The notes under the pieces: model-generated | Seen by the model: the letters and a program-made list of their open reading frames with translations, nothing else | Databases searched by the model: none | What the model was told of the DNA's origin: nothing | Position numbers and translations under genes: made by a program | Origin: Candidatus Thorarchaeota archaeon | GTDB taxonomy: Archaea > Asgardarchaeota > Thorarchaeia > Thorarchaeales > Thorarchaeaceae | Assembly: GCA_048882485.1 (NCBI GenBank) | Contig: JBHLRP010000011.1 | Location: 8,015-72,014, forward strand | Length of the DNA stretch: 64,000 nucleotides | Reading direction: 5' to 3' | Shown here: positions 1 to 64,000 of the stretch, one piece after another | Layout of the letters: the number at the start of each line of letters is the position of its first letter | Numbering within the stretch: the stretch's first letter is position 1

Positions 1-111
1 ATAGAGTAGTCACTCGAATCACCTGAATAGGTTGCTAGAAACGCAACATGTTAGTTCAGAGAAGACCCCTGTCTTATTCTTTGTCATGAGATTAGAGTCG
101 AGGTTTCTTGT

Positions 112-561
112 CTACTCCTCAAGTTCTTCGAGCTCATCGTCATCTAGAATATCATCATCATATGAGTAAAGATCCTCAAGTTCCTCATCAATGACCTCGA
201 GTTCTGGCTCCTCCTCTTCCTCTTCGAGAGCTTCCAGTTCTGAGTCCTCTTTGAGAACTGCCAATACTGGTTCTTCATCGATCTCTTCCAGTTCTGGTTC
301 ATCCTCAATTACTTCTAGTTCAGGTTCTTCGTCGATGACTTCCAGCTCAGGTTTCTTCCTTCTTCTTGGCTCTTTCTTCTTGGATTTGGCCTTCTCCTTC
401 TTCTCTGTAACAACATGAGATGAGGGCTTCTTCTTGAATGCCCAGAATTCTGAACGCGCCTTGCGATGCCTACGCATTTTTCTGAAGTCTATCTGCTGCG
501 GATTCTGGCTCTTTCTTATTCTAATCAGGTCCCGTTTCGCAGCCTTTTCCTTGTTGACCAT
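112..561 (-). CDS. Charge-segregated low-complexity protein (basic N-half, acidic C-half with PELEVIDEE repeats)
   Basis: 149 aa ORF; K/R-rich aa 1-70, then about five imperfect 9-aa PELE(V/E)I(D/E)(E/D)E units whose codons have diverged synonymously, which supports coding status. Confidence 0.7.
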   Translation of the reverse strand: MVNKEKAAKRDLIRIRKSQNPQQIDFRKMRRHRKARSEFWAFKKKPSSHVVTEKKEKAKSKKKEPRRRKKPELEVIDEEPELEVIEDEPELEEIDEEPVLAVLKEDSELEALEEEEEEPELEVIDEELEDLYSYDDDILDDDELEELEE

Positions 562-696
562 CAGATTCTCACCGTCGCTTCTTCAGCGTGCCCGCTGCGG
601 CTTTTGTTATAACTGTGTCGGAGGAGCATTTCAGAAAGAGGAAGGCTTTTTGTTCCCGTATTGAATGTGGTCTACTTGGAAGAGGTAGACATTGAG

Positions 697-1218
697 ATGA
701 CTCCAGCACGCAAGAAGAAAACATCCAGTATTCGTGTAACGCTAGACGAAGAAACCCTGAAAAGAATAGACGCTATGGCTGGAGAGCGGGGGCGACAGAG
801 GTTCATCAAGGAGGCTATTTTGTGGAGACTCGACCAAGAGCTTCCTCCTGTGGTGTTTGAGCTAATTAGAGATGTAGAACAGCTTCAGGAGAGGGTTGAA
901 CATCTGGAAGGAATTCGATCTACCAGTGTCTATATTGGAGGAATGAATGAAACCGTCAGGGCTCAGGTATGTCGAGATGACCTAGACCGCAATTTAGTCG
1001 CCTACTTCCTACAACATGAGGGTGCATCCACACCAGAGCTTGCGAAGAAATTTCTCAAAGATGAAAACAAACGCAAAACAATCCACGTACGAATCCGGAA
1101 GTTGAACGATCGATCCAAAACGGTGCTTGGAACTCGGATTCTCAGATATGAAAAGGGGGAAGTAAAGGGGAAGCGTGATGCATGGTGGCTCATCGAGCCT
1201 GACCTTGTTCGAGAATGA
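697..1218 (+). CDS. Putative transcription regulator (ribbon-helix-helix-like N-terminus, coiled coil, winged-helix C-terminus)
   Basis: SIRVTLDEETLKRIDAMAG...RQRFIKEAI is RHH-like; ASTPELAKK...KTIHVRIRKL is HTH-like; ATG at 697 is in frame with ORF 661-1218. Confidence 0.55.
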   Translation: MTPARKKKTSSIRVTLDEETLKRIDAMAGERGRQRFIKEAILWRLDQELPPVVFELIRDVEQLQERVEHLEGIRSTSVYIGGMNETVRAQVCRDDLDRNLVAYFLQHEGASTPELAKKFLKDENKRKTIHVRIRKLNDRSKTVLGTRILRYEKGEVKGKRDAWWLIEPDLVRE

Positions 1219-1267
1219 TCTGGGTGCGGTGCAGCAAATCTAAAAAGAGCAACCAATGAGGAGTCTT

Positions 1268-1345
1268 GGGGCCGTAGTCTAGCCTGGATAAGGCACCAGC
1301 CTCCGGAGTTGGTAATCCCCGGTTCGAATCCGGGCGGTCCCGCCA
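1268..1345 (+). tRNA. tRNA-Arg(CCG), CCA encoded
   Basis: Acceptor stem GGGGCCG/CGGTCCC, anticodon arm CCAGC-CT-CCG-GA-GTTGG, T-arm CCCGG-TTCGAAT-CCGGG, 3' GCCA. Confidence 0.95.
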
Positions 1346-1423
1346 TTACTATTTCTAGATTGAAATCGATTGGAGTTTAAATGCCCGGCTAAGGCACACC
1401 TGTCTGATGCGAGGTCGAAATCG

Positions 1424-1615
1424 ATGAGCATTTTGAAAGGCGCACGTTCTCCTCCCGAAAGGGTGGTCGAACGCTTCACGCGGTATCTCAATGGCCCAAT
1501 GGGCCGAACGGTCTTGGAAACTTTGGATGAGGGTGAGAGTTTCATTCTGCAGACATCTGAACATACAATGCGAGTCACTAAGAGGAGAGGCAGAGCCCAC
1601 GTCGAGATGCTGTGA
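1424..1615 (+). CDS. Small hypothetical protein between the two tRNA-Arg genes
   Basis: 63 aa from ATG 1424 (MSILKGARSPPERVVERF...), preceded by SD-like GAGGT; globular-looking composition. Confidence 0.55.
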   Translation: MSILKGARSPPERVVERFTRYLNGPMGRTVLETLDEGESFILQTSEHTMRVTKRRGRAHVEML

Positions 1616-1683
1616 AAATTCCATGTATAATTGCCAAGCCTCCAGCGAAGACTCTATAAGTTGAACAAGGCCCCACGGTGAAC

Positions 1684-1761
1684 GGGGCCGTAGTCTAGCC
1701 TGGATAAGGCACCAGCCTGCGGAGTTGGTAATCCCCGGTTCGAATCCGGGCGGTCCCGCCA
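1684..1761 (+). tRNA. tRNA-Arg(GCG), CCA encoded
   Basis: Same cloverleaf as 1268-1345 but anticodon loop CT-GCG-GA. Confidence 0.95.
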
Positions 1762-1847
1762 TTATTTCTACAAAAGATTCATCATCGGCGTGAAGCTTAA
1801 ATGAGCGTGAAATTCGACAAATATACTAGTCTTGTTCTGAAAAGACA

Positions 1848-2999
1848 ATGGTTGTAGTTGAGTTGCGTATCATGCAGTTCACCCCTCAGAGAATCGAGCG
1901 AGTCCATCGAGCCATGAAGAGCGAAGATACAGAGGCTCTTGTAGTAACAAGAAGGCAGGACGTTCGTTATCTAACGGGGTATGAGAGTCCCACCAATACT
2001 CTTCCTACCGGATGCGTCATTATAATGAATGAGCAGCCTCAGTTGGTTATGTCCAGCCTGCAGCATGAGGCACTAGGTCACAATTCCATAATGGCTCAAG
2101 TCCATCCCATAGATGACAAGCCCTTCGATGAATGGGGTCTTTATCGAAGTGCCAAGTTCTGGGATTCTGTAGTCAAGATTCTCGAGGATTCCGGAATCGA
2201 GAACGGCATAATAGGTCTACAGCAGGAACGTCTCTCAGTAAAAGAGTTCGAATATCTCAAGACAAAGATTCCAGGTGCTGGCTTCAAGGATTTATCTTCA
2301 CTCCTTTGGAGGCTAAGACAGGTCAAAGATGATGCAGAGATTGAAGCAATTCGCAAGGCAGTCAAGGTGGCTGAGATTGGAATTCGGACAGCCCTTGAGA
2401 TTATTGCCCCAGGCAAGACAGAGGCTGGCGCATCAATTGAGATTGAGGCGGCAATGAGGGCTGCTGGCGGTCAACTGCGAGGCATCAGAGCTGCAGTGTT
2501 ATCTGGAAACCGCGGAAGATTTCCTTTCGCACAACCAACCGCCAACAGGATTGGGAAGAACGAGCCAGTGGTTATTGACGTTACAGTGAGCGAATCAGGG
2601 TATTTTGCTGAAGTTGCTAGAACATTGCATAATGGATCTCCAAAGGAATCGCAGCAAAAGGCGTATGATGCAGTATTGCGAGCCTGCAAAGCTGCTGAAG
2701 ACAAAATGACAGCTGGAGCTGGAGTTTCAGATGTCTATGGACGAGTAGCCAAGAAAGTGGGGAAGAAGACTCCCATAGGCAGTTTTCTGCAACCTCTTGG
2801 GAACTCAATAGGTCTCGATCTTCGGGAGCCTCCTCTCATGGTTTCATTTAGTAGGGCATCACTAAGAGAGGGAATGGTTCTCTCTCTCCATCCCACATAT
2901 TATCACGAAGGGATGGGCGCCGCAAAAATCGGTGATATGTTTCTAATCACTTCCGATGGTTATGAGAATCTGTCAACAATTTCTAGAGAGACCATGTAG
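1848..2999 (+). CDS. M24/Xaa-Pro aminopeptidase-fold protein with degenerate metal ligands (pseudo-peptidase)
   Basis: Creatinase-N-like start (DVRYLTGY), LRQVKDDAEIEAIRKA and pita-bread fold; ligand motifs altered: YFAEVART, LGNSIGLDLRE, LSLHP, KIGD. Confidence 0.85.
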   Translation: MVVVELRIMQFTPQRIERVHRAMKSEDTEALVVTRRQDVRYLTGYESPTNTLPTGCVIIMNEQPQLVMSSLQHEALGHNSIMAQVHPIDDKPFDEWGLYRSAKFWDSVVKILEDSGIENGIIGLQQERLSVKEFEYLKTKIPGAGFKDLSSLLWRLRQVKDDAEIEAIRKAVKVAEIGIRTALEIIAPGKTEAGASIEIEAAMRAAGGQLRGIRAAVLSGNRGRFPFAQPTANRIGKNEPVVIDVTVSESGYFAEVARTLHNGSPKESQQKAYDAVLRACKAAEDKMTAGAGVSDVYGRVAKKVGKKTPIGSFLQPLGNSIGLDLREPPLMVSFSRASLREGMVLSLHPTYYHEGMGAAKIGDMFLITSDGYENLSTISRETM

Positions 3000-3000
3000 T

Positions 3001-3612
3001 TCAGGGTGTGATTTGCCATCTCTTCAACTTCTTGAAGACTTGTGAGATTGTTTCTGCTATTTCGGACTGCTTTTCCACCTCTTCGCGTGAGAGCTCCCGT
3101 ATCTGAGATGCTGGCACGCCTGAATTCAGACTCCTTGGAGGAATCACTATGTTTGCAGGAACAATACTCCCCGGTGCAAGTCTAATTCCCTCGCCTAATG
3201 TTGCCCCATCGAAAATAACGCAGCCCTCCCCTACGTTAGCACTATCTCCAATATATACGCCATGAATGACAGAGGCGCTGCCAATAACGCTGAGATTCCC
3301 AATAATAGCTGGGTTCTCTTCGGTATGTGCATGAATAACAACACTGTCCTGAATACAAGTATTCGCTCCAATTCGTACTGAAGCTTGATCGCCCCTTATC
3401 ACAGCTCCTGGCCATATGCTGGCACCAGGACCAATCTCAACATCGCCCACTATTGTGGCCTGTTCACTAACGTACGCATTAGCATCAATTTTCGGATTTT
3501 TATCGGCAAATGGAAGAATTGGCAGCGTTTCCACCTCTCCAGACTGGACTCTAGACTGGGTGGTGATAAGACGAATATAAAACATCACATGACATTGGGT
3601 TGTTCGATTCAT
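3001..3612 (-). CDS. Gamma-carbonic-anhydrase-like left-handed beta-helix protein
   Basis: Hexapeptide repeats, ATIVGDVEIG..SIWPGAVIRGD, NTCIQDSVVIH; true start probably near 3530. Confidence 0.85.
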   Translation of the reverse strand: MNRTTQCHVMFYIRLITTQSRVQSGEVETLPILPFADKNPKIDANAYVSEQATIVGDVEIGPGASIWPGAVIRGDQASVRIGANTCIQDSVVIHAHTEENPAIIGNLSVIGSASVIHGVYIGDSANVGEGCVIFDGATLGEGIRLAPGSIVPANIVIPPRSLNSGVPASQIRELSREEVEKQSEIAETISQVFKKLKRWQITP

Positions 3613-3998
3613 TGGGGGAGTATTTGATGGATTACCGATTCAAAATGCCAGGCTGGCCTCTTGCCAATCAATCGATTTGTCTTCTTCTTGAGGCGGCCAC
3701 TTGGGTCATCGAAGTCTACAAGCTCTCCATCAAGAAACACCAATATGCAAGGTAGTCCAAAGATGTCATGCTTCGCGCCAAACTCTGGAAACTCTTGGAC
3801 ATTTATCTGGATGAATGAAATGTCGGGATTATCACTGTACTTCTCATCAACCTCAATCAATGTGGGCACAAGCGCCTTACAGGGTTCGCACCATGGTGCC
3901 CAACAGTCGACGAATGTAAGCCGCGATTCACATATAGCGTATTCAGCATCATCCAAGGTTACTTGACGAAGCAACAGTATCTCTCCACGCGATGCCAT
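3609..3998 (-). CDS. Thioredoxin family protein (WCEPC)
   Basis: DCWAPWCEPCK active-site motif and thioredoxin-fold spacing. Confidence 0.9.
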   Translation of the reverse strand: MASRGEILLLRQVTLDDAEYAICESRLTFVDCWAPWCEPCKALVPTLIEVDEKYSDNPDISFIQINVQEFPEFGAKHDIFGLPCILVFLDGELVDFDDPSGRLKKKTNRLIGKRPAWHFESVIHQILPQ

Positions 3999-4057
3999 CA
4001 GTCAGCGGAGTCCCTATGAACTTTCTGGAATGTGTGGGAGAAAAATAGAAGAAGTAG

Positions 4058-4086
4058 CCCGGTAGATCCCATCGGGTCCAACCGGG
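4058..4086 (-). terminator. Stem-loop followed by T-rich tract downstream of the 4099-4473 thioredoxin
   Basis: Imperfect inverted repeat CCCGGT-AGATCC...GGGTC-CAACCGGG; the minus strand continues CTACTTCTTCTATTTTTCT. Confidence 0.5.
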
Positions 4087-4098
4087 AGTGCGGATTTC

Positions 4099-4473
4099 CT
4101 ATGCTTCAGCAAGTAGTTCTTCTACAATCTGCGTGTACACTTCGGGCGGCATGACTCCTACAAGTCTATCGACTTTCCTACCTCCACCATCATCAAAAAC
4201 AACACGCTTTCCCTCACTGTAGACGAACACGCTTGGTACGCCTGTGACACGATTAGTCATACTGAAATCTCTGTTCTGATCCACATCCAGCTTGACAACC
4301 TTGAACCCTCTTTCCGAATACTTCTCATCCAGCTCTTCAAGAATTGGTGATAGTGTCCTGCAAGGACCACACCAAACTGCGTGGCAGTCTAGAAATACGA
4401 CCTTGTTGTCGTTCACAACCTTGTCAAGTTCGTCTTGAGTTATCTCTTCAACCATGTAACTGTCATCTCCCAC
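4099..4473 (-). CDS. trxA: Thioredoxin (WCGPC)
   Basis: HAVWCGPCR, KLDVD, VTGVPS cis-Pro loop. Confidence 0.9.
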   Translation of the reverse strand: MGDDSYMVEEITQDELDKVVNDNKVVFLDCHAVWCGPCRTLSPILEELDEKYSERGFKVVKLDVDQNRDFSMTNRVTGVPSVFVYSEGKRVVFDDGGGRKVDRLVGVMPPEVYTQIVEELLAEA

Positions 4474-4588
4474 AAACGGAGCGATTGTGCGTTCCTCGCG
4501 AACAACCGGTTAAAAGTCTTGTTGTGTGTCCAAAAGACCTCCTCCTGCCAAACTTTGATAAGTTCAGCTAAAGGAGGTCGCAGGAACG

Positions 4589-7246
4589 GTGTTTATCTTG
4601 CCTGTACTTCACTGTCCAAAATGTGGCTCAAAGCTCTACATCAAGAAGGGCGGCCACATATGGACCGTGAGATGTTCTACATGTCAGGTGGAGATTCTGG
4701 AGAATGGTCAGAAGAAGGACCTCTTTGATGCCTATGATGCCTATTCACAAGCCTTGAAGGATGGTACAATCCAACCAACTTCTAGGGCAAAGTCGAGAAA
4801 GCGGTCTAGAGCCTCTTCTACAGCAGACTCGTCTGCAGGTCTGACTAGGGCCAGACGTGCAAGAGGAATACGGGTTCAGTCTGAAGAGGAAGTTACACGA
4901 TTGGTGGAAGAAGGCGGAAGTCAACTGGAACTGATTGCAGATTCTGTGCAGTCAATTCTTGGGGGCGGTCAAGATTATCTAGTAAAGTACCAGTTCATGC
5001 AGTCCTCTGATGCCGAGTATGGTAGAGATATTGAAGCCGCAAAGATACCAACAAGATTGAGAGAGCTACTTGCCAAAAAGGGAATAACACAGCTGTACAG
5101 ATTTCAGGATGAAGCCTACGAGGCCATCTTTGCTGGGGAGGATGTTGTGATTGCAGCGCCAACAGCACAGGGTAAGACAGAGGCATTCATTCTGCCTATT
5201 ATTCGGAAACTTTTGATAACGATCAAAGACTCTTTCATGGACCGAGGAATTAGAGCGCTACTAATCTATCCCACCAAGGCTTTAGCTCGTGACCAGTATG
5301 ACAAGATTGTGGAGATGAGCAAGGCCTCTGGAGTTACCGTGGGCATCTTTGATGGTGATGTGTCCCAGAGTCAAAGAAGCAAGCTCTACGCGTCTCCGCC
5401 TGATATCCTTCTCACAAATCCTGACGTTCTTCACTATCATCTTGGATGGGCTGGCTCGCGGTTGGTTCCGCTACTGCACACAGTGAAATATGTGGTTCTA
5501 GACGAGATCCACCTATACACAGGGTCCATGGGAGCCAATGTCTACTACATCCTTAAGCGCCTTGAGCTTGAAGCTGGTGAGTTCCAAAAGGTTGGAGCTT
5601 CAGCAACGATCTCTAATCCTAAGGAGTTTGCTGACCAGCTATTCGACAACGAAGTACGCCTAATTGAGTCTGTGAGCGCGAAACGCGGCCCAATTCACTT
5701 CATGATGTTCTATCCGGGTAATCGTAGCAAATACAGCATGATTGTAGACATCGTGAGAAGACTACAGGAGGGTGGCTTCAAGACTCTGGTATTCGGGAAC
5801 ACTCACTCAGAGGCAGAAGTCCTAAACATGCTCATCAGAGATGTTGGAGTACGGTCAATGGTCCACAGGGCTGGCCTTACGAAGAAATACCGCAGCCAAG
5901 TCGAATCTCAGTTCAAGTCTGGTGACCTACATTGCCTGGTTTCAACTCCAACCCTCGAGCTGGGGATAGACATTGGAGACCTAGATAGTGTCGTAAGTAT
6001 GATCGTGTCAATAACACGTCTGACTCAGAGAATTGGACGCGCCGGCAGAAAAGGACAAGAGAGTGTGGCAGTCCTTGCCCTTAGAGAGAATGATCCAATC
6101 TCATCCTTCTATCGGCATGAACCCGAGAAATACTTCACAGATATTGATGCCGCCTATATGGAGCCTGAGAATGAAGTGGTTGGCTTCTACCAACTCATCG
6201 CTGCGGCTATGAGCGGCAAGCTGAGTCTCTCGATGTTCCCCCGCCAGAAGAAAATCTTTGACACCTTGGTGGCGGAGGGTCTCGTGAAGATTGAGGATAG
6301 CGGCGAAGTTCGCATTGCTGATTTTGAGTCCGCGCAGAAGAAATGGAGAGGCTATAGCATTCGCGGCATTGGTGATACTGTTCAGATTAAGTCGGATAGA
6401 AAGACTCTGGGCGAGAGATCAATGCCAATGGCTGCACAGGAACTGCACCCCGGAGCAATATATCTGCACGGTGGTCGCAACTACATGTCAGTTGACTTCA
6501 AGCATACTCCAGGATTTGGAAGAGCTACGGTTGTCCCCTTTGCAGACCGAAGTGTTCACACGAAGCCGCTCTACTCTACAATGCCCAAGATTCTGGATAT
6601 TGTAGAAACCAAGAAGATTCTCGGAATGAATATCATCTACTGCAAACTCGGAATGACTCAGACGGTCTATGGATATGTGAAAAAGGAAACCAGGTCCGGA
6701 AAGGTTGTTGGGAGGTCCGATCTTGCCACTCCACTCACCTACAACTACACAACCAGAGGATTTGCGTTCGGAGCGCCTGAACCTGTGAAGATGGTAAATG
6801 AGTATCTTGAGGGCAAACTCCCTGGTGCGAAGGGAATAAGGATGGGTCCCGCTGAACTCTATGGCGGATCTTTCCATGCACTGGAACATGTGGTGATTGA
6901 ATCTAGCGATATGCTCACAGGAGGAAGCACAAGGGAGATTGGCGGAGTATCTATGGGTGATTCTGGTATAATATTCGTCTATGATGGAAGTCCTGGAGGA
7001 AATGGTGCATCAAAGCTCCTATTCACTCGATTAGATGAGGCATTCAAGCGCACAAAGACAATACTTGAGAAATGTGACTGCAATACGATTGATGGATGCC
7101 CTCTCTGCACCTACTCATATCAGTGCGGAAATAACAACCGACCTCTCTTTAAGCTCGGTGCCCTGGAGAGTGTGAATCTCATTCTCGGGGAAGCCAAGAC
7201 GGAGGTCGACACAGAGGGTTATGCGGGATATGAACCGCTTGTATAG
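4589..7246 (+). CDS. SF2 DEAH-box helicase with N-terminal Zn ribbon and C-terminal DUF1998/MZB (Hrq1/SftH/YprA-like)
   Basis: APTAQGKT, YPTKALARDQ, LDEIH, SAT, TLELGIDIG, QRIGRAGR; C-terminal CDC..DGCPLC.....CGNNN; N-terminal CPKC..CSTC. Confidence 0.92.
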   Translation: MFILPVLHCPKCGSKLYIKKGGHIWTVRCSTCQVEILENGQKKDLFDAYDAYSQALKDGTIQPTSRAKSRKRSRASSTADSSAGLTRARRARGIRVQSEEEVTRLVEEGGSQLELIADSVQSILGGGQDYLVKYQFMQSSDAEYGRDIEAAKIPTRLRELLAKKGITQLYRFQDEAYEAIFAGEDVVIAAPTAQGKTEAFILPIIRKLLITIKDSFMDRGIRALLIYPTKALARDQYDKIVEMSKASGVTVGIFDGDVSQSQRSKLYASPPDILLTNPDVLHYHLGWAGSRLVPLLHTVKYVVLDEIHLYTGSMGANVYYILKRLELEAGEFQKVGASATISNPKEFADQLFDNEVRLIESVSAKRGPIHFMMFYPGNRSKYSMIVDIVRRLQEGGFKTLVFGNTHSEAEVLNMLIRDVGVRSMVHRAGLTKKYRSQVESQFKSGDLHCLVSTPTLELGIDIGDLDSVVSMIVSITRLTQRIGRAGRKGQESVAVLALRENDPISSFYRHEPEKYFTDIDAAYMEPENEVVGFYQLIAAAMSGKLSLSMFPRQKKIFDTLVAEGLVKIEDSGEVRIADFESAQKKWRGYSIRGIGDTVQIKSDRKTLGERSMPMAAQELHPGAIYLHGGRNYMSVDFKHTPGFGRATVVPFADRSVHTKPLYSTMPKILDIVETKKILGMNIIYCKLGMTQTVYGYVKKETRSGKVVGRSDLATPLTYNYTTRGFAFGAPEPVKMVNEYLEGKLPGAKGIRMGPAELYGGSFHALEHVVIESSDMLTGGSTREIGGVSMGDSGIIFVYDGSPGGNGASKLLFTRLDEAFKRTKTILEKCDCNTIDGCPLCTYSYQCGNNNRPLFKLGALESVNLILGEAKTEVDTEGYAGYEPLV

Positions 7247-7254
7247 AACGTGAG

Positions 7255-9204
7255 GTGAATGAAATAACAGAGTTCTTGATTGCTAGAGGCCATGACGGAC
7301 CTGCTAGATCGGGCACCTATATCATAAGCGAGATGGCAATTAGCACACCTGCACTTATTGGACCCAGCCAAGCAGAGAAAATCACTCTAAGATATCGCAC
7401 CTATGATCGATCAGAACCAGTCAAAGATACTCCTATGATTGTGTCAATTCCAGGTGTCAAGGACATCGAGATGGATAGATTACACGAGTATGAATCAGTA
7501 TTGCTTCCCTCGATGATAGCAGAAGATACTCTCAACTCAGAAGCAGGAAAGTTGCTCATGCATCAACAGGAGTCTTTCCTCAAGAATCAACGCATTCCGC
7601 CGTCACATGCCATTGTACGTGTACCAGGGTCACTCGATACGGAGTCTTACCTACAGAGCCTGCAGCAATTCGGTCATCTTGGGGTGAGAGCCGCAGCTTT
7701 CCGCTTCACAGGAAACCTCGGTCCAAATGACCGCAAAATGCTCATCCTGCGCAGTCAGCTTCCTCGAAATTGGCTTACACTTGCAATAGGCCGAATCGAG
7801 CCTTATTCAGTACCCTTATTGCATTACTTGGGGTTCGACATCATTGACTCCAGCCGTGCGTTTGAAGCAGCAGCACAGGGAATCCGGTTGTGGCGTATGG
7901 ATTCAGAGCAGGTGAGTAATGCTGACAGCGCAAGACACTGCGCATGTCTTGCTTGCGCTCCGTATTCTGATCTCACTATCTTAGACAATTCTTCGCTAGT
8001 TGAAGTCTTGACAAAACACAATCTCTCGAGATTTCAGATGGTGCTCTCTGAGAGCGCACATGCAATGCAGTCAGGGCACTTGCGGTGGTTGGTTGAATCA
8101 CTTACCCATGCATCTCCATCAATAGCCTCTATTCTAAGAAGGGTCGATGCAGAGTTGTATCCATTCTTGGAGGAGTTCACTCCCACTGTAGGAAAATCTC
8201 CAATGCCTCTCATAGGACCTGAATCATATAATGCGCCAGCAATTAGACGCTTTCGCGAGAAGGTGGCTTCTCGCTTCAAGCCCCCAGTACATAAGAGGCT
8301 AGTCTTGCTCTTGCCTTGTTCAGCGAGAAAGCCATACTCAGACTCAAAGTCACACAAGCGCTTTGCCAGAGCAATCGAGGCTGCAATCGGACCTGCGAGA
8401 TTTGAAATAGCCGAAACGATTCTGACATCTCCCTTGGGAGTCATTCCTCGGGAGTTGGAAAGGATTCATCCAGTGGCACACTATGATATTCCTGTGACCG
8501 GCGACTGGGATGCAGAGGAAACTGAGATTGCCGTTCACGCTCTCATAACTCATATGGAGAAGTTCGGGGAGTCCACAGTTGTTGTGGCGCATGTCTCTGG
8601 AGGATACCTCGACATTGTGAAGAATGCTGAGGAAAGTTTCAAGCAGACACTGATCTACACTTCCTCTGATGCAAGAGCTACAAGTGGAACTTCACTTGAC
8701 ATGCTTGATGAAACTCTGAGAGATATGGGTGAACTCGTTCTAAGCGGTGAATATCGGCGAACGGATTTGGAAGACACGCTTCGTGCTACTGCGGACTTTC
8801 AGTTTGGTTTGGGTTCAGGTGAGCTACTCATTCCAGAGGGTGCAGGTCTGAGGGGCAAGCTGTATAGAACAGTCATCTGTCAAATTGATAAGGAACAAGT
8901 CTGTGCATACAATGCTTCTTCCGGAATGTTGTCCCTGACTCTTGCAGGAGCCCGAAGAATCGCAGATTCACAAAAAAGCTGGGTTCGCTTTGAGGGCAAG
9001 GAAGTGAAAGGCGGATCAATTTTCGCAGTTGGAGTGAGGGAGGCGGACTATGGCATTCGCCCCGGTGATGAAGTCATTGTAGTCGACAAAAATGATAACG
9101 TGGTGGCAGTCGGACGAAGTGAAATGTCTGGAAAAGAGATGTGCGATTTTGAAAAGGGAAGGGCTGTGACAGTCCGTCACAAGCTGGGGGTGACAGAAGA
9201 ATGA
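7255..9204 (+). CDS. arcS: Archaeosine synthase subunit alpha (TGT-like, DUF5591 and PUA domains)
   Basis: HDGPARSG start, LLPCSARKPYSDSKSH, TSPLGVIPRELE, YDIPVTGDW, C-terminal PUA (IRPGDEVIV..AVGRSEMSG). Confidence 0.9.
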   Translation: MNEITEFLIARGHDGPARSGTYIISEMAISTPALIGPSQAEKITLRYRTYDRSEPVKDTPMIVSIPGVKDIEMDRLHEYESVLLPSMIAEDTLNSEAGKLLMHQQESFLKNQRIPPSHAIVRVPGSLDTESYLQSLQQFGHLGVRAAAFRFTGNLGPNDRKMLILRSQLPRNWLTLAIGRIEPYSVPLLHYLGFDIIDSSRAFEAAAQGIRLWRMDSEQVSNADSARHCACLACAPYSDLTILDNSSLVEVLTKHNLSRFQMVLSESAHAMQSGHLRWLVESLTHASPSIASILRRVDAELYPFLEEFTPTVGKSPMPLIGPESYNAPAIRRFREKVASRFKPPVHKRLVLLLPCSARKPYSDSKSHKRFARAIEAAIGPARFEIAETILTSPLGVIPRELERIHPVAHYDIPVTGDWDAEETEIAVHALITHMEKFGESTVVVAHVSGGYLDIVKNAEESFKQTLIYTSSDARATSGTSLDMLDETLRDMGELVLSGEYRRTDLEDTLRATADFQFGLGSGELLIPEGAGLRGKLYRTVICQIDKEQVCAYNASSGMLSLTLAGARRIADSQKSWVRFEGKEVKGGSIFAVGVREADYGIRPGDEVIVVDKNDNVVAVGRSEMSGKEMCDFEKGRAVTVRHKLGVTEE

Positions 9205-10301
9205 GCAGTCTACCTGTAGGTCTCCAGGAGATTATTAGACAGGCAGCCCTAAGTGCTCGTGGCAGTTCTCTCTCGAGAATCAGAAAGAAATCTCTAACAG
9301 AACCAGCCGCAAAATGGGTGGCACAAAGCCGCATAGGATGCGAGGTGGGACATGCTCTCTCCGTTGTGTTGGCCACTCCAGGTTGTTCTCACGCTCGTAG
9401 TGATAAGGGCGGTTGCACTATGTGTAGCTATCTCCTGGATGGTACCAGCAAGACAGTATCAGCCGAGAATCTAGTCAGGCAATTTCAGGACGCCATGAAC
9501 TTGCTTGAGGGGCTCAGGGGTCCAATCTCAATCAAAGTATACACAAGTGGAAGCTTCCTAGATCCGGATGAAATTCCGTTGGAGGCGAGATCTGTGATTC
9601 TGAAAACTATCGCAGAAGACGATCGCGTCCGTCAAGTTGTTCTTGAGTCGCGGCCCGAGTATGTGACTGAAAAAGCCACAGGCCTCGTTCGGGAGATTCT
9701 AGACGATAGGGAAATTGAGATGGGAATGGGCCTTGAGAGCATAGATGACGGTGTGAGGTATCTTTGCATCAATAAGGGCTTCTCGCTTGGCGAGTTTGAA
9801 ACTGCACTCAAGACTGCAGCAGTCCATGACATAGGTACTCGAGCATATGTACTCATCAAGCCACCTTTTCTCACTGAAAATGATGCTTTACTAGATTCAA
9901 CTCGAACCATTATTGATGCAGTGAAAATGGGGGCTACAACTGTTTCAGTGAATCCTGTGAATGTCCAGAAGCACACCCTTGTTGAGCGAATGTGGACTAG
10001 AGGTGCATATAGGCCCCCATGGCTATGGACCGTCACCGCAACCCTGAAGCAATCAAGAGTTCAGGTGCCTTCCGAAGTAAATATCGTCTGTGACCCAGTT
10101 GCTGCTGGCAAGCCTAGAGGCACTCATAACTGTGGCAGGTGTGACGACGCCTTTGTGAAAGCCATTCGTCAATTCTCATTGGACCAGAGTCCTCTACATT
10201 TCGAAGGGCTTGACTGTGGGTGTAGGTATCAATGGATGCATACTCTAGAACATGAGGACTTCGCACATCTAGTACACTCCTCCAAGTTCCGTATACCTTA
10301 G
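9201..10301 (+). CDS. Archaeosine biosynthesis radical SAM protein RaSEA (TIGR01210-like)
   Basis: GCSHARSDKGGCTMC, YTSGSFLD, ESRPEY, INKGF, KPPFLTE, YRPPWLW, RGTHNCGRCD; overlaps the arcS stop. Confidence 0.9.
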   Translation: MSSLPVGLQEIIRQAALSARGSSLSRIRKKSLTEPAAKWVAQSRIGCEVGHALSVVLATPGCSHARSDKGGCTMCSYLLDGTSKTVSAENLVRQFQDAMNLLEGLRGPISIKVYTSGSFLDPDEIPLEARSVILKTIAEDDRVRQVVLESRPEYVTEKATGLVREILDDREIEMGMGLESIDDGVRYLCINKGFSLGEFETALKTAAVHDIGTRAYVLIKPPFLTENDALLDSTRTIIDAVKMGATTVSVNPVNVQKHTLVERMWTRGAYRPPWLWTVTATLKQSRVQVPSEVNIVCDPVAAGKPRGTHNCGRCDDAFVKAIRQFSLDQSPLHFEGLDCGCRYQWMHTLEHEDFAHLVHSSKFRIP

Positions 10302-10362
10302 AAAACCCTTAAGAGAAACATAGCTGCGGTCCGTTCCATTCTGAAGTGACGAGGTCGTATCG

Positions 10363-10704
10363 ATGTCTGAATATGTGACCAAAGTTTCAGTCTGGTTCAA
10401 TAGTGAAGGAGCATCCCCAAGCACTGTGATCAAGAAGATGCTTGAGCTGGGGTTCATTCCTGTTCGCGGAGCCTACGATTTTGTTTATGAGCATGAGGAG
10501 AGCGACATGAGCGAGTCCGACCTCAGTGAGTCGATACTCGAAATTGCAGATGCGCTACACAAAGCACTATCCGGGTTTCGTGTCTTCTATACGCTCGACA
10601 CGTTTCCAAAGGATGAAAGCGAATACATTCCTCTAGCTGACATAGACGCAGAGCTGGACGCAACTCGCAAGGAGCTAGAAGAGATGGAAAGAGAAGTAGA
10701 GTGA
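10363..10704 (+). CDS. Conserved archaeal hypothetical protein
   Basis: WFNSEGASPS..LELGFIPVRGAYDFVY pattern recognised from small archaeal hypotheticals; SD GAGGT upstream. Confidence 0.75.
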   Translation: MSEYVTKVSVWFNSEGASPSTVIKKMLELGFIPVRGAYDFVYEHEESDMSESDLSESILEIADALHKALSGFRVFYTLDTFPKDESEYIPLADIDAELDATRKELEEMEREVE

Positions 10705-10743
10705 CCTACTAGGCTGGGGGTCATGACCCCCCTGCCTAGCAGG
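10705..10743. terminator. GC-rich hairpin between convergent genes
   Basis: CCTACTAGGCTGGGGGTCA/TGACCCCCCTGCCTAGCAGG near-perfect inverted repeat. Confidence 0.55.
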
Positions 10744-10757
10744 AGGATGAGTGAGTT

Positions 10758-12578
10758 CTAGTCTGAGGTCACTTCTGGCTCGCGACGCTCATATTCGCCG
10801 GCGTCTTCGCCAGCCTGCACAGAAACATTGATTTTCTTCTTGTCGCCAGGATTCATTCTAGTCCATGTCCAGACTAGATTGGTGCCATCGTGGACAGGTT
10901 TCTCAATAGGTGCTTCTTCCATAGGGTCTGTGGATACATATTCGAATCCTGCAGGTATCCAGTCTGTCACCTCAACGTTCTCGACTGTCACCTCGCCCTT
11001 GTTTTCTATTACAATAACCACTATGTATTGACCCGGATCTGATCCCTTGTTGATACCTTTCTTTGTCGAGATGCTTCTCTTCTTGTAGAGAATCCCAATT
11101 TTATGACCATCCTCTGCACTCGCAGCCTCTCCAGCAAGACCCTCAGGATATGTATGTGCTTCACAATAGATGGGAGATGGATATTCCTTCTCAGGCCTGT
11201 TTCTCCAAGCCATGATAGCATAGTTGAGCTTGACTGAGTCGCCGGGCTCAACTTCGCCAACTGAGTCTTTGAGATTGAGAATCTTGAAGGTCATCTTATG
11301 TGGAACCTCGGGATTCTGATCATCGGGATCCACGGCTACTTCGAACTCGCCGCCATATTCTTCACCTCTCACCAAGATCGTAACATGTTCCGGCTTGGGG
11401 GGCATCACATCGTCAGGCAAGCTGTCTTCAATCATGAATGAGTTGAGGCGGGCCGTCCCAACATTCTTCACCTTGATTGTTACCTCCACTGGAGTCTTGT
11501 CGAAACTACTGACTTCAGGAGGGTCGAACTCCTTAGTATAGTCAATGCGTACAACAGGCAGTTCCTGAGGAATTTTCTCAACGGTTCCAAGGACTCGACT
11601 TGTGATGACTCTCATTGGAGTGTATACCATTTCTTGGGTGCATTTGGGCGGCGACTTGCTGCCAATCTCAAATTTCGAGCTCCAGTCTTGATTTGGAGCC
11701 ATCTCCAGCCTAGGAGTTTCATCAATCATCTTCTGCTTCTCTCCACCATCCTCAGGTGTGAGATAGACTTCCGCTTTATCTAGCCGAACCATTAGGTCGC
11801 TTTCATTAGAGCATTCCAAGATGCACTCCCATTGGTTGGGTTCTGTTTCGGCTGTTTCGATGCCTGTTAGAAACTCCGTCAGTGCAGTCATATCAGGAGT
11901 AAGGCCAGACCTCTGCTGATCCTCCCCTCTGTACGTGACCACTATCTCGCCAGCGCTCTTGATTTCCGTGTCGTCAACATTCCCAGTAGCTGAAATGACA
12001 AGTGTCGATTCCTCTCTGGGATATACGACAAAGTCCTTCCAGATGATTGTCCCTGTTCCCTCATCGAACTCTGTGACTCCTGAGCTCGTGGAATCTACAT
12101 TCACCATTGTGAGCTCGGGTGGAATGGTCTTGTTGAGGACGATGTTGTCAAGCTGCCCATCTGTTTCATTCTTTACTTTGATCGTGATTTTTACAGGATT
12201 CTCCTTTCCGTATACATATGCCCAGTGCGGTTCATCAGTTGGTACAGTGCCACAGGTATCAAATCTCTCTGTGAGAGTAAGAATTGGCTTCTTGATGTCG
12301 ACTGTGTAGTCAGTTTCCCATTTCGCACCAGCATCGACCTCGCCTGCTGATAGTGATTCATCAGAGAAGCTCGTACCTCCGGCGCTTCCTTCAAGCAGCA
12401 CTCGGACATTCCAGATTCGTGATCTATCTGAAACATTGTTGACGGATAGGATCCCTCTGGCCTCGGCGTTCTTAAGACCACTTCGCTCGCCGATGACCGC
12501 CTTTTCGGTTTCCTCTAAGTCGATTTCGACAGTTTTGTGTTCACTCAATTGGAACTCACCCATTTTGTTTCTAACCAC
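10758..12578 (-). CDS. Acidic multi-beta-sandwich protein (DUF11/Ig-like repeats; mu-homology-like segments), no signal peptide
   Basis: About five repeats of hxhxNxxxxxhxNhxhxDxhP (NETDGQLDNIVLNKTIP, NVGTARLNSFMIEDSLP, NKGEVTVENVEVTDWIP); no hydrophobic segment. Confidence 0.7.
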   Translation of the reverse strand: MVRNKMGEFQLSEHKTVEIDLEETEKAVIGERSGLKNAEARGILSVNNVSDRSRIWNVRVLLEGSAGGTSFSDESLSAGEVDAGAKWETDYTVDIKKPILTLTERFDTCGTVPTDEPHWAYVYGKENPVKITIKVKNETDGQLDNIVLNKTIPPELTMVNVDSTSSGVTEFDEGTGTIIWKDFVVYPREESTLVISATGNVDDTEIKSAGEIVVTYRGEDQQRSGLTPDMTALTEFLTGIETAETEPNQWECILECSNESDLMVRLDKAEVYLTPEDGGEKQKMIDETPRLEMAPNQDWSSKFEIGSKSPPKCTQEMVYTPMRVITSRVLGTVEKIPQELPVVRIDYTKEFDPPEVSSFDKTPVEVTIKVKNVGTARLNSFMIEDSLPDDVMPPKPEHVTILVRGEEYGGEFEVAVDPDDQNPEVPHKMTFKILNLKDSVGEVEPGDSVKLNYAIMAWRNRPEKEYPSPIYCEAHTYPEGLAGEAASAEDGHKIGILYKKRSISTKKGINKGSDPGQYIVVIVIENKGEVTVENVEVTDWIPAGFEYVSTDPMEEAPIEKPVHDGTNLVWTWTRMNPGDKKKINVSVQAGEDAGEYERREPEVTSD

Positions 12579-12590
12579 CCTTCCAGGTGA

Positions 12591-13364
12591 CTATTCTGGC
12601 TCAGATGACGTGGAACTCAATGAATGCCTGAATTCATGGCCGGCAGCCCACTGTACTTCCAGCGTCTGTCCTGGTTCCATCAGGAGAGGAGTAGTCTTTT
12701 GCCCAAACTGTTCGATGTACTTGGCGAACTTCTTGGGTTGGTCCTCCGAAGTCCATCTAACAGGGATGCCGACTTGGGGAATCGCATCAATACAAAGACT
12801 GACTGCATCCTTTACGGCAAATGCATGTTCGCCTCCCACTGGTACAATCATCACGTTTGCTTCCAGCTGCCCGAAAGGACCTCGTACCAAGCTGTCGCCG
12901 AGATATGACACCTTCATAGATGACATTTCGATATGAAGACCCAGATTCTCAATCGTTTCGCCAGTTTCCACACTCCGCTTTTGAAGGGGGAATGGTGTGA
13001 CTTTTAGCCCCGGAATCTCATATGGAACCTCAGGCTTTAGAGTGTGCAGCAGCCAGGCCCTAGCACCTTTTTGCTGAGCTCTCTCAATCGTAGCTTCATT
13101 GCCAAGAATCCACGCCTTTGAGTTCACAGCGATTTCTGCAGCGTTCCCTAGTGCGTCATCCTCATAGTTTGTCACAATGATGACCCGGCAGTCAAATTCG
13201 TCCGGGACAACTGCCTCTCCGTCCCAGGTTCCTGGGTTCAGGAGCACAGTTGTTTCCTGTGTTTCCAATGCGAATGATGTCTTTCCAAAGTACGCTATCT
13301 TGAGCACTGGACCACTTCCCGTAGTTCCGCTTGGTCGCCAACTTGCCAGAATCCTTGCGGTCAA
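12591..13364 (-). CDS. Metallo-beta-lactamase-fold protein (UPF0173-like) lacking the HxHxDH motif
   Basis: IAYFGKTSFALE, IIVTNYEDDALGN, YLGDS, IVPVGG..AVKDAV, GIPVRW match MBL spacing with His ligands replaced. Confidence 0.75.
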   Translation of the reverse strand: MTARILASWRPSGTTGSGPVLKIAYFGKTSFALETQETTVLLNPGTWDGEAVVPDEFDCRVIIVTNYEDDALGNAAEIAVNSKAWILGNEATIERAQQKGARAWLLHTLKPEVPYEIPGLKVTPFPLQKRSVETGETIENLGLHIEMSSMKVSYLGDSLVRGPFGQLEANVMIVPVGGEHAFAVKDAVSLCIDAIPQVGIPVRWTSEDQPKKFAKYIEQFGQKTTPLLMEPGQTLEVQWAAGHEFRHSLSSTSSEPE

Positions 13365-13452
13365 AAAATCGTAGATTCAGTTCCTTTTAAGACAATCTCC
13401 GAGGAACGGCGCAAATACTTAAATCACGCACGATATAGTTGGCTAATGGCAA

Positions 13453-13791
13453 ATGATGTGCCTGGAGGTGTTACTTCTATTGTTGCAGCAACAGATGGTC
13501 ACCGTAAGCATCCCTTTTCTACTCGCCTTCGGTTTCCTACTAGGTATGTTACTATTGATTCTTGGATATCGCGAAAGAGTAGATGTCCTAAGAAGAAATC
13601 GTCTATTGGGCTCAGGGCTCAGCATCATTGGTATAATGACTCTTCTGACTCCGCTCTCATGGTTCCTGTACCTAGCCAACAGATATGGAACTGTGATTAT
13701 GACTTCAAGTGACATTGTAATCCTTGCTATGTGGGCTTTCACGGGAGGCATAATCATGGGTGTTGGTATTATCACTGCTCTGAAACGCTAA
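13453..13791 (+). CDS. Small membrane protein (about 3 TM helices)
   Basis: Three hydrophobic stretches separated by charged loops. Confidence 0.65.
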   Translation: MMCLEVLLLLLQQQMVTVSIPFLLAFGFLLGMLLLILGYRERVDVLRRNRLLGSGLSIIGIMTLLTPLSWFLYLANRYGTVIMTSSDIVILAMWAFTGGIIMGVGIITALKR

Positions 13792-13935
13792 TTGGCCTTC
13801 CAAACACTCGCCTGAGCCTCTGAGATTAGAGCTGAGATGTGTTCTCAGGACTCTCTCGAATCAACCGAGTGCTATGTTTTTATGACCTTGGAATGAGAAA
13901 CAGATGAGGTTGACCTAGGTTTACTAACCGAATGA

Positions 13936-15243
13936 TTGAGAGAGGGTTCCATGCTGGAGAAGATTCTCACCGACAGGTTCAGAGAGATTCTGAAACTAGT
14001 CTTCACAGACATAAGCAATCAACAAGACAGGCGCGATGCGGAGGAGTTCTCAAAAGATGAGGTTCGGATCAAGCAACAGCTTCTTGATATCGTAGACCCT
14101 TATCCTCCTGACATAATTCTTGAAGAAGACTTTCTCATAGCAGCAGTAGATGGCTCTGGCACGGACAATCTGATGCTCTTGGATGATATTAGGGTGCATC
14201 TCTTGAGTACAGCTACAACTGTGCTAGACACCAACACGCGGTCTGAGAAACTCTTTGACCCAATTGGAACAAAGGTCTTGGAGGAGCGTCTTGGAGGTCA
14301 ACCACATCTTGATGTTCATTGGCATTCAGGAGTTCGAAATGATGCTCAGAGAAAGATGGCCGAAACCCTAGAATCGATTTATCCTCTCAAGGATGTGGTT
14401 GACATAATCCTGCCTTTCTTCAGAGATGATACAAAGGGTGCCATATCCTCAATCTCTGACTTCAAGGGAACTGATTATGAGAAGCATCTGCCTGAACTGA
14501 GAGAAATGGAGACCCTGATATCAAGAGCACAGATACTCACAAACCCAGTGGTCCATGATGAATTGCGAAAGGTGTCAGAGTATGCAGCGGCGAGAAACGT
14601 CTTGACTAGCAATATACGTCCAAAGTATTTGCTTCTCGATGGGGCGCTTTCAATCTTCATGCACTTTGTGAAGAAATACCCCTCAATGCCGAGTGGATTC
14701 ATGCTACGCGAGCTAGCATCTCTAGCAAGAAAAGAGGGTGTTGTACTTTGTGCCGTGAGTAAGAACCACACAATTCCCTTTGCACATCGGATTGCCAAGA
14801 TGGCACAAGAAGCCTTTGGAGATGGCGCCAAGTGGTTCTGCCAACTTCCGTGCAAAGACGATCCAGGAGGCGGTCTTCATATTACCGAAGACCGGACCTA
14901 CATCCCTCCACGATTAGCTGTTCCCTATCTCTTCAGCTTCTCCCAAGATAATCGACCCTCTCGGATTGACTTTGATAGAGTCTGGTGGCTTGAGAATGTG
15001 TTTGTACGGGGCGATCCCGTGGCCACGAGACAGAATGAGAAGGCCCTCTTCCGTGATATTGAATTTATGTCACGTGATGCAAGGTGGTATGGATACCCTG
15101 TGCCTCTGGCACTTGCCCATGAGGTTTGCAAGCTTAGCTATGAGGATTTGAGGCTTGCTAGAGAGATATGCAAAGATGTTCGACACGAAATTGGTCTGGA
15201 AACAAGAAAAACTGAGCCATTGAGAGCAGACTATAATCTATGA
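13936..15243 (+). CDS. nurA: NurA 5'-3' nuclease
   Basis: IAAVDGS, LLLDGAL, AVSK, GYPVPLALAHE motifs; first gene of the repair operon. Confidence 0.9.
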   Translation: MREGSMLEKILTDRFREILKLVFTDISNQQDRRDAEEFSKDEVRIKQQLLDIVDPYPPDIILEEDFLIAAVDGSGTDNLMLLDDIRVHLLSTATTVLDTNTRSEKLFDPIGTKVLEERLGGQPHLDVHWHSGVRNDAQRKMAETLESIYPLKDVVDIILPFFRDDTKGAISSISDFKGTDYEKHLPELREMETLISRAQILTNPVVHDELRKVSEYAAARNVLTSNIRPKYLLLDGALSIFMHFVKKYPSMPSGFMLRELASLARKEGVVLCAVSKNHTIPFAHRIAKMAQEAFGDGAKWFCQLPCKDDPGGGLHITEDRTYIPPRLAVPYLFSFSQDNRPSRIDFDRVWWLENVFVRGDPVATRQNEKALFRDIEFMSRDARWYGYPVPLALAHEVCKLSYEDLRLAREICKDVRHEIGLETRKTEPLRADYNL

Positions 15244-15260
15244 GAGTGAGGTAGTAAATC

Positions 15261-17018
15261 ATGTTGGATAGAGATAACCTCGGAGAACTCTTCGGAAAGG
15301 TAGGTATGGGCAATCAGAACATGCTTGGTATCATGGGAAACAACCGCGACATAAGCGTTGGCGAGATTTTCATGATTTATTCACAGAGAGATGGCCATGA
15401 GCGAGTCTTCTTTTTCAGAGTGCTTGGGCTGGAGAACTACCTCAGACAGGTTGATGACATGGCTAGAGTCGCTGGCACGTTGATGGTAGAGGGCGATTCG
15501 TACCTGTCCGGAATTGAAAGAAACATGCTCCTCTCGGTGGATGGAAGGATGCTGGGCTACGCTGAGGAAACAGGGGACGGTTGGAGATTCATGTCCCCTA
15601 GACGACTTCCAGACCATCTAGCGAACGTCTATCGACCAATTCCAGGCACATCGGACAAGCCTGTCAAAGAAATGCTGAGTTCACAGACAGACGGAAATGT
15701 CCGTGTTGGAGACCTACAGATTGGTGAGGCGACTCTTGATGTTCCAGTCATGATTCCCGCAAAATTCCTGCCTATGCATGTGGGAATTTTTGGATCAACA
15801 GGTGCCGGTAAGAGCAACTTGATGATGGTTCTTATCAAATCAATAATCGACTCTAATTTGGATCATCTCCACGAACATAACACCGTACATCCCAGAGTAT
15901 CCGCATTCTGTATAGATCCGCATGATGAGTTCGCGAAGGGCGTAGACAAGTATGGAATCCAGAACGTGATTGAGGCAATGGACCCAACAACAAGGACTGA
16001 TGTCATCGGCGACTTCTACTATCTTACGACTCACAAGAGAGCCACCCCCCGGGAGATTAAGCGATACGCGAGGGAGATTCGTGTTCTCTGGGAAGAGATT
16101 CGACCTCGAGATCTCTACTCAATAATGGAATTCACTCCTCAGATGTACTCATTCATTGATGCCCAATTCAATCGATACAGAGAGAACTGGGTGAGAGAGA
16201 TTCTCGCATTGGATAAGGATCCTGAAGGCACTCCCACAGGCACAGTCAATGCCGTTCAACGTAGGCTCCGTTTTCTCGAGAGATCTCCAATCTTTGTAGA
16301 AACTGGTAGTTCTATTCTTGGTGATATCTTTGAGGCAATGGAAACAGGAAGAATCATCGTTGTCAATACCAGTCTTATGAGAGACACGGAGCAGTTCCTT
16401 CTAACGACAATTGTGACAAGAACTCTGTCAGACATGAGGCGTGCCCTCAAGAGCAGCGGTAATCTCGGAGACTTCATTCGCCAAGGCGAAATGCGTCTAC
16501 CTGTGCCCTTTTTCAGAAAAGTCAAGGCGCAAGCAAAGACCTTCTATGGCGTGGGAGGAGTCGATGATGAGTCACCCGTGCATGATCCCCGCAATCTCCC
16601 AGTTATTCTCATCACTGTTGAGGAGGCACCCACGATCCTCAATCCAGAGCTAATGCGCGGCCAATCAGTATTCAAGGACATCTCGCGACAGGGACGTAAG
16701 TTCAACATGGGCCTCCTAGTGGTAAGCCAGCAAGTCAGTGTACTTGACAATGTCATCCTTAGTCAAATGAACACAGAAATCAATCTCCGGTTGGGCAATG
16801 AGCGTGAGATTCGGGCATGCATTGAGAATGCAAGTGTCAATATATCCGGATTCGAAAATGAATTCCGTGTAATGTCACGGGGTGAAGCAATTATGACGGC
16901 TTCATATAGAGAAATGCCATTGCCGGTTAAGATCCCGCTCTTTGACAAGGTCTTTGAACGTGACAGAGATAGGTACAGAGGGAAGAGCTCAAAGAAGACA
17001 GAAAAACGGGTTCTATGA
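15261..17018 (+). CDS. herA: HerA helicase/translocase ATPase
   Basis: HAS-barrel-like N-terminus, HVGIFGSTGAGKS, IDPHDEF, VEEAP, RQGRKF, VVSQQ. Confidence 0.92.
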   Translation: MLDRDNLGELFGKVGMGNQNMLGIMGNNRDISVGEIFMIYSQRDGHERVFFFRVLGLENYLRQVDDMARVAGTLMVEGDSYLSGIERNMLLSVDGRMLGYAEETGDGWRFMSPRRLPDHLANVYRPIPGTSDKPVKEMLSSQTDGNVRVGDLQIGEATLDVPVMIPAKFLPMHVGIFGSTGAGKSNLMMVLIKSIIDSNLDHLHEHNTVHPRVSAFCIDPHDEFAKGVDKYGIQNVIEAMDPTTRTDVIGDFYYLTTHKRATPREIKRYAREIRVLWEEIRPRDLYSIMEFTPQMYSFIDAQFNRYRENWVREILALDKDPEGTPTGTVNAVQRRLRFLERSPIFVETGSSILGDIFEAMETGRIIVVNTSLMRDTEQFLLTTIVTRTLSDMRRALKSSGNLGDFIRQGEMRLPVPFFRKVKAQAKTFYGVGGVDDESPVHDPRNLPVILITVEEAPTILNPELMRGQSVFKDISRQGRKFNMGLLVVSQQVSVLDNVILSQMNTEINLRLGNEREIRACIENASVNISGFENEFRVMSRGEAIMTASYREMPLPVKIPLFDKVFERDRDRYRGKSSKKTEKRVL

Positions 17019-17028
17019 GGAGTGAAAG

Positions 17029-18336
17029 ATGGCTGTACGCATTGCGCACATCTCCGATACACATCTTGGCGCCCGACCCCGTCAAGGTGTTAGACACAAT
17101 GTCTGGGGAGAGGAGATGCGGAGCCAGCTACTTGAGAATGATTTCTACGAACGATTTGCTGAGATATTTGAACGCATTTCTCTAACAGAGCCGTCCGTAG
17201 ACTTGGTCATTCACTCCGGAGACCTCTACAATTCTCCTTGGGAGAACAACCCATCACAACCTCCAGTTGTTGCGCAAGAAACTGCCATACGAGTTCTGAA
17301 GGATTTCATAAACAGAACCAACATTCCGGTCCTAATCATCGAAGGAAACCATGGGCTTTATCGTTCATTAGATGTATCGCTTCTCGATTCTCTCAAAATG
17401 GCAGTTCCTGGGCTTGATGTAGCAACTCAGGTTGATTTGAAACGAGCATTTCGTTTATGGGAGCCGCTCAGGTTCTCTTACGAGAAGTTGGATGTCTACT
17501 GCTTTCCATTCATTGACTATGCCGTTCTTAATTCCATGGCACTTCTGAGCGACTTCAACGATTGGATTTCCACAAAGCAAATTCCCAGTCCAAAAAGAGT
17601 ATCAATTGGTGTTGCTCATGGTATGGAAATTGATAGGTCTCTCCACAAACCCATCTTAGAGATGGGCTATGACTACATTGCCTTGGGTCACGACCATCAT
17701 ATGCACAAGCACGCGGAGAACGCATGGTATGCAGGGGCTCCTGAACGCTGGAGATATGATGAGATTCGCCATGAGAAGGGCTACCTCCTAGTAGATTTGG
17801 AACTTGACACGCCTCCAAAGATTACTCCTGTTCATCTCGAATTCATAAGATCAGTGCAAAGTGACAAGCTCGAAATTGAACTCGACGATACCGAAGAAAC
17901 CATCATCGGAAAAACTGAAGAATGGTTCGAGAAGAATGGGTTGAAGAGATCATGGGAGCCATCAACAGCTGGGCGTGTAAGGCTACTCTTTGAGGGTATG
18001 TCCCCTCGAGTTAGCGGGTTTGAGCTTACAATGGCGTTAGAGGCCCTCAGAGCTAGGGTCCTTGCTTCTGAATCAGAATATAACATAGCTCAGCTTGTAT
18101 GGAACATTCGTCAGACAGAAGCAGAGCACAGTCCTTCAGCATATCCCGAAATTGAATCTGAGTTCCTCATAGAGAATCCTGAAGGCGACTTTCGCGCTTA
18201 TTTGGAAACCCTTGAAATCGATGAGAGATACGACGAAAGGAAATTGACGAAGATTGCTGTTGAGGCTTTGAGAATCTCAGTCACATGTCCAGACGAGAGT
18301 CTGAGATTGGAGCATCTTACGGAGGGTGAGGAATGA
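17029..18336 (+). CDS. mre11: Mre11/SbcD nuclease
   Basis: HISDTHLG, HSGDLY, IEGNH, VAHG, ALGHDH, YAGAPE phosphoesterase motifs. Confidence 0.92.
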   Translation: MAVRIAHISDTHLGARPRQGVRHNVWGEEMRSQLLENDFYERFAEIFERISLTEPSVDLVIHSGDLYNSPWENNPSQPPVVAQETAIRVLKDFINRTNIPVLIIEGNHGLYRSLDVSLLDSLKMAVPGLDVATQVDLKRAFRLWEPLRFSYEKLDVYCFPFIDYAVLNSMALLSDFNDWISTKQIPSPKRVSIGVAHGMEIDRSLHKPILEMGYDYIALGHDHHMHKHAENAWYAGAPERWRYDEIRHEKGYLLVDLELDTPPKITPVHLEFIRSVQSDKLEIELDDTEETIIGKTEEWFEKNGLKRSWEPSTAGRVRLLFEGMSPRVSGFELTMALEALRARVLASESEYNIAQLVWNIRQTEAEHSPSAYPEIESEFLIENPEGDFRAYLETLEIDERYDERKLTKIAVEALRISVTCPDESLRLEHLTEGEE

Positions 18337-20417
18337 GACTCATACGCTTGGAGCTTCAGAACTTCAAGCCATTCAGAAAGCTCACTCTTCCCGCTGAGGA
18401 CGAGGAATTGCCAAAAGGTCTCATTATCGTTCGAGGCCCTAACTCGACAGGAAAGTCTTCAATCTTCGAAGCTATCCTCTGGGCTCTTTGGGGTTCAGGA
18501 GCAGTTGAGCCAGCGAATGATGAGTTGATTAATTTTGCCTCTTCATTCTGTGATGTAAGGCTGGAGTTTGATATTGCAGGCACCAAGTATGAGATTAATC
18601 GTTCTTACGACCCCGCGAAGGGCATGTCCGTCGTTCTTTCAGAGAAAAAGAATGGCAATTGGAAGCGAATCGCAGACAAGAACCAGACAGTGAGTAGAAG
18701 CATGGAGGATATACTCAACCTAGAACATCAACAGGCACTTCAAACACTTCTTGTCCGCCAAGGCGAAGTTGCTCTAATTGCCAACGCCACTCCCACCGTT
18801 CTTAGAGAATTGCTTGAGAAGGTCTATAATATCGAGCTATTGGGTGAGATGAAGAAGCAGCTCGCGAATCTAGAGGCGAACCTAAAGACCAACATTGATG
18901 TTCTGGAGAAGGAGTACAGGCCTCCTGAACATATTCGTGAACAGATTGCCAATGTCAAGAAGCGTATTGTACATGATGAACGTGAGCTCAAGAAGATTAC
19001 AAAAGAGAGTCGCAAAGCAGAGGAGCTCCTAAAAACCCTGCCAGACCCCAAGGACCTGAAAAGAGCCGCTGAATTACTTGAAGATATCAGAATAAAGGAG
19101 GGAGAACACAAAAGGGTCCTAAAGTTGAGAGAGAGAGAGCTACAAATGGCTGGGATTGCTGATTCAAATCCGGAGATCATTCGTGCAAGATTGGAATTCT
19201 TGAAGAAGGAAAGCGCAAAACTGGATTTAGACAGGGATACAATAATGGAGAAGTCGCATCGCATAGAGAGAGAGATTGGAGAGCATAAGGCCCTGCTAGG
19301 AGATGTCGAAGAGAAGATTACAGGTCTGACAAAGGTGGATGAAGGCGGTCTATGTCCGATATGTCAAAAACCTCTTTCTGCGCACGAATGCAATAGAATT
19401 GTTTCTGAGTATAAGTCTACAGCAGAGAGCCATAAGATGAGAATTGATGCTCTATCCCAGGAACGAGATGCAATCCCTGATGAATTGAAGGAAATAGATG
19501 ATAGACTTAGAACCATTCCTCGTGCAATTGATGCGGCATCCCGCCTAGCAGATCAGCAGAGAGAAGCTGATGCTATCGCCTCTGAGGCAGGGGCGTTGGC
19601 AAACACGCTCGGTTCAGTTCTCAGAAAGATGAATGTGGAAAGCGTTAAGATGCTACTCAAGAAGCATAAGGTCAATGACATTTTGCATCTGCAGAGCAAT
19701 ATAATCAGGCTCAAAGAAACGCTCATTGCGAACAAGACAAGCATTGAGTCTGCATCAAAGAGAATAGAGCGGGGCAAAGAAGAGGTCAAAGAGCTTGAAG
19801 AAAAGCAGGTAAAGATGAAGGAGTTGGGTGCCCAAATCCAGTCAATCGAGGAACTCAAAGAACATACCACATATGTCCGGAGGAAGCTTGTTAGCGGATT
19901 TATAGCAGACTACATTTTTCAGAAACGACTGATTGGAATCATCAGAAAAGCGACCAATGTGTATGTAGATGCGTTCACCAATGGTCAATACACATCGATT
20001 GATCTAGAGCCAACTCCAGCAAAGGGGCGTGCAGGACCCGGCCTTCTTCTCAGGATATGGGATGAACGTGACAAGGCAAAGAAGAGAAGCTCCCAGCTTA
20101 GCTTTGGTGACAGAACTGCCATTAGTCTAGGTCTTCGACTTGGTATCAGCAGGACAATGAGCAGCATTAGACCTTTGAAGGAAAGCCCTGCTGTGGCTCC
20201 GCGTGTCCGAAGTGTGCTTCTTGATGAACCGCTTGGTGGTCTGGATAGGGGCCGGAGAATATCTGTTGTCAAGAACCTAGTGAATGATCAGAGCTTCGAA
20301 CAAATCTTTCTCATAACTCATACTGATGTTGGAGGATGGGAGGGTGTTCCGGTCATAGAAGTGAGCAAGAGTGGTTCTGGCAGTGATGCTTTACTGGTCC
20401 TCTCTCCTGATGTATGA
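18333..20417 (+). CDS. rad50: Rad50/SbcC SMC-family ATPase (short, 694 aa)
   Basis: GPNSTGKSS Walker A, VRQGE Q-loop, CPIC Zn hook, LSFGD signature, LLDEP..GLD, LITH. Confidence 0.92.
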   Translation: MRLIRLELQNFKPFRKLTLPAEDEELPKGLIIVRGPNSTGKSSIFEAILWALWGSGAVEPANDELINFASSFCDVRLEFDIAGTKYEINRSYDPAKGMSVVLSEKKNGNWKRIADKNQTVSRSMEDILNLEHQQALQTLLVRQGEVALIANATPTVLRELLEKVYNIELLGEMKKQLANLEANLKTNIDVLEKEYRPPEHIREQIANVKKRIVHDERELKKITKESRKAEELLKTLPDPKDLKRAAELLEDIRIKEGEHKRVLKLRERELQMAGIADSNPEIIRARLEFLKKESAKLDLDRDTIMEKSHRIEREIGEHKALLGDVEEKITGLTKVDEGGLCPICQKPLSAHECNRIVSEYKSTAESHKMRIDALSQERDAIPDELKEIDDRLRTIPRAIDAASRLADQQREADAIASEAGALANTLGSVLRKMNVESVKMLLKKHKVNDILHLQSNIIRLKETLIANKTSIESASKRIERGKEEVKELEEKQVKMKELGAQIQSIEELKEHTTYVRRKLVSGFIADYIFQKRLIGIIRKATNVYVDAFTNGQYTSIDLEPTPAKGRAGPGLLLRIWDERDKAKKRSSQLSFGDRTAISLGLRLGISRTMSSIRPLKESPAVAPRVRSVLLDEPLGGLDRGRRISVVKNLVNDQSFEQIFLITHTDVGGWEGVPVIEVSKSGSGSDALLVLSPDV

Positions 20418-20475
20418 TTTGTCTGCTATGTAGATAAGGACAAATATAAGGGAAATAATCTGAGAGCCATTCGCA

Positions 20476-22107
20476 ATGTTATCAGGAGACATTAGACGAC
20501 GAGCCCTGAGATTCCTGCTTGAGTATGGGATTCTCATAGTTATCTTGGCTGTTGGTCTTTATGTCTGGGTTACGATATTTCAGGCTGCTGTGGTAGATTA
20601 TTTGGACTCAGACCATTGGGTCTCCAGACATGTCTGGCTTGGACCTGGCGTGAATCCCGGAGAGTTCGATTTCTTTGGGATAACCCTCTACTACCAGTTT
20701 GAGGGATACAGTGACTATTCCTTTTATTACGTCCATTGGGGCCATAACATGCTAAATGGGGTCCTGCCGTATAGTGGTGACTTTGGCCAAATTGTTATCG
20801 ACGGCGTTTCAAATAGGAATGGGGCATACATGTTTCCTCCCTTGACAGTGATTCTATATGCTATCGGAATCATGATTCCTGTCACTGAGTGGGGGATTGG
20901 CCTACTATTGGCTGCCTTTGGGTACCTGACGGTTTTTCCAGTCTACGGTCTTGGAAAGGAACTATCAGGTAACAGACATGTGGGTGAAGCAGCAGCGTTC
21001 ACCTATATTCTTGCTCCGAATGTTCTCTATCATACAACTTTTCTCTGGATGAATCCCTCTCCGTTCATTTTCTTCTTTTTCTTTGGATTCTACATGCTAG
21101 TGATTGGAAAGCGACATCTTGGCACTCTTCTTATAGTAACAGCCGCACTATTCAAACAGACTGCTTGGCTACTTGGAATACCTTTGGTTGTACATCTCTT
21201 AATGAAAGCGCAACCAGTCAAATCAAAGGAAGAAGAGACGCCCTCCAAAACAACCTCGACATCATCGAGCGCGAATGGGACTTCATCTGATATACCCAAG
21301 CCGCGACTTCTTGATAGCATCATTGACATTTTTAGAGAATATTTCGACCTTCGAGAGTTTGCAGTGAGTGTGCTACTAGTTCTCGGATATGCAGGGGCGA
21401 TAATGTATCCCTTTTTCGTGGCAAATCCCAATCTCTGGAACTTTCTGAGGCTGGCGATGGGCGGGTTCCAGATGGAATCCTTCACTGAGGTCCCAGGCTA
21501 TAGTTCCCCTATGCGGCTACAGGTTCTCTTTGTGATTGCAGGACTTCCGGCTCTTGCAGAGATTGTGGACTTCATTGTCTACTCAGGTGGACTCCTGATT
21601 ATGGGAGTCTTGATCTTTTGGGGCTTAATGATGCTGGAGAACAAATATGAAGGGAAGAGGCATGTGTATCTACGACGTATTCTCTTCTTCACCTTGCTTA
21701 TGATGCTCTGGGTGAATATAGCTGGTCCCAGGGGAGTCTTCAAGTACTACTTTACGATGTTTGCTCCATTCTTCTCTATCTTCTCATCTGGTACGATGTG
21801 CATGAGTACGGAGGAGAATGTAAAGTTCTCCACATCAATGCTCTGGTTGCCATTCTTGTTCAGCCTCATGATTCTCATTCCTGTTAGAGCCATTTACCTT
21901 GTCTATGTCATCGCTATTTTCATTGGATATCTGATGGCAAAGAGAATAGGCCGCGTATGGTATCTTGCTACATTTCCTGTTCGATTCGTGAAAAGAAAGA
22001 TCTCCCCTCGGCTCTACCCATTGAAAGCGCGTCTGAGCCGGCCTAAAAAGAGGATTCTTGACTACGCTTATGGAGATCAGGATATTGGCGCAGTTACTGA
22101 GGGGTAA
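20476..22107 (+). CDS. GT-C-fold polytopic glycosyltransferase (GT87/PIG-M-like)
   Basis: About 11-12 TM helices; first loop DYSFYY..W...GVLPY, YMFPPL, ALFKQ, KYY. Confidence 0.7.
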   Translation: MLSGDIRRRALRFLLEYGILIVILAVGLYVWVTIFQAAVVDYLDSDHWVSRHVWLGPGVNPGEFDFFGITLYYQFEGYSDYSFYYVHWGHNMLNGVLPYSGDFGQIVIDGVSNRNGAYMFPPLTVILYAIGIMIPVTEWGIGLLLAAFGYLTVFPVYGLGKELSGNRHVGEAAAFTYILAPNVLYHTTFLWMNPSPFIFFFFFGFYMLVIGKRHLGTLLIVTAALFKQTAWLLGIPLVVHLLMKAQPVKSKEEETPSKTTSTSSSANGTSSDIPKPRLLDSIIDIFREYFDLREFAVSVLLVLGYAGAIMYPFFVANPNLWNFLRLAMGGFQMESFTEVPGYSSPMRLQVLFVIAGLPALAEIVDFIVYSGGLLIMGVLIFWGLMMLENKYEGKRHVYLRRILFFTLLMMLWVNIAGPRGVFKYYFTMFAPFFSIFSSGTMCMSTEENVKFSTSMLWLPFLFSLMILIPVRAIYLVYVIAIFIGYLMAKRIGRVWYLATFPVRFVKRKISPRLYPLKARLSRPKKRILDYAYGDQDIGAVTEG

Positions 22108-22110
22108 ATC

Positions 22111-23598
22111 ATGAGTGGTCTGGCTATGGCAAGGGATTCTGTAAAAGAGAATCTCAGAAGGCATCGTCTGTTTATCATTGTGCTTCTATTGGCTGCAGTT
22201 GTCTGGATCTGGGTCTTTTCTCAAGCAGCAATACAATTTGTCACTAGCACAACATGGCCTCGAGCAGTATGGAATGGCTATGGTAGAATCGATCTCTTTG
22301 GCTTCCCCATCAGATTTGCATACGAGGGCTGGGCTGACCATGATTATTTCTATCATAGCTGGGCTAATCAGTTCCTAAGTGGTCTTATGCCTTATACGCC
22401 AGAATTCGATCACTTAATTCAGAATGAGGCAAATTACAATGTCCCGTACTTCTTCCCTCCGCTCTACCTTTATGTCTGTGTTCTTGGCAAAGTGCTTCAA
22501 CCAGACTTGGGGATTGGGTTTGTTCTCTCCTTGTTTGGATTCATGACCGCATTTCCTGCCTACGGTATTTCCAACTATCTCTCTGGGAACAGGAATGTTG
22601 GAGCTGTCGCAGCAGCGACCTATCTGCTAAGCCCAATAGTGCTTTATCACACTGCTTTCGAGTGGCTCAACCCTGCTCCCTTCGTTTTCTTTGCAATGCT
22701 ATCCTTCTATCTCCTGATGCAAAATAGAAGACTCTCAGGAGTCCTTGCTATGACCACATCGGCGCTTTTCAAGCAGACAGCATTCTTCTTCGCGCTCCCT
22801 CTCATTGCATTCATGTTGAAACGTGCCCCGGAACCTGCTTCTGATGTTGAAGAAAACACAAATGATGAGGGGAAGTCAAAACGCCCAAAGAGTGACAATC
22901 TGGACTTACGGGGATTTGCGATTATGGCACTAGCTGTGTGTACCTATGCAGCAATTCTATCATTGCCATATCTGCTTGACCCACTCAACTATGGAAATGC
23001 AATCTTCTCACGAGCAGGGGCAACTTATCTGGATGACCTCACATCTCCTCCCCCAATGAACTATCCTATAACCCTTGCAGTTCTCTTCATCATTATTGGA
23101 GCGCCTGAGTGGCTGTCTGAACTCATTAATCAGATGACATACTACTCAATCGGGATTGCCATCCCTGTTATACTATTGCTGGTCTTGATGCTGATGGAGG
23201 TAAAGGATGACAGGGACCTTCAATCATACTGGCGGAGGATGCTTTTCATGACCTTGCTCTTGATGCTTTGTGTCCACATATTCTCGCCGCGTGGAATTTA
23301 CAAGTACTACACTGTTGTTCTCGTGCCTTTCTTCTCAATTCTATCAACATCCAGTCTATGCCAGAGGTCCTCCGAGAGAGTAAATGTATCCTTACCCATG
23401 TTGTTTGTGCCAATGATATGCGGATTTGTGATAATGGTGCCCTCAAGAGCTGTCTATATGCTTTACCTCATACTCATTCTTGCTGGATATGTCGTACACC
23501 GGTCATTCTCGGAAGTATATGAATTGGTTGCAGAACCTGCAAGGAAATTGCTTCGTAGGATAAATATTTCGGCACGAAAACGCTTTGCTACTCAATAA
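22111..23598 (+). CDS. GT-C-fold polytopic glycosyltransferase, tandem paralog of the upstream gene
   Basis: EGWADHDYFY..W...GLMPY, YFFPPL, WLNP, ALFKQTA, PRGIYKYY shared with the neighbour. Confidence 0.7.
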   Translation: MSGLAMARDSVKENLRRHRLFIIVLLLAAVVWIWVFSQAAIQFVTSTTWPRAVWNGYGRIDLFGFPIRFAYEGWADHDYFYHSWANQFLSGLMPYTPEFDHLIQNEANYNVPYFFPPLYLYVCVLGKVLQPDLGIGFVLSLFGFMTAFPAYGISNYLSGNRNVGAVAAATYLLSPIVLYHTAFEWLNPAPFVFFAMLSFYLLMQNRRLSGVLAMTTSALFKQTAFFFALPLIAFMLKRAPEPASDVEENTNDEGKSKRPKSDNLDLRGFAIMALAVCTYAAILSLPYLLDPLNYGNAIFSRAGATYLDDLTSPPPMNYPITLAVLFIIIGAPEWLSELINQMTYYSIGIAIPVILLLVLMLMEVKDDRDLQSYWRRMLFMTLLLMLCVHIFSPRGIYKYYTVVLVPFFSILSTSSLCQRSSERVNVSLPMLFVPMICGFVIMVPSRAVYMLYLILILAGYVVHRSFSEVYELVAEPARKLLRRINISARKRFATQ

Positions 23599-24757
23599 GC
23601 TTCTCTAATTCCTGCCTTTTCTTCTCCAGATTCTCACTCAACCGTGCAAGACGTGTATCAAGTTTCTCAACCTGCTCAGTATAGGTGTCCTTGGGCATTG
23701 CACCAGAGGCGTGTCTCTCCTCTATATGATCCCTTAGCTGCTGTACAGATTTGATTTCCTTCTCTAATGCCTTTGCATCAGCTTCCATCTCTGCAGCCTG
23801 ACTCTCTTCATCCGTTTGAAATTGCCTAGATGGAATCATTACTCCAAGCTGTGACTGAGTCTTTTCAGCGAAATCTTGGAATTGGTCTCGAAGCATCTCA
23901 ATGTTCTTCTCTACACTAGTCATCTTCTTGTCCAGTTTGCTGATGTCCTTCTGCAGGTCAAAGACTGCATTGACTAACCTACGCATTGTCTTCTCCATCT
24001 CAGCGCTGGCCTGCGCAGACACCTTTACCTGCTTCTCTTCTTTTTCTTGTTGGGCTTCTAAAACCTTGCTTGGCTTGGCAGTTCTTACCTCTCCGCTCAA
24101 CCATTTGATTGCATTCACCGCAAAGGCCTTGTTGCCCTGATGTTTTATGCCACCGCCTTTTCTGAACACCTCATAACTACCAACGCAAAGCACGCGTCCC
24201 TTTCCTGACTCTGCAATTGCAATGACTGGCTTATTCGGAGGATCAGCAGTATCGGATGTACTGGCTATTGTTGTCGCCTTAGCCGTGACATTAAGAGTGC
24301 AGCCAGACGGTATGAGGATGTCTTGCACATCTTCAGTCACAGGGTGCGAAAGGATATTGGTAATGATAGGCATTGTTGGAAGGCCCGCGTTGTTTCTCTC
24401 ATCACGCACTGCCGTGTTTTCAAAACTGACTCCAAATCCTTTTGAAACCTGACTCAGGTTGTTCATCAAGCCCCGGTCGCCTCCCGACAGCGAGAGCAGC
24501 AATAGACCACCTCCATTCTTCACATACCGCTTCAGAACATCAATCTCGGCTGGTCTCAGTTTTGAGCTATTTGGACAACCAAACACCAAGACATCAGCTT
24601 TCTCAAGGTTCTTTGCGAGTATCATGAACTCAGTGTAAGGCTCAACATCGAAGTCATTGTCCTGCAAGAGCTTGGCGAGTTCTGAATATGTTGTATCGAG
24701 CCTACCCCGTTCATTTTGGGTCTGGTCAAAGAGAACGAGCTTCCTTCTTCCGCTCAA
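23588..24757 (-). CDS. GIFT (GldG/IFT52/DUF4350-like) domain protein with long C-terminal coiled coil
   Basis: LVLFDQTQNE, DVLVFGCP, AEIDVLKRYVKNGGGLLLL, GKGRVLCVGS, GNKAFAVNAIKWL; heptads from about aa 250 to 389. Confidence 0.8.
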   Translation of the reverse strand: MSGRRKLVLFDQTQNERGRLDTTYSELAKLLQDNDFDVEPYTEFMILAKNLEKADVLVFGCPNSSKLRPAEIDVLKRYVKNGGGLLLLSLSGGDRGLMNNLSQVSKGFGVSFENTAVRDERNNAGLPTMPIITNILSHPVTEDVQDILIPSGCTLNVTAKATTIASTSDTADPPNKPVIAIAESGKGRVLCVGSYEVFRKGGGIKHQGNKAFAVNAIKWLSGEVRTAKPSKVLEAQQEKEEKQVKVSAQASAEMEKTMRRLVNAVFDLQKDISKLDKKMTSVEKNIEMLRDQFQDFAEKTQSQLGVMIPSRQFQTDEESQAAEMEADAKALEKEIKSVQQLRDHIEERHASGAMPKDTYTEQVEKLDTRLARLSENLEKKRQELEKLIE

Positions 24758-24916
24758 TAGTGTGTCCTCCTGTCTAGAGGTTGTGCGACGGAATGTGATG
24801 ATAATAGAGAACTAATGAGAGTTGTGTAGGTGTCATCAGCATACCTTCTCCGCTTCGGAAGACTGAAATCTCACATGGGAATGCAGATAGATGGAAAACG
24901 AGTCGGAGGTTGAAGA

Positions 24917-25363
24917 ATGTCAGATGACTGTCTGTTCTGCAAAATAGTGAATGGTGAGATTTCCTCCTCAATTATCTTTGAAGATGATATATCGATGGCT
25001 TTCATGGATATATTTCCCGTCAATAGGGGTCATTGTCTTTTGATTCCCAAACAACACTATGTTAACCTCCTCGATATAGACCTAGGTGTTCTTGGTGAAG
25101 TGAGTAAACGGCTTGCACTACTCACAAGGAAAGTATACAACAGCATAGAGCCAGCGGGGATACTGAATGCAATCACTAATGGCAAGGGTGCTGGCCAAGA
25201 GGTATTCCACATCCATTTTCATGTTATACCCCGAGAGCCTGGCGATGGCTTCGCAACAAGAATGGTACCAGGCACTAATCGCGAGATGGCACCTCGAGAG
25301 GAGTTGGATGAGTTAGCTAAGCTAATCAGGGAAACCGAGCCTCAAATTGGAGAGATCACTTAA
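24917..25363 (+). CDS. HIT family nucleotide hydrolase
   Basis: CLFCKI, GHCLLIPKQH, GQEVFHIHFHVIPR. Confidence 0.95.
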   Translation: MSDDCLFCKIVNGEISSSIIFEDDISMAFMDIFPVNRGHCLLIPKQHYVNLLDIDLGVLGEVSKRLALLTRKVYNSIEPAGILNAITNGKGAGQEVFHIHFHVIPREPGDGFATRMVPGTNREMAPREELDELAKLIRETEPQIGEIT

Positions 25364-25793
25364 TATCCATCAGGTTGAGTCCAGTTATCGCATCCTCAGC
25401 TCGACGTAGGTCTGCGTCGGTTTCAAAAATCACAAGCTCAATGGTGACTGACACCTCACAACCCTCCATCAGATGACCGCCCCAACATCTCCCATTTTCG
25501 TCTGAGACAACCAGATGAGTATGAACCACAATACTATCGTCCTCAAGACGGGAAATGTTGCCTATCCCAGATACTACCTCAAGATCGCGCTCAATCAGGA
25601 AGACCTTGTATTCTCCTGCCTCTCTATCAAAGTACCCAAGCTTCGCCCTTGCTACAGCACCAATTAGTGTAATCTGCCCTGATTTCACATTGTGTTCTGA
25701 CGCAACACGCTCAATTGTCTTTAGAATGTCATCGCCCGGATCCATCCTTGAGATGATGACTCCTTTAAGAGTCGTTTCTATTGACCGAACCAT
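25356..25793 (-). CDS. PPC/DUF296 (AF0104-like) domain protein
   Basis: RMDPGDD, IGAV, EVVSGIGNI, HTHLVVSD, GGHL. Confidence 0.9.
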   Translation of the reverse strand: MVRSIETTLKGVIISRMDPGDDILKTIERVASEHNVKSGQITLIGAVARAKLGYFDREAGEYKVFLIERDLEVVSGIGNISRLEDDSIVVHTHLVVSDENGRCWGGHLMEGCEVSVTIELVIFETDADLRRAEDAITGLNLMDIK

Positions 25794-25884
25794 GCAAGAT
25801 TTCGACTTATTCCTTCTAATGAAGGGTTCGCTCTGAGTGTTCTTTGGAAGCGCTTATCAGGAGTAACTAGCCCAGATATTGTGA

Positions 25885-28689
25885 GTGGAACTGGTGAAAG
25901 ACAAGAGGCCTACTGATGACCAACAGGCATCGCTCGAGGACTTCTTTGCAGCTGATATTGAAGAAGATGAGCCTGAAATAGTAGAGCCGCCGCAAGATGA
26001 ACCTCGTAACTCCCTTCCTGACCATCATATAGATGAGTCTGAAGTAGCTGAAGATGATGACCTAGGGACGGAGGATGAGGAGCTTCCGCCAGATGATACT
26101 GTTGAAGTGGTGACTGAAATCAAGGTGGGCGAAAGAGAAACTCCAATCAACTTGCCGCCTTCATACCTTCTCTCTGTAGACTATGCTGGCACTCAGAGAA
26201 AGGCATTTGCTCGATTATATAATCCAGATGATAGGAGAATCTATTTCTGGTTTGACAACACCGGGCACCAACCCTATTGTTACACTGACTATCCTCCTGC
26301 AGAGGCAAAACGGATGATTGGTCGTCATCAGGGATTTGTACGGTCCGAACGTGTCGAACTCACCGACCTTCTACGTGATGAGCAAGTGAAGATGACCAAG
26401 ATAATTGCCAGTGACCCTCTCTCAATAGGCGGGTCTGCCGGTGCAATAAGGGAGCGCTTAGTAGATCGTTCTGGCCCAACAAATGTAAGTCATGCTTGGG
26501 AGGCTAATATCCGCTATCGCAACTGCTACACGTATGACACCAATATTGTTTCGGGTCTGCCATATCGGATAGAGGATGGCAATCTTATTCCGAGTACTCC
26601 AAAACTAGACAAGAGGATGCTCGAGGAATTCAAGAGCACGTTTGAAGATGATAAGGAACTTGAGAAGATAATCACCGAGTATGCCCCCATGTTCTTCACC
26701 GAAGTTCCTGACATTCGAAGGATTGCTTTAGACATAGAAGTGTATACACCAGTGAAGAATAGGATACCTGATGCTCGAACCGCTCCATATCCTGTAACAG
26801 CTATTGGACTGTCAGATAACGAGGGATATGATAAGTGCTTCATACTGAAGCGGCCGAAGATAAAGGAGGGCACAAAAGGACCGGATTATCCAAAAGAGAT
26901 GGAAATTGCTTACTATGAAGACGAGAAAGAGATGCTTATCGAGGCCTTCAGAATCATTGATGCATACCCTATTGTGCTCACATTTGTTGGTGACGCGTTT
27001 GACTTCCAGTATCTGCATAACCGTGCACAAAAACTAGGAATCAACATGAGCAAGCACTGCCCAATCTATCTTGCAAGAGATTTAGCGCTCTTGCAAAGAG
27101 GTATTCACGTAGACCTATATCGTTTCTTGAAAAACCCGTCAATCCGACTCTATGCGCTTTCTGGAGCATATGAACAATTCAACCTCGAGTCTATTGCCAA
27201 GGGGCTCCTAGGTGTTGGCAAGCTTGATTTAAGTGACGATATTTCCGCGCTCGATTACTTCGAATTAGCTCATTATTGCTGGCGAGATGCCAACTTGACT
27301 CTTCGCCTAACTACCTTTGATGACAATCTCCTTCTGAGGTTGATAGTGCTACTGATGCGTGTATCCAGGCTATCAATGGAGGACGTCACCAGGCTATACA
27401 TCTCATCTTGGATTCAATCATTGTTTAGGCAAGAGCATCGTTCAAAGAACTACATCATTCCACGTAGGATTGACATAGACAGTGTGAAGTCTGTCGAGGC
27501 TCAGACTGAAGCAATGATCAAAGACAAGAGCTTCAAGGGTGCCATTGTGATCGAGCCTGTAGCAGGAGTCCACTTCAACGCTACCGTGCTCGACTTTGCG
27601 AGCCTATATCCAACCATCATGAAACAACACAACATTAGCTACGAAACCATTGACTGTCCTCATGAGTCTTGTCGAAGTAATCCGAAAAACCGGGTTCCCG
27701 AAACAGACCACTGGGTGTGCACTGAACGAAAGGGAATGATTAGCCAGACTATCGGATTCTTCAGAGACACGCGTGTGAAGTGGTTTAAACCCAAGAGTAA
27801 AGACAAAACTCTGAGAGAGCAGACACGAGCCTGGTATGGAGTTGTTGAGAAAGCACTCAAGGTATTTGTCAATGCCGCATACGGTGTCACTGGCGCTCAG
27901 CATTTTGAGCTCTTCTGTATGCCTGCAGCGGAGAGTACTACTGCCTATGGCCGTAATGCAATCATTGAGACCAAGAAGAAGGCGGAGGAAATGGGAATCC
28001 GTGTTCTTTATGGCGACACCGATTCGGTCTTCCTTGATAATCCGAATGAGGAGCAGCAAAAGGAGCTAGTCAAGTGGTCGACAAAAGCTCTGGGTATTGA
28101 CCTAGAGGTCGAGAAGACATACAAGTACGTCGCACTGTCGGATAGGAAGAAGAACTACATTGGAGTCTATGAGTCAGGCTACGTTGAAGTGAAGGGATTA
28201 AGTGGAAAGAAGAGAAACACCCCCGACTTCGTTCAAGATGCATTCCGTGAGATGCTTGATGCATTGAGCAAGGTAGACAATTTGGAAGGCTTTAAGGCTG
28301 CTAAGGAAGAGATTCGAGAAATTGTCAACTGTGTCATAGATCGCCTCGAAGGAAAAGCAGATCCATATTCACCTGAAGAGCTAGCCTTCCGGGTTCAGAT
28401 TACGAAACGAATTGGGGACTATGGGCTTTCGAAGCCTCAACATGTCCGAGCAGCAGAGATGCTGCAGAGTGCGGGTTTTGATGTACCGCCGGGAACAATT
28501 GTGGAATATATCAAAATCAAGGGCGGTGATGGGCTTCTCCCTGTCCAGTTGGCAGGTGAAAAGAGCTATTGGCTTGACAAGGATAAATACATTGACACGC
28601 TGAAAAGTGTCTTTGGCCAAGTTTTAGACTCGGTTGGAATCAACTTCGAGGAATTGCTCGGATTTACAACACTTGACCAGTTCTTCTGA
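25885..28689 (+). CDS. polB: Family B DNA polymerase, PolB1-type
   Basis: ExoI ALDIE, ExoII GDAFD, ExoIII YCWRDA, DFASLYP, KVFVNAAYG, YGDTDS, KKNY; B1-like YLLSVDY..KA..RLY N-domain. Confidence 0.95.
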   Translation: MELVKDKRPTDDQQASLEDFFAADIEEDEPEIVEPPQDEPRNSLPDHHIDESEVAEDDDLGTEDEELPPDDTVEVVTEIKVGERETPINLPPSYLLSVDYAGTQRKAFARLYNPDDRRIYFWFDNTGHQPYCYTDYPPAEAKRMIGRHQGFVRSERVELTDLLRDEQVKMTKIIASDPLSIGGSAGAIRERLVDRSGPTNVSHAWEANIRYRNCYTYDTNIVSGLPYRIEDGNLIPSTPKLDKRMLEEFKSTFEDDKELEKIITEYAPMFFTEVPDIRRIALDIEVYTPVKNRIPDARTAPYPVTAIGLSDNEGYDKCFILKRPKIKEGTKGPDYPKEMEIAYYEDEKEMLIEAFRIIDAYPIVLTFVGDAFDFQYLHNRAQKLGINMSKHCPIYLARDLALLQRGIHVDLYRFLKNPSIRLYALSGAYEQFNLESIAKGLLGVGKLDLSDDISALDYFELAHYCWRDANLTLRLTTFDDNLLLRLIVLLMRVSRLSMEDVTRLYISSWIQSLFRQEHRSKNYIIPRRIDIDSVKSVEAQTEAMIKDKSFKGAIVIEPVAGVHFNATVLDFASLYPTIMKQHNISYETIDCPHESCRSNPKNRVPETDHWVCTERKGMISQTIGFFRDTRVKWFKPKSKDKTLREQTRAWYGVVEKALKVFVNAAYGVTGAQHFELFCMPAAESTTAYGRNAIIETKKKAEEMGIRVLYGDTDSVFLDNPNEEQQKELVKWSTKALGIDLEVEKTYKYVALSDRKKNYIGVYESGYVEVKGLSGKKRNTPDFVQDAFREMLDALSKVDNLEGFKAAKEEIREIVNCVIDRLEGKADPYSPEELAFRVQITKRIGDYGLSKPQHVRAAEMLQSAGFDVPPGTIVEYIKIKGGDGLLPVQLAGEKSYWLDKDKYIDTLKSVFGQVLDSVGINFEELLGFTTLDQFF

Positions 28690-28794
28690 AAACTTAAAGG
28701 GTGGGAGTCTAATCGAAGAAACTCTTAAAGCATACACAAGCAACAAACGCTAAAGGGAATCTGCAGACTGACCAACGCTAGCGGAGTTATAAAA

Positions 28795-29826
28795 ATGCTA
28801 AACTTCAGGGAATTCTTCATGCAGAAGCTCCTCATCCTTTTGAGGCCATCCGACATCGACATGTCTGCGAAGGACTTTGTTTCTACTTACGCCTCCTACA
28901 TGGACTCTATCGGCATAGTTGGCAAAGGCCCAACAGGCCACGTCATTTACCCAAGCAGAACCGCTCCAGTCGATGCGGAACATACCCAGCTTTTCGAGGA
29001 CCTTGTGAGCTTGACAAGTACCCTGGATATTCACACTGTCGCTGGCATGGACTTCTATACAGATGCATGGTTTGCCAAGGACCCGAAGTATCATACGGTG
29101 TCTCCACGAGGCGAACCAATGCCACACCAGATCTGTCCCAACAGAGAGGAATTCTGGCAATATGGTGCTGAAATAGTAGGTGAGCTTGCAACCTATCCAA
29201 TCGACGAAATCTTGCTCTTTGGTGCCGGTTTCATTCGCGACCACTTCTGTTTTTGTGAACGCTGCAGGAATGATTTTGCACCAATGGTGGACCAAGAACC
29301 CGCTCGCCTCACTTACGACTATATCATTGAGAATGCTGACTACCATGCGAAATGGCACGAATGGCGCTCAAGCAAGGTGAGTGAGGGTCTGAAGTATCTA
29401 CAGGAGGCTGCTCGTGATGCAGATGACAAAGTCGGGAGAGAGAGTCCGCTCAGAATCTCTGTTGAGGTACTGCTTGATCCCGAAACCGGTTTCTCTGAGG
29501 GCGGCAAGGGTCAGTATGGGTATGATTACTCAAGTATCCTCGAAATCACCGGCAATGTTCTGATCAATATGTATCCTTGGAGTCCAATTCTCCCCACAAA
29601 AGGCTCGAGTGAATACGACGAATTGATTGAATCACTTTACTACACAAGCGAGTTCCAGCGTCGAGGTGGAACTGCATCACTTTTCCGTTGGGGCGTGACT
29701 ACTATTGATCAATTGCGCGAGCTAAAAGAGATTGGAAAGGATGCCAACATAGACCGTATGGTGACGACCTTCAGTTATCCAAGTGATTATTCCACTCGAC
29801 GCGAAAGTGCAATTGGGAGCTACTAG
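28795..29826 (+). CDS. TIM-barrel glycoside-hydrolase-like protein with Cys cluster
   Basis: ICPNREEF and FCFCERC Zn-type motif as in GH42/GHL10-like proteins; catalytic residues not assignable. Confidence 0.5.
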   Translation: MLNFREFFMQKLLILLRPSDIDMSAKDFVSTYASYMDSIGIVGKGPTGHVIYPSRTAPVDAEHTQLFEDLVSLTSTLDIHTVAGMDFYTDAWFAKDPKYHTVSPRGEPMPHQICPNREEFWQYGAEIVGELATYPIDEILLFGAGFIRDHFCFCERCRNDFAPMVDQEPARLTYDYIIENADYHAKWHEWRSSKVSEGLKYLQEAARDADDKVGRESPLRISVEVLLDPETGFSEGGKGQYGYDYSSILEITGNVLINMYPWSPILPTKGSSEYDELIESLYYTSEFQRRGGTASLFRWGVTTIDQLRELKEIGKDANIDRMVTTFSYPSDYSTRRESAIGSY

Positions 29827-29834
29827 TCTTTCTT

Positions 29835-30680
29835 TTATTGAGGCACACCACACCATGGACATACCTTTGTGCCAGCTCTGAATGTTCTGCCACAAGAGAA
29901 GCAAAATGTTCTATCTTCTCTACTCTCTGAACCATCGCTGAATGGACTAAGTTCTCCTTGAGAAAACAGTGAACCAACGCTTTTGTCAGGAGAACGAATG
30001 CGGCATGTTGATCCCTCAGTTTCGCAAGCATCTCCAAAGAGATTGCTCAGATCAGCATAGGAGTCGGACCTTTCTGGCTCCCCATAGGATGGTGCAGTTT
30101 CAATTGGCGTAGATGTTTCATGCCGACTCCACGAACTCTCTTCTCGCTCCGGATAGCTTCTTGGCTCCAAGGATCGATCTATTGTGTCGAAATCTCTGCG
30201 ATATTCGTCCCCACCATACCCTCTATCCACAGCAGGTCTGTTTGCCAGGGTTGAACCATAGCCATCATAGTCACTGCCAGAGCCTCTGTGACCTCGTGCA
30301 GACTCAATGAATCTGATGTGTGAATCGCTTTTCAATCGCTCGTATTCGTCTGGTGTAAGCCCAAGCATCTCGAGTGCTCTGTCTCTCTCTGCACATCTCT
30401 TTGACATCGGACAGCAGAAAGAAAGACTTGCATGACACAAAGACGCCATTGCTCTGTCTTGCCGCGATTTGAAGATAGGAGTTATCCTGCGCCTACCTAG
30501 AACGAGTGAGTCTCCACTCGCACGAAGTTCTGCATAACCACTCTGTGCAAGCGCCTCTACTATCTCTCTGGCTGGATAAGCTCTCCCCTCGATCACAACA
30601 TGTCCTTCAGTCTTATCTAATCGCACTGGGCGTTCAGCGTTTCTGCCGTCTTCACGGCTAGGATATCTCGTGATAGCCAC
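29835..30680 (-). CDS. Hypothetical protein: Cys-rich domain, S/G/Y/R disordered region, C-terminal zinc ribbon
   Basis: LCHASLSFCCPMSKRCAERDRALEMLGLTPDEY; C-terminal FCFSCG......VCPWCG. Confidence 0.7.
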   Translation of the reverse strand: MAITRYPSREDGRNAERPVRLDKTEGHVVIEGRAYPAREIVEALAQSGYAELRASGDSLVLGRRRITPIFKSRQDRAMASLCHASLSFCCPMSKRCAERDRALEMLGLTPDEYERLKSDSHIRFIESARGHRGSGSDYDGYGSTLANRPAVDRGYGGDEYRRDFDTIDRSLEPRSYPEREESSWSRHETSTPIETAPSYGEPERSDSYADLSNLFGDACETEGSTCRIRSPDKSVGSLFSQGELSPFSDGSESREDRTFCFSCGRTFRAGTKVCPWCGVPQ

Positions 30681-30822
30681 CTCTAGAAATTATGACTAAA
30701 TGTCATGTCCTAATGCTCTCTGTGCAATACAGGTGTATGTATTATCTGGGTCTGATACGCGATGGTTATATACCAGCATGGAGTCCCTACGGTTTACCTA
30801 TTCTTGTGGAGGAAAACTAGGA

Positions 30823-31182
30823 ATGGGCTGCAAAGCCGAAGGTGCTGCACAGGGATTCACTGTGCTAGGCGGTATTGTACTTGTAGTGATTGCAATCCAG
30901 ATGATCAACAGCGGCATCAATGCCCTTGGTGGAGATGGTTTGATTGATGTGATCGTAGGCATTGTGCTAATCCTAATGGTCGCACTCTCCTATGATGCAT
31001 GTGGTCTTATTCTTTGGAAGATGCGTCGAAACGGAGCCTATCTAACAGTATTCGGCTTGTTCTCGATTTTCATCGTACTGCGTCACTTCAGTTTCGAGCC
31101 AATTTTATGGTTGATGAACTCGGGAACATTGGCGGGATTCATGATTTTGATTGCAGGAATGCTTCTTCTCATTAGATCATAA
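30823..31182 (+). CDS. Small membrane protein (4 TM)
   Basis: Four hydrophobic helices; ATG 30823 after GGAGG within ORF 30700-31182. Confidence 0.65.
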   Translation: MGCKAEGAAQGFTVLGGIVLVVIAIQMINSGINALGGDGLIDVIVGIVLILMVALSYDACGLILWKMRRNGAYLTVFGLFSIFIVLRHFSFEPILWLMNSGTLAGFMILIAGMLLLIRS

Positions 31183-31338
31183 TAATAGAAGTGAACAAGA
31201 AAGCACTAGCTGGAGAAGGAGGGCCTATTGGTCCTCCTACCAAAACAGCAAGGGGACAACAAAGGAAAACGCTGTCAATCGAATTGAAAAAGCAATCAAG
31301 GAATCGGCTCTGACGGTCTGGTCCAAAAAGAAAGAAGA

Positions 31339-31370
31339 CTCATCTCCTGACTTCTAGAGTCGGAGATGAG
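31339..31370 (-). terminator. Hairpin plus T-rich tract downstream of 31381-31740
   Basis: CTCATCTCC-TGACT...AGTC-GGAGATGAG; the minus strand continues TCTTCTTTCTTTTT. Confidence 0.6.
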
Positions 31371-31380
31371 CATCCTATGT

Positions 31381-31740
31381 CTAGAGAAGCCAGAGAATTG
31401 CACCCAGAATGACTAGAATACCACCCAGGTCGCTAGTGAACAGAATCATCAGAATTCCCATGATTAGGACTACGATGAATTTGTTCGTTTTTCCAAAGTC
31501 GAGTGCACTGATTTTTAGGAATCCACTGTTCACCAAAGCTATCAGTGAAAAGAGGATCGCTAGAATACCCATTATCAAGGGGTCAAGAAAGCCTGCAAGC
31601 AGGTTAACGAATCCAAATGGACTCCCTATAACCTTAAGGATTCCCTGGATTAGACCAACAAGTGCACCTAGGAGTACCAGAAGGTCTCCAATCTTCTTTA
31701 GATCTGCCATTGAAATTATCTCCTCTATCTGCCTCTCCAC
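31381..31740 (-). CDS. Small membrane protein (about 4 TM)
   Basis: Very hydrophobic; ends LGGILVILGAILWLL, similar to the convergent neighbour's LAGFMILIAGMLLLI. Confidence 0.7.
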   Translation of the reverse strand: MERQIEEIISMADLKKIGDLLVLLGALVGLIQGILKVIGSPFGFVNLLAGFLDPLIMGILAILFSLIALVNSGFLKISALDFGKTNKFIVVLIMGILMILFTSDLGGILVILGAILWLL

Positions 31741-31974
31741 AATTCATTTAGACGCTCAGTTCCTTTGGATGAATGGTACTTTATCATGGTGCTCGCTGTG
31801 GGTGCATGCCCAAAATTCACCCAACATCACATCACTCCAAATGATTAGGGATATTTCAGCTCGAATTCTTTCTTCTATTTAATCTAACCGGATGATGGGC
31901 TCTCATAGACTGCAACAAATCATACGTTTTATCTGAGCATAAATGGCAATGCAATACTACCGCCATGCTCGCTA

Positions 31975-33135
31975 TTGAGTAGACAGAGGTCCGAATATTC
32001 TATGAGGAATGAGAAGAGAGTCTTATCACTTGCCAAGAAACTGATTGCTGCTAACTCTGAGAACCCCCCCGGAAGGGAGAGAGAAGTGGCAGAGGTTCTT
32101 CTCTCACATTTTGAGCCTTATGGGATTCATCGCACTCAGGTCGGTTCTGATGATAGACCTAACCTCGTCTTCTCAACGCACGATGGTGAAATGGGATCGC
32201 TTGTCCTTCATGGGCATATGGATACAGTTCCTGCTGGCCCTAGAGAGAAGTGGGAACATGATCCTTTTGGTTGTGAGGTAGTCGATGGACGCCTGTATGG
32301 TAGAGGCGCAGCTGATATGAAGGGGCCTTTGGCAGCTTTAGCTGAAGCTATGATTCTATACAAAAAGGCAAATCACAAGGAGCCGCTTCTTTTACTCGCT
32401 ACATCCAACGAAGAGAATGGCCTTCTTGGGGCGGAAGAGGTTGCGAACTCAGGAATCATGCGGGGCGTTAAATATGGAGTATGCGCAGAACCGACAAGCC
32501 TGCAGCTCTTTTTGGGAGTGAAAGGAGTTGTATGGGTAAAAGTCACTGCAACAGGAAAAACAGGCCACAGTTCTCGTCCTGACACAGGCAATAATGCCAT
32601 CGATTTATGCATCCAAGCAATTCATGTATTGACGCATGGAGATTATCCATGTGAACCCGATGCGCTATTGGGAGAATATACAATGAATGTGGGGAAGATA
32701 GAGGGCGGTACACAGCAGGGAGTCATTCCTGAATCCTGTGAAGCTCTAATTGACATGCGGATAGTAAAAGGCCAGACACCCGAGTCAATCATGGATCTAA
32801 TGAGGCGCCACCTAGATGATGCAGGCATCGGGCAGTACATCTCGATTGAGAATTACAATAGTTCCTACACCACAATAACTCCCTTTGATTCCAAGATTGT
32901 GAAGTTCGCCACCAGAGCCATTGAGGATTTGACGGGATCGCAACCCACACTAGGTGTAGCTACATATGGGAGCGATGCGTCGGTGCTTCAAAACCGAATT
33001 GGAATTTCTAACATAATTTATGGTCCTGGCTCGATCGCTCAAGCCCATCAACCCAATGAGTACATAGAGATTGATGAGCTTTTGAAGTCAATAGATGTGT
33101 ATCTTCATATTGCACGTGCATTTATTGAGCAATAG
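31975..33135 (+). CDS. M20 metallopeptidase/deacylase (ArgE/DapE/LysK family)
   Basis: HGHMDTVP, GRGAADMKG, NEE, AEPT, GHSS, GPGSIAQAHQPNE. Confidence 0.92.
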   Translation: MSRQRSEYSMRNEKRVLSLAKKLIAANSENPPGREREVAEVLLSHFEPYGIHRTQVGSDDRPNLVFSTHDGEMGSLVLHGHMDTVPAGPREKWEHDPFGCEVVDGRLYGRGAADMKGPLAALAEAMILYKKANHKEPLLLLATSNEENGLLGAEEVANSGIMRGVKYGVCAEPTSLQLFLGVKGVVWVKVTATGKTGHSSRPDTGNNAIDLCIQAIHVLTHGDYPCEPDALLGEYTMNVGKIEGGTQQGVIPESCEALIDMRIVKGQTPESIMDLMRRHLDDAGIGQYISIENYNSSYTTITPFDSKIVKFATRAIEDLTGSQPTLGVATYGSDASVLQNRIGISNIIYGPGSIAQAHQPNEYIEIDELLKSIDVYLHIARAFIEQ

Positions 33136-33204
33136 CGGAATCCACAAATTAGATAATGGGGTGATACGCCCAGCGCTCTTGTCCCATCACGGAAGTGACA
33201 TACG

Positions 33205-34554
33205 ATGGATGAGAAGCATATTGGAATTCTCAAAGAACTTGGTTTCGAAGATATCGATTCAGCTAAAATGACAAATGACTATTGGAAGCAGAGAGGCGCA
33301 GATGCTCTGGCTATCACAACTCAGGACAGAGATGTATATGGCTGCCTTGATCACACTGTTGGTGATGGCGTACTAATCTATGATATTGAAGGTACGGAGT
33401 ACCTGGATATAACCGGAGGAGTTGCTGTCCGTGCTTTTGGCTTAAGGTACAAACCCTATCTAGAATTCCAGAATCGCATAGTGGATGTTGTGCATGAATT
33501 TCCTGGAATGGATTTTGATGCGATTCCTCAGACGCTTCTTGCCGAGAAGCTAGCCAAGATTACACCTGGGGACCATAAGAAGCGGGTTGCATTCACCACG
33601 TCCGGAGGACGTGCTGTAGAGGGATGTATGAAATCGGCTATGGACCTGTCAGGGAAGCGAAGATTTGTCACTTTCAGGCCAGCTTTTCATGGCCGAACAG
33701 GGTACGCTCTCGCTCTGACTTCAACAAACTCCAAACACAAGTCGGGTTTCCCGCAAGGAGTTGATGTAATTCGAGTTTTCTATCCCTACTGTTACCGATG
33801 TCCGTATGGTCAGAATGTAGAGGACTGCAATCTTGAGTGTGTGGAGGCTCTTCGCTATGCTCTCCAAGTCGAAGGTGATGATATTGCGGCAACTGTCATG
33901 GAGCCAATTGCGGGAGAAGGAGGATTGATAGTTCCGCCAGCCAAGGCTGTCAAAGGCATCTATGAGGTCACTAAGGAGTTTGGCGCATATTTCATGTCCG
34001 ACGAGGTCCAAGCCGGAATGGGCCGTACAGGAAAGTGGTGTGCAGTAGAAAATCATGGAGTGGTTCCTGATTTCATCTCCATGGCAAAGGCCCTAGGCGG
34101 TGGCTATCCTATGGGTGCATCCATTGGCCCAGTTCCAATGTACACTAGCGGTGCAAGACATTCTGAAACTTTCTCTGCTGAGCCTAAGATGTCCTTGTTA
34201 TCCCTCTGGATATTGAAGCATATAGAAGACGGCGACTATTTGAGGAAGAACGCAGAGAAAGGTGCATACCTCTTGAAGCAGCTCAAGGAGCTTGTAGATA
34301 AACATGAAGTTGCTGGCGATGCCCGTGGAATTGGGCTAATGGTTGGAATTGAGTTTGTGAAGGACAAGAAGTCAAAGGAGAAGGCCCCCAAACTCCGTGA
34401 TAAGCTTCTCAAGAACTTGGTCCAGAAACAGAAGCTATGGGTGTTGGGCTGTGGACAAAACGTCATACGGATCACACCTAGTTATGTGATTACCAAGGAA
34501 AATATCGATGATGCTGTAGAGCGACTTGATAAGGCAATTACCGAGGAGAGCTAA
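33205..34554 (+). CDS. Class III PLP aminotransferase (ornithine/acetylornithine/4-aminobutyrate family)
   Basis: AFHGRT, EPIAGEGG, DEVQAGMGRTG, SMAKALGGG (PLP Lys). Confidence 0.92.
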   Translation: MDEKHIGILKELGFEDIDSAKMTNDYWKQRGADALAITTQDRDVYGCLDHTVGDGVLIYDIEGTEYLDITGGVAVRAFGLRYKPYLEFQNRIVDVVHEFPGMDFDAIPQTLLAEKLAKITPGDHKKRVAFTTSGGRAVEGCMKSAMDLSGKRRFVTFRPAFHGRTGYALALTSTNSKHKSGFPQGVDVIRVFYPYCYRCPYGQNVEDCNLECVEALRYALQVEGDDIAATVMEPIAGEGGLIVPPAKAVKGIYEVTKEFGAYFMSDEVQAGMGRTGKWCAVENHGVVPDFISMAKALGGGYPMGASIGPVPMYTSGARHSETFSAEPKMSLLSLWILKHIEDGDYLRKNAEKGAYLLKQLKELVDKHEVAGDARGIGLMVGIEFVKDKKSKEKAPKLRDKLLKNLVQKQKLWVLGCGQNVIRITPSYVITKENIDDAVERLDKAITEES

Positions 34555-34635
34555 TCCGCAAAAATTGCGCTGGCAGCGGCAACCTTATCATTTGATTCTA
34601 GGTTTACTGTAGTGTGACCTATAGATAGCTGGGAA

Positions 34636-35973
34636 ATGAAACGAATGGATACACCTTCAAGCCAATCACAACCACAAAACATCACAGCTGGCCACGATGG
34701 CGTGTTGGAGATTGAGGGTGACATCGATCCTGATTTCTCAATCCCGGATGACGCTAGGATTCTGATTATCAGCCAAGACCAAACCTTTCTGACGCATGGT
34801 ATTCACAAATTTCCAGCGAAATTCTTCCCCGAACTTCCGAGATATCTGATTAAGCGATATTCGGAGCCAGGTCAGATTGTGCTCGATCCAATGTGTGGCA
34901 GCGGGACCGTTGTTTTGGAGGCTATTCTGTCTGAGAGAACTGGAGTTGGCATCGATATTGATCCTATGGCGCGTCTCATAACAAAAGTAAAGACAACTCC
35001 AATTGAACATGATATTCTGCACTCTGCTGCAAATAACCTGATGCAACTAGTCCATCAGCGGAATACATCAGGTTATATCACTCCATCCATTCCCCAATTC
35101 AATTACAGAGATACATGGTTCAAAGACTTCGTGCTACGAGAACTTGCTATCATTCGTGAATCAATTATTGATCTGAAGTTATCCAAGGGGAGCAACCCTC
35201 GGGATTTCATGAGAGTTGTTTTTTCATCCATAATTCGCGATGTGTCAAATGCTGATCCTCACTGCACTCGAACTGTCATCAGAAAGAATTTAGAAAAGAA
35301 GATATCGCCAGGTGAGGTCATTACTAGGTTTGCCAATGCGCTTTCAAAGCAAATCCGCGCCATGCATGATTTCTCAGAAGTGTGCAAGTCCATGAATGTT
35401 GGCGATGTACAGATTCCTGACGGCATAGCCACACAGACTGGCCTTGGAGATGATTCTATTGATTTGGCTGTGACCTCGCCGCCCTACATTAACGCAGTTG
35501 ATTATCCTCGCACTCACCAGCTTGAGATGTATTGGCTGGACCTAGTGGAGGATGGCCCTCTCTCGAATATGAAGCGGAAGTATATTGGCACTGAAACTGT
35601 CTACAAGGATGAATATTCGCAGTTAAAGGTTTCAGGATTCGAATCACTGGATCCACTTCTTGAGAGAATCTTCAATAGGGACCCGCGTCGGTCTTTCATT
35701 ATCTTCAAGTTCTTTGAGGATATGAAAGAACAGCTCAAAGAAACCTTCCGTGTCCTCCATCCTGGGAGTCACTACTGTGTGGCTATTGGCAATAATGTTA
35801 TCCGAGGCAATTTAGTTGAGTCACACAGGATACTGGAGGAGATTGCTACTTCTGATGATGTGGGATTTATGATTGAGAAGACGTTCTTTTCAGGTGTAAT
35901 CCGCCATTTCATCAAAATTCCGCGAAAAGAGCGAATGGCTGGAGAATGGATTTTGGTTTTGAGGAAGCCCTAG
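34636..35973 (+). CDS. DNA amino-methyltransferase (N4-cytosine type)
   Basis: THGIHKFPAKF, motif I DPMCGSGT preceding catalytic TSPPY. Confidence 0.88.
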   Translation: MKRMDTPSSQSQPQNITAGHDGVLEIEGDIDPDFSIPDDARILIISQDQTFLTHGIHKFPAKFFPELPRYLIKRYSEPGQIVLDPMCGSGTVVLEAILSERTGVGIDIDPMARLITKVKTTPIEHDILHSAANNLMQLVHQRNTSGYITPSIPQFNYRDTWFKDFVLRELAIIRESIIDLKLSKGSNPRDFMRVVFSSIIRDVSNADPHCTRTVIRKNLEKKISPGEVITRFANALSKQIRAMHDFSEVCKSMNVGDVQIPDGIATQTGLGDDSIDLAVTSPPYINAVDYPRTHQLEMYWLDLVEDGPLSNMKRKYIGTETVYKDEYSQLKVSGFESLDPLLERIFNRDPRRSFIIFKFFEDMKEQLKETFRVLHPGSHYCVAIGNNVIRGNLVESHRILEEIATSDDVGFMIEKTFFSGVIRHFIKIPRKERMAGEWILVLRKP

Positions 35974-35980
35974 GATTGCT

Positions 35981-36736
35981 CTACTTGTCAACTGGCCACA
36001 TGAATTGCCGGATACCTTCGATAATCTCATTCATCACTCCTAGGGAATCCGACACTCCTCCTGGCACCTCCATACTATGATTTGCATCATCAACAACCAC
36101 AAGATTTCCTGCTGTGGCACTCTTGACCTGATTAAGGATGTCTTTATCGTAATGGGAATCGGATGTGCCTATGATGAATATGGAATTAGGGTGGTACTTG
36201 GTGATCTGCATCACTAGATGTGGCATCTTAATGAGCGGCGTATGCCATATCACTTTGCAATTCCTAGTTTCTGAGAATGTATCTAGAAGGTGACCAATAG
36301 CAAGTGTACCAAGGGACTTCCCAACAAGAACTCTGACTTCAGCATCTATCTGATCTATAGCTGCCTTGTAAGCCTCCTCAACATCACTGTAGAGCCACCT
36401 TTGTCTGTCCTCCCATTCTAGACTATTGAAATCCTGATTATTCCAATAGGCATAATCAACACTGAGCACACTAACTCGATTCTCGAGCAATAGGCTAATT
36501 GTGTAGTGAAGTAGTGGGCCTTGCGACGTATAGCCTCTACCAGGGAAGACTAGAGCAATTTTATCGCCAAATCCTTTAAGTTTGAGATAGGTATTTGGTA
36601 TCTGCTTTCCATCGTATCCTGTGATCTCGATGCTCTCAAACGAATACATGAGATGTAGCTGTTCTCTCTTGTACATAAGAACTGTGGAGGTTCCCCCGAA
36701 GACGATGGAATACGAATCCTTATTTGTCAAAATCAC
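35981..36736 (-). CDS. Alpha/beta hydrolase
   Basis: FPGRGY oxyanion loop, GKSLG nucleophile elbow, GTSD, ANHS. Confidence 0.85.
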   Translation of the reverse strand: MILTNKDSYSIVFGGTSTVLMYKREQLHLMYSFESIEITGYDGKQIPNTYLKLKGFGDKIALVFPGRGYTSQGPLLHYTISLLLENRVSVLSVDYAYWNNQDFNSLEWEDRQRWLYSDVEEAYKAAIDQIDAEVRVLVGKSLGTLAIGHLLDTFSETRNCKVIWHTPLIKMPHLVMQITKYHPNSIFIIGTSDSHYDKDILNQVKSATAGNLVVVDDANHSMEVPGGVSDSLGVMNEIIEGIRQFMWPVDK

Positions 36737-36798
36737 AGGAGAACTTCAGCACAATCAGGAGGTATGATAGAACATGGTGACTACTTTAAGGTGGGATC

Positions 36799-37032
36799 GT
36801 GTTTGCACAGCGCTCATTCTTAGCTCTACCTCCGTCTGCGAAGTTCTTGTACGTGCTGCTTAAGAACAGGCGCCGGATGACCCGGCAAGACCTGATCAGC
36901 AACACCTTCTTGCCTCCCAGGACAGTGAACTATGGCCTCAGTCGGTTGAAGGACCTAGGTCTTATCCAGGAGCATGAACATGGAACGGACAAGCGGATGG
37001 CGGTCTATGAGCTAATTTCGGCGCCGATGTGA
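36799..37032 (+). CDS. Small winged-helix transcription regulator (MarR/TrmB-like)
   Basis: LPPSAKFLY..MTRQDL..LPPRTVNYGLSRL..GLI. Confidence 0.8.
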   Translation: MFAQRSFLALPPSAKFLYVLLKNRRRMTRQDLISNTFLPPRTVNYGLSRLKDLGLIQEHEHGTDKRMAVYELISAPM

Positions 37033-37176
37033 GCTAGTATGTAAAAGGAACGATATCTCTGAGGCTTGCTCGGAGATGTCGTTTCGGATTTCTTGAACTG
37101 CTTTCCGACACTTGTGCCAAAAGCCTCATAATGAAATCATGGAGGATTCTGTTCTGGAATACTGAGGCGATATCAG

Positions 37177-38535
37177 ATGGACTTCTACAGCGATGCAGGT
37201 GTCGAGCCGATAGGCGAAGAAATCCGTACTCACTTCTGCACTGAGATCACAGCAGAGATCGCAGATGCGGAAGTCATCGTTATGGGCTGGGTTCATATTC
37301 TGCGTGATAAGGGGAAGATAAAGTTCCTTGTCCTTCGAGATGAACAAGGCCAGTGCCAAGTCACTATTCCTCAGGCGAAGGTTTCTGAGGAAGTCTTTGA
37401 GGTCTCTGGACAACTAAAACCAGAGTATGCAGTGGCTGTGACAGGCAAAGTTGTAGCCGCCAAGCAAGTCGCTTCAGGTGCTGAGATTATTCCCACTAAG
37501 ATTCGAATCATCAATACAGCTCAACGTCTGCCAATCGATGTTGTAGAGGGGAAGGTGGATATTGATCTGGATACGCGCCTCAACCACAGAATTCTCGATC
37601 TTCGGAAGCCTTCAATCAACGCTATCTTTCGGATTCAACACTCATTGGTGCGATTTGCACGTGAATATCTTGAGTCAAATGGGTTTGTAGAGATTCACAC
37701 TCCAAAAATTGTAGCCGAAGCCACAGAGGGAGGAGCAAACCTGTTCGAGATCAAATACTTCGATAAGAAGGCATACCTGGCTCAGAGTCCACAGTTCTAT
37801 AAACAGCTGATGCTGCTGGCTGGATTCGGAAGGGTCTTTGAAATCGCTCCAGTGTTTCGAGCTGAGAAACACAACACAAGACGCCATGTGAATGAGTATA
37901 CGTCGTTCGACTTTGAGATGGCATGGATAACCGATGTGGATGATGTCATGAAGATGGAAGAGAGGATGCTCAATCATTCCTTCAAGAAGACCTCCAAGGC
38001 TGCAGCAGACGAATTAGAACTTCTTGATATCGAGCTGGTTGTACCAAAGTTGCCCTTCAAGAGAATCAAATATGCTGAAGCGATTGACCTTCTCAACAGT
38101 GAAGGAAAAGAGATGGCAGTCACTGATGACATTGACCCAGAGGCTGAGCGCCTGCTAGGAAAGATATTCCCCGAGAAATTTGGGACTGATATGGTTTTCT
38201 TGACGCATTATCCATTGGAGCTTAGGCCTGCATACACAATGCCGAGTATGACGGATGAGGGGATGACTGAGAGTTTCGACCTGACATACAAAGGCATGGA
38301 GATTACAACGGGAGGTCAGCGAATTCATATCTATGACCTTTTGGTTGAGCGATTCAGGGCCAAAGGCTTCAATCCTGACGCTTTTGCTTTCTACCTAGAC
38401 CCATTCAAGTATGGTGCACCCCCACATGGAGGATTGGGCCTCGGTGTTGAACGACTCACTATGCAGCTGCTGGGGATTGAAAATGTTCGCGAGGCTACTC
38501 TTCTTCCTCGAGACCGAGACCGAATCACGCCTTGA
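37177..38535 (+). CDS. aspS: Aspartate-tRNA ligase (archaeal type)
   Basis: GWVH OB fold, RILDLR, ATEGGA, LAQSPQFYKQ, FRAE, GGQRIH, PPHGGLGLGVERL. Confidence 0.97.
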   Translation: MDFYSDAGVEPIGEEIRTHFCTEITAEIADAEVIVMGWVHILRDKGKIKFLVLRDEQGQCQVTIPQAKVSEEVFEVSGQLKPEYAVAVTGKVVAAKQVASGAEIIPTKIRIINTAQRLPIDVVEGKVDIDLDTRLNHRILDLRKPSINAIFRIQHSLVRFAREYLESNGFVEIHTPKIVAEATEGGANLFEIKYFDKKAYLAQSPQFYKQLMLLAGFGRVFEIAPVFRAEKHNTRRHVNEYTSFDFEMAWITDVDDVMKMEERMLNHSFKKTSKAAADELELLDIELVVPKLPFKRIKYAEAIDLLNSEGKEMAVTDDIDPEAERLLGKIFPEKFGTDMVFLTHYPLELRPAYTMPSMTDEGMTESFDLTYKGMEITTGGQRIHIYDLLVERFRAKGFNPDAFAFYLDPFKYGAPPHGGLGLGVERLTMQLLGIENVREATLLPRDRDRITP

Positions 38536-38658
38536 TTGACAGAATACATTCTTGATGTCCGGTGATTAAAAGAATCATCCTTTACATGCAGCTACTTGCG
38601 TCAATTCAAAGCTATAAATTCTGTATTCAAGCCCGCGGATGACAAGGTGAAATTGCTA

Positions 38659-38877
38659 ATGCAAACAAGATTGAAGATATCATTGGGCGGAACTTTGGTT
38701 CTGTTGTCGATTTTCTTTGGCGTAGCTGCATCGGAGATAATTGCATACCTCAATACAACTACATCATCAATGCTGGGACTACCTACCATAATTGCATTCT
38801 TCTTGGGCATAGCATTGGTATGTGGATTCATTGGATTCTATCTCTTATCGGAGATGGCAGTGAGCAAGCAGAGCTGA
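38659..38877 (+). CDS. Small two-TM membrane protein upstream of the ESCRT locus
   Basis: Two hydrophobic helices; ATG 38659 after AAGGTGA within ORF 38596-38877. Confidence 0.55.
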   Translation: MQTRLKISLGGTLVLLSIFFGVAASEIIAYLNTTTSSMLGLPTIIAFFLGIALVCGFIGFYLLSEMAVSKQS

Positions 38878-39006
38878 GGTCCCACGAATTAATTCAGAGG
38901 GCAGTGTGCCCTCCCTATTCTCCCTCAAATATACCTGATAATACTCTCTCTTATAGTAGCAGTAGACCATTCTCAACCAATAGTCCATTCTGGACTAAAC
39001 ACTTGA

Positions 39007-39780
39007 GTGAAGGTTTCTGCGATGCAAGAACGTCTCCAATCTGAACTCTTCGCCTCAATAGCAACCCTTGACCAGCTGAAGAAGATGTTCGACATGGGCA
39101 TAGTCGACATCAGATCCTATCAGAGGGAGTCTGAAGCACTGGCCAGTGAGGTAAAGGCGAATATTGCAGACCTGAAGCGCATCGGTCTAGATTTCGGCAC
39201 CTTCATTCAGACTGAACGTGTTGCAGAACGATTCCCTGATGCTATTATGCTGCTTGACATTTCCCGACGTGAAAATAGATACCGTGGCGACGGCATGACA
39301 ATGGATGAATATTATGACCACATTGGCCTCGCGATTCTTGATGTGGCAACTGTACATGCATCCAAGGGACTCATGGGACTGGCTGAACTGATTGTTGAAG
39401 TTGTGAAGCGCATGCCTGAGCTAAAGGCAATAAGCTATAGTGATGTAATTGAGGCTGTCAACCGTGTAGCTGAGCACGGGCTAATCCCTGGAATTCGGAC
39501 TCTGCGCGGTGGCGTGAAAGTTGTCGAGCTCCGCCCGCTTGAGCTCCGGAGGGACCAAGCGGATGTGGTGAACCTCGCTGCATCAAAAGGCTATGTTTCC
39601 GTTGAAGAAGTAATGATGCTTATGAAATGGTCTGAGGATCATGCAAGGCAAGTCCTATCCAGTCTAGTAGACGCCGGTATGGCAGTGGCAGACATTCGAT
39701 TCTCAACCGGGGGCAGATACTACTTCCCAGGTCTACGTGCTAGGGACTCCAGCGATGGTGGACCTATCTCACGGCGATAG
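39007..39780 (+). CDS. ESCRT-II Vps22/36 (EAP30)-like protein with N-terminal Vps28-core-like segment
   Basis: aa 101-243 tandem winged helices (EYYDHIGLAILDV, PLELRRDQADVVNLAASKGYVSV, KWSEDHARQVL, YYFPGL); aa 8-85 SELFASIATLDQLKKMFDMGIVDIRSY; likely start 39022. Confidence 0.88.
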   Translation: MKVSAMQERLQSELFASIATLDQLKKMFDMGIVDIRSYQRESEALASEVKANIADLKRIGLDFGTFIQTERVAERFPDAIMLLDISRRENRYRGDGMTMDEYYDHIGLAILDVATVHASKGLMGLAELIVEVVKRMPELKAISYSDVIEAVNRVAEHGLIPGIRTLRGGVKVVELRPLELRRDQADVVNLAASKGYVSVEEVMMLMKWSEDHARQVLSSLVDAGMAVADIRFSTGGRYYFPGLRARDSSDGGPISRR

Positions 39781-39781
39781 G

Positions 39782-40504
39782 TTAAACGACAATCTTGATT
39801 GCCCCTTTCTTCTTATCCACCCAATCTGCAAGTCCTTTCTCTACCATTATTAGGAGTATCTGATGAAGGTCCTTCTCTGGCAGTCTAGCGAAGCTATACT
39901 CCTCTTCCTGAATGACTATTGATTTGACATCTAGTCTAACCTTTCCTGACTTCAAAGCCCATTCATAGATAATGTCCGCCCATTCCTCAAGGAATCTCCA
40001 GTAGACTCGCAATTGTCTTCGGTTTCTATCCAACCATTCTGCAATTTCTTTCTCAACAAGCACATTGCCAATTAACTTGAAAGAATCAATCTTATTCGTA
40101 ATATCGTTGAAGGGGGGCTCCTTGATGAAGGCGGTCACGGATAGGACATGAACATCATGAGCTTCCATCCATCTAAGAACGAAATCAGACCACTCTTCAG
40201 CCCACATGTTTCTGTCTTCTTCTCGAGGAGGTATACCATACATCCACTCCGTCTGTGTAAGATCTCCCCAGGGAGGCATGATGACAACTTCTTCCGTTTC
40301 GACTAAAACCTCCTCGGCTTCTACAGTTTCTTCGACAGCAGTGTCTGTTTCCACTTGCGTAATAACAACTTCTGGCTTGTGGATTTCCTCTGCTTCTTCA
40401 ATCTCTTCGACAGGAATTACTTCATCTACAGTGGGTTCTGCTGTTGAGGTTTCTGACGTAGTCTCTTCCTTCTCCTTCTCCCTACGTCTTTCTCTGACAC
40501 CCAC
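39782..40504 (-). CDS. vps25: ESCRT-II Vps25-like protein with acidic N-terminal extension
   Basis: WMYGIPP..WAEEWSDFVLRW, PPF, VYWRFLEEWADIIYEWA, GLADWV tandem winged helices; context beside Vps22 and Vps4. Confidence 0.85.
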   Translation of the reverse strand: MGVRERRREKEKEETTSETSTAEPTVDEVIPVEEIEEAEEIHKPEVVITQVETDTAVEETVEAEEVLVETEEVVIMPPWGDLTQTEWMYGIPPREEDRNMWAEEWSDFVLRWMEAHDVHVLSVTAFIKEPPFNDITNKIDSFKLIGNVLVEKEIAEWLDRNRRQLRVYWRFLEEWADIIYEWALKSGKVRLDVKSIVIQEEEYSFARLPEKDLHQILLIMVEKGLADWVDKKKGAIKIVV

Positions 40505-40507
40505 TCC

Positions 40508-41731
40508 CTAGGAACCCTCCGCCCAATCGATATACCTCTTAACATCCTCTGGAGAAGTTGCTGGCCTTATGTTCTCAATCGCCTGCAGGAAATCCTCTCT
40601 GGATACAGGTCGAATATTAATGATCTTTTCTTCATCATCCATTCTTCCAGTACGCTGTAGGTCCCTTATTGGCTCCATGGCTGCTTCTCTACAGACGACA
40701 CTTATATCGCGTCCACTATAGCCCTCACTGAGGTCCGCAAGCTCCTCATAGTTGACTTCGGGAGCGACTTCTATCTCTTCCATGTGGATCTCGAAGATTC
40801 GCTTTCTAGCTGGCTTATCTGGGAGGGGCACGTGAATCTTCTTCTCAAACCTTGACCGAAGAGCGAAATCCAATTCCCATGGTAGATTTGTTGCACCAAT
40901 AACTGTGACCCTATCTTCAAGATCACTGGCGAGTCCCTGCAGCTCTGTTAGAAGCTGAGTCTTGAGTCTTCTTTCTCCTCCAACATCATCACCTGACCTA
41001 GAAACTCCGACAGAATCCAGCTCGTCCATGAAGACTATGGCAGGCTGATTTCGTCTGGCCAACGTGAAGAGATTCATGACTAGTTTCTCAGACTCACCAA
41101 GCCACTTGCTCACAATGTTGCCTGCTGAAACGTTGAAGAAAGTGGCATTCACCTCGGATGCCACTGCTTTTGCGATCAATGTCTTTCCACATCCCGCAGG
41201 ACCGTAGAACAATATTCCTCTCCAAGGCTGACGAGACTTCCCTTTGAAGAGCTCTGGATGCTTCATTGGCGCAATAATCGCATCATGAATTGCCTGCTTG
41301 GCATTCTCCAAGCCTGCAACGTCGCTCATCTTGACCTTAGGTTTCTCAGTGATGATTGTGTCAGCTATCATCTCCTGCAGTCTTCGGGTATCTTCATCAA
41401 CCTCAGCTTCAGAAGCTGTTGCTTCCGTAGACTTTTCCGCTGTTGGCTCTGCTTCAGCAGGAGAAAACACTGGCGGCGTTGTCAAACCATCTGGAGGGCC
41501 TCTCGCCTTCTTCTTTATTCCAGAGATATAGCGGACTCTGTCAACACACTCTTGTGCCCTGTCAAGGTAATGTTTCTGGACTGAGGGCAGAGATGCTGCA
41601 TTTGACAGTTTGATCAGAATTTTGCTTGCTTTCAGATAGTACTGAGCAGCTTCCTTCTTCATTCCTCTCTGGTCAAGCTCTATGGCCTTGTCAAGTAGGT
41701 TTTTCAAGCCCTGGTCTAATCTATCAGACAT
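40508..41731 (-). CDS. vps4: Vps4 AAA+ ATPase (MIT plus AAA)
   Basis: MIT (KAIELDQRGMKKEAAQYY), DVAGLE, PWRGILFYGPAGCGKT, SKWLGESEK, FMDELD, RRLKTQLL, GATNLPWELD, GYSGRDI. Confidence 0.95.
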   Translation of the reverse strand: MSDRLDQGLKNLLDKAIELDQRGMKKEAAQYYLKASKILIKLSNAASLPSVQKHYLDRAQECVDRVRYISGIKKKARGPPDGLTTPPVFSPAEAEPTAEKSTEATASEAEVDEDTRRLQEMIADTIITEKPKVKMSDVAGLENAKQAIHDAIIAPMKHPELFKGKSRQPWRGILFYGPAGCGKTLIAKAVASEVNATFFNVSAGNIVSKWLGESEKLVMNLFTLARRNQPAIVFMDELDSVGVSRSGDDVGGERRLKTQLLTELQGLASDLEDRVTVIGATNLPWELDFALRSRFEKKIHVPLPDKPARKRIFEIHMEEIEVAPEVNYEELADLSEGYSGRDISVVCREAAMEPIRDLQRTGRMDDEEKIINIRPVSREDFLQAIENIRPATSPEDVKRYIDWAEGS

Positions 41732-41835
41732 CCCTGTTCAGGTCTAACTGGAACCCGTGATGATAATAAGTTCTGTGTGACTATCACTATATGCCGCTAA
41801 TACTGGGATTGATAGATACTGTACACCAGCTCTAC

Positions 41836-41847
41836 GAAGGTTTAAAC
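41836..41847 (+). promoter_or_regulatory. Candidate BRE/TATA box for the ESCRT-III gene
   Basis: GAAGGTTTAAAC about 45 nt upstream of the start codon, in the divergent vps4/ESCRT-III intergenic region. Confidence 0.35.
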
Positions 41848-41891
41848 GCTGAACATTCATCCTAGTGTTGTAGGGCGAAATCCCTAGCTAA

Positions 41892-42515
41892 GTGGTGAGA
41901 CTTTTGGATTCACTCAGAAAGGCATTCAGATGGGGTCGGAAAAAACCCGACATTGGAGAGGTTTCCAGCCAACTCAGAATTCTAACGAAACAACTTGCCC
42001 GTGAGAGAAACAAGTTGGAGAAGGAAGAACGTGATACAAGGGCGCGAGCTATCAAGGCTCGCCAAGCTGGACAAATGGATGCCTTCAAGACCTATGCAAC
42101 TGAGATGGTACGTTTCAGAAGATATGCGCTCTCTACAGACAAGGCACGGCTTCAGATTCTCAAAATCCTTACCCATCTCAATCGTGCACAGACATCGGCA
42201 AGAACAGGCCGCGCACTCGAGGAGGTGGCAAAGATCCTCGGAATGCTTGGCGATACAAGTGACACCCGCAGGCTTGTTGAGAATGTTGATGAGATTACTC
42301 GTCGACTAGACGAATTCGAGATTGAGAGCGCTATATCTGCAGAGGCGCTTGATGCAAGCATGGAAGTCAGTTCAGATGATTTAGCTGCAGCTATGCAGGA
42401 GATAGATGTGGAAGTCGGATTAGCTGATGCAGCATCCGTGGCAGCTAGGCCTGCGTCTGAATCGGAAACTCTTGAGAAAGACATTAAGGATTTGGAGCGT
42501 GAACTGGGCATCTAG
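41892..42515 (+). CDS. ESCRT-III subunit, Vps2/24/46 (CHMP1-3) class
   Basis: Basic helical hairpin QLARERNKLEKEE..KARQAGQMDAFKTYATEMVR, acidic C-half, terminal MIM1-like LEKDIKDLEREL; divergent from vps4. Confidence 0.9.
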   Translation: MVRLLDSLRKAFRWGRKKPDIGEVSSQLRILTKQLARERNKLEKEERDTRARAIKARQAGQMDAFKTYATEMVRFRRYALSTDKARLQILKILTHLNRAQTSARTGRALEEVAKILGMLGDTSDTRRLVENVDEITRRLDEFEIESAISAEALDASMEVSSDDLAAAMQEIDVEVGLADAASVAARPASESETLEKDIKDLERELGI

Positions 42516-44087
42516 TTACCATCTGTACCCATGACCATGCCTTGTTGCACGCTCGATTTCACGATTGGTCTGATATGAGTCGCGCATGAGACCCCGATAT
42601 CTTCTGATGAAGTCTTCAGGGACCAAGTGTCCGTTTCTCATTAGATGTAGAGTTTCGTTAATCGCATTTTGAATCTCTAGTGCGTTTCTCCTGAGATATT
42701 CCATATCAGATTCGGCAGTTGTATACGAAGGGTCTCGATAGTACCCTCGTCCATAGTCCGTGCGTCCAAGAGTGTCCTCAAGATGCTCCTTGAACGCTTT
42801 AGGATGGTCATAAGGATTCTCAATTCGCCCATATCTTGATGGAGCTGGTCGTGGCTGATAGAATTCAGTTCTCCTAGGATATCCTCGCTGTACTTCTGAG
42901 GCATTTCCAGTTGCGGAGAGCAATGAGTATACCAATCCCTCTATCTTGAGTCTGACATCGCTAATGTTGAGGTTCTTCTGCTCGATTTTTCGAACTCTCT
43001 GAAGATCACTCTGCATATACTTCTCAAACTTCCTCGCAATCTCAAAATAATCTGGCATGACCTTTTTTGTTTCCTCGCTGCAGGAGATCTTCAAATCGCC
43101 CTGTTTTAGTCGCAATACAATTCTCTTGCGAAGTCGACCATCTTCTTCGATATCTTTCAAATACATCAGTGGAAACTGGAATACAATCTCAGTCTTCTTG
43201 CGTAATCTTCCTGTCTCAGCTACTAGGAATAGCCTCTTGTTTGTGATGAAGAGTGTGCCGTAGGCTTTGTCATTTTTCAAGAAGTTGCTACCTACAACCT
43301 TGATGTCCGGCAGAGCAGCTACAGGCAATTCATTAACAGATAGCTCGCCATGTTCATAGAACTCTGCGAATTCCTGCCTATGATAGCTCAGACCATCAAG
43401 TTGCGCCATTACTTCCTGCAGTCTTGGTCTGACCTCATGAAGGCTATCATCGACATGTTGCTTGTAGTACGTGCCGAGCTCTGATACTCTATTTCTGACA
43501 CCTTCAATGAAGGGGAACTGAGCAGGAGTCCACTTGCTATAGTCAATGAGGCCTTTTGTTTCAGCAGCGATTTGCTTTGCTACTATCTCAGCTTGATTTC
43601 CAATTCGGCTCTTGATTGCAGGCATCTCATCCTGCACTGACTCGACTTTTTCCTCTATCCAATGATAATGTAGGAAGTTAGCCATCCTGAGAGATACAAG
43701 CGTTCTTTTGGCATTATCAAGCTTGGTCATGAACTCTCGCAATTTGGTATGGCCGTACTGAATGCTCATGATGGCTTGCCTAAGCTCTTGAGCCAGAGTT
43801 CGTCGTTTCTCTTCCAATAGGATTATGCGACTTGAGTGGCATCGAGGACAAATGTCAGCTGTGCGTCTACCTGTGTCAATGTTCTCAGATTCACACTCAG
43901 GACAGCTTTCTATCTCTTCGCCCTGTAACGTTGTCAATGTTGCGTGACACTCACGGCACATGTGATACTCTTTGGTTCTTGAGTCAAGGCACTCTGAGCA
44001 TAGCACAGTCCCACAATCTTCACACAAGTGACTGGCTCTGTTTCTTTGACAGACAGGACAGCGATGAGATGAGGAGTCTAGTGTCAA
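42516..44087 (-). CDS. B-box/Zn-finger, coiled-coil, PH/GRAM-like, Vps23-steadiness-box-like protein
   Basis: CPVC..H.CEDC..LCSEC plus three CxxC pairs (aa 10-83); helical aa 90-240; GTLFITNKRLFLV (aa 277-289); NAINETLHLMRNGHLVPEDFIRRYRGLMRDSYQ (aa 474-506). Confidence 0.7.
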   Translation of the reverse strand: MTLDSSSHRCPVCQRNRASHLCEDCGTVLCSECLDSRTKEYHMCRECHATLTTLQGEEIESCPECESENIDTGRRTADICPRCHSSRIILLEEKRRTLAQELRQAIMSIQYGHTKLREFMTKLDNAKRTLVSLRMANFLHYHWIEEKVESVQDEMPAIKSRIGNQAEIVAKQIAAETKGLIDYSKWTPAQFPFIEGVRNRVSELGTYYKQHVDDSLHEVRPRLQEVMAQLDGLSYHRQEFAEFYEHGELSVNELPVAALPDIKVVGSNFLKNDKAYGTLFITNKRLFLVAETGRLRKKTEIVFQFPLMYLKDIEEDGRLRKRIVLRLKQGDLKISCSEETKKVMPDYFEIARKFEKYMQSDLQRVRKIEQKNLNISDVRLKIEGLVYSLLSATGNASEVQRGYPRRTEFYQPRPAPSRYGRIENPYDHPKAFKEHLEDTLGRTDYGRGYYRDPSYTTAESDMEYLRRNALEIQNAINETLHLMRNGHLVPEDFIRRYRGLMRDSYQTNREIERATRHGHGYRW

Positions 44088-44240
44088 GTGTATACCTCCT
44101 GCAGACTATGAAGTAACACGAGGAATCTAAGAATAACCCGTGTATCACTCGGGTATTAGTTACATAGAGTTTTACCCGTTCAGTTTGACCAGTCCATATC
44201 AGTTATAATAGATTGAACATCTGCAAAAACCTGTCAGGAG

Positions 44241-45632
44241 ATGCTTATGGAAGACATAGCTCAGGCTGCAATTGAGGCGGCTATCAATACTGGAGCAACA
44301 TTTGCTGATGTGCGAATAGAGAACACAGTCACCACGATCATTGAAATGACTGATGGCGTTACAAAAAGGTCCATGGCCTCACGGCTGAAGGGAGCTGGGA
44401 TTCGAGCATTCATTGATGGCGCTTGGGCCTTTGCTCAGACAACTGACCTTACCACCAAGGGTATGCGTGAAACAGGTGAATCAGTGGCAAAGCTAGCGTT
44501 GGCCACTAGGGCCAAAGTCAATGAGAAGTTTGAGATGGATGGGCCTACCTTCAATGATAGGGTTAGAGTCAAGCTTAAGAAGCCCTTCAAGGACATTCCG
44601 GTTGAGGACAAGATTGAGTATATCAAGAGAATTGATGAGCAGCCTCGTGCCTTTGACAAAAGGATTGTCAACACACGCTCTATATATGGTGACCTCTGGA
44701 CTGAGCTATATGTCGCAAATTCCTTGGGGACAACCGTGAGCGAGGAAAATACTCTTCCTAGAGTAATCTCTGTTTCAACTGCCAAAGATGGTGCTAACAG
44801 GCAACGAGCGTTCAAGTCCTACGGGGTCAAGGGCGGTTTTGAAATGATGGAGCTAGAACGGCCGCAGACCATCGGTGAAGAATCTGCAAAGACGGCAATC
44901 GATCTACTCTCATCCGTAGCTGCAAAGGGAGGCACGTACGATGTCATCATGGACCCCGTCCTAAATGGCGTAATGGTCCATGAGGCATTTGGTCATGCCT
45001 GCGAAGCAGACAACTGGCCAGCTCACACAACAGTTCTCGAGGATAAGGTTGGAGAATGTGTGGGCCCTGATCACCTTAATCTGAGCGACGACCCTACTAT
45101 GCGCGGAGAGCGGGGGTCGTTTGAATATGACTGGGAGGGCACAAAGACGAAGAAGAGACCCCTTGTCAAGGATGGCGTTCTCACCGAGCTTCTGCATACT
45201 CTTGAAACCGCAGTCCGTCTCGACATGCAACCAAATGGGGCTGCAAGAGCACAGTCATTCATGTATCCCCCGTTGGCCAGGATGTCAAACACCATCATGG
45301 AGCCAGGTGACTGGGACATCAACGAGCTGATTTCAGACACAAAGGAAGGTGTCTTGCTCTGTAGCTTCAACTATGGATATACAGATCCCTCAAAAGGACA
45401 ATTCATGTTCCAAGCCAGTCATGGCTATCTAATTGAGAATGGAGATCTTGGCCAAATGGTCCGCGATGTTTCTCTTGCTGGGCAGATTCTTGATGTATTG
45501 GCCAAGATAGATGCAGTCGGCAATGACTTCCACATGGATGCAGGGACTTGCGGGAAGAACGGGCAGATGGTGCCTGACATGAGTGGAGGCCCTCATGCCA
45601 GAATTCGTAGTATTCCTGTAGGAGGGATGTAG
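44241..45632 (+). CDS. tldD: TldD metalloprotease
   Basis: HEAFGHACEAD, YDWEG, RMSNT, GTCGKNGQ.VP..GGPH. Confidence 0.93.
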   Translation: MLMEDIAQAAIEAAINTGATFADVRIENTVTTIIEMTDGVTKRSMASRLKGAGIRAFIDGAWAFAQTTDLTTKGMRETGESVAKLALATRAKVNEKFEMDGPTFNDRVRVKLKKPFKDIPVEDKIEYIKRIDEQPRAFDKRIVNTRSIYGDLWTELYVANSLGTTVSEENTLPRVISVSTAKDGANRQRAFKSYGVKGGFEMMELERPQTIGEESAKTAIDLLSSVAAKGGTYDVIMDPVLNGVMVHEAFGHACEADNWPAHTTVLEDKVGECVGPDHLNLSDDPTMRGERGSFEYDWEGTKTKKRPLVKDGVLTELLHTLETAVRLDMQPNGAARAQSFMYPPLARMSNTIMEPGDWDINELISDTKEGVLLCSFNYGYTDPSKGQFMFQASHGYLIENGDLGQMVRDVSLAGQILDVLAKIDAVGNDFHMDAGTCGKNGQMVPDMSGGPHARIRSIPVGGM

Positions 45633-45633
45633 A

Positions 45634-46983
45634 GTGAAGGAAACGCTTCTAGATATAGCAGAAAAGGCAGCTAAGAAGGCTGAATCATTTGGTGCCGACC
45701 AGGTGGAAGTTTACTCGTCGTCATCCCGCACCTTCTCCATTGATGTAGAGAACAATTCAATCAAGAGTGCCTCAGAGCAACGAGACACGGGCTGCGGAAT
45801 TCGATCAGTTGTTGGACAAAAGGTGGGGTTCGCTTATGCTACAACTGTTTTGGAACCTGACCTTCTGGAGGCTGCTGAGATGTCTGTTAGACTCGCCAAA
45901 GCCTCTGTTCCTGACCCGGACTTTGTGAGCCTTCCATCATTCGATGGCAGCTATCCTGACGTAAAAGGACTCTACGATCCCGAAATAGTCGCATTGGATT
46001 CCGAGCAAGTCGCTGAAATAATCATACGCGGAGTTGACGCCACTCGTTCCAGACTAGAGGGCATGAATGTTGCAGTTGAAGCTAAAATGAGTTCATCAAC
46101 TGGCACCAAGGTTATTGTCAATTCGCTTGGAATCAAGGGGTCCGGCGAAACGACATCAGTATGGATGTATACAGAGCCTATCATCAAAGAAGACGGTGAT
46201 CAAACGTCCAGCTATGAGGTCCAGCTTTCTCGTAGCCTCAAAGGGATCGACCCCGAGTGGATAGGCAAGACGTCTGCAGAGAATGCATTAAGCAATCTCG
46301 GCGCTAAGGTTATTGAGGGTGGTGAAATGCCCGTCGTTCTTGCTCCATTTGCCGTTGGTACCATCTTAGGGGGAGGGTTCGCTGGAGCTGTGAACGCTGA
46401 AGAAGTCCAATATGGCCGCTCATACATTGCAGATGCATTGGGCGAAGAGGTATCGACTCCACAGCTTCGAGTTATTGATGATGGCCTTATGAAATCCGGT
46501 GTGGCGTCTAGGTCATTTGATGCTGAAGGCCATCCATCTCAACGTACTGAGATTCTTGATGATGGCGTCCTAAAGAGCCTCTTGCACAACTCCTATACTG
46601 CCAACAAGGATGGCGTCGATAGCACTGGAAATGCCAGTCGAGCAGGATATGCAGGAGTGCCTTCGATATCCTCGTCAAACTTTGTAATTGCACCCGGAAA
46701 AGGTACACTGGATGACCTCATCGAAGACGTTGGCAAGGGAGTTCTATGCCGCTTCACTGGGGACCGGCCAAACATGACAACCGGTGACCTCAGTGCAATG
46801 ATTATGGAAGGATCATATTTCGAGAATGGAGAGATTCAGCATCCTGTCCAAAACACACTCATTGGGATAAACATGCGTGATTTGTTGAAACGTATTGAGA
46901 TGGTAGCTGCAGATACTAGAGTTGCGTTCTCGATTATAAGTCCCTCAATAGTCATAAGCTCTGCACAGGTCACCTCTGGTTGA
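45634..46983 (+). CDS. pmbA: TldE/PmbA partner subunit
   Basis: SRSFDAEG, LHNSYTA, STGNA, TGDLS; no HExxH; abuts tldD. Confidence 0.9.
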   Translation: MKETLLDIAEKAAKKAESFGADQVEVYSSSSRTFSIDVENNSIKSASEQRDTGCGIRSVVGQKVGFAYATTVLEPDLLEAAEMSVRLAKASVPDPDFVSLPSFDGSYPDVKGLYDPEIVALDSEQVAEIIIRGVDATRSRLEGMNVAVEAKMSSSTGTKVIVNSLGIKGSGETTSVWMYTEPIIKEDGDQTSSYEVQLSRSLKGIDPEWIGKTSAENALSNLGAKVIEGGEMPVVLAPFAVGTILGGGFAGAVNAEEVQYGRSYIADALGEEVSTPQLRVIDDGLMKSGVASRSFDAEGHPSQRTEILDDGVLKSLLHNSYTANKDGVDSTGNASRAGYAGVPSISSSNFVIAPGKGTLDDLIEDVGKGVLCRFTGDRPNMTTGDLSAMIMEGSYFENGEIQHPVQNTLIGINMRDLLKRIEMVAADTRVAFSIISPSIVISSAQVTSG

Positions 46984-48945
46984 TTACATTCGTTCGACAA
47001 CAGGGATTCCAAGAATCCCCAGGCAGTTCACCATCGTAGTCTTGAATGCCTTCACTAGCTCGAGCCTGGCATTTCTGAAATCTGGCTCTGCTTTAAGCAC
47101 TGGGCAAGAATCATAGAATCTGCTGAAAAGAGTTGCCAACTCATAGCAGTATGCAGCAATTCTGTTGGAACTAAATCCTGTTCCCCAGGTTTCTTTCTTC
47201 AGACTTCTCACCACTTCAAGAATCATATCTGGGAAGCGTGAGATGGCTTTGACGAGCGCAAACTCCGCCTCCTCTACCAACAGTTTTGGATCGGCTTTTG
47301 AAGCATCTACTTCATCTGCTCTCTCTAATATTCTCTGCGCTCTTGCAATAGAGTATTGCAGATATGGAGCTGCATCTCCGTTGAAGTCTAATGCATCGTC
47401 CCATCTAAAGGTGATTTTTCTGTCCGGTGACGATTTCAGCAGCAAGTATCGAACAGAACCTGTTCCTACCTTAGCAGCCACATCATTTTTGAAATCCTCA
47501 GACTCCTCAGGATTTCGTTTTTCAACCTCCTTTCTGGCTAGAGCCTCTGCCTTGTCGAGTACCTCGTCGCATGAATATCCTATCCACGTGCCCTCCCTGC
47601 CTGAGAAGTCCTCATCTTCAAGTCCAACAAACTCGTAGGCGATATGATGTGAGTTACTACTCTGATCATTATATCCTAGGAGTCTAAGCACCGTGTAGAC
47701 CAATCGTTGCGGCTGAGATTGTTCTGATCCAATTATGTTAAAGACAAGATCCACAGTACCAAGGTCTCTCTCGGTTCCATCTACAGCAGTTCTATACACG
47801 GTTTCGCCGTTTGGCTGATACTCAAACTCTTTGTATAGGAATGGGTCTTCTATTATCCCGAACTTCCACATCTGTGTGGCTACATCTGCGCCAGTGTAAG
47901 TCCTAGTTCCATCTGATCTGAAGAGGACCTTCAATGGATCCTTCATGTCCTTGAACTCTTCAATTGTCCTGAGGTCAGCTACTACACATCCTGCCTTCTC
48001 ACCGCTTTCAGGGATGAAGATGTTCTCAGTTTCTAGCATCATCTTACGAGCTTGATCCAACAATCCACTGTGAGCAATTGTACTCTCCCATATCTGGTAA
48101 TCATGAAAGATTCCTAGTCGATATGCAGTCTGACACTGTGCTCTCACGCATTCAGTGACCATCTCTTCGCTGACTCGAGCCGCTTCGCTCTCCAGGCTCT
48201 CGAGGTCACGAGCAACCGCCCGAATCTCGCCTTCTACTTTCTTGTCCTTCTCAAAAGCTTCATGCACACCAACATATAGGTGCCCTAGAAAGTGATCATA
48301 TTTCTCATCTCTAGGGGAGGGTTTGTCCTTCATCAGCTTCCAAACGAGCTGGGCAATCTGCAATCCGAGGTTATTGATATAGTCAGTTCTAATCACGTCA
48401 TAGCCTGCTGCCTCAAGGACATTGCCCAAGGTGTCCCCAAGAACAGCATTTCTGGTATGGCCAATGTGCCACGGTTTGGATGGATTCACCGCGGGGTACT
48501 CCATCAGAGCTCGATTGCCCTGAAATTCGTCAGACTTGCCATAGTTCTCATCTGATCGTTCAACTGTTCTGATGACAACATCAGCAAGATGCCCTCTTGA
48601 CAGAAAGAGATTGATGTATGGCCCCTTTGTGTCCACTCTATCTATCAGGGGCTCCTCCTTGACGGCACTATCTAGCTTCTTCGATATTTCTGCAGCAATC
48701 TTCGCTGGATTCTCTTTTCTTTGCTTTGCAAGGCGAAAAGATATGGTAGTTGCAATATCTCCTAGCTTGGCGTCTGGAGGAATCTCAAGGTTCTCGTGAG
48801 CTGTCACAAGAGAGACAGACGCAGACTCAGCTAGAATTCTTGCGGCTACGTTCATTACATGACTCCATGGATTATCTGTCGTCTTGTCAGTCGTCACAGC
48901 TGGGTTCCTCTTTGGGTGTGTCATAGATGCCCGGTGTTGACTCAT
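46984..48945 (-). CDS. argS: Arginine-tRNA ligase
   Basis: PWHIGHTRNAVLGD, RSDGT..Y...D, FSGREG, PYLQYS, FYDSCPVL. Confidence 0.96.
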   Translation of the reverse strand: MSQHRASMTHPKRNPAVTTDKTTDNPWSHVMNVAARILAESASVSLVTAHENLEIPPDAKLGDIATTISFRLAKQRKENPAKIAAEISKKLDSAVKEEPLIDRVDTKGPYINLFLSRGHLADVVIRTVERSDENYGKSDEFQGNRALMEYPAVNPSKPWHIGHTRNAVLGDTLGNVLEAAGYDVIRTDYINNLGLQIAQLVWKLMKDKPSPRDEKYDHFLGHLYVGVHEAFEKDKKVEGEIRAVARDLESLESEAARVSEEMVTECVRAQCQTAYRLGIFHDYQIWESTIAHSGLLDQARKMMLETENIFIPESGEKAGCVVADLRTIEEFKDMKDPLKVLFRSDGTRTYTGADVATQMWKFGIIEDPFLYKEFEYQPNGETVYRTAVDGTERDLGTVDLVFNIIGSEQSQPQRLVYTVLRLLGYNDQSSNSHHIAYEFVGLEDEDFSGREGTWIGYSCDEVLDKAEALARKEVEKRNPEESEDFKNDVAAKVGTGSVRYLLLKSSPDRKITFRWDDALDFNGDAAPYLQYSIARAQRILERADEVDASKADPKLLVEEAEFALVKAISRFPDMILEVVRSLKKETWGTGFSSNRIAAYCYELATLFSRFYDSCPVLKAEPDFRNARLELVKAFKTTMVNCLGILGIPVVERM

Positions 48946-49220
48946 AAACTAAGCGCTACTTCACAATTGTTTCACGCTGAATGATGATTCGCCATTGAAT
49001 GTTTTAGCGCCCGGGCCGGTCTTTAATTTATTCAATTATACAACTAAACATCAGCGAAAACGTGCAAAGAGTTTATAATGATTTAATATCTGCGCATAGG
49101 TGTTCTCTCTGAGAATACCCGCGTCCCTCAAACGTGCTCCTTCACCGCCATGATTGGGGCACACAGCACAGGTATCAACAATTACTCTGACGGCAACCCT
49201 ACTCCCCCGATAGGGTTTGC

Positions 49221-50192
49221 ATGGAGATGATTGCACTGGCCAGCAAACACGCGAAGACCAAGAAATCCGGAGAAAGCAAAGCTGGTGCGGCTAGATACGT
49301 CTGTTCTACGTGCACTTCTGATGAAGTCTATATTGATAGTGCGAGGGGAGAGGTAACCTGTTCTAATTGTGGACTAGTTCTTTCTGATAGATCCATTGAT
49401 ATGGGTCCAGAATGGCGTGCATTCACTGCAGATGAGCAGAATGCGCGTCAACGCGTTGGCGGACCAACAGACTGGAGTAAGTTCGATCAAGGGCTCACCA
49501 CGATAATTGGTCGCCAGAACGTGGACGCTTCAGGAAGGAAATTGACTTCTACCAGACGAGCTCAAATACATAGACTACGCAAATGGCAAATACGCACCAA
49601 AGTGCACTCTTCTGACAAACGTAACCTTGCGGTTGCTATGACAGAACTTCATAGAATCAGCTCTCAGTTGAGCATCCCCTATTCGATAAGAGAGACCTCA
49701 GCAGTGATTTACCGAAAAGCTCTGCGTAAGCGTCTTACGAGAGGGCGTACGATCTTGGGGATGATTGCAGCCTCATTATACCTTGCATGCAGGGTGCACC
49801 AAGTTCCTAGACCTCTGGAGGAAGTCTGTGATCAGATACACATCACTAGAAAGGAACTCAGTCTGTGTGTCAGACTGATTCTAAGGTATCTGAATCTCAA
49901 GATTCCTCACAGCAATCCTGTGGAGTTTGTGCATCGATTTGGAACTGAGTTGGGACTTGAAGGCGACGCCAAGAAGAAAGCTATAGACATTCTTGAGATG
50001 GCCCGAGAGGAACGACTCACAATTGGCAAAGATCCAAAGGGAATGGCAGCTGCAGCGATTTACGTTGCAAGTATTCTCACGGGTCAACGCCGGACCCAAC
50101 TTGAAATCGCTCGCACTGCGCGAGTGACTGAAGTAACGGTTCGAAACAGATACAAGGAAATGGTCGAGAAGCTGGGGATTTCCACAACCTAA
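49221..50192 (+). CDS. tfb: Transcription initiation factor IIB
   Basis: Zn ribbon CSTC..CSNCGLV, IDMGPEWRAF B-reader, RLRKWQ, two cyclin repeats, VTEVTVRNRYKE. Confidence 0.97.
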   Translation: MEMIALASKHAKTKKSGESKAGAARYVCSTCTSDEVYIDSARGEVTCSNCGLVLSDRSIDMGPEWRAFTADEQNARQRVGGPTDWSKFDQGLTTIIGRQNVDASGRKLTSTRRAQIHRLRKWQIRTKVHSSDKRNLAVAMTELHRISSQLSIPYSIRETSAVIYRKALRKRLTRGRTILGMIAASLYLACRVHQVPRPLEEVCDQIHITRKELSLCVRLILRYLNLKIPHSNPVEFVHRFGTELGLEGDAKKKAIDILEMAREERLTIGKDPKGMAAAAIYVASILTGQRRTQLEIARTARVTEVTVRNRYKEMVEKLGISTT

Positions 50193-50229
50193 CGGAGAAC
50201 GCAGTCAAAGAGTTGGAAGGCAGAGGAAT

Positions 50230-50265
50230 GGACAGGGTCCAACACCCTGTCCTTTTGTTCTTTTT
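50230..50265 (+). terminator. Hairpin plus T tract after tfb
   Basis: GGACAGGGT-CCAAC-ACCCTGTCC perfect 9-bp stem followed by TTTTGTTCTTTTT. Confidence 0.7.
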
Positions 50266-50337
50266 CTTGTATTATTCACGTCCGACATAGTCTTATTTCT
50301 AAGATCTACCAATGGCTTCCTAGGAGCTTGGACGACA

Positions 50338-51171
50338 ATGTCCAACAAGAGATCGGTTCAAGGCATATGGCTGATTGAGCGTGGTAGCGGCAGAAATCTC
50401 GTTAGTAGAGCCTATGCCAATATCGAAATCGACATGGACTTGATTGCTCCTTTTCTTTCGGCAACTCACACCTTCATAGACAAAGCAGCACAAGAGAGTC
50501 TCAAGACTATTGATACAGACACAAATCGCTACATCTGGGAGGCGAATGATTATCTTCTCTTTGTAATGGTTGTTTCCAAAAGCGCTCGAGTCAGCCATAT
50601 GCGCTTCATCCTTGAATATGCTATGAACGAATTCATGAAGAATCAGATACCCCCTGACAAAGACATTGAAATGATGCTGAAACAATGGCATGGACGACCT
50701 GGCCAGTTTAGGAAATTCGGGACTTTCATTGATGAACTCGTAAGTCAATACGAGGTTACAGACGAAAGCCTTGTAGCCGGAAAATCGATGGACTGCCTTG
50801 CTGTCTACAGTCATCTTTTCAAAGCTCTCATGAAGGTCAAGACTGACTCTGATACACGGAAGAAGCTTGTGAGGCGAATCAGAAAGTCGATAAAGCCTAT
50901 CAAGGAATTCTACAGTTTTCTCGATGTGGTTGCTGTCGATTCTGGTGGTATTGATGTCCTGAGTATTGATGTTAATATCGCTCCCTATAAGGAACTTAGA
51001 GTCGCATTGGAAGAGATATTGAAAATGCTGAGTCAAGTAGTTCAGGAAACCGTTTCCAAAAGAGTCTACCAGACAATGTTATTCAAGCACGCAATGCCAT
51101 ATGTGAAGTCAGACGTAGAGCGTCTTCAAACATATGCAATCCTCGATGATGTGATTCGACATCTATTCTAG
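50338..51171 (+). CDS. Longin-like domain protein with helical C-terminal region
   Basis: VQGIWLIERGSGRNLVSR..DLIAPFLSATHTF..LLFVMVV follows the beta-beta-alpha-beta-beta-beta-alpha longin pattern common in Asgard archaea. Confidence 0.7.
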   Translation: MSNKRSVQGIWLIERGSGRNLVSRAYANIEIDMDLIAPFLSATHTFIDKAAQESLKTIDTDTNRYIWEANDYLLFVMVVSKSARVSHMRFILEYAMNEFMKNQIPPDKDIEMMLKQWHGRPGQFRKFGTFIDELVSQYEVTDESLVAGKSMDCLAVYSHLFKALMKVKTDSDTRKKLVRRIRKSIKPIKEFYSFLDVVAVDSGGIDVLSIDVNIAPYKELRVALEEILKMLSQVVQETVSKRVYQTMLFKHAMPYVKSDVERLQTYAILDDVIRHLF

Positions 51172-52535
51172 GCTTTACCCAACATCACGACATTCCGTTC
51201 CACAATCTGCCCTCTCTTTCTTTCAGGCAAAGTGCTGCGTTCAGGAATTACCTGAAGCTGTTTGTGTTTCGGTGCTGCCTCTGCAAATGCATCTTTAGCA
51301 AGGAGCTTGAAGACCACGAATCCGGTACCTTCCGTCATAGGTGCAAGATCTATGGAAACCTGCTTCTCAGTTGTGTTCACAACAGGCAGGGTCATTGCGA
51401 TTCTTCCTCCCGGTCTGAGACAGGACTCAAGACTCTGGAGCACCTCACGATATAGCACCGTGAGCTCCTCCATACTGCTTGCCGCATCTTCATAGGAAGG
51501 AGGTTCTGAGTACGTAGGACCTAGATGTGGCTCAAACGCCACAGCATCTACTTGCCCATCAATGAGCTTAGCCGCATTGCGTGCATCGCCTTTGATGAGC
51601 TTGAAATCCAACCATTCTCCAAGGCCCGACCCCAGCCATTTAAGATTCTGGCCTGCTCCCTGAACCATTGACTGCTCGATATCAATGCCCACGCATTTCA
51701 TGCCAAGCATTGCTGCTTCCATGAGCAGTGTTCCAGTCCCGCAGAATGGATCAAGCACAGTGTCTCCGGGTCTTGCACCGGATAACGTGAGGAGAGTTCT
51801 GCAGATTTTGGGACTAGTGCTAATCTCTGCTGACATGAAGGGCCTAGTTTCGTCTCTGTACCTCTGGAGTGTTGAGTCATAGACTGCTACTGTCTTGGCA
51901 ATATATAGTGTATCCTCCATTAGAAGAGCGAGCAACTCGGCGTTTGGGGGACTCAAAAGGCTGTGTCGACCTATGCTCTGAGGCCAAAGTGCTACATTTG
52001 GTCGACGTGCATCTCTCTTATCGGGTCCATCATAGATGTAGTATACAGCTTTCTTCGCACCAAGTTCCAGAATGCGTTTCTTGGTCCACTCATCGAGTCC
52101 AAGAGTGAATTTTCTAAGGTCGATAGTAGTCTGTTTTCCCAACATTGGGTATGTGCTGACTCCAAATTTGACCTTGCCTCCCTTCAACTTGTTCCAGATG
52201 CGGTTAGTCCACGGAGCCTCTTGAAACGCTATTCGTGCCTGTTTGTCTACTTTCCCTCTTGCTGGAAAGGCACCATCCACAAGTGACCTGTCATATGCAG
52301 ACACAACTCGGCCAACTTTGAAGCAACCACCAAGTGCACTCTGAATCTCGACCAACTGTTCGTCATCCAGTTTTTCCTCAATCTCCACAATAGCTGCTGT
52401 CCTCGAGTAATCCTTCACGCCATCAGCAAGACCTCTATCTCGAATATAGACGACTAGCTCAGCAAGGCTAAGCAGCCAATTTTTACCAAGGACAAATGCA
52501 TAATCAGTCATCGATGAATTACTCCAGAGCTTCAT
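51168..52535 (-). CDS. Trm11/TrmG10-like RNA methyltransferase
   Basis: STSPKICRTLL, VLDPFCGTGTLLMEA, GIDI, GDA; THUMP-like N-region; FEPHLG in place of DPPY. Confidence 0.75.
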   Translation of the reverse strand: MKLWSNSSMTDYAFVLGKNWLLSLAELVVYIRDRGLADGVKDYSRTAAIVEIEEKLDDEQLVEIQSALGGCFKVGRVVSAYDRSLVDGAFPARGKVDKQARIAFQEAPWTNRIWNKLKGGKVKFGVSTYPMLGKQTTIDLRKFTLGLDEWTKKRILELGAKKAVYYIYDGPDKRDARRPNVALWPQSIGRHSLLSPPNAELLALLMEDTLYIAKTVAVYDSTLQRYRDETRPFMSAEISTSPKICRTLLTLSGARPGDTVLDPFCGTGTLLMEAAMLGMKCVGIDIEQSMVQGAGQNLKWLGSGLGEWLDFKLIKGDARNAAKLIDGQVDAVAFEPHLGPTYSEPPSYEDAASSMEELTVLYREVLQSLESCLRPGGRIAMTLPVVNTTEKQVSIDLAPMTEGTGFVVFKLLAKDAFAEAAPKHKQLQVIPERSTLPERKRGQIVERNVVMLGKA

Positions 52536-53361
52536 AGAGATGTTTTGTATACAGAGCGCCTTCGAGAGAATTGGGCGTTTCCGATATGAAGGTGGGGGTA
52601 TAGCCCACTTCCTTCACTATCTGCATTAGTGGGAGAATATCAGGGCCCCACTCTCCGCCCAGCGGTCTATGCGACTTCTCTCCTCTCTTTGTGTGGGTGA
52701 TTCCGCTTACGTGGAAGTGCATGTTATCAACAAAACGATTTCCTAGCTGGTCCTCGAATCTACCAATTATCTCAAGGTAGCTTTCCATATCGTTGATTCG
52801 GCCCAAGCTCCGCGCATACAGATGTGCCCAATCGATTGCGGGAAGACAACCATCCACATCTTGGCATAATCCAATCAGCTCATCGACGGAGCCAAATGCA
52901 CCCTTCTTGCCTGCAGTTTCGACCATGAGAATAGCTCCATCTCCTAGGTGTCCCGCTTTCTCCCAGACCTCTTCCACCGCATCCCTGACAACAGCATAGG
53001 CTTCTTGCTGGGAAAGCCCGCTATATCCCCCAGGATGAAAGACGATTCTCTTTACATGCATGAGAGGTGCGAATTGAAGTGCCTTCGCTAGCCTACCCTT
53101 TGATCTTTCTCGGACGTCTTGCTGCTTGGACAGCAGACTGACGTAATATGCTGCATGCATGCTCATCGAGGTTCCCGACTCTTTGGCAAGGTGGCCAATC
53201 ATCTCAGCTTTTTCTGGACCCATACGTAGACCGTAAACAGCTGCATATTCCAGCGCGTTGAGGTTGACCTCGTTCAAGAGAGAGAAAACGCGTGACACAC
53301 TTCCCTTGGCAGCAGAAGGATAGCCTGCTGGTCCGAATCTGATATCTGCCAGGAACGTCAT
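52519..53361 (-). CDS. nfo: Endonuclease IV (AP endonuclease 2 family)
   Basis: RFGPAG, SMHAAYY, VFHPG, ETAGK, IDWAHL, HFHVSG, ISET. Confidence 0.88.
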   Translation of the reverse strand: MTFLADIRFGPAGYPSAAKGSVSRVFSLLNEVNLNALEYAAVYGLRMGPEKAEMIGHLAKESGTSMSMHAAYYVSLLSKQQDVRERSKGRLAKALQFAPLMHVKRIVFHPGGYSGLSQQEAYAVVRDAVEEVWEKAGHLGDGAILMVETAGKKGAFGSVDELIGLCQDVDGCLPAIDWAHLYARSLGRINDMESYLEIIGRFEDQLGNRFVDNMHFHVSGITHTKRGEKSHRPLGGEWGPDILPLMQIVKEVGYTPTFISETPNSLEGALYTKHLYEALE

Positions 53362-53502
53362 TCCTCCACTCTTATGGATCCAAGGTGATGAGCTACCACA
53401 GTCGCTTTGAGAGTTTCCTCATATGAGTGATTGGGTCTAGATTGGACTCAGCGGAAGTCTTTAATCCCGAGTCCTCCCCGACCTTTGAGAGGGAGGATAA
53501 AA

Positions 53503-54441
53503 ATGACGGAAGCTCCTAATGAATCAGAACCGCCATCCTCAAATCAGAAGATTGACCCAGTTGCATTCCTTTCAATCATTCGGCCGCAGAACTGCTTCAT
53601 AGGATCGCTTACAGTAATTGCTGGCTTCCTAATGAGCTACAGGCAAGACCCTATTCTTAATTTGCTTAATACTCTCTCTATTCTTGCATTTGCATATATC
53701 ACATACTTCACAATTGCTGCTGGATCCAATGTTGTCAATGATATCTACGACATCGAAATTGACAAGATTAATCGTCCGCATCGTGCTCTCCCCAGCGGTA
53801 AGATGACCATAAGGCAGGCATGGATTTACGTTGCAGTTCTAAGTGCAGTTGGGCTGATCTTTGGTTTCCTGACTGGTCCATGGAGTACCTTGATTGTATT
53901 GGTCTTTATTGCCATAGGATACGCATATGCTGCGAAAGTCAAGACCTGGGGTCTTGCTGGCAATTTCATGGTTGCATTTTCATTTGCGTTTGGTGTATTA
54001 TACGGGTCTTTCGTCTATGCAGAGCAGACCATGAGCTATATGATTCCCATTCCCTCGTGGCTTTTCTTCCTTACTGCGTTCATGATTCTTCAAGCACGGG
54101 AAACAATCAAGGGCGCTGAGGATGTTGAAGGTGACCGAGTCAGGGACGTACGAACAATCGCTAGAGTATATGGATACAACGCAGCAGCTGGAGTTGCTGC
54201 GTTTCTCAACCTCATTGGTGTGGCGTGCTATTCCCTAGTCTGGATTCTAAACTTCGCTAGTTGGGAACTCTGGCCTCTTCTCGGACTTGGCTCTGCTATT
54301 GTATTGGGTGCTGCTATTGCACCACTGACAGGCCCTGATGACAAGAAACGCCTCTTGATAGGAAGCACACTCGATAAGATTGGTGCTCTTGTGGGCCTGA
54401 TCGCCTTTGTCATCATTCCCTTGTATGGCCTACCCATCTAG
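53503..54441 (+). CDS. Digeranylgeranylglyceryl phosphate synthase (UbiA family)
   Basis: IRPQN, NDIYDIEIDKINRPHRALPSG, RETIKGAEDVEGD; multiple TM helices. Confidence 0.9.
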   Translation: MTEAPNESEPPSSNQKIDPVAFLSIIRPQNCFIGSLTVIAGFLMSYRQDPILNLLNTLSILAFAYITYFTIAAGSNVVNDIYDIEIDKINRPHRALPSGKMTIRQAWIYVAVLSAVGLIFGFLTGPWSTLIVLVFIAIGYAYAAKVKTWGLAGNFMVAFSFAFGVLYGSFVYAEQTMSYMIPIPSWLFFLTAFMILQARETIKGAEDVEGDRVRDVRTIARVYGYNAAAGVAAFLNLIGVACYSLVWILNFASWELWPLLGLGSAIVLGAAIAPLTGPDDKKRLLIGSTLDKIGALVGLIAFVIIPLYGLPI

Positions 54442-55250
54442 TGAACTTGCCAGAAGGTCCAAATCAGGACTATAATACAAGCTAGGGACACAAGTGTTGC
54501 CCACCTTGTGGAAGTGTCATGTGCCTCCCTTATACCAAATATCAGCAGGAATCCTGTCCAGAAGAACGCTCCTACTGTCATTAGGTCTATGATTTCCCAA
54601 CTAGGCGACATGAATATCGCGTCAACAATCCCCCCGTACTGTGAAGCCAGATTTACATCAAAGGCTGGTAGAGTCGTCATAATGACAAAGATTGCAGCTA
54701 TTCGAATGAGCACGACAGGAAGCATGCTATAGCCAACGATTGCCACTGACTTTCGCTTGTTTCCAGTACCTCCAGTAATTCTGAAGGCTAAGTGAGCGAA
54801 GGCTCCACCGATAATTAGGTAGAACATACCAAGCATCATGTAGGGAACAATGGTGGCCACTGCAGCGAGGATGACCTGGGGCGCGAATTGACTGCTCAAT
54901 ATACTCACGTCAGCAGTCTGCCCTGAAGTCACGTTGACTGTGACTGTGACTGTGAACTTGGATGATATTGCCAAGAAGAATCCAAATAAGACCAGAGCAT
55001 TGGCAATTATGACCAACATAGGTCCAGCGGCGTCTGGCCTTCTTCCGATATCCCGGTAAGCCGCAGCAGGACGTCGAATTACTCCCCATAGCCTGTCCTT
55101 GATACCCATCTCCCTTACATCTGGTGCATCAGGTCTCTTGAGCATGGGTAGAATTCTCTCAAGGGTTTCCTCAGCAATCTCCTCATTGCATACTGGGCAA
55201 ATAGTAGCATCAGCTGGGACAGGACTGTCACAGAACTCGCATCGCCGCAT
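54438..55250 (-). CDS. Zinc-ribbon plus Yip1-domain membrane protein
   Basis: CEFC..CPVC N-terminus; GVIRRPAAAYRDI, AFRITGGTG..AIVGYSMLP, LIFGIREAH; 5 TM. Confidence 0.8.
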   Translation of the reverse strand: MRRCEFCDSPVPADATICPVCNEEIAEETLERILPMLKRPDAPDVREMGIKDRLWGVIRRPAAAYRDIGRRPDAAGPMLVIIANALVLFGFFLAISSKFTVTVTVNVTSGQTADVSILSSQFAPQVILAAVATIVPYMMLGMFYLIIGGAFAHLAFRITGGTGNKRKSVAIVGYSMLPVVLIRIAAIFVIMTTLPAFDVNLASQYGGIVDAIFMSPSWEIIDLMTVGAFFWTGFLLIFGIREAHDTSTRWATLVSLACIIVLIWTFWQVH

Positions 55251-55349
55251 TGTGAATCATCCTATGGTGGCTGGTCTGACTATTCTACGGACCACCGCAT
55301 ATAGCGGTTTCTAGGGTTCCCTCCGTGCCACGAGTTCACCTGCAGGGAC

Positions 55350-56063
55350 TTACCACATGCCAAACCGCTCGAATATGGGGCTGAGATGAACGGTTGCGTA
55401 CGGAATCAAGCTGTCCCAAAGACTCTGCGAGAGATTCAGGATTAAGGCATATGTAAAAATAAACTCAGCCGTCCATACAGGTCCGTATAGAATTGGCACC
55501 ATGACCAGATTTGCCGGGACCATTATGAGCAGTCTGACAAGAGTTGCAATGGCCATTGAACCAGTGAAAAGCACAGGATTAGCTAGACTTATTCCTCCAT
55601 GGTCTTGCCCCCGAAATCTTACTAGAAGCCAAGGGATGACAATCATGGGCAGAGTGGCCAATAGTTTGAACACGGGTCCAATACCTGAAGGATCATAGAA
55701 GAATAGGCCCATAGTTCCAGCAAGCATACTGAAAATGCCGACCTCGATTCCACACACAAGGAATGTTATGATCCAGAAGAATGAAACGGGGTCGAAAAGC
55801 GCGATCTCCCATCCAGGAATTCTAGGAATCACGGAGGCAATGGGAGTCACGGCCAATGAGAGAGATGTCATGATCCCTGCCAATGCTACTTTCTTGGCGT
55901 CTTTACTAGTTGATGAAACTTCAGAGAGCCGCCAATCATCCTCATCATGTGCTCGCTCGGGAGAAGCCATTGCGGCATCAACCTCCTTCCCTGATGGGTC
56001 TTGCATGAGGTCTTGCGTACTTGAAGCCTTAATAAGTCTACTCACTTGGCGTAAGTTACTCAA
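55350..56063 (-). CDS. ECF-transporter S-component-like membrane protein
   Basis: KKVALAGIMTSLSL, LFDPVS, IGPVFK; about 6 TM; true start probably internal. Confidence 0.65.
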   Translation of the reverse strand: MSNLRQVSRLIKASSTQDLMQDPSGKEVDAAMASPERAHDEDDWRLSEVSSTSKDAKKVALAGIMTSLSLAVTPIASVIPRIPGWEIALFDPVSFFWIITFLVCGIEVGIFSMLAGTMGLFFYDPSGIGPVFKLLATLPMIVIPWLLVRFRGQDHGGISLANPVLFTGSMAIATLVRLLIMVPANLVMVPILYGPVWTAEFIFTYALILNLSQSLWDSLIPYATVHLSPIFERFGMW

Positions 56064-56533
56064 TCTTGAGTAGATTCGGCTGTGAACTCATCTAGCTGTG
56101 ACTGTCTCTCTTCAACGGGAGTTTTTCGTATAGCCCTCTCAAACTTGGGCCTGCTGAGCATCTGGAGTAGCTTCCTGGTGGGTCTCAACCAGTCCGGGTT
56201 TATTCTCCACTCCGCCCAATCGATTCCTGAAGATAGTGATGTTCGACTCAGAATAAGTTTTGAGCTGACTAGATCATTCATACCTTTCAGTATTGTGCCA
56301 ATTGTGACTGCCCCAACAATCGCCCTCTCCTGCCTTGCAGCCCTCAGCAGGTCAGCGGTGGTGACCCAAGTGCCATCCTCAATCAGTACTCTCAACACCT
56401 TGGACCTCACAGCATCTGACTCTATGATTCCCTTTAGTGGAGCCAAATTGATAGGTTGGAGATGTCTTGACTCTGGCTCATTGCTTCTCCATGGGTCCGA
56501 ATTTCGATCTTCTTTCAGTGTCCTGAAGTCCAT
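56060..56533 (-). CDS. Winged-helix-like hypothetical protein
   Basis: VRSKVLRVL..VTTADL..VTIGTIL..EWRINP; C-terminal QSQLDEF. Confidence 0.55.
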   Translation of the reverse strand: MDFRTLKEDRNSDPWRSNEPESRHLQPINLAPLKGIIESDAVRSKVLRVLIEDGTWVTTADLLRAARQERAIVGAVTIGTILKGMNDLVSSKLILSRTSLSSGIDWAEWRINPDWLRPTRKLLQMLSRPKFERAIRKTPVEERQSQLDEFTAESTQD

Positions 56534-56677
56534 TGCTCGTCAGCTCTAGAAAATATGTCGAATCTGTGTCTTTTGAACCGAAGTATTATACTGAAACGAA
56601 CCGCCTGTGCGCGTCATTGCACAACCCTTATGTATACATGTGTTCTCATTTCTCGTTGAAAATGGGGACTGAATCGC

Positions 56678-57055
56678 ATGAGTTCCAAAGCGCCTCTCGC
56701 GGACCTTTTTAGTAAGAGCTTCGAAAAGCCGTCAGATCTTCTATGCTGTGCTTTCGGATTGAGGGACACAGAGATAGATGTATACTTCTCTTTAATCACG
56801 GGTCCAAAGACTGTCAAAGAGATTGCAGCACGGATTGATAGAGATCGTAGTACTGTTCAACGAGTGCTGACCAACCTCAAGGATAAGGGTCTGGTGGAGA
56901 TGAATGAGGAAACCTTTGAGCGTGGGGGGTTCTATCATGTGTACAGGGCGATTTCTACAGAGTCAGTGAGGGGAGAGATTCTTGCTCGACTTGACCGATG
57001 GTACGAGGAGACCAGAAGATTCTTGTTGGAACCATGGGGCAACCAGCTTACCTGA
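56678..57055 (+). CDS. TrmB/COG3355-like HTH transcription regulator
   Basis: LLCCAFGLRDTEIDVY, TVKEIAARIDRDRSTVQRVL, RGGFYHVY. Confidence 0.85.
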   Translation: MSSKAPLADLFSKSFEKPSDLLCCAFGLRDTEIDVYFSLITGPKTVKEIAARIDRDRSTVQRVLTNLKDKGLVEMNEETFERGGFYHVYRAISTESVRGEILARLDRWYEETRRFLLEPWGNQLT

Positions 57056-57081
57056 GCCATGGTGTCTTGAGGTATAGCGAT

Positions 57082-57636
57082 ATGGGCACGATTCCTCTAC
57101 AAAAGAACACGGCAGCCTTGACGACTCTTGCCATGCTATCAGCTTTGGGCATTGTGGTTCGCATGTTTGTGCGAATTCCAGTGATACCTGGCCTACTTGA
57201 TTTAACGCCTGGATTCCTGTTCTCAGAACTTGGGGGAGTCATTGGTGGTTTGCCGGGCGGGGCATTGGTCGGTGCAATAGTAGGTCTTGGAGGTGCAATA
57301 TCTGGAGGAGAGCCGCCGCTGCTGCCCATGATTGGCAATATCTGCTTGGGGATAGGAACTGGATATGCAATTCATGTCAAGGCAGATAGAAACAGTCCAC
57401 TCTATATTGCAATGGTCATCATCGGAGGGGGAATTATCGGAGGCTTCATCCCTAGCATGACCATTTTCGCAGCATTTACCGAATCAATAGAACTCACGAT
57501 TCTCTATGCTGCAATTGATATGCTTCAGGCGTTTCTATGGGCATTTGTTGCGTTGTTGTTGGAGAGGACTGTGATCAGGCCGACTATTGGTCAATATCTA
57601 TATCCGGTTTATGAATTCCAGGAGATTAACCAGTAA
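57082..57636 (+). CDS. ECF-transporter S-component-like membrane protein
   Basis: LAMLSALGIV..RIPVIPG..LGGVIGGLPGGALVGAI; about 6 TM. Confidence 0.65.
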   Translation: MGTIPLQKNTAALTTLAMLSALGIVVRMFVRIPVIPGLLDLTPGFLFSELGGVIGGLPGGALVGAIVGLGGAISGGEPPLLPMIGNICLGIGTGYAIHVKADRNSPLYIAMVIIGGGIIGGFIPSMTIFAAFTESIELTILYAAIDMLQAFLWAFVALLLERTVIRPTIGQYLYPVYEFQEINQ

Positions 57637-57648
57637 GAAGGAGAGGAA

Positions 57649-58299
57649 ATGTCGGAACGCACGTTTACAATAGATATTGGGACGGACCTCTTTGGGGCAA
57701 ATGAAGAGGCAGCATCTCACAACGCCGAGTTATTCAAACAGAATGGAATTCAATCTATTGATATCATGGGGTCAGTTGGTACTGGCAAGACTCAGCTCAT
57801 TGAAGCCCTCTGTGAGAGGCTAAGCTACAAGTACCGCATTCTGATGGTCGCTGGTGACCTTGCAACGACAATTGATGCGGATCGCGTAGCCTCGCATGGA
57901 GTTGATACAGTTCAGATAAACACGGGAACCGCGTGCCACCTGGATGCAAGAATGCTCCGAGTCGCTTTAAATGACATCGATCTGTCCAAGTATGAGCTCA
58001 TATTCATAGAGAATGTTGGAAACCTAATCTGTCCTGCAGGATATTCGTTGGGAGTAGACAAGAAGATAGTCGTTGTGAGTGTGACTGAGGGTCCCTATAT
58101 GGTAAGGAAACATCCGCTCACAATAAAACGGGCTGATTTGGTTGTCATCAACAAGGTTGATCTTGCCGAAGCTATAGGTTTTGATGTAGATGCCCTCGAA
58201 AATGATGTAAGGGAGGTTGACGCAAATATACCGGTCCTAAGGGTCAGTTCAGTGACTGGTGAGGGAATAAATGCCCTAGTAGAAGCCCTAGGTTTCTAA
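57649..58299 (+). CDS. hypB: Hydrogenase nickel incorporation GTPase HypB
   Basis: GSVGTGKT, TGTACHLDA, ENVGNLICPA, SVTEG, NKVD. Confidence 0.93.
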   Translation: MSERTFTIDIGTDLFGANEEAASHNAELFKQNGIQSIDIMGSVGTGKTQLIEALCERLSYKYRILMVAGDLATTIDADRVASHGVDTVQINTGTACHLDARMLRVALNDIDLSKYELIFIENVGNLICPAGYSLGVDKKIVVVSVTEGPYMVRKHPLTIKRADLVVINKVDLAEAIGFDVDALENDVREVDANIPVLRVSSVTGEGINALVEALGF

Positions 58300-58982
58300 G
58301 AGGCGGCCTCGGTTTCAAGTAATTCTAGGAGGGCTTTTCTAACACCCTCAATGTGCCCTGCGCCCAGGACTGCCACAATTCTGCCCTCTACATCTTTCAT
58401 GATGCTTCTAAGCGCATTTGCCACATAGAAATCTCTCTGATGTATTAAGGCATCAGCAAGGTTGGGATATTCTGAATTAAAATCCTTCATCAGATTCTCA
58501 ATTGCCCCTTCCTCCTTTAGCATTCCCAAGATATCCGTGGCATCACCCTCTTGAAAGTCCTTTTGCGCATCAGGCACCACTCCCATCAGGCGATAAATCT
58601 CGTCCAAGGGTACTCTAGCTATAGCTTGCATCGTGACATGGATTGGTCTGTCTACAAGAGCTATCTTTGCACCAATCCTTCGGCCCTCCTCGATGGCTAC
58701 AAGCATCTCTTCTCCTACGTTGGACCCAGTCATCTCGCCAAGGCTCTTCTCAAGTGTTGCCATGTGTTGTATCAAATCTTGCGCGGCATTGCCTGATGAT
58801 GTGGGCTCCCAATTTGTCATTGTCTTGTCAGGATCCATAAGTTGCTGGTATCTCTGATGGTCCAACTCAACAGCAACGACATCAGGTTGAACATCTTTAA
58901 CTGTCTCTCTCGCACGTTCAACACTTTCTTTATCGGTATGAATTACTGCCACAAAGACCACTCGGTCGACTTCATTGCTCAA
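58296..58982 (-). CDS. TraB/PrgY/GumN (TIKI) family protein
   Basis: PDVVAVELD..R, GEEM, LVDRPI..T, QRDFY, VLGAGH. Confidence 0.9.
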   Translation of the reverse strand: MSNEVDRVVFVAVIHTDKESVERARETVKDVQPDVVAVELDHQRYQQLMDPDKTMTNWEPTSSGNAAQDLIQHMATLEKSLGEMTGSNVGEEMLVAIEEGRRIGAKIALVDRPIHVTMQAIARVPLDEIYRLMGVVPDAQKDFQEGDATDILGMLKEEGAIENLMKDFNSEYPNLADALIHQRDFYVANALRSIMKDVEGRIVAVLGAGHIEGVRKALLELLETEAAS

Positions 58983-59195
58983 ATGAATTCACTTGCCACG
59001 CTCAGGAGATACGGGTCTTTTCACTGTTTTGAACGCAACATAATTGTGCGTATTTGCGAATGGCAAAATAGTACACGTTAACCTACATTTCTCTGTGCTT
59101 TTCGTTCTCAATAGAGGACTTGGAATAGCCAGAAGACTTTTCTCACGCAGAGCGTTTACTGCAGACAGTCATCAACACCACGGGGGCACACCAGG

Positions 59196-59552
59196 TTGAA
59201 GGCGGAACTAAACCAAACATTTGCAAAACTAATGAATCCACGAATGAATGCTGGACTCGTCATGCTTCACACTCTTCTGGCTCCCTTGCAGGGGGATCCA
59301 GTCGAACCAAGTGCTGTACGAGAGAATGTGGATAAGATTGTAAAGGAGCGAGAGGTTTCCAAGCAATCCATCTCCAATGTTGCTGGACGACTGGAAGCAT
59401 CTAATATCATAGAGCGGACTAGGGGTTATTCGGTCAACTATGGGTATCTCATATCCATGTTACTGCATAAGATGATAGAGATGTCAAAGCGTATGAATGA
59501 TTTAGAGGAAGAGATTCTGAACCTAAAGGATCTATTAAGCCCTCCAGCCTAG
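59196..59552 (+). CDS. Winged-helix plus coiled-coil hypothetical protein
   Basis: VSKQSISNVAGRLEASNIIER HTH/wing; C-terminal heptads. Confidence 0.55.
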   Translation: MKAELNQTFAKLMNPRMNAGLVMLHTLLAPLQGDPVEPSAVRENVDKIVKEREVSKQSISNVAGRLEASNIIERTRGYSVNYGYLISMLLHKMIEMSKRMNDLEEEILNLKDLLSPPA

Positions 59553-60730
59553 TCTGCAGGTATAGTTGTGGAAACTTCATTCAAGTCGTTGAAGAATGCG
59601 TTCAAAGCCCCTGTAGTGATGTGAGGCATAACAACTAGCCTCAATGAGGGCGGCAATGGGGATGCTGCCATCCGCCATCCCCGTTTTTCCATCTTCATAA
59701 TTATCGTTTCGAGAGGCACCTCTCGACTCTCAATTCCAAGAATGTTCATCACCGGCTCAATTGCGAGCTCCAATAGGGGGTTGTTTTCAACTCTCTCCCT
59801 TCCTAGATTAGTCTGTGCCATGCAACCTCTCACTATCTCTCTGTACCCAGAGCGGCCAAGATGCTTCATTATCGCCCATGTGGCCAGGATTGACGCTGCG
59901 GGTCGAGTTCCCAACAAGGACGATTGCTTGGAACTAGCGCCTGGCAAATATGGTGTCTTTTTGGTGATTGCCTTGAGATGGCGACCTGATCTGAAGATTA
60001 GGCAACCTGCAGGTATTGGCGCAAGGCCCATCTTGTGAGGATCAACGCTGACGCTAGTAACTCCATTTACCTCAAAGTCATGGGAATAATCTCCCAGTCC
60101 GAGGTCGTTTAAGAAAGGAATCACAAAGCCGCCAAATGCAGCATCGATGTGAAGAGGGATTCGATGTTCGGCGGCGACTCCACCTATCTCATCAATCGGA
60201 TCTATCTGCCCAAGATATGTTGTGCCGGCAGTTGCAATAATGCCTATTGTGTTCTTTGAAATCTTCTTCTCAATACTTCGACTGATTGCCTTGAACTGCT
60301 TGTCTACTCCGGTCTTGATGAGACTGATACCAAGAATCCAGGCCGCCTTATCGATGGAAGAGTGCACTGTTTTTGGCGCGATGACCTCCGGCCTTTTGAC
60401 TCTCTTCTTGGTTTCACGCATTGCTAGCATCGCAAGAATGTTGGATTCTGTCCCCCCCGATGTTGTCGTTCCATGCGGTCTTTCAAGACGCAAGAGATCT
60501 GCGATCATCTCAATGACTTCTTGTTCAATCCTTGCAGAGCCCTTGAATGTATGGAGTCTACCTGCATTTCGCTCCATAGTTCTGAGAAACACATCAGTTC
60601 CAAGTTGATGAGGGATAGTGGACATTGAAGCAATCGGATGACCAGAAAAGTACGTGACATCCCCTTCAAGAAGCGAGTCCAGCCTTTCAACAACGGTATC
60701 CTTGTCTAATCCATGCTCTTCCAGAATCAT
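59549..60730 (-). CDS. mfnA: L-aspartate/L-tyrosine decarboxylase (group II PLP)
   Basis: TSGGTESN, HSSIDKA, AGTT..GQIDPI, HIDAAFGGF, VDPHKMG. Confidence 0.9.
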   Translation of the reverse strand: MILEEHGLDKDTVVERLDSLLEGDVTYFSGHPIASMSTIPHQLGTDVFLRTMERNAGRLHTFKGSARIEQEVIEMIADLLRLERPHGTTTSGGTESNILAMLAMRETKKRVKRPEVIAPKTVHSSIDKAAWILGISLIKTGVDKQFKAISRSIEKKISKNTIGIIATAGTTYLGQIDPIDEIGGVAAEHRIPLHIDAAFGGFVIPFLNDLGLGDYSHDFEVNGVTSVSVDPHKMGLAPIPAGCLIFRSGRHLKAITKKTPYLPGASSKQSSLLGTRPAASILATWAIMKHLGRSGYREIVRGCMAQTNLGRERVENNPLLELAIEPVMNILGIESREVPLETIIMKMEKRGWRMAASPLPPSLRLVVMPHITTGALNAFFNDLNEVSTTIPAD

Positions 60731-60828
60731 CTGTGCTCCTCCTGTGTGGATTTCAATTGTCCTGCAAGACCATAACAGTTGCGATGTCTATGTCGACAGC
60801 CTTTTGACATCCTGCTATTATCTCACGT

Positions 60829-61668
60829 TTGATGTCGCCAGAAGAGCTATTGTTTCTCGACTCCCACGCTGCAGGACGTATACTATCTGCATATGATAAC
60901 GGCTCAACCGAGGTTGAGGTCTCTCTAGACCTTGGAGTAACGACCAGTCGAATCAGACTTGCTAATCAACTATGGAATAGAGATCAGCTCGAGAAGATAT
61001 CTCAGGATGAAGAGTCAGTCTATTTCGTGAATGACAAAGGTGTATTCAAAGCGGCATTAAGTGGCAAGCACTTCTACAAACTGATGCCTGTTGCCAGGAA
61101 CCAAGCACCTGCACTACTGATTGATGGCATTCTAATGCATCGAGTTAAAGAGACCACACCCATGGAGGATGCCTCTATGAAGGCCGAACTCTGTGCCCGA
61201 AAGGGCATAGACATGCTGGAGATCTGTACAGGTCTTGGTTACGCAAGTATTGCGTGTCTCCAGAAGGGTGTCCGTAGCATTGTCACAATTGAGAAAGATG
61301 AGAATGTTCTGGAGCTTGCCAGCCTGAACCCTTGGTCCCGTAGACTCTTCACAGATGACAGAATCACAGTCATCAATGCAGATGCATCTCTGGAAATTGA
61401 GAAGATTGACGAAGAATCTTTCCACGCAGTGATGCATGACCCTCCCCGTTTCTCTTTGGCTCCTGAGCTTTATACAAAAGAATTCTACAGCCATTTGTAT
61501 AGGGTGCTGCGACACAAAGGCAAACTCCTCCATTATGTGGGATCCCCCGGATCTAGGCATCGGAAAATAGACCTTCAGAAGGGGATCATGAAGCGCCTTC
61601 GTGATGCTGGATTTAACACTGTCTCACGGAAAGAGGAGGTCCTGGGTGTCCTGGCCTTCAAGAGCTAA
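60829..61668 (+). CDS. Archaeal SAM-dependent methyltransferase (COG2521-like)
   Basis: LIDGILMH, EICTGLGY, IEKD, NPWS, HDPPRFSLAPELY. Confidence 0.85.
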   Translation: MMSPEELLFLDSHAAGRILSAYDNGSTEVEVSLDLGVTTSRIRLANQLWNRDQLEKISQDEESVYFVNDKGVFKAALSGKHFYKLMPVARNQAPALLIDGILMHRVKETTPMEDASMKAELCARKGIDMLEICTGLGYASIACLQKGVRSIVTIEKDENVLELASLNPWSRRLFTDDRITVINADASLEIEKIDEESFHAVMHDPPRFSLAPELYTKEFYSHLYRVLRHKGKLLHYVGSPGSRHRKIDLQKGIMKRLRDAGFNTVSRKEEVLGVLAFKS

Positions 61669-62218
61669 ATTGCGAACTCGCTCTCATCAAAATTAGAGCT
61701 ATGAGAAATGAAATTACAAGGCCAAATCCTATCATGATTGCAATCCACTTCAAAGCTGTTACAGCACTAGCGATTTGAATGACTAGCTGAGACAGATTTG
61801 GATATGCGAGAACTTGTGATGCAACAAGGACATTTTCGATATAGTCCAATAAGCCTCCAAGTAGACCCACGACACTCAAATTCCCCAAGCCTCTTCTTTC
61901 TGGGGGAAGTTTCCTCAAAAGCATCGCGATTCCAAATGCAATTGCAAATGAATAAGTGAGTGGGAACAGGAAGTCAAGAGAATGCACCAGAAGCCAGGTC
62001 TGTAATCCCTCAAATCCAAGTGTATTGAACACGTCCAAGATTTCATTGTAAGAATAGATGAATCTAGTATCAGGCATTGTGACATCTCCATAGATGTCAT
62101 AAACCAGAGATTGAGTGGCCATTCCCATTACTGTCACCACAACTGCGCTTGATATTATGGCCAGTATGAGATTACGCACAGTCGAATGATTGTCAATGAA
62201 TGCAGCAACCCTTTCCAA
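61658..62218 (-). CDS. Four-TM membrane protein
   Basis: PDTRFIYS..LG..G, LDFLFPLTY, DYIEN, TALKW pattern of a conserved membrane family. Confidence 0.7.
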   Translation of the reverse strand: MERVAAFIDNHSTVRNLILAIISSAVVVTVMGMATQSLVYDIYGDVTMPDTRFIYSYNEILDVFNTLGFEGLQTWLLVHSLDFLFPLTYSFAIAFGIAMLLRKLPPERRGLGNLSVVGLLGGLLDYIENVLVASQVLAYPNLSQLVIQIASAVTALKWIAIMIGFGLVISFLIALILMRASSQFSS

Positions 62219-62397
62219 TTCTGAGCCTCCATCCTAAGAGGACTGCTTTCTCTATATTGAGCTTTATGAATATGCAAGAATTCTTCATCGTAAACATTTT
62301 TCTCAAGGGCAAGTGCCCCTTGCAGAAATGCTATAGTCGAAACTCAATTTAGAAACATCTACATGACTCATCTTGTTATAACAAACTATGGGATAGT

Positions 62398-63345
62398 ATG
62401 CCATGCTGTCAGGTGCTGATAACAGTGGACCAACACGATAGGACCATTTTCGCAAAACTATGCAATGATTGCAGAGTGAGCTACGAAAGCTTGGCAAGAG
62501 AAACAGGACTAAGCCCCAATGCTGTTAAGAACAGAGTGAGTAACCTCATCGAGAACGGCTTTGTTTCGCAGTTTAAGGTGATTCTGAATCATAAGATGAT
62601 GGATGCTGACACTTTCCAAGCAGTCGTAATCACAGATGGCACTGAGAACATAGAGGATTTTGTGAACAGCATCGGGGAAAGTCCTATGGTGGGTCATATC
62701 AGCACAGTGGCTAGTGTGAATGGCGGAGCATACCTAGTGTGGGGGCAATATTCCAGGATTGAGATGCTGTCAGATCTAGGTGGATTTCTCAGGAGTCTCA
62801 AGGAGGTTGAGGACGTCGAGCTTCATCCACTACGAAGGTTAAATCCATTGGACACGCCTGCCAAAATACGCATCCCAAAACTACATCGCAGAGTACTCCG
62901 TGTTCTTGTGAAGGACCCCCGGATGCCGATGAGTGACATCGCACAGGAGACAGGGTTATCTCCAAAAACAGTTCGAAGAGCACTTCGTGAAATAAACGAG
63001 GCCGGCTTTGTCAAGTTTGTCGTTCGCCCCGATCTAGCAGCAGGAGGCTTGGTGAATCTCAACATTCGTATTGCATGGGATGAGAAGCGGTATTCCATTG
63101 AGGACCTAGTGAAATGGCTTATGGAGGAGTATCCAATCGAGTTCTGGGACCCGTGGGTTTCTGCTCTTGAACCTATTGTCTTTGCAGAGTTCATGGTAGA
63201 GGACCTTCATGACGCTGAGTTGATCTCAAAACGCGTCAGAGAGCTGCCTCATGTTAAATCGAGTACAACTCTTGTGTCATATTCAAGCACAAAATTCCCC
63301 TATCTAGCTGAGACAATACTGAGAGAAATGGTTGAAGTAGAATAA
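62398..63345 (+). CDS. Tandem Lrp/AsnC-family regulator (two HTH plus RAM units)
   Basis: DCRVSYESLARETGLSPNAVKNRV and DPRMPMSDIAQETGLSPKTVRRAL; likely GTG start 62425. Confidence 0.85.
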   Translation: MPCCQVLITVDQHDRTIFAKLCNDCRVSYESLARETGLSPNAVKNRVSNLIENGFVSQFKVILNHKMMDADTFQAVVITDGTENIEDFVNSIGESPMVGHISTVASVNGGAYLVWGQYSRIEMLSDLGGFLRSLKEVEDVELHPLRRLNPLDTPAKIRIPKLHRRVLRVLVKDPRMPMSDIAQETGLSPKTVRRALREINEAGFVKFVVRPDLAAGGLVNLNIRIAWDEKRYSIEDLVKWLMEEYPIEFWDPWVSALEPIVFAEFMVEDLHDAELISKRVRELPHVKSSTTLVSYSSTKFPYLAETILREMVEVE

Positions 63346-63894
63346 TGAATTGGGCCTGTCGTTTTTCGGGAATGATACTCCCATCATGTCCCAATTTCTG
63401 TTGCTGCATCTGCGGATTTTAAGAACATATAGACACTGAAGCTACCAATTTCTGCAGGTGCACCTGACCGGCATTTGATATTCAATTTGCGCTCGTTATA
63501 TATGAAGCAAGATGTTCTCTCCACGAAGAAGAAAGACAAAGGTAACTGAGGAAAAGACAGTTCGTTCCCATCATGCGGAAATCTACAATATCAAGAAATC
63601 CCAGCTGAAGGCGTATCCCTCGAGGTTCGATAGATAAGTCAAGTGGACCTGATGACAATCCCTACTATCATGTCCCCCTACCTTATGCTCTATTTTCGAT
63701 ACCAGGATGAGTAGTTGGAGAGAAAGCTCACCTGAGCTTGGTGTTTCATCATCAGCTCATCAATCTCCTTCTGTCCACTTCTTATGTAATACAATGATCT
63801 ACGGATAAGCCAATTAGAATCTAGCCTCGCAGACTCACGGGAAACCTAAAAAGCTAAAATCGTGGAGCGTGTCATCGCTGGCCACAACAGCAAT

Positions 63895-64000
63895 GGCCCG
63901 AGTGGTGTAATGGCAGCATAGGGGATTGTGGCTTTGATTTTCTAGGTAGATATATGTGTATTCACATTGCGACCTGCGGTTTCAGGGAGAAATGAGTCGT
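63895..64000 (+). tRNA. tRNA-His(GTG) 5' exon followed by an intervening sequence at 37/38 (incomplete in window)
   Basis: G-GCCCGAG-TG-GTGT-AATGGCA-GCAT-A-GGGGA-TT-GTG-G, then non-tRNA sequence from 63932; 3' half not in window. Confidence 0.7.

Follow-up and report, generated by a model that had tools for sequence, protein, structure and literature searches.

We detected a five-gene ESCRT block in a 64,000-nucleotide stretch of Candidatus Thorarchaeota DNA (GCA_048882485.1 JBHLRP010000011.1:8015-72014; hereafter the window), which is the conserved, standard Thorarchaeial ESCRT cluster and the ortholog of ThorAB25_08990-09030. We propose, at a probability of roughly 70%, that it derives by reduction from the ubiquitin-ESCRT cluster ancestral to Asgard archaea, and that in it a steadiness box (SB) would dock on a Vps28 N-terminal domain (Vps28-N) to launch ESCRT-II, ESCRT-III and Vps4. 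The locus is already known and the present analysis contributes modest extra detail. Its unusual domain fusions are genuine, but were in print in 2022-2024; what we add to the published parts list is a specific, model-supported two-domain interaction with predicted interface residues. The genes and domains are as follows (aa, amino acids).

39022..39780, plus strand: Vps28N-Vps22 fusion gene, 252 aa from ATG 39022; ortholog of ThorAB25_09030
39022..39258, plus strand: Vps28 N-terminal domain, aa 1-79; hairpin H2-24/H30-53 and three short helices
39298..39741, plus strand: tandem winged-helix core of Vps22, aa 93-240, beyond a flexible linker (aa 81-89)
39782..40504, minus strand: Vps25 (ESCRT-II), 240 aa, with an acidic N-terminal extension
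40508..41731, minus strand: Vps4 AAA+ ATPase, 407 aa; MIT, Walker A GPAGCGKT, Walker B MDELD, Vps4_C
41892..42515, plus strand: ESCRT-IIIA (Snf7 family), 207 aa; ortholog of ThorAB25_09000
42516..44087, minus strand: Znr_CC_PH_SB, 523 aa; asCOG cog.011556; ortholog of ThorAB25_08990 'SB'
42534..42716, minus strand: steadiness-box (Vps23-type) helical hairpin, aa 458-518
42717..42911, minus strand: variable linker, probably disordered, aa 393-457; pLDDT ~40-60, column conservation 0.31
43017..43325, minus strand: PH-fold domain (GRAM/GLUE/bPH-like), aa 255-357
43368..43817, minus strand: helical coiled-coil stalk, aa 91-240; long helices H91-135, H142-176 and H188-240, high pLDDT
43818..44060, minus strand: zinc region, aa 10-90; B-box-like plus double zinc ribbon, five CxxC pairs

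All five open reading frames are found along 39007-44087, on strands +,-,-,+,-, where a reading made earlier from the sequence alone (the sequence-only reading) had placed them, and their families are supported by Pfam. The frame of the Vps22 fusion (39007-39780, plus strand) is open from GTG 39007, and ATG 39022, the start site in most homologs, is most likely its start; it ends in a TAG at 39780, next to the minus-strand TAA of vps25 from 39782. The TAG of the ESCRT-III gene at 42515 abuts in the same way the minus-strand TAA from 42516 of the Znr_CC_PH_SB gene, which has a TTG start with GGAGG 8 nt upstream. The abutting stops that the sequence-only reading had pointed out are thus confirmed from the stop codons, and both are tail-to-tail junctions. 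Considering these junctions, the divergent vps4 and ESCRT-III genes (160 bp apart) and the mixed strands, we conclude that the five genes do not form a single operon.

Among the three inner genes, Vps25 matches Pfam ESCRT-II (E 7e-16) and, by inspection, ThorAB25_09020; Vps4 matches AAA (5e-39), MIT (3e-5) and Vps4_C (1e-6), its motifs being read off the translation; ESCRT-IIIA matches Snf7 (E 2e-11) and, by inspection, the ESCRT3A entry of Hatano et al. The ESCRT-IIIB gene sits on another contig (C2) of the same genome, so the locus is not the self-contained system that had been supposed. The block of SB, ESCRT3A, Vps4, Vps25 and Vps22 genes recurs equally in the relatives fetched, the nearest homologs being mainly labelled Thorarchaeota. 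The expected synteny of the flanking genes is also borne out, both end genes lying on one contig in 70/81 genomes and convergently in 69, these genomes being incomplete MAGs (the own genome is 90.5% complete).

The Vps22 fusion matches Pfam EAP30 (E 2e-14), and its structure model (pLDDT 80.9) is closest in a structural search to human ESCRT-II (2zme_A, Z 14.9, rmsd 5.4 over 176). Its winged-helix core shares 38% identity over 144 aa with one stand-alone Asgard Vps22 (E 7e-32) and has a column conservation of 0.88. The Vps28-N-like hairpin ahead of it, as proposed from the sequence, is well founded: the profile of the N-terminus matches that of 22 Asgard Vps28 N-termini at 99.4% (hhalign, E 3.5e-21), its top PDB sequence matches are yeast Vps28 (2f6m_B, E 0.03), and its model superimposes on a headpiece chain (6vme_U, Z 11.4, rmsd 2.1 over 79). 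Pfam VPS28 matches 39/47 family members at E<=1 (best 2e-4), versus 6/47 for SHOCT, which rules out a generic SHOCT or coiled coil. The Vps28-C four-helix bundle is absent from the fusion, since the EAP30 winged helices occupy aa 93-240 and leave no space for it in a 252-aa protein. This fusion is the sole match of the Asgard Vps28-N profile in its own genome.

At the other end, Znr_CC_PH_SB (model pLDDT 84.5) has Zn, coiled-coil and PH domains where canonical Vps23 carries UEV. Pfam DZR, B-box and bPH_3 matches are weak at full length; the isolated zinc region matches DZR (2.6e-6) and zf-B_box (5e-5), its cysteines being invariant or almost so among homologs. The PH-fold domain, when isolated, reaches bPH_3 at E 0.004, resembles the MTMR2 PH-GRAM domain (1lw3_A, Z 13.0, rmsd 2.6 over 107) and the EAP45 GLUE domain (2dx5_A, Z 10.4), and carries two conserved basic loops (GRLRKK, GRLRKR) and invariant G293, R296 and G317. 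The steadiness-box-like hairpin also stands up to scrutiny, by sequence and by structure: the best full-length PDB sequence matches are the yeast Vps23 SB (2f66_A, E 0.005), and its model matches 2p22_A (Z 9.5). Individual scores are modest: Pfam Vps23_core matches 33/49 SB-family members at E<=1 (best 8e-5), one non-Thorarchaeial ortholog reaches the curated cut-off, and the own 523-aa copy alone has no match. Vps23_core nevertheless leads, and a generic SHOCT or coiled coil is excluded here too. The 523-aa protein is the only match of the SB profile in its own genome.

Whole-genome searches place no ubiquitin, E2, UEV, E1-like, JAB or RING_2 match in the window, and no Vps28 match besides the Vps28-N part of the fusion, in agreement with the sequence-only reading; RING gave no match anywhere in the genome, in a search run without a positive control. 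In the own genome nothing was found with UEV, UQ_con or a profile of 17 Asgard UEV-Vps23 sequences; ubiquitin, UQ_con and UEV matches at E ~0.6 there are chance (two contain stop codons). Ubiquitin (PF00240) has a match in 0/87 Thorarchaeia, against 153/170 genomes from the rest of the phylum, and one Asgard UEV-Vps23 query, without a positive control, found nothing in the 87 Thorarchaeia. Ubiquitin and UEV-Vps23 thus went undetected in genome and class, in line with the lack of ubiquitin that the sequence-only reading attributed to Thorarchaeia, and Lu et al. (bioRxiv 10.1101/2023.07.25.550441) have likewise described Loki- and Thorarchaeia without UEV-Vps23.

The origin of this state can be read from ubiquitin-bearing relatives. 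Locus L036 has the ancestral layout: E1, E2 and ubiquitin, then UEV-Vps23 > Vps28 > Vps28C-like > Vps22 >< Vps25 < Vps4, and ESCRT-IIIA > IIIB >< Znr_CC_PH_SB. Znr_CC_PH_SB is ancestral, being present in 84/87 Thorarchaeia and, outside them, in 98/170 Asgard genomes, of which 95 have ubiquitin. Its same position in ubiquitin-bearing clusters rules out a Thorarchaeial invention in place of UEV-Vps23, and with it the suggestion that this protein replaced ubiquitin sensing. In 21/22 fetched non-Thorarchaeial loci, Vps22 is directly preceded by a co-oriented Vps28, a count biased by the choice of these loci for a Vps28-N match. The fusion is full-length in 77/87 Thorarchaeia, and a fused form occurs in 0/79 non-Thorarchaeial genomes. 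Within this sample, loss of ubiquitin and UEV-Vps23, together with the joining of vps28 to its neighbour vps22, is specific to Thorarchaeia, and the fusion, as we strongly infer, arose when Vps28-C and the N-terminal helices of Vps22 were deleted, making the link from ESCRT-I to ESCRT-II covalent. The genomic evidence thus points to a derived state, by loss and fusion of adjacent genes, and not to a primitive pre-ubiquitin stage.

Beyond the published record, the remaining idea is a model-supported direct pairing of the two end proteins of the cluster. The predicted complex of Vps28-N and the SB hairpin scored 0.71 versus 0.15 for the best control; the pass mark is reached by 58/80 solved pairs and 2/110 mismatched pairs, but also by close cousins of a true partner. 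Contacts agree in >=97% and partner pLDDT is >=82. The proposed pair passes against these controls, but the predictor may simply reproduce known Vps23-Vps28 headpieces, which have already been solved (2f6m, 2p22, 6vme). The predicted interface includes I494, Y497 and M501 of SB and A11, T15 and Q18 of Vps28-N. In both domains, conservation is higher at the interface than in the remainder (0.83 vs 0.69, p ~0.01; 0.78 vs 0.59, p ~0.003), a signal that weakens to p ~0.05 within the first hairpin alone; buried or homo-oligomer surfaces could also be its source. Znr_CC_PH_SB coexists with UEV-Vps23 in other lineages, and its SB may therefore have a different partner.

We hypothesize that Znr_CC_PH_SB would attach to the membrane by the basic loops of its PH domain, cargo or membrane being putatively sensed through the Zn and PH domains, and that its flexibly tethered SB would dock on Vps28-N as Vps23 does in the eukaryotic headpiece, perhaps with two SB per Vps28-N, as in Odinarchaeum. 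After loss of UEV-Vps23, this protein would be the only detectable remaining SB partner. The Vps22 winged helices would then bring in Vps25, which would recruit ESCRT-IIIA and the off-locus ESCRT-IIIB, and Vps4 would take the polymer apart. That this route forms a tag-free, two-protein ESCRT-I/II entry, in which the PH/zinc protein marks the membrane and SB binding to the Vps22 fusion by itself launches Vps25, ESCRT-III and Vps4, we hold tentatively, at somewhat short of even odds. If true, other Asgard lineages would possess in their Znr_CC_PH_SB arm a second entry point, ancestral and independent of ubiquitin.

The two hairpins could instead stay unpaired in cells, Vps28-N homodimerising the Vps22 fusion in the stead of the lost Vps22 N-terminal helices, and SB self-associating like CdvA into a membrane scaffold that recruits ESCRT-III directly. 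Hatano et al. (2022, PMC9192718) report self-interaction of Thorarchaeial Vps22 in yeast two-hybrid tests and possible ESCRT-III contacts bypassing Vps25, and SB resembles CdvA in our comparison (9s9g_A, Z 9.8 over aa 455-523) and in Makarova et al. (2024, PMC10936438). However, Hatano et al. also suggest that in Loki and Thor Vps28 may be contacted by the freestanding SB, and the only Vps28-N among their Thor proteins is the one within 'Vps22'; together with a heteropair model that beats its controls and has conserved residues in its predicted interface, this renders the arrangement unlikely. A similarly improbable variant keeps complete Vps28 function through a Vps28-C/BAR protein elsewhere, ESCRT-I being split, not minimal, and this locus only one part of it. 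A 411-aa protein (G000:C10:52094-53326), conserved in 81/87 Thorarchaeia, shows a weak PF03997 match (21.6 bits, below cut-off) and a weak BAR match, and BAR-Vps28 fusions of Thorarchaeia have been described (Eme 2023; Makarova 2024). However, nothing significant turns up in the own genome with a profile built from 22 Asgard Vps28-C domains, and this profile fails to align with the 411-aa family (probability 0.5%), which has look-alikes in Bathyarchaeota and Methanobacteriota and a domain order unlike KXH73277.1; a clean split of Vps28, with N on Vps22 and C on this protein, is thus not confirmed.

The proposed independence from ubiquitin stands in so far as ubiquitin was not found; independence from any tag does not follow, as missing ubiquitin leaves room for another one. 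Six ThiS/SAMP-like, two ThiF/E1-like and one JAB gene persist in the genome, and a SAMP/ThiS/Urm1-type tag might be read by the zinc ribbons or the PH domain, which resembles ubiquitin-binding EAP45 GLUE (also 2hth_B), and the yeast Vps36 zinc finger binds ubiquitin. These genes all lie outside the window, though, are common in prokaryotes without ESCRT (search controls), and many other PH folds match at least as well as GLUE; we regard such a ubiquitin-less but tag-dependent system as the least likely of these alternatives. Thorarchaeia are an Asgard lineage keeping ESCRT-II, ESCRT-III and Vps4 without ubiquitin, and can therefore serve as a natural experiment on ESCRT targeting in its absence.

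The reduced-cluster reading can be set against known systems. The AB_25 cluster of Hatano et al. comprises, as here, five genes in equal order, ThorAB25_08990 (SB), 09000 (ESCRT3A), 09010 (Vps4), 09020 (Vps25) and 09030 (Vps22), with ESCRT3B (07240) elsewhere and in a lineage noted as without ubiquitin; it comes from a different genome, and 09030 is named simply Vps22. These proteins were used in yeast two-hybrid tests, and the text consulted contains no description of a Vps28-N fusion or of Zn/PH domains in the Thor SB protein. Makarova et al. described the N-terminal Vps28 SB on Thorarchaeial Vps22 (HHpred 99%; KXH75178.1, 1-70, VPS28) and proposed that Znr_CC_PH_SB belongs to ESCRT-I, associates with the membrane and is ancestral in Asgard. 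Their cog.011556 (zinc ribbons, coiled coil, PH, SB) and cog.002769 (SB-fused Vps22) have the architectures found here, and the module, which the sequence-only reading took to be cryptic, had thus been reported, its 523-aa ortholog having been labelled 'SB' and tested by Hatano et al. The SB fusion is stated by Makarova et al. for Asgard Vps22 generally, whereas the counts in our sample confine the Vps28-N fusion to Thorarchaeia, and the section consulted holds no proposal or model of direct pairing between the fusion and Znr_CC_PH_SB. A literature search for ubiquitin-independent ESCRT in Thorarchaea gave no paper. The canonical Asgard cluster (Odinarchaeum, Heimdallarchaeia; L035, L036; Lu et al.) shares order and orientation from vps22 to Znr_CC_PH_SB, but retains E1, E2, RING, ubiquitin, UEV-Vps23, full Vps28 and both ESCRT-III genes. 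The SB and Vps28-N hairpins are homologous to those of the eukaryotic ESCRT-I headpiece (Vps23/Vps28/Vps37; 2f6m, 2p22, 6vme), and Vps22 winged helices and a PH/GLUE-like fold are shared with eukaryotic ESCRT-II (2zme). In contrast to both eukaryotic complexes, the Thorarchaeial cluster is without UEV, Vps37, Mvb12, Vps28-C and Vps36, links ESCRT-I to ESCRT-II covalently, and combines its PH and Zn domains with SB in one protein instead of having them on Vps36.

The sequence-only reading described five open reading frames (ORFs), all of which are present in the window as follows:

39007-39780, plus strand: Vps22 fusion, a Vps28-N hairpin joined to Vps22 winged helices (Pfam EAP30 above cut-off)
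39782-40504, minus strand: Vps25 (Pfam ESCRT-II above cut-off)
40508-41731, minus strand: Vps4 (Pfam MIT-AAA-Vps4_C above cut-off)
41892-42515, plus strand: ESCRT-III (Pfam Snf7 above cut-off)
42516-44087, minus strand: 523-aa Zn/PH/SB protein, SB being the steadiness box (weak zinc and PH matches only)

The stops abut, as had been stated, and these junctions are tail-to-tail; since the vps4 and ESCRT-III genes are moreover divergent, the block requires at least three transcripts. The nearest relatives mostly carry the label Thorarchaeota. Most homologs of the Vps22 fusion start at the methionine equivalent to ATG 39022, and in one genome (G024:C13:104460-105196) the gene is split over three overlapping frames, probably by sequencing frameshifts.

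The Vps28-N-like hairpin proposed for the first gene is borne out by sequence profiles, Pfam and structure matches. In the model of the fusion (pLDDT 80.9), an N-terminal hairpin and three short helices are connected through a flexible linker (aa 81-89) to a pair of winged helices, and the C-terminal part resembles ESCRT-II Vps22 (2zme_A, Z 14.9). Residues 1-81 resemble a human ESCRT-I headpiece chain (6vme_U, Z 11.4, rmsd 2.1 over 79) and yeast Vps28-N (2f6m_D, Z 9.8); Z values for such helical domains are not decisive by themselves, and the sequence evidence is concordant. Yeast Vps28 provided the top four PDB matches to the domain profile, Pfam VPS28 matched the domain in 39/47 family members, and profile alignment with 22 Asgard Vps28 N-termini gave 99.4% (E 3.5e-21).

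The 523-aa protein (model pLDDT 84.5 overall) is organized as follows, according to its structure model:

aa 10-90: zinc region
aa 91-240: long helical stalk
aa 255-357: PH fold
aa 393-457: linker, disordered and variable (also from column conservation)
aa 458-518: C-terminal hairpin (SB)

The nearest folds to the PH domain, in which two basic loops are conserved, are PH-GRAM and GLUE. The assignment of the hairpin as steadiness-box-like also held: the yeast Vps23 steadiness box gives its best full-length PDB matches (E 0.005), Vps23_core is its most frequent Pfam match (33/49 members), and an ortholog in another Asgard family passes the curated Pfam cut-off.

Both end genes are widespread in the Thorarchaeia, the 523-aa family being present in 84/87 genomes and the full-length fusion in 77/87. 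They are syntenic across relatives, lying on one contig in 70 of the 81 genomes carrying both, convergent in 69 of these 70, and spaced 2.6-3.2 kb apart in nearly all. Ubiquitin (PF00240) was detected in 0/87 Thorarchaeia genomes, compared with 153/170 genomes from the rest of the phylum, which served as positive control. Within the source genome (90.5% complete), no credible E2, UEV or UEV-Vps23 was found, and the fused N domain was the sole match to Asgard Vps28 profiles.

The 523-aa family extends beyond Thorarchaeia, occurring in 98/170 other Asgard genomes, a count including a few weak or partial matches, and 95 of these encode ubiquitin. The complete arrangement is seen in one such locus (L036), where E1, E2, ubiquitin and RING genes precede a same-strand series of UEV-Vps23, Vps28, a small gene resembling Vps28-C, and Vps22; after these, oriented as in the window, come Vps25, Vps4, a pair of ESCRT-III genes and the Zn/PH/SB gene. 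In 21/22 non-Thorarchaeial loci the gene immediately upstream of Vps22, and on its strand, is Vps28, a proportion biased upward by selection on a Vps28-N match, and a single ORF combining the two domains was found in 0/79 non-Thorarchaeial genomes. On the simplest reading, a deletion probably brought Vps28-N and the Vps22 winged helices into one gene, and the ubiquitin genes and UEV-Vps23 were lost as well. In the sole sister-family genome (G001), the fusion is present and ESCRT-IIIB, the second ESCRT-III gene, still adjoins the Zn/PH/SB gene within the cluster (L041); in the source genome it lies outside the cluster (G000:C2:49659-50156; L011:1342-2115, +) and is an ortholog of ThorAB25_07240.

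Variants were observed in other Asgard families. The small stand-alone Vps28-C-like gene (~100 aa) occurs between vps28 and vps22 in several non-Thorarchaeial clusters (L036:5944-6240, +; also L053, L059 and L062), in line with Makarova 2024 (PMC10936438). Families f17 and f20 (genomes 66-91% complete), with ubiquitin in 0/5 and 1/7 and a Vps22 match in 0/5 and 0/7, may lack ESCRT-II altogether. In family f21 (L067 region, G126:C95:10462-10839; G134:C138), a ~605-aa frame with a Znr_CC_PH_SB-like N terminus and a Vps22-like winged-helix match suggests a further ESCRT-I/II fusion, perhaps cog.002441.

The two hairpins had been proposed to pair as a minimal headpiece. A complex model of fusion aa 1-79 and SB aa 455-520 reached a score of 0.71 (best control 0.15), with contacts agreeing in at least 97% between runs and partner pLDDT of at least 82; the pairing mark was reached by 58/80 solved complexes and 2/110 mismatched pairs. 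Similar complexes have been solved (2f6m, 2p22, 6vme), so that the score possibly reflects memory and speaks for likeness, not binding. Within each domain, conservation is higher at the predicted interface than elsewhere, which is supportive of pairing yet not independent of burial, and profile searches of the source genome detected no other SB or Vps28-N partner. Alternatively, each hairpin might self-associate, as the self-interaction of Thor Vps22 in yeast two-hybrid (Y2H) assays and the structural likeness of SB to CdvA would favour. The system might also use a SAMP-type tag; the source genome encodes two E1-like, one JAB and six ThiS/SAMP-like genes. Another gene might carry the Vps28-C function, for which a conserved, single-copy 411-aa helical protein (G000:C10:52094-53326; L007:1357-2589, +; 81/87 Thorarchaeia) speaks through weak VPS28 and BAR matches, although it fails to match the Asgard Vps28-C profile; it has look-alikes in Bathyarchaeota and Methanobacteriota and is possibly the published BAR-Vps28 fusion.

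Most likely, the PH domain would anchor the Zn/PH/SB protein to the membrane, by analogy, the tethered steadiness box would dock onto the Vps28-N head of the fusion, as modelled, and the Vps22 winged helices would connect to Vps25, ESCRT-IIIB and IIIA, and Vps4. We assign this whole chain a probability of about 0.7. The identities of the genes, their homologies and synteny, and the lack of detectable ubiquitin are established here; the pairing is modelled, and membrane binding, stoichiometry and cargo we infer by analogy.

Other genes were noted in passing. A 767-aa protein (G000:C2, L014:2517-4820, +), with a similar second match of ~780 aa in most Thorarchaeia, carries a Vps22-like tandem winged helix at its C terminus, with WFPGL as the last residues, in addition to a coiled coil and an Ig-like/CarboxypepD_reg domain; the genes placed head to head with it encode a small Zn-finger protein, an unknown protein of 377 aa and an N-terminally extended small GTPase (L014:40-966). 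In the window, a 277-aa protein with a weak longin match (50338-51171, +; Fuz_longin_1, E 0.003) adjoins a TFIIB-like gene (49221-50192). The HerA, Mre11-like phosphoesterase and Rad50-like genes (13936-20417, +) are the usual archaeal DNA-break repair block, and the preceding 435-aa ORF, without Pfam match, may be NurA. A 281-aa protein (29835-30680, -) with a Cys-rich N-terminal part, low-complexity middle and C-terminal zinc ribbon matched no firm Pfam family.

The sequence-only interpretation is in part supported, and the ESCRT system that it describes is already known and published. Hatano et al. 2022 (PMC9192718) tabulate and Y2H-test the orthologs ThorAB25_08990 ('SB'), 09000, 09010, 09020 and 09030, describe Thorarchaeota as lacking ubiquitin, and suggest that freestanding SB may interact with Vps28. 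Makarova et al. 2024 (PMC10936438) report Vps22 fused to an SB, match Thorarchaeial KXH75178.1 aa 1-70 to VPS28 at 99%, and define Znr_CC_PH_SB as a likely ESCRT-I component that is ancestral and associated with the membrane. The lack of UEV-Vps23 in Thorarchaeia (Lu et al., 10.1101/2023.07.25.550441) and a Thorarchaeial Vps5-BAR/Vps28 fusion (Eme et al. 2023, PMC10307638) have also been reported. The explicit model of one hairpin docking on the other, and the proposed origin of the fusion by deletion, which we did not find stated in the accessible papers, are refinements of this published system.

Follow-up and report, generated by a model that had tools for sequence, protein, structure and literature searches.

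A Vps28-like N-terminal domain joined to the winged-helix core of Vps22 in Thorarchaeota

We describe a protein from a Thorarchaeota (Asgard) genome that we regard, with good confidence, as a chimera in which the N-terminal core of the ESCRT-I subunit Vps28 is followed by a short flexible linker and by the tandem winged helices of the ESCRT-II subunit Vps22. By profile comparison, the Vps28-type domain replaces the ordinary N-terminal helical domain of Vps22, and the C-terminal four-helix bundle of Vps28 is missing. The protein most likely hard-wires ESCRT-I to ESCRT-II and would thus be a covalently coupled ESCRT-I/II adaptor. Its gene lies in the window, a 64,000-nucleotide stretch of contig JBHLRP010000011.1 (assembly GCA_048882485.1), and its closest homologs carry the name Candidatus Thorarchaeota.

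The fusion gene and the domains that it encodes

A tight block of five genes occupies positions 39007-44087 of the window and comprises the fusion ORF (+), Vps25 (-), Vps4 (-), an ESCRT-III gene of the Snf7 family (+) and a gene for a 523-aa Zn-ribbon/PH/coiled-coil protein (-). This ESCRT block lies between housekeeping genes, one for a class II (D/K/N-type) aminoacyl-tRNA synthetase and, at the opposite end, one for TldD/PmbA. The Vps25 gene (39782-40504, -; Pfam ESCRT-II, 59.2 bits, aa 88-188) is convergent with the fusion gene, and the stops of the two genes are one base apart. Vps4 follows as an AAA ATPase with matches to the MIT, AAA and Vps4_C domains (40508-41731, -), then the Snf7-family gene (41892-42515, +; Pfam Snf7, 44.1 bits) and the gene for the 523-aa protein (42516-44087, -), which ends in a steadiness box and corresponds to Znr_PH_CC_SB of Makarova et al. 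(2024; PMC10936438) and to "SB" of Hatano et al. (2022; PMC9192718). The same layout, in which the fusion gene is directly flanked by the Vps25, Vps4 and Snf7-family genes, is found in a genome from a sister family (G112). We also observed that the Vps25 of the window carries an acidic, low-complexity N-terminal extension of ~85 residues ahead of its ESCRT-II domain; extra N-terminal subdomains in Asgard Vps25 have been mentioned by Makarova et al. (2024; PMC10936438).

The ORF of the original prediction (39007-39780, +) is real and encodes 257 aa if translated from its GTG codon, with the stop at 39778-39780. More than 100 homologs start at the residue matching M6, so the ATG at 39022, which gives a protein of 252 aa, is probably the true start rather than the GTG at 39007. 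The C-terminal two thirds of the protein is, as judged from sequence, an ordinary Vps22 core (aa 99-239; 39301-39723, +). Pfam EAP30 (PF04157) matches aa 74-229 with 54.1 bits against a cut-off of 26.8, in an alignment that opens only at profile position 57, and a phmmer search of PDB sequences retrieves human SNF8/Vps22 (3cuq_A, 2zme_A) at E 1e-16 over aa 97-243, in agreement with the earlier assignment of aa 101-243 to EAP30/Vps22. The AF2 model contains two winged helices, for which Foldseek ranks human and yeast Vps22 first (2zme_A, 3cuq_A and 1u5t_A, E 4e-10 to 6e-7, with 2zme_A at E 4e-10). The closest relatives of this core outside the Thorarchaeota are ordinary Asgard Vps22 proteins of ~240 aa, and the fusion is the single EAP30 match above the cut-off in its own genome.

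The N-terminal part of the protein (39022-39270, +) is an ~80-residue domain of the Vps28 N-terminal core, or "steadiness box", type. Two helices (aa 7-29 and 35-58) form its hairpin, and three short ones come after it (aa 63-83). The original prediction had aligned aa 8-85 with Vps28 by eye; this likeness is far beyond chance. We compared an alignment of 44 N-termini of Thor-type proteins (A1) with an alignment of 17 full-length Asgard Vps28 proteins drawn from our genome survey (A3), and hhalign matched the two at 99.3% (E 4e-20) over 80 columns, placing A1 columns 4-83 on Vps28 columns 23-102, which are exactly the N-terminal domain of Vps28. BLASTP against one Asgard Vps28 gave E 6e-11 at 32% identity. 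Pfam VPS28 (PF03997) was matched by 35 of the 44 A1 members at profile positions 2-59 (best E 3.8e-5), a search of the same N-termini with Pfam EAP30 matched 0/44, and the best four matches of the A1 profile among PDB sequences were yeast Vps28-N chains. The window's own N-terminus alone scores 13.2 bits on Pfam VPS28 (E 0.079), under the cut-off, and the case therefore rests on profile and structure comparison.

The AF2 model of the 85 N-terminal residues (pLDDT 90.7) shows the hairpin and then the three short helices. Foldseek matches of this model to the PDB included nothing at E <=0.001 (best E 0.029), with Vps28-N chains throughout the top 10 (TMq 0.67-0.80). This ranking was confirmed by an exhaustive VIA-align search, which put human VPS28 (6vme_E; Z 11.4, 79 residues at an rmsd of 2.3) first and yeast Vps28 (2caz_E; Z 8.8) second. 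The comparison with structures that had been proposed for aa 1-95 thus returned human and yeast Vps28-N as best matches. Unrelated hairpins reached Z <=7.9 in the same search, values of 6-8 were obtained for hundreds of chains, and the hairpins of Vps23 and CdvA (Z ~7.1) spanned the first 56 residues only.

The fusion protein is without two modules of its presumptive parents. The first is the N-terminal helical domain of Vps22 and Vps36, which corresponds to EAP30 profile positions 1-56. The second is the C-terminal four-helix bundle of Vps28, whose absence from the protein had been claimed beforehand; the residues after ~aa 95 are winged helices. Between the two retained halves, a disordered linker at aa 86-93 (39262-39285, +) marks the fusion junction, with pLDDT <50 at model residues 81-88 and low conservation in alignment A4.

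Predicted coupling, docking partner and alternative readings

In eukaryotes, the hand-over from ESCRT-I to ESCRT-II is non-covalent and runs from the C-terminal domain of Vps28 to Vps36. To our knowledge, Asgard archaea have no Vps36, the eukaryotic receptor for Vps28. In the fusion, the hand-over would be a peptide bond. We propose that the Vps28-N hairpin packs on the steadiness-box hairpin in which the neighbouring Zn-ribbon/PH/coiled-coil protein ends, which would form an ESCRT-I-type headpiece, and that the winged helices bind Vps25, as in known ESCRT-II; Vps25 would then recruit ESCRT-III, on which Vps4 would subsequently act. Covalent coupling fits a streamlined pathway, since both ubiquitin and UEV-Vps23 have been reported missing from Thorarchaeota (PMC9192718; bioRxiv 10.1101/2023.07.25.550441).

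The 523-aa neighbour has DZR/B-box-like Zn ribbons in its N-terminal part, matches a bacterial PH domain weakly at aa 273-326, and also contains a coiled coil and, at its C-terminus, a hairpin that is strongly conserved. This hairpin, which makes up the last 70 aa (42519-42728, -), resembles the steadiness box of the Vps23 core: Pfam Vps23_core (PF09454) was matched by 11 of 23 homologs in hmmscan (best E 4e-4), and a profile of the neighbour's C-terminus found weak matches to the yeast Vps23 core among PDB sequences. A search of the own genome with PF09454 found nothing at E <=1, and a search of it with the A5 profile returned the neighbour itself and no other such steadiness box. In a complex model, the Vps28-N domain and the neighbour's C-terminal hairpin reached an ipSAE of 0.75 against 0.00 for the best control, a value that may reflect model memory because the Vps23:Vps28 cores are solved structures; 58 of 80 solved complexes attained the ipSAE mark, as did 2 of 110 mismatched pairs. 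Contacts were 100% concordant between runs, with a partner pLDDT of at least 83, and in the modelled interface helix 1 of the Vps28-N domain uses its invariant A, A, T and L residues, among others, to pack on the steadiness box's second helix. The steadiness-box hairpin of the neighbour is the predicted docking partner of the Vps28-N domain as modelled, which is a likeness and not proof of binding.

The Vps22 N-terminal helical domain holds Vps22 and Vps36 together in eukaryotes. The loss of this domain from the fusion (hhalign 0.8% between A1 and ordinary Vps22 N-termini) is compatible with an alternative that we consider unlikely, namely that the Vps28-N hairpin mainly dimerises the protein as a substitute for the lost domain, rather than linking it to an ESCRT-I-like partner. 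Steadiness-box hairpins are oligomerisation modules, and the Thor "Vps22" that self-interacts in yeast two-hybrid assays (Hatano et al., 2022; PMC9192718) is this fusion, with a sequence that starts MHERLHSELFASIATLDQLKK. However, the modelled pairing with the neighbour's steadiness box is confident, and in solved ESCRT-I cores Vps28-N partners Vps23 and not itself. Dimerisation through the hairpin and coupling to ESCRT-I are not mutually exclusive, and the hairpin could serve either or both.

A far less credible alternative, to which we give almost no weight, takes the N-terminus for an ordinary Vps22 helical domain whose likeness to Vps28 is generic helical-hairpin similarity. The segment is about as long as its counterpart in human Vps22 (~95 against 90 residues), and helical hairpins give many middling structural matches, as the hundreds of chains at Z 6-8 illustrate, but the Vps28 match spans the hairpin together with the three short helices and attains Z 11.4 against 7.1 for the Vps23 and CdvA hairpins. 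We used alignment A2, made from the N-termini of 23 Vps22 proteins (~240 aa) of eukaryotes and non-Thor Asgards, and found no detectable similarity between A1 and this helical domain (hhalign 0.8%, against 99.3% and E 4e-20 for Vps28-N). The ordinary N-termini of A2 in turn gave 0.3% with the Asgard Vps28 proteins of A3. Within A2, the N-termini of non-Thor Asgard Vps22 align with the eukaryotic helical domain, and Pfam EAP30 is matched by 14 of the 23 members and Pfam VPS28 by 0/23. These comparisons refute the assignment to an ordinary Vps22 domain, and aa 1-95, for which this comparison had originally been suggested, prefer Vps28-N.

Outside the window, the source genome encodes a 767-aa paralog (G000 contig 2, 96516-98816, +; L053:1017-3317). 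It carries an Ig-like/CarboxypepD_reg segment at aa 459-538, an ordinary Vps22-type N-terminal helical domain at aa 554-625 (hhalign against A2 84%, E 7e-6) and a weak EAP30 winged-helix match at aa 618-746. The helical-domain profile matches an ORF of ~780 aa in 51 of 61 Thor genomes, and similar proteins of 760-805 aa are present among the remote homologs. The layout of this ~770-aa paralog is Vps36-like, and the fusion may have it as a partner. As a second Thor protein with a Vps22-type helical domain and winged helices, it may bear on what Thor ESCRT-II is made of.

Distribution and origin of the fusion

We surveyed 251 Asgard genomes with the A1 profile, which gave one match per genome in nearly all matched genomes. 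In the Thor family, a strong match (115-141 bits) to an ORF of ~250-280 aa was obtained in 54 of 59 sampled genomes and in the source genome. The strong match in the sister-family genome G112 is the same fusion and adjoins Vps25 and Vps4. Matches in other Asgard families were weaker (47-74 bits) and coincided with a canonical Vps28 gene of ~210-230 aa that is found by PF03997. Together with homologs in more than 120 protein clusters (90% identity) from NCBI, JGI, ENA and Logan assemblies, these results establish that the fusion is conserved beyond its source assembly, a point that the original prediction had asked to be checked. An assembly or gene-calling artefact that joined two adjacent genes, through a frameshift or mis-join that could in principle mimic a fusion given that vps28 and vps22 are adjacent in other Asgards, has a negligible probability and is refuted by this recurrence in independent assemblies: the same ~250-aa frame without internal stops recurs in these clusters and family genomes, and a mis-join would have kept the C-terminal domain of Vps28 and the N-domain of Vps22, both of which are missing from the protein. 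In one Thor genome (G155:C13:104460-104687), we observed a TGA that breaks the frame of the fusion gene after ~106 aa, which could be a sequencing error or a pseudogene.

No canonical Vps28 was found by profile searches in the fusion-carrying genomes, which are metagenome-assembled and 52-99% complete. PF03997 found nothing convincing in the Thor family, with weak matches in 5 of 59 genomes, of which the three inspected are to coiled-coil proteins. A profile of the Vps28 C-terminal bundle (A6) had no match in any of 61 Thor genomes, whereas all 5 control Asgard genomes were matched. Weak PF03997 matches in the own genome and in four relatives (E 1e-5 to 3e-4) were considered as candidate Vps28 genes. 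Those of the own genome and of three relatives sit in coiled-coil proteins of 425-441 aa, and that of the fourth relative (G112) is the fusion. With the exception of G112, we treated these matches as coiled-coil noise, because the copy in the own genome is unrelated to the Asgard Vps28 profile (0.09%). This copy is a 427-aa coiled-coil protein (G000 contig 10, 52046-53326, +; L001:1309-2589) for which several members of the genus show weak, collinear PF03997 matches of up to 25.6 bits, and hhalign detects no relation between it and Asgard Vps28. Its PF03997 match is likely a false positive and a trap for automated annotation. A different arrangement was seen in another Asgard family (f9), where ORFs of ~790-830 aa carry the Vps28 C-terminal bundle only (PF03997 positions 87-187; e.g., G165:C17:630243-630536) alongside a canonical Vps28. 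These ORFs are probably among the multidomain Vps28-C proteins that Makarova et al. have described.

Gene order in other Asgards offers an explanation for how the fusion arose. An ordinary vps22 lies immediately downstream of vps28 on the same strand in 29 of 30 Vps28 loci, with gaps of ~14 to 450 nt; the one exception is truncated where its contig stops. One deletion between the adjacent genes could therefore have made the fusion. Its end points would lie just past the Vps28-N domain and near codon 95 of vps22, with loss of the 3' half of vps28, a short spacer and some 95 codons at the start of vps22. The junction falls on the sole disordered, poorly conserved stretch of the protein (model residues 81-88). 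In a tree of the N-domain, the fused copies are all on one side of a branch with support of 91/88, which is compatible with, though no proof of, a single origin of the fusion, given the shortness of the domain and one long-branched row.

The original prediction also read the fusion as a covalent bridge, or "Rosetta stone", of the ESCRT-I/II interface. We take this reading as an inference, which is backed by the adjacency of vps28 and vps22 in other Asgards and by published yeast two-hybrid assays in which Vps28 and Vps22 of Asgards made contact (PMC9192718). More tentatively, and with low confidence, we suggest that the modules lost in the deletion were exactly the two that in other Asgards bind each other, namely the Vps28 C-terminal bundle and the Vps22 N-terminal helical domain, so that the chimera would mark an ancestral, pre-Vps36 ESCRT-I:ESCRT-II interface, and that the Thor fusion may pair with the ~770-aa paralog as a Vps22/Vps36-like heterodimer, in which case the paralog would be an Asgard precursor of Vps36, a protein that Asgards have been reported to be without.

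Comparison with known ESCRT systems

A natural chimera reduced to the Vps28 N-terminal domain and the winged helices of Vps22 shows which parts cannot be spared. Its five adjacent genes could also provide a small, tractable system for reconstituting an ESCRT-I/II/III cascade from a lineage reported to be without ubiquitin.

The architecture of the fusion was already published in 2024, and its novelty is low. Makarova et al. (2024; PMC10936438) stated in mBio that Asgard Vps22 family proteins (cog.002769) "are fused to an SB", and Table S3 of that study aligns residues 1-70 of KXH75178.1, a Thorarchaeota Vps22, with the VPS28 N-terminal domain (PF03997; HHpred 99). KXH75178 is the positional ortholog of the fusion gene, since its locus has KXH75180 as Vps4 and KXH75181 as ESCRT-III. 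Hatano et al. (2022; PMC9192718) used the ortholog ThorAB25_09030 as plain "Vps22", together with ThorAB25_08990 (SB), 09000 (ESCRT-IIIA), 09010 (Vps4) and 09020 (Vps25), and the five genes of the window locus are in the same order as ThorAB25_08990-09030. Between KXH75178.1/ThorAB25_09030 (asCOG cog.002769) and the protein described here we see the same architecture, the same five-gene locus and no architectural difference.

Our analysis adds modestly to these reports. Whereas the SB fusion was stated for Asgard Vps22 generally (PMC10936438), the profile comparisons find the Vps28-like N-terminus in the Thor type only, and the replacement is, on these comparisons, a trait of the Thor lineage rather than of Asgard Vps22 at large. 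Further additions are that no separate Vps28 or C-terminal bundle was found beside the fusion, that a docking partner can be predicted, and that the gene order in other Asgards would explain the origin of the fusion.

Relative to the Vps28 of eukaryotes and other Asgards (PF03997; PDB 2F6M, 2CAZ, 2P22, 6VME), the N-terminal core is homologous in profile and in predicted fold, but the fusion is without the C-terminal four-helix bundle that contacts ESCRT-II through Vps36, and two winged helices follow instead. With Vps22/SNF8/EAP30 and ordinary Asgard Vps22 (PF04157; PDB 3CUQ, 2ZME, 1U5T), it has in common the tandem winged-helix core and the neighbourhood of Vps25, Vps4 and ESCRT-III. The N-terminal helical domain that packs on Vps36 in eukaryotic Vps22 (EAP30 positions 1-56) is replaced in the fusion, and other Asgard Vps22 proteins have, unlike the Thor fusion, a helical N-domain of the eukaryotic type. 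The nearest parallel is the UEV-Vps23-Vps28 fusion of Heimdallarchaeia (Hatano et al., 2022), which likewise places ESCRT subunits that are separate in eukaryotes in one polypeptide. The Heimdallarchaeia fusion stays inside ESCRT-I, whereas that of the Thorarchaeota crosses the boundary that separates ESCRT-I from ESCRT-II and drops the modules in between.

Follow-up and report, generated by a model that had tools for sequence, protein, structure and literature searches.

The protein architecture described here is already known from two publications, which appeared in 2022 and 2024. The later of the two tabulates an Asgard family, cog.011556, under the label Znr_CC_PH_SB (also Znr_PH_CC_SB); the family occurs in several Asgard lineages, is likely ancestral in Asgard and is not found in eukaryotes, and its members are regarded as a likely ESCRT-I component with a PH domain that is expected to be membrane-associated (Makarova et al. 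2024, mBio 15:e00335-24; PMC10936438). The same study reports that Asgard Vps22 (cog.002769) carries a fused steadiness box (SB). The earlier publication, which included yeast two-hybrid screens, has ThorAB25_08990|SB among its study proteins (Supplementary Data 1), and the legend to its Supplementary Figure 8 names RING, CC and PH domains and steadiness boxes among the domains drawn (Hatano et al. 2022, Nat Commun 13:3398; PMC9192718). In that work, a yeast two-hybrid interaction was reported between the Lokiarchaeota SB protein and Vps22, and of the SB protein that occurs on its own in Loki- and Thorarchaeota the authors wrote that it "may interact with Vps28". Lu et al. (bioRxiv 10.1101/2023.07.25.550441) used cog.011556 as the "Steadiness/Vps23 box" family and listed UEV-Vps23 as absent from Loki- and Thorarchaeia. 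According to published statements, Thorarchaeota also lack ubiquitin. The first-pass annotation of the DNA analyzed here had not recognized the architecture from described proteins, and on this point it was mistaken.

We analyzed a stretch of 64,000 nucleotides from a Candidatus Thorarchaeota genome (the window). Within it lies a cluster of five ESCRT genes, the last of which is a minus-strand open reading frame that encodes 523 amino acids, has a TTG start and includes its stop codon:

39007..39780, plus strand: Vps22-like (EAP30) protein with an N-terminal Vps28-type steadiness-box hairpin (EAP30 match, 2.2e-14)
39782..40504, minus strand: Vps25, an ESCRT-II component (Pfam ESCRT-II, 6.7e-16)
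40508..41731, minus strand: Vps4, with MIT, AAA and Vps4_C domains (domain matches)
41892..42515, plus strand: ESCRT-III protein of the Snf7 family, convergent (Pfam Snf7, 2.3e-11)
42516..44087, minus strand: whole gene of the Znr_CC_PH_SB-type protein (open reading frame, more than 160 homologs, family profile)

The last base of the ESCRT-III gene abuts the stop codon of the Znr_CC_PH_SB-type gene. Flanking the cluster are two TldD/PmbA genes and the genes for ArgRS, TFIIB and a class II (D, K, N type) aminoacyl-tRNA synthetase. The gene order of the cluster is identical in a Thorarchaeota relative whose Znr_CC_PH_SB-type protein is 54% identical, and it is also the order around ThorAB25_08990, where the SB gene (08990) is followed by the genes for ESCRT-III (09000, labelled ESCRT3A), Vps4 (09010), Vps25 (09020) and Vps22 (09030). 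The open reading frame at 42516-44087 is real and strongly conserved. Most of its more than 160 close homologs are labelled as Thorarchaeota "hypothetical protein", and an exhaustive search returned about 100 cluster representatives, including proteins of 600-830 aa from Promethearchaeota (Loki-type) and Sigynarchaeum. A profile of the family matches 294 of the 301 sampled Asgard genomes, with strong matches in many families and weak ones in other families, and the genome studied here has one copy of the gene.

The published ThorAB25_08990 is an ortholog of the 523-aa protein and differs from it in its start. Its first and last 40 residues equal those of a 505-aa homolog (P0057), which is 60% identical to the 523-aa protein over 96% of the query, and its initial methionine aligns with residue 21 of the 523-aa protein. 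As a consequence of this start, the published protein is without the first invariant CxxC knuckle (C10 and C13). The 523-aa protein has a leucine where ThorAB25_08990 begins with methionine, and its gene must therefore start at the upstream TTG; its first methionine is residue 43, which is inside the zinc module. Because the orthologs share with it an N-terminus of the form "MT.D...", we consider the TTG start to be correct.

We conclude that the 523-aa protein almost certainly belongs to the published Asgard family Znr_CC_PH_SB (cog.011556 among the asCOGs), of which it is the Thorarchaeota ortholog and to which the SB protein of Hatano et al. also belongs. The assignment is based on shared architecture and on homology to the 600-830-aa members from other Asgard lineages. 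The features of cog.011556 that we found in the protein are zinc-ribbon-type sites, long helices, a PH domain, a steadiness box and ESCRT neighbors; as in the published family, zinc ribbons, coiled coil, PH domain and steadiness box follow one another in this order, the genomic neighborhood is one of ESCRT genes, the distribution is confined to Asgard and the functional reading is that of an ESCRT-I-like component with a PH domain expected at the membrane. No real difference from the family was found. The Thorarchaeota form is compact, with 523 aa versus 600-830 aa in the Loki-type members, which are longer because of a longer linker.

Searches of Pfam, NCBIfam and the PDB with the single sequence gave weak zinc-finger and bPH matches and no match to Vps23_core, and after these weak results per-domain family alignments were required. 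Together with a full-length AF2 model (mean pLDDT 85.3, pTM 0.65), they delimit six regions of the protein:

43818..44069, minus strand: zinc module, aa 7-90 (six CxxC knuckles with 12 invariant cysteines)
43359..43817, minus strand: helical region, aa 91-243 (AF2, pLDDT 90-98)
43014..43358, minus strand: PH/GRAM/GLUE-like domain, aa 244-358 (VIA fold matches, family Pfam matches, conserved basic loops)
42909..43013, minus strand: two short helices after the PH domain, aa 359-393 (AF2 helices 362-370 and 376-390, pLDDT above 90)
42720..42908, minus strand: disordered linker rich in R, Y and P, aa 394-456 (AF2 pLDDT below 50 at 394-431 and 440-456; composition)
42531..42719, minus strand: steadiness-box helical hairpin of the Vps23-core type, aa 457-519 (AF2 helices 457-484 and 490-519; family profile)

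Every sequence motif named in the first-pass annotation was found at the residues given there. Its estimate of about 150 aa of helix corresponds to four long helices that AF2 places upstream of the PH domain (91-135, 143-176, 188-217 and 219-243), and the linker that it had described as P/Y/R-rich does have this composition (9 R, 8 Y and 7 P in the 64 residues 395-458) and is predicted by AF2 to be disordered. The length of the linker varies strongly across homologs of 484-836 aa. DH-PH RhoGEFs top the Foldseek list for the whole model; we rejected a DH-PH relationship because it is only the PH part that truly aligns with them, with TM-scores of about 0.2 and rmsd values of 18-25 Å for the whole.

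The PH/GRAM (GLUE-like) domain that had been proposed from a signature and two basic loops is borne out by the structure model. The signature GTLFITNKRL is at 277-286 and the basic loops are at 293-298 (GRLRKK) and 317-322 (GRLRKR); AF2 predicts strands within 255-335 and a helix at 338-352, which together make a PH topology. In structural comparisons of aa 242-358 with VIA, the top matches are the PH-GRAM domain of MTMR2 (Z 12.4, rmsd 2.6, 107 aligned residues) and the PH-like domain of Lam6 (Z 11.8), and the EAP45 GLUE domain (2hth_B) follows at Z 11.3 with 20% identity. The score of EAP45 GLUE is within about 1 Z unit of those of GRAM and other PH folds, and bacterial PH domains are close behind. 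At the sequence level, the PH family profile finds its best PDB match in the GLUE domain of yeast Vps36 (E 0.009), and Pfam models recognize the region as bPH_3 in 27, as Vps36_ESCRT-II (PF11605; best E 8.7e-4) in 16 and as GRAM in 15 of 36 family members. The basic loops are conserved as well: K or R occupies positions 296-298, 318 and 321-322 in 64-92% of the family, whose PH regions carry a net charge with a median of +5. From these loops we infer membrane binding by the PH domain.

Proteins, too, are ligands of PH-like folds: ubiquitin in the case of EAP45 GLUE, and peptides in the cases of Dcp1 and PTB domains. The domain could thus be a binder of protein or cargo, in the manner of EAP45 GLUE with ubiquitin or of PTB and Dcp1 with peptides, and not a lipid sensor, with membrane contact made through partners. 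EAP45 GLUE with ubiquitin (2hth and 2dx5), the PTB domain of CCM2 and Dcp1 are indeed among the near-tied structural matches. Against this, the top matches are the lipid-associated PH-GRAM domains of MTMR2 and Lam6, the basic loops are conserved in a region of net positive charge, and ubiquitin was not found in the genome. (In the 90.5%-complete genome neither UEV nor ubiquitin gave a match; control genomes were silent too, and this result is weak evidence of absence. It agrees with the published statements that both are lacking in Thorarchaeota.) We therefore regard a purely protein-binding role as unlikely and retain the reading of the domain as a putative lipid sensor. In the literature from 2024 onward, we found no experimental lipid-binding test for the Znr_CC_PH_SB family.

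The resemblance to Vps36 (EAP45) includes the PH/GRAM-type fold of its GLUE domain and, in the case of yeast Vps36, the presence of zinc fingers and a PH domain in one protein. The differences are in the arrangement and in the remaining domains. While the NZF fingers of Vps36 are inserted in the PH domain, the zinc fingers of the 523-aa protein are N-terminal CxxC knuckles. The EAP30 winged-helix domains of Vps36 have no counterpart, with no EAP30 match and none in the AF2 model, and the predicted link to Vps22 is via a helical hairpin instead of winged helices.

This hairpin is the C-terminal steadiness box, whose tail motif is at 474-506. The first-pass annotation had described the tail as resembling a steadiness box, and the family profile of aa 455-523 supports it, with PDB matches to the yeast Vps23 core (2f66_A, E 6.9e-6; 2p22_A, 2.3e-5) and to TSG101 (6vme_B, E 3.3e-4). 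Pfam Vps23_core matches 20 of 35 family members (best E 2.9e-7). Searched alone, the protein's own tail has no Vps23_core match because the Thorarchaeota clade has diverged, while the family profile and more distant members do match. A search of the whole genome with Pfam Vps23_core likewise returned nothing; since the Pfam model lacks the length and the closeness to this clade that detection would need, the result is not evidence of absence.

At the family level, a C-terminal hairpin of the Vps23-core type is shared with Vps23/Tsg101 (and Vps37), and for the 523-aa protein our prediction gives this hairpin a Vps28-type partner hairpin, a further likeness to Vps23/Tsg101. Unlike Vps23/Tsg101, the protein has no UEV (no match at E up to 10) and begins with a zinc module in its place. 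Its long helices precede the PH domain, and the steadiness box is preceded by a disordered linker and no stalk. The proposal that one protein combines Vps36-type membrane sensing with the Vps23 core in place of UEV agrees with our results as far as the domains go, membrane sensing being a putative function: a PH/GRAM/GLUE-type fold and a Vps23-type hairpin are supported, and UEV was found neither in the protein nor in the genome. Neither of the two refuting checks named with the proposal, on similarity to the Vps23 core and on the PH fold, counted against it.

A candidate partner for the hairpin is encoded in the same cluster. At its N-terminus, the neighboring Vps22 is extended by about 70 residues, which are steadiness-box-like (hhalign of the Vps22 N-terminus against the SB profile: 75.7% probability, E 2.4e-5). 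Against the PDB, the winged-helix part of the Vps22 family profile matches SNF8 (6.1e-20), and positions 6-69 have weak matches (E 0.15-0.28) that are solely to yeast Vps28 N-terminal cores. The Vps28-type hairpin on Vps22 agrees with the description by Makarova et al. of Asgard Vps22 (cog.002769) as fused to SB.

The tail (aa 455-523) and Vps22 (aa 1-85) were modeled as a complex, with an alignment as the input for either chain. The pair has an ipSAE of 0.83, versus 0.02 for the best of three controls; of 80 solved complexes, 58 reach the mark that it passed, as do 2 of 110 mismatched pairs. Three runs share 100% of their contacts, which connect tail residues 480-509 with Vps22 residues 8-45, and the pLDDT of the partner is at least 83. 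Solved ESCRT-I headpieces (2f66, 2caz, 2p22 and 6vme) include an analogous pair of Vps23 and Vps28 hairpins, and because of this the pass may reflect the predictor's familiarity with them and so show likeness and not binding. With this qualification, the model suggests that pairing of the steadiness box with the Vps22 hairpin would be a direct link from ESCRT-I to ESCRT-II.

Alternatively, the protein could be a classical ESCRT-I subunit. Like Vps23 in eukaryotes, it would then use its steadiness box mainly to bind a separate Vps28 protein that bridges to ESCRT-II, with the contact to the Vps22 hairpin secondary or absent. Such an arrangement would fit the remark of Hatano et al., quoted above, on Vps28 as a possible partner of the SB protein, and elsewhere in the genome, on contig C10, a 427-aa protein has a weak match to the Vps28 profile (21.6 bits, E 3.2e-4). 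Pfam sets its cut-off for this profile higher, at 24.5 bits, hmmscan of the protein did not recover the match and the PDB yielded none, and we consider this candidate too weak to be called Vps28. Moreover, the published Thorarchaeota protein set (Hatano et al.) has no Vps28, and a Vps28-type hairpin is already present in the window, fused to Vps22, where it pairs with the tail in the complex model. A main partnership with free-standing Vps28 therefore appears improbable, and we favor direct pairing with Vps22. The two-hybrid interaction of the Loki SB protein with Vps22 (Hatano et al. 2022) supports this docking step.

The six CxxC pairs of the N-terminal part of the protein are at aa 10, 22, 30, 44, 62 and 80, and all 12 cysteines are invariant among 35 diverse homologs, in which no histidine of the module is conserved. 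Because of this, the ligand set consists of cysteines throughout, unlike the Cys/His ligands of classical B-boxes, and we presume that the module forms three Zn(Cys)4 sites, its first part being B-box-like and the remainder zinc-ribbon-like. For the isolated N-terminus, DZR scores above its cut-off (28.0 bits), zf-B_box just below (23.9 bits versus 24.1, with profile positions 3-30 of 42 covered) and the RING model zf-C3HC4_3 well below (16.1 bits versus 27). Among 35 family members, DZR matches 31, zf-B_box 33 (best 1.3e-6) and RING 12, and no distinct RING lies upstream of the B-box-like knuckles. A separate AF2 model of aa 1-100 has a pLDDT of 82.9; searched with Foldseek, the zinc module alone has no match at E ≤0.001, and its VIA neighbors, all at Z ≤5, are a mix of TRIM B-boxes, RING, ZZ and MCM-type zinc ribbons, in which the B-boxes of TRIM5, TRIM29 and TRIM21 (Z 3.2-5.0) are tied with zinc ribbons and RINGs. 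The first-pass description of a B-box-type Cys/His spacing was thus fair as to the spacing of the knuckles and wrong as to the histidines, and its label "TRIM-like" is not established beyond that spacing, given the zf-B_box score and the structural Z values. That the protein is a TRIM-like E3 ligase for ubiquitin or a ubiquitin-like protein, as might be read from the family-wide zf-B_box and RING matches, from the TRIM5alpha B-box-coiled-coil, which ranks high in the structural comparison of the zinc module (Z 5.0), and from the RING in the figure legend of Hatano et al., is very improbable, given that the B-box and RING scores of the protein itself are below the curated cut-offs, that structural Z values of 5 or less are at noise level, that the ligands are cysteines only, that ubiquitin and UEV were not found in the genome and that the conserved gene context is one of ESCRT and not of a ubiquitylation cascade.

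The best overall explanation, and in our view a probable one, is that this Znr_CC_PH_SB ortholog acts as an ESCRT-I-like adaptor, which would stand upstream of the adjacent ESCRT-II, ESCRT-III and Vps4 machinery. We propose that its PH/GRAM/GLUE-like domain would bind anionic membrane lipids via the basic loops and so place the protein on the membrane. The triple-zinc module and the helical bundle may bind cargo or a partner, in place of the missing UEV. In the structure model, the flexible linker of about 60 aa tethers the C-terminal Vps23-type hairpin, and this hairpin is predicted to pair with the Vps28-type hairpin of the neighboring Vps22, thereby reaching Vps22/Vps25 and, subsequently, ESCRT-III and Vps4. 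We judge this four-part mechanism, as written, to have about an even chance of being right.

Earlier work (Hatano 2022, Makarova 2024) has already brought out that Thorarchaeota appear to run ESCRT without ubiquitin and that a single Asgard protein unites the Vps36-like and Vps23-like parts. To this, our analysis adds one ortholog, a structure model of high confidence, the assignment of the right start codon and a prediction that the steadiness box contacts the Vps28-type hairpin of Vps22. More tentatively, we conjecture that Thorarchaeota, with neither ubiquitin nor UEV detected, may have this protein as their sole upstream ESCRT module, in which the PH domain would read the membrane, the zinc module would read a non-ubiquitin signal and the hairpin pair would plug into ESCRT-II. 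If this is true, ESCRT-I and ESCRT-II would be collapsed into two proteins; the parts of such a system are published, and the direct wiring in Thorarchaeota is predicted here. With a Vps36-like PH domain and zinc fingers joined to a Vps23-like steadiness box, the family bears on the origin of the eukaryotic bridge that connects ESCRT-I with ESCRT-II.

The first N-terminal residues of the steadiness-box (SB) protein are missing from many database models:
Window 44027-44087, minus strand: N terminus of the SB gene product, aa 1-20

Many database models of the SB family are truncated at the N terminus, with lengths of 470 to 505 aa, and ThorAB25_08990 (Hatano et al. 2022, Supplementary Data 1) is among them. 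Because the start Met of the truncated models aligns with residue 21 of the window's protein, these models lack C10 and C13, which form the first of the invariant CxxC knuckles. Where the truncated models have their start Met, the SB gene of the window encodes Leu, and it needs the upstream TTG start.

At its other end (window 42513-42518), the SB gene (minus strand) meets the convergent ESCRT-III gene (plus strand). With the ESCRT-III gene running to 42515 and the SB stop codon starting at 42516, not a single base separates the two genes; they abut likewise at another locus, L007 (8557/8558). A second ESCRT-III (Snf7) gene (60.4 bits) lies outside the ESCRT cluster, on contig C2 (locus L013) of the same genome. 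Similarly, ESCRT3B (07240) is unlinked in ThorAB25.

Two further ORFs of the window, and two genes elsewhere in the genome, carry domain similarities of varying strength:
Window 39007-39780, plus strand: Vps22-like protein with an N-terminal hairpin of ~70 aa (motif ELFASIATLDQL)
Window 50338-51171, plus strand: 277-aa ORF, weak match (E 0.0026, below cut-off) to the FUZ/MON1/HPS1 first longin domain
Contig C10, L005:6047-7330, plus strand: 427-aa helical protein, weak Vps28 and BAR-domain matches
Contig C20, L004:4728-7706, minus strand: 992-aa ribophorin I family protein (FKBP_C, Big_7, Ribophorin_I)

The hairpin of the Vps22-like protein is similar to the Vps28 N-terminal core and to the SB profile. 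The protein is thus in effect a fusion of a Vps28-N hairpin with Vps22, consistent with Makarova 2024 (cog.002769). The contig C10 protein matches Vps28 over aa 65-207 (21.6 bits, sub-threshold) and, weakly, a BAR domain over aa 247-379 (E 8.4e-4); it is possibly a diverged Vps28-like protein. The gene call of the 277-aa ORF is uncertain because an opposite-strand ORF (50320-51036) overlaps it.

The ribophorin I family protein contains an SB-like hairpin near aa 845-917 (family-profile match, E 6.5e-4), and the SB profile also matches PDB chain 8whn_A ("Ribophorin 1 superfamily protein"; E 7.9e-4). In one Loki-type genome (L006), an SB-gene homolog adjoins a ribophorin I gene. These observations may reflect a link between ESCRT and oligosaccharyltransferase.
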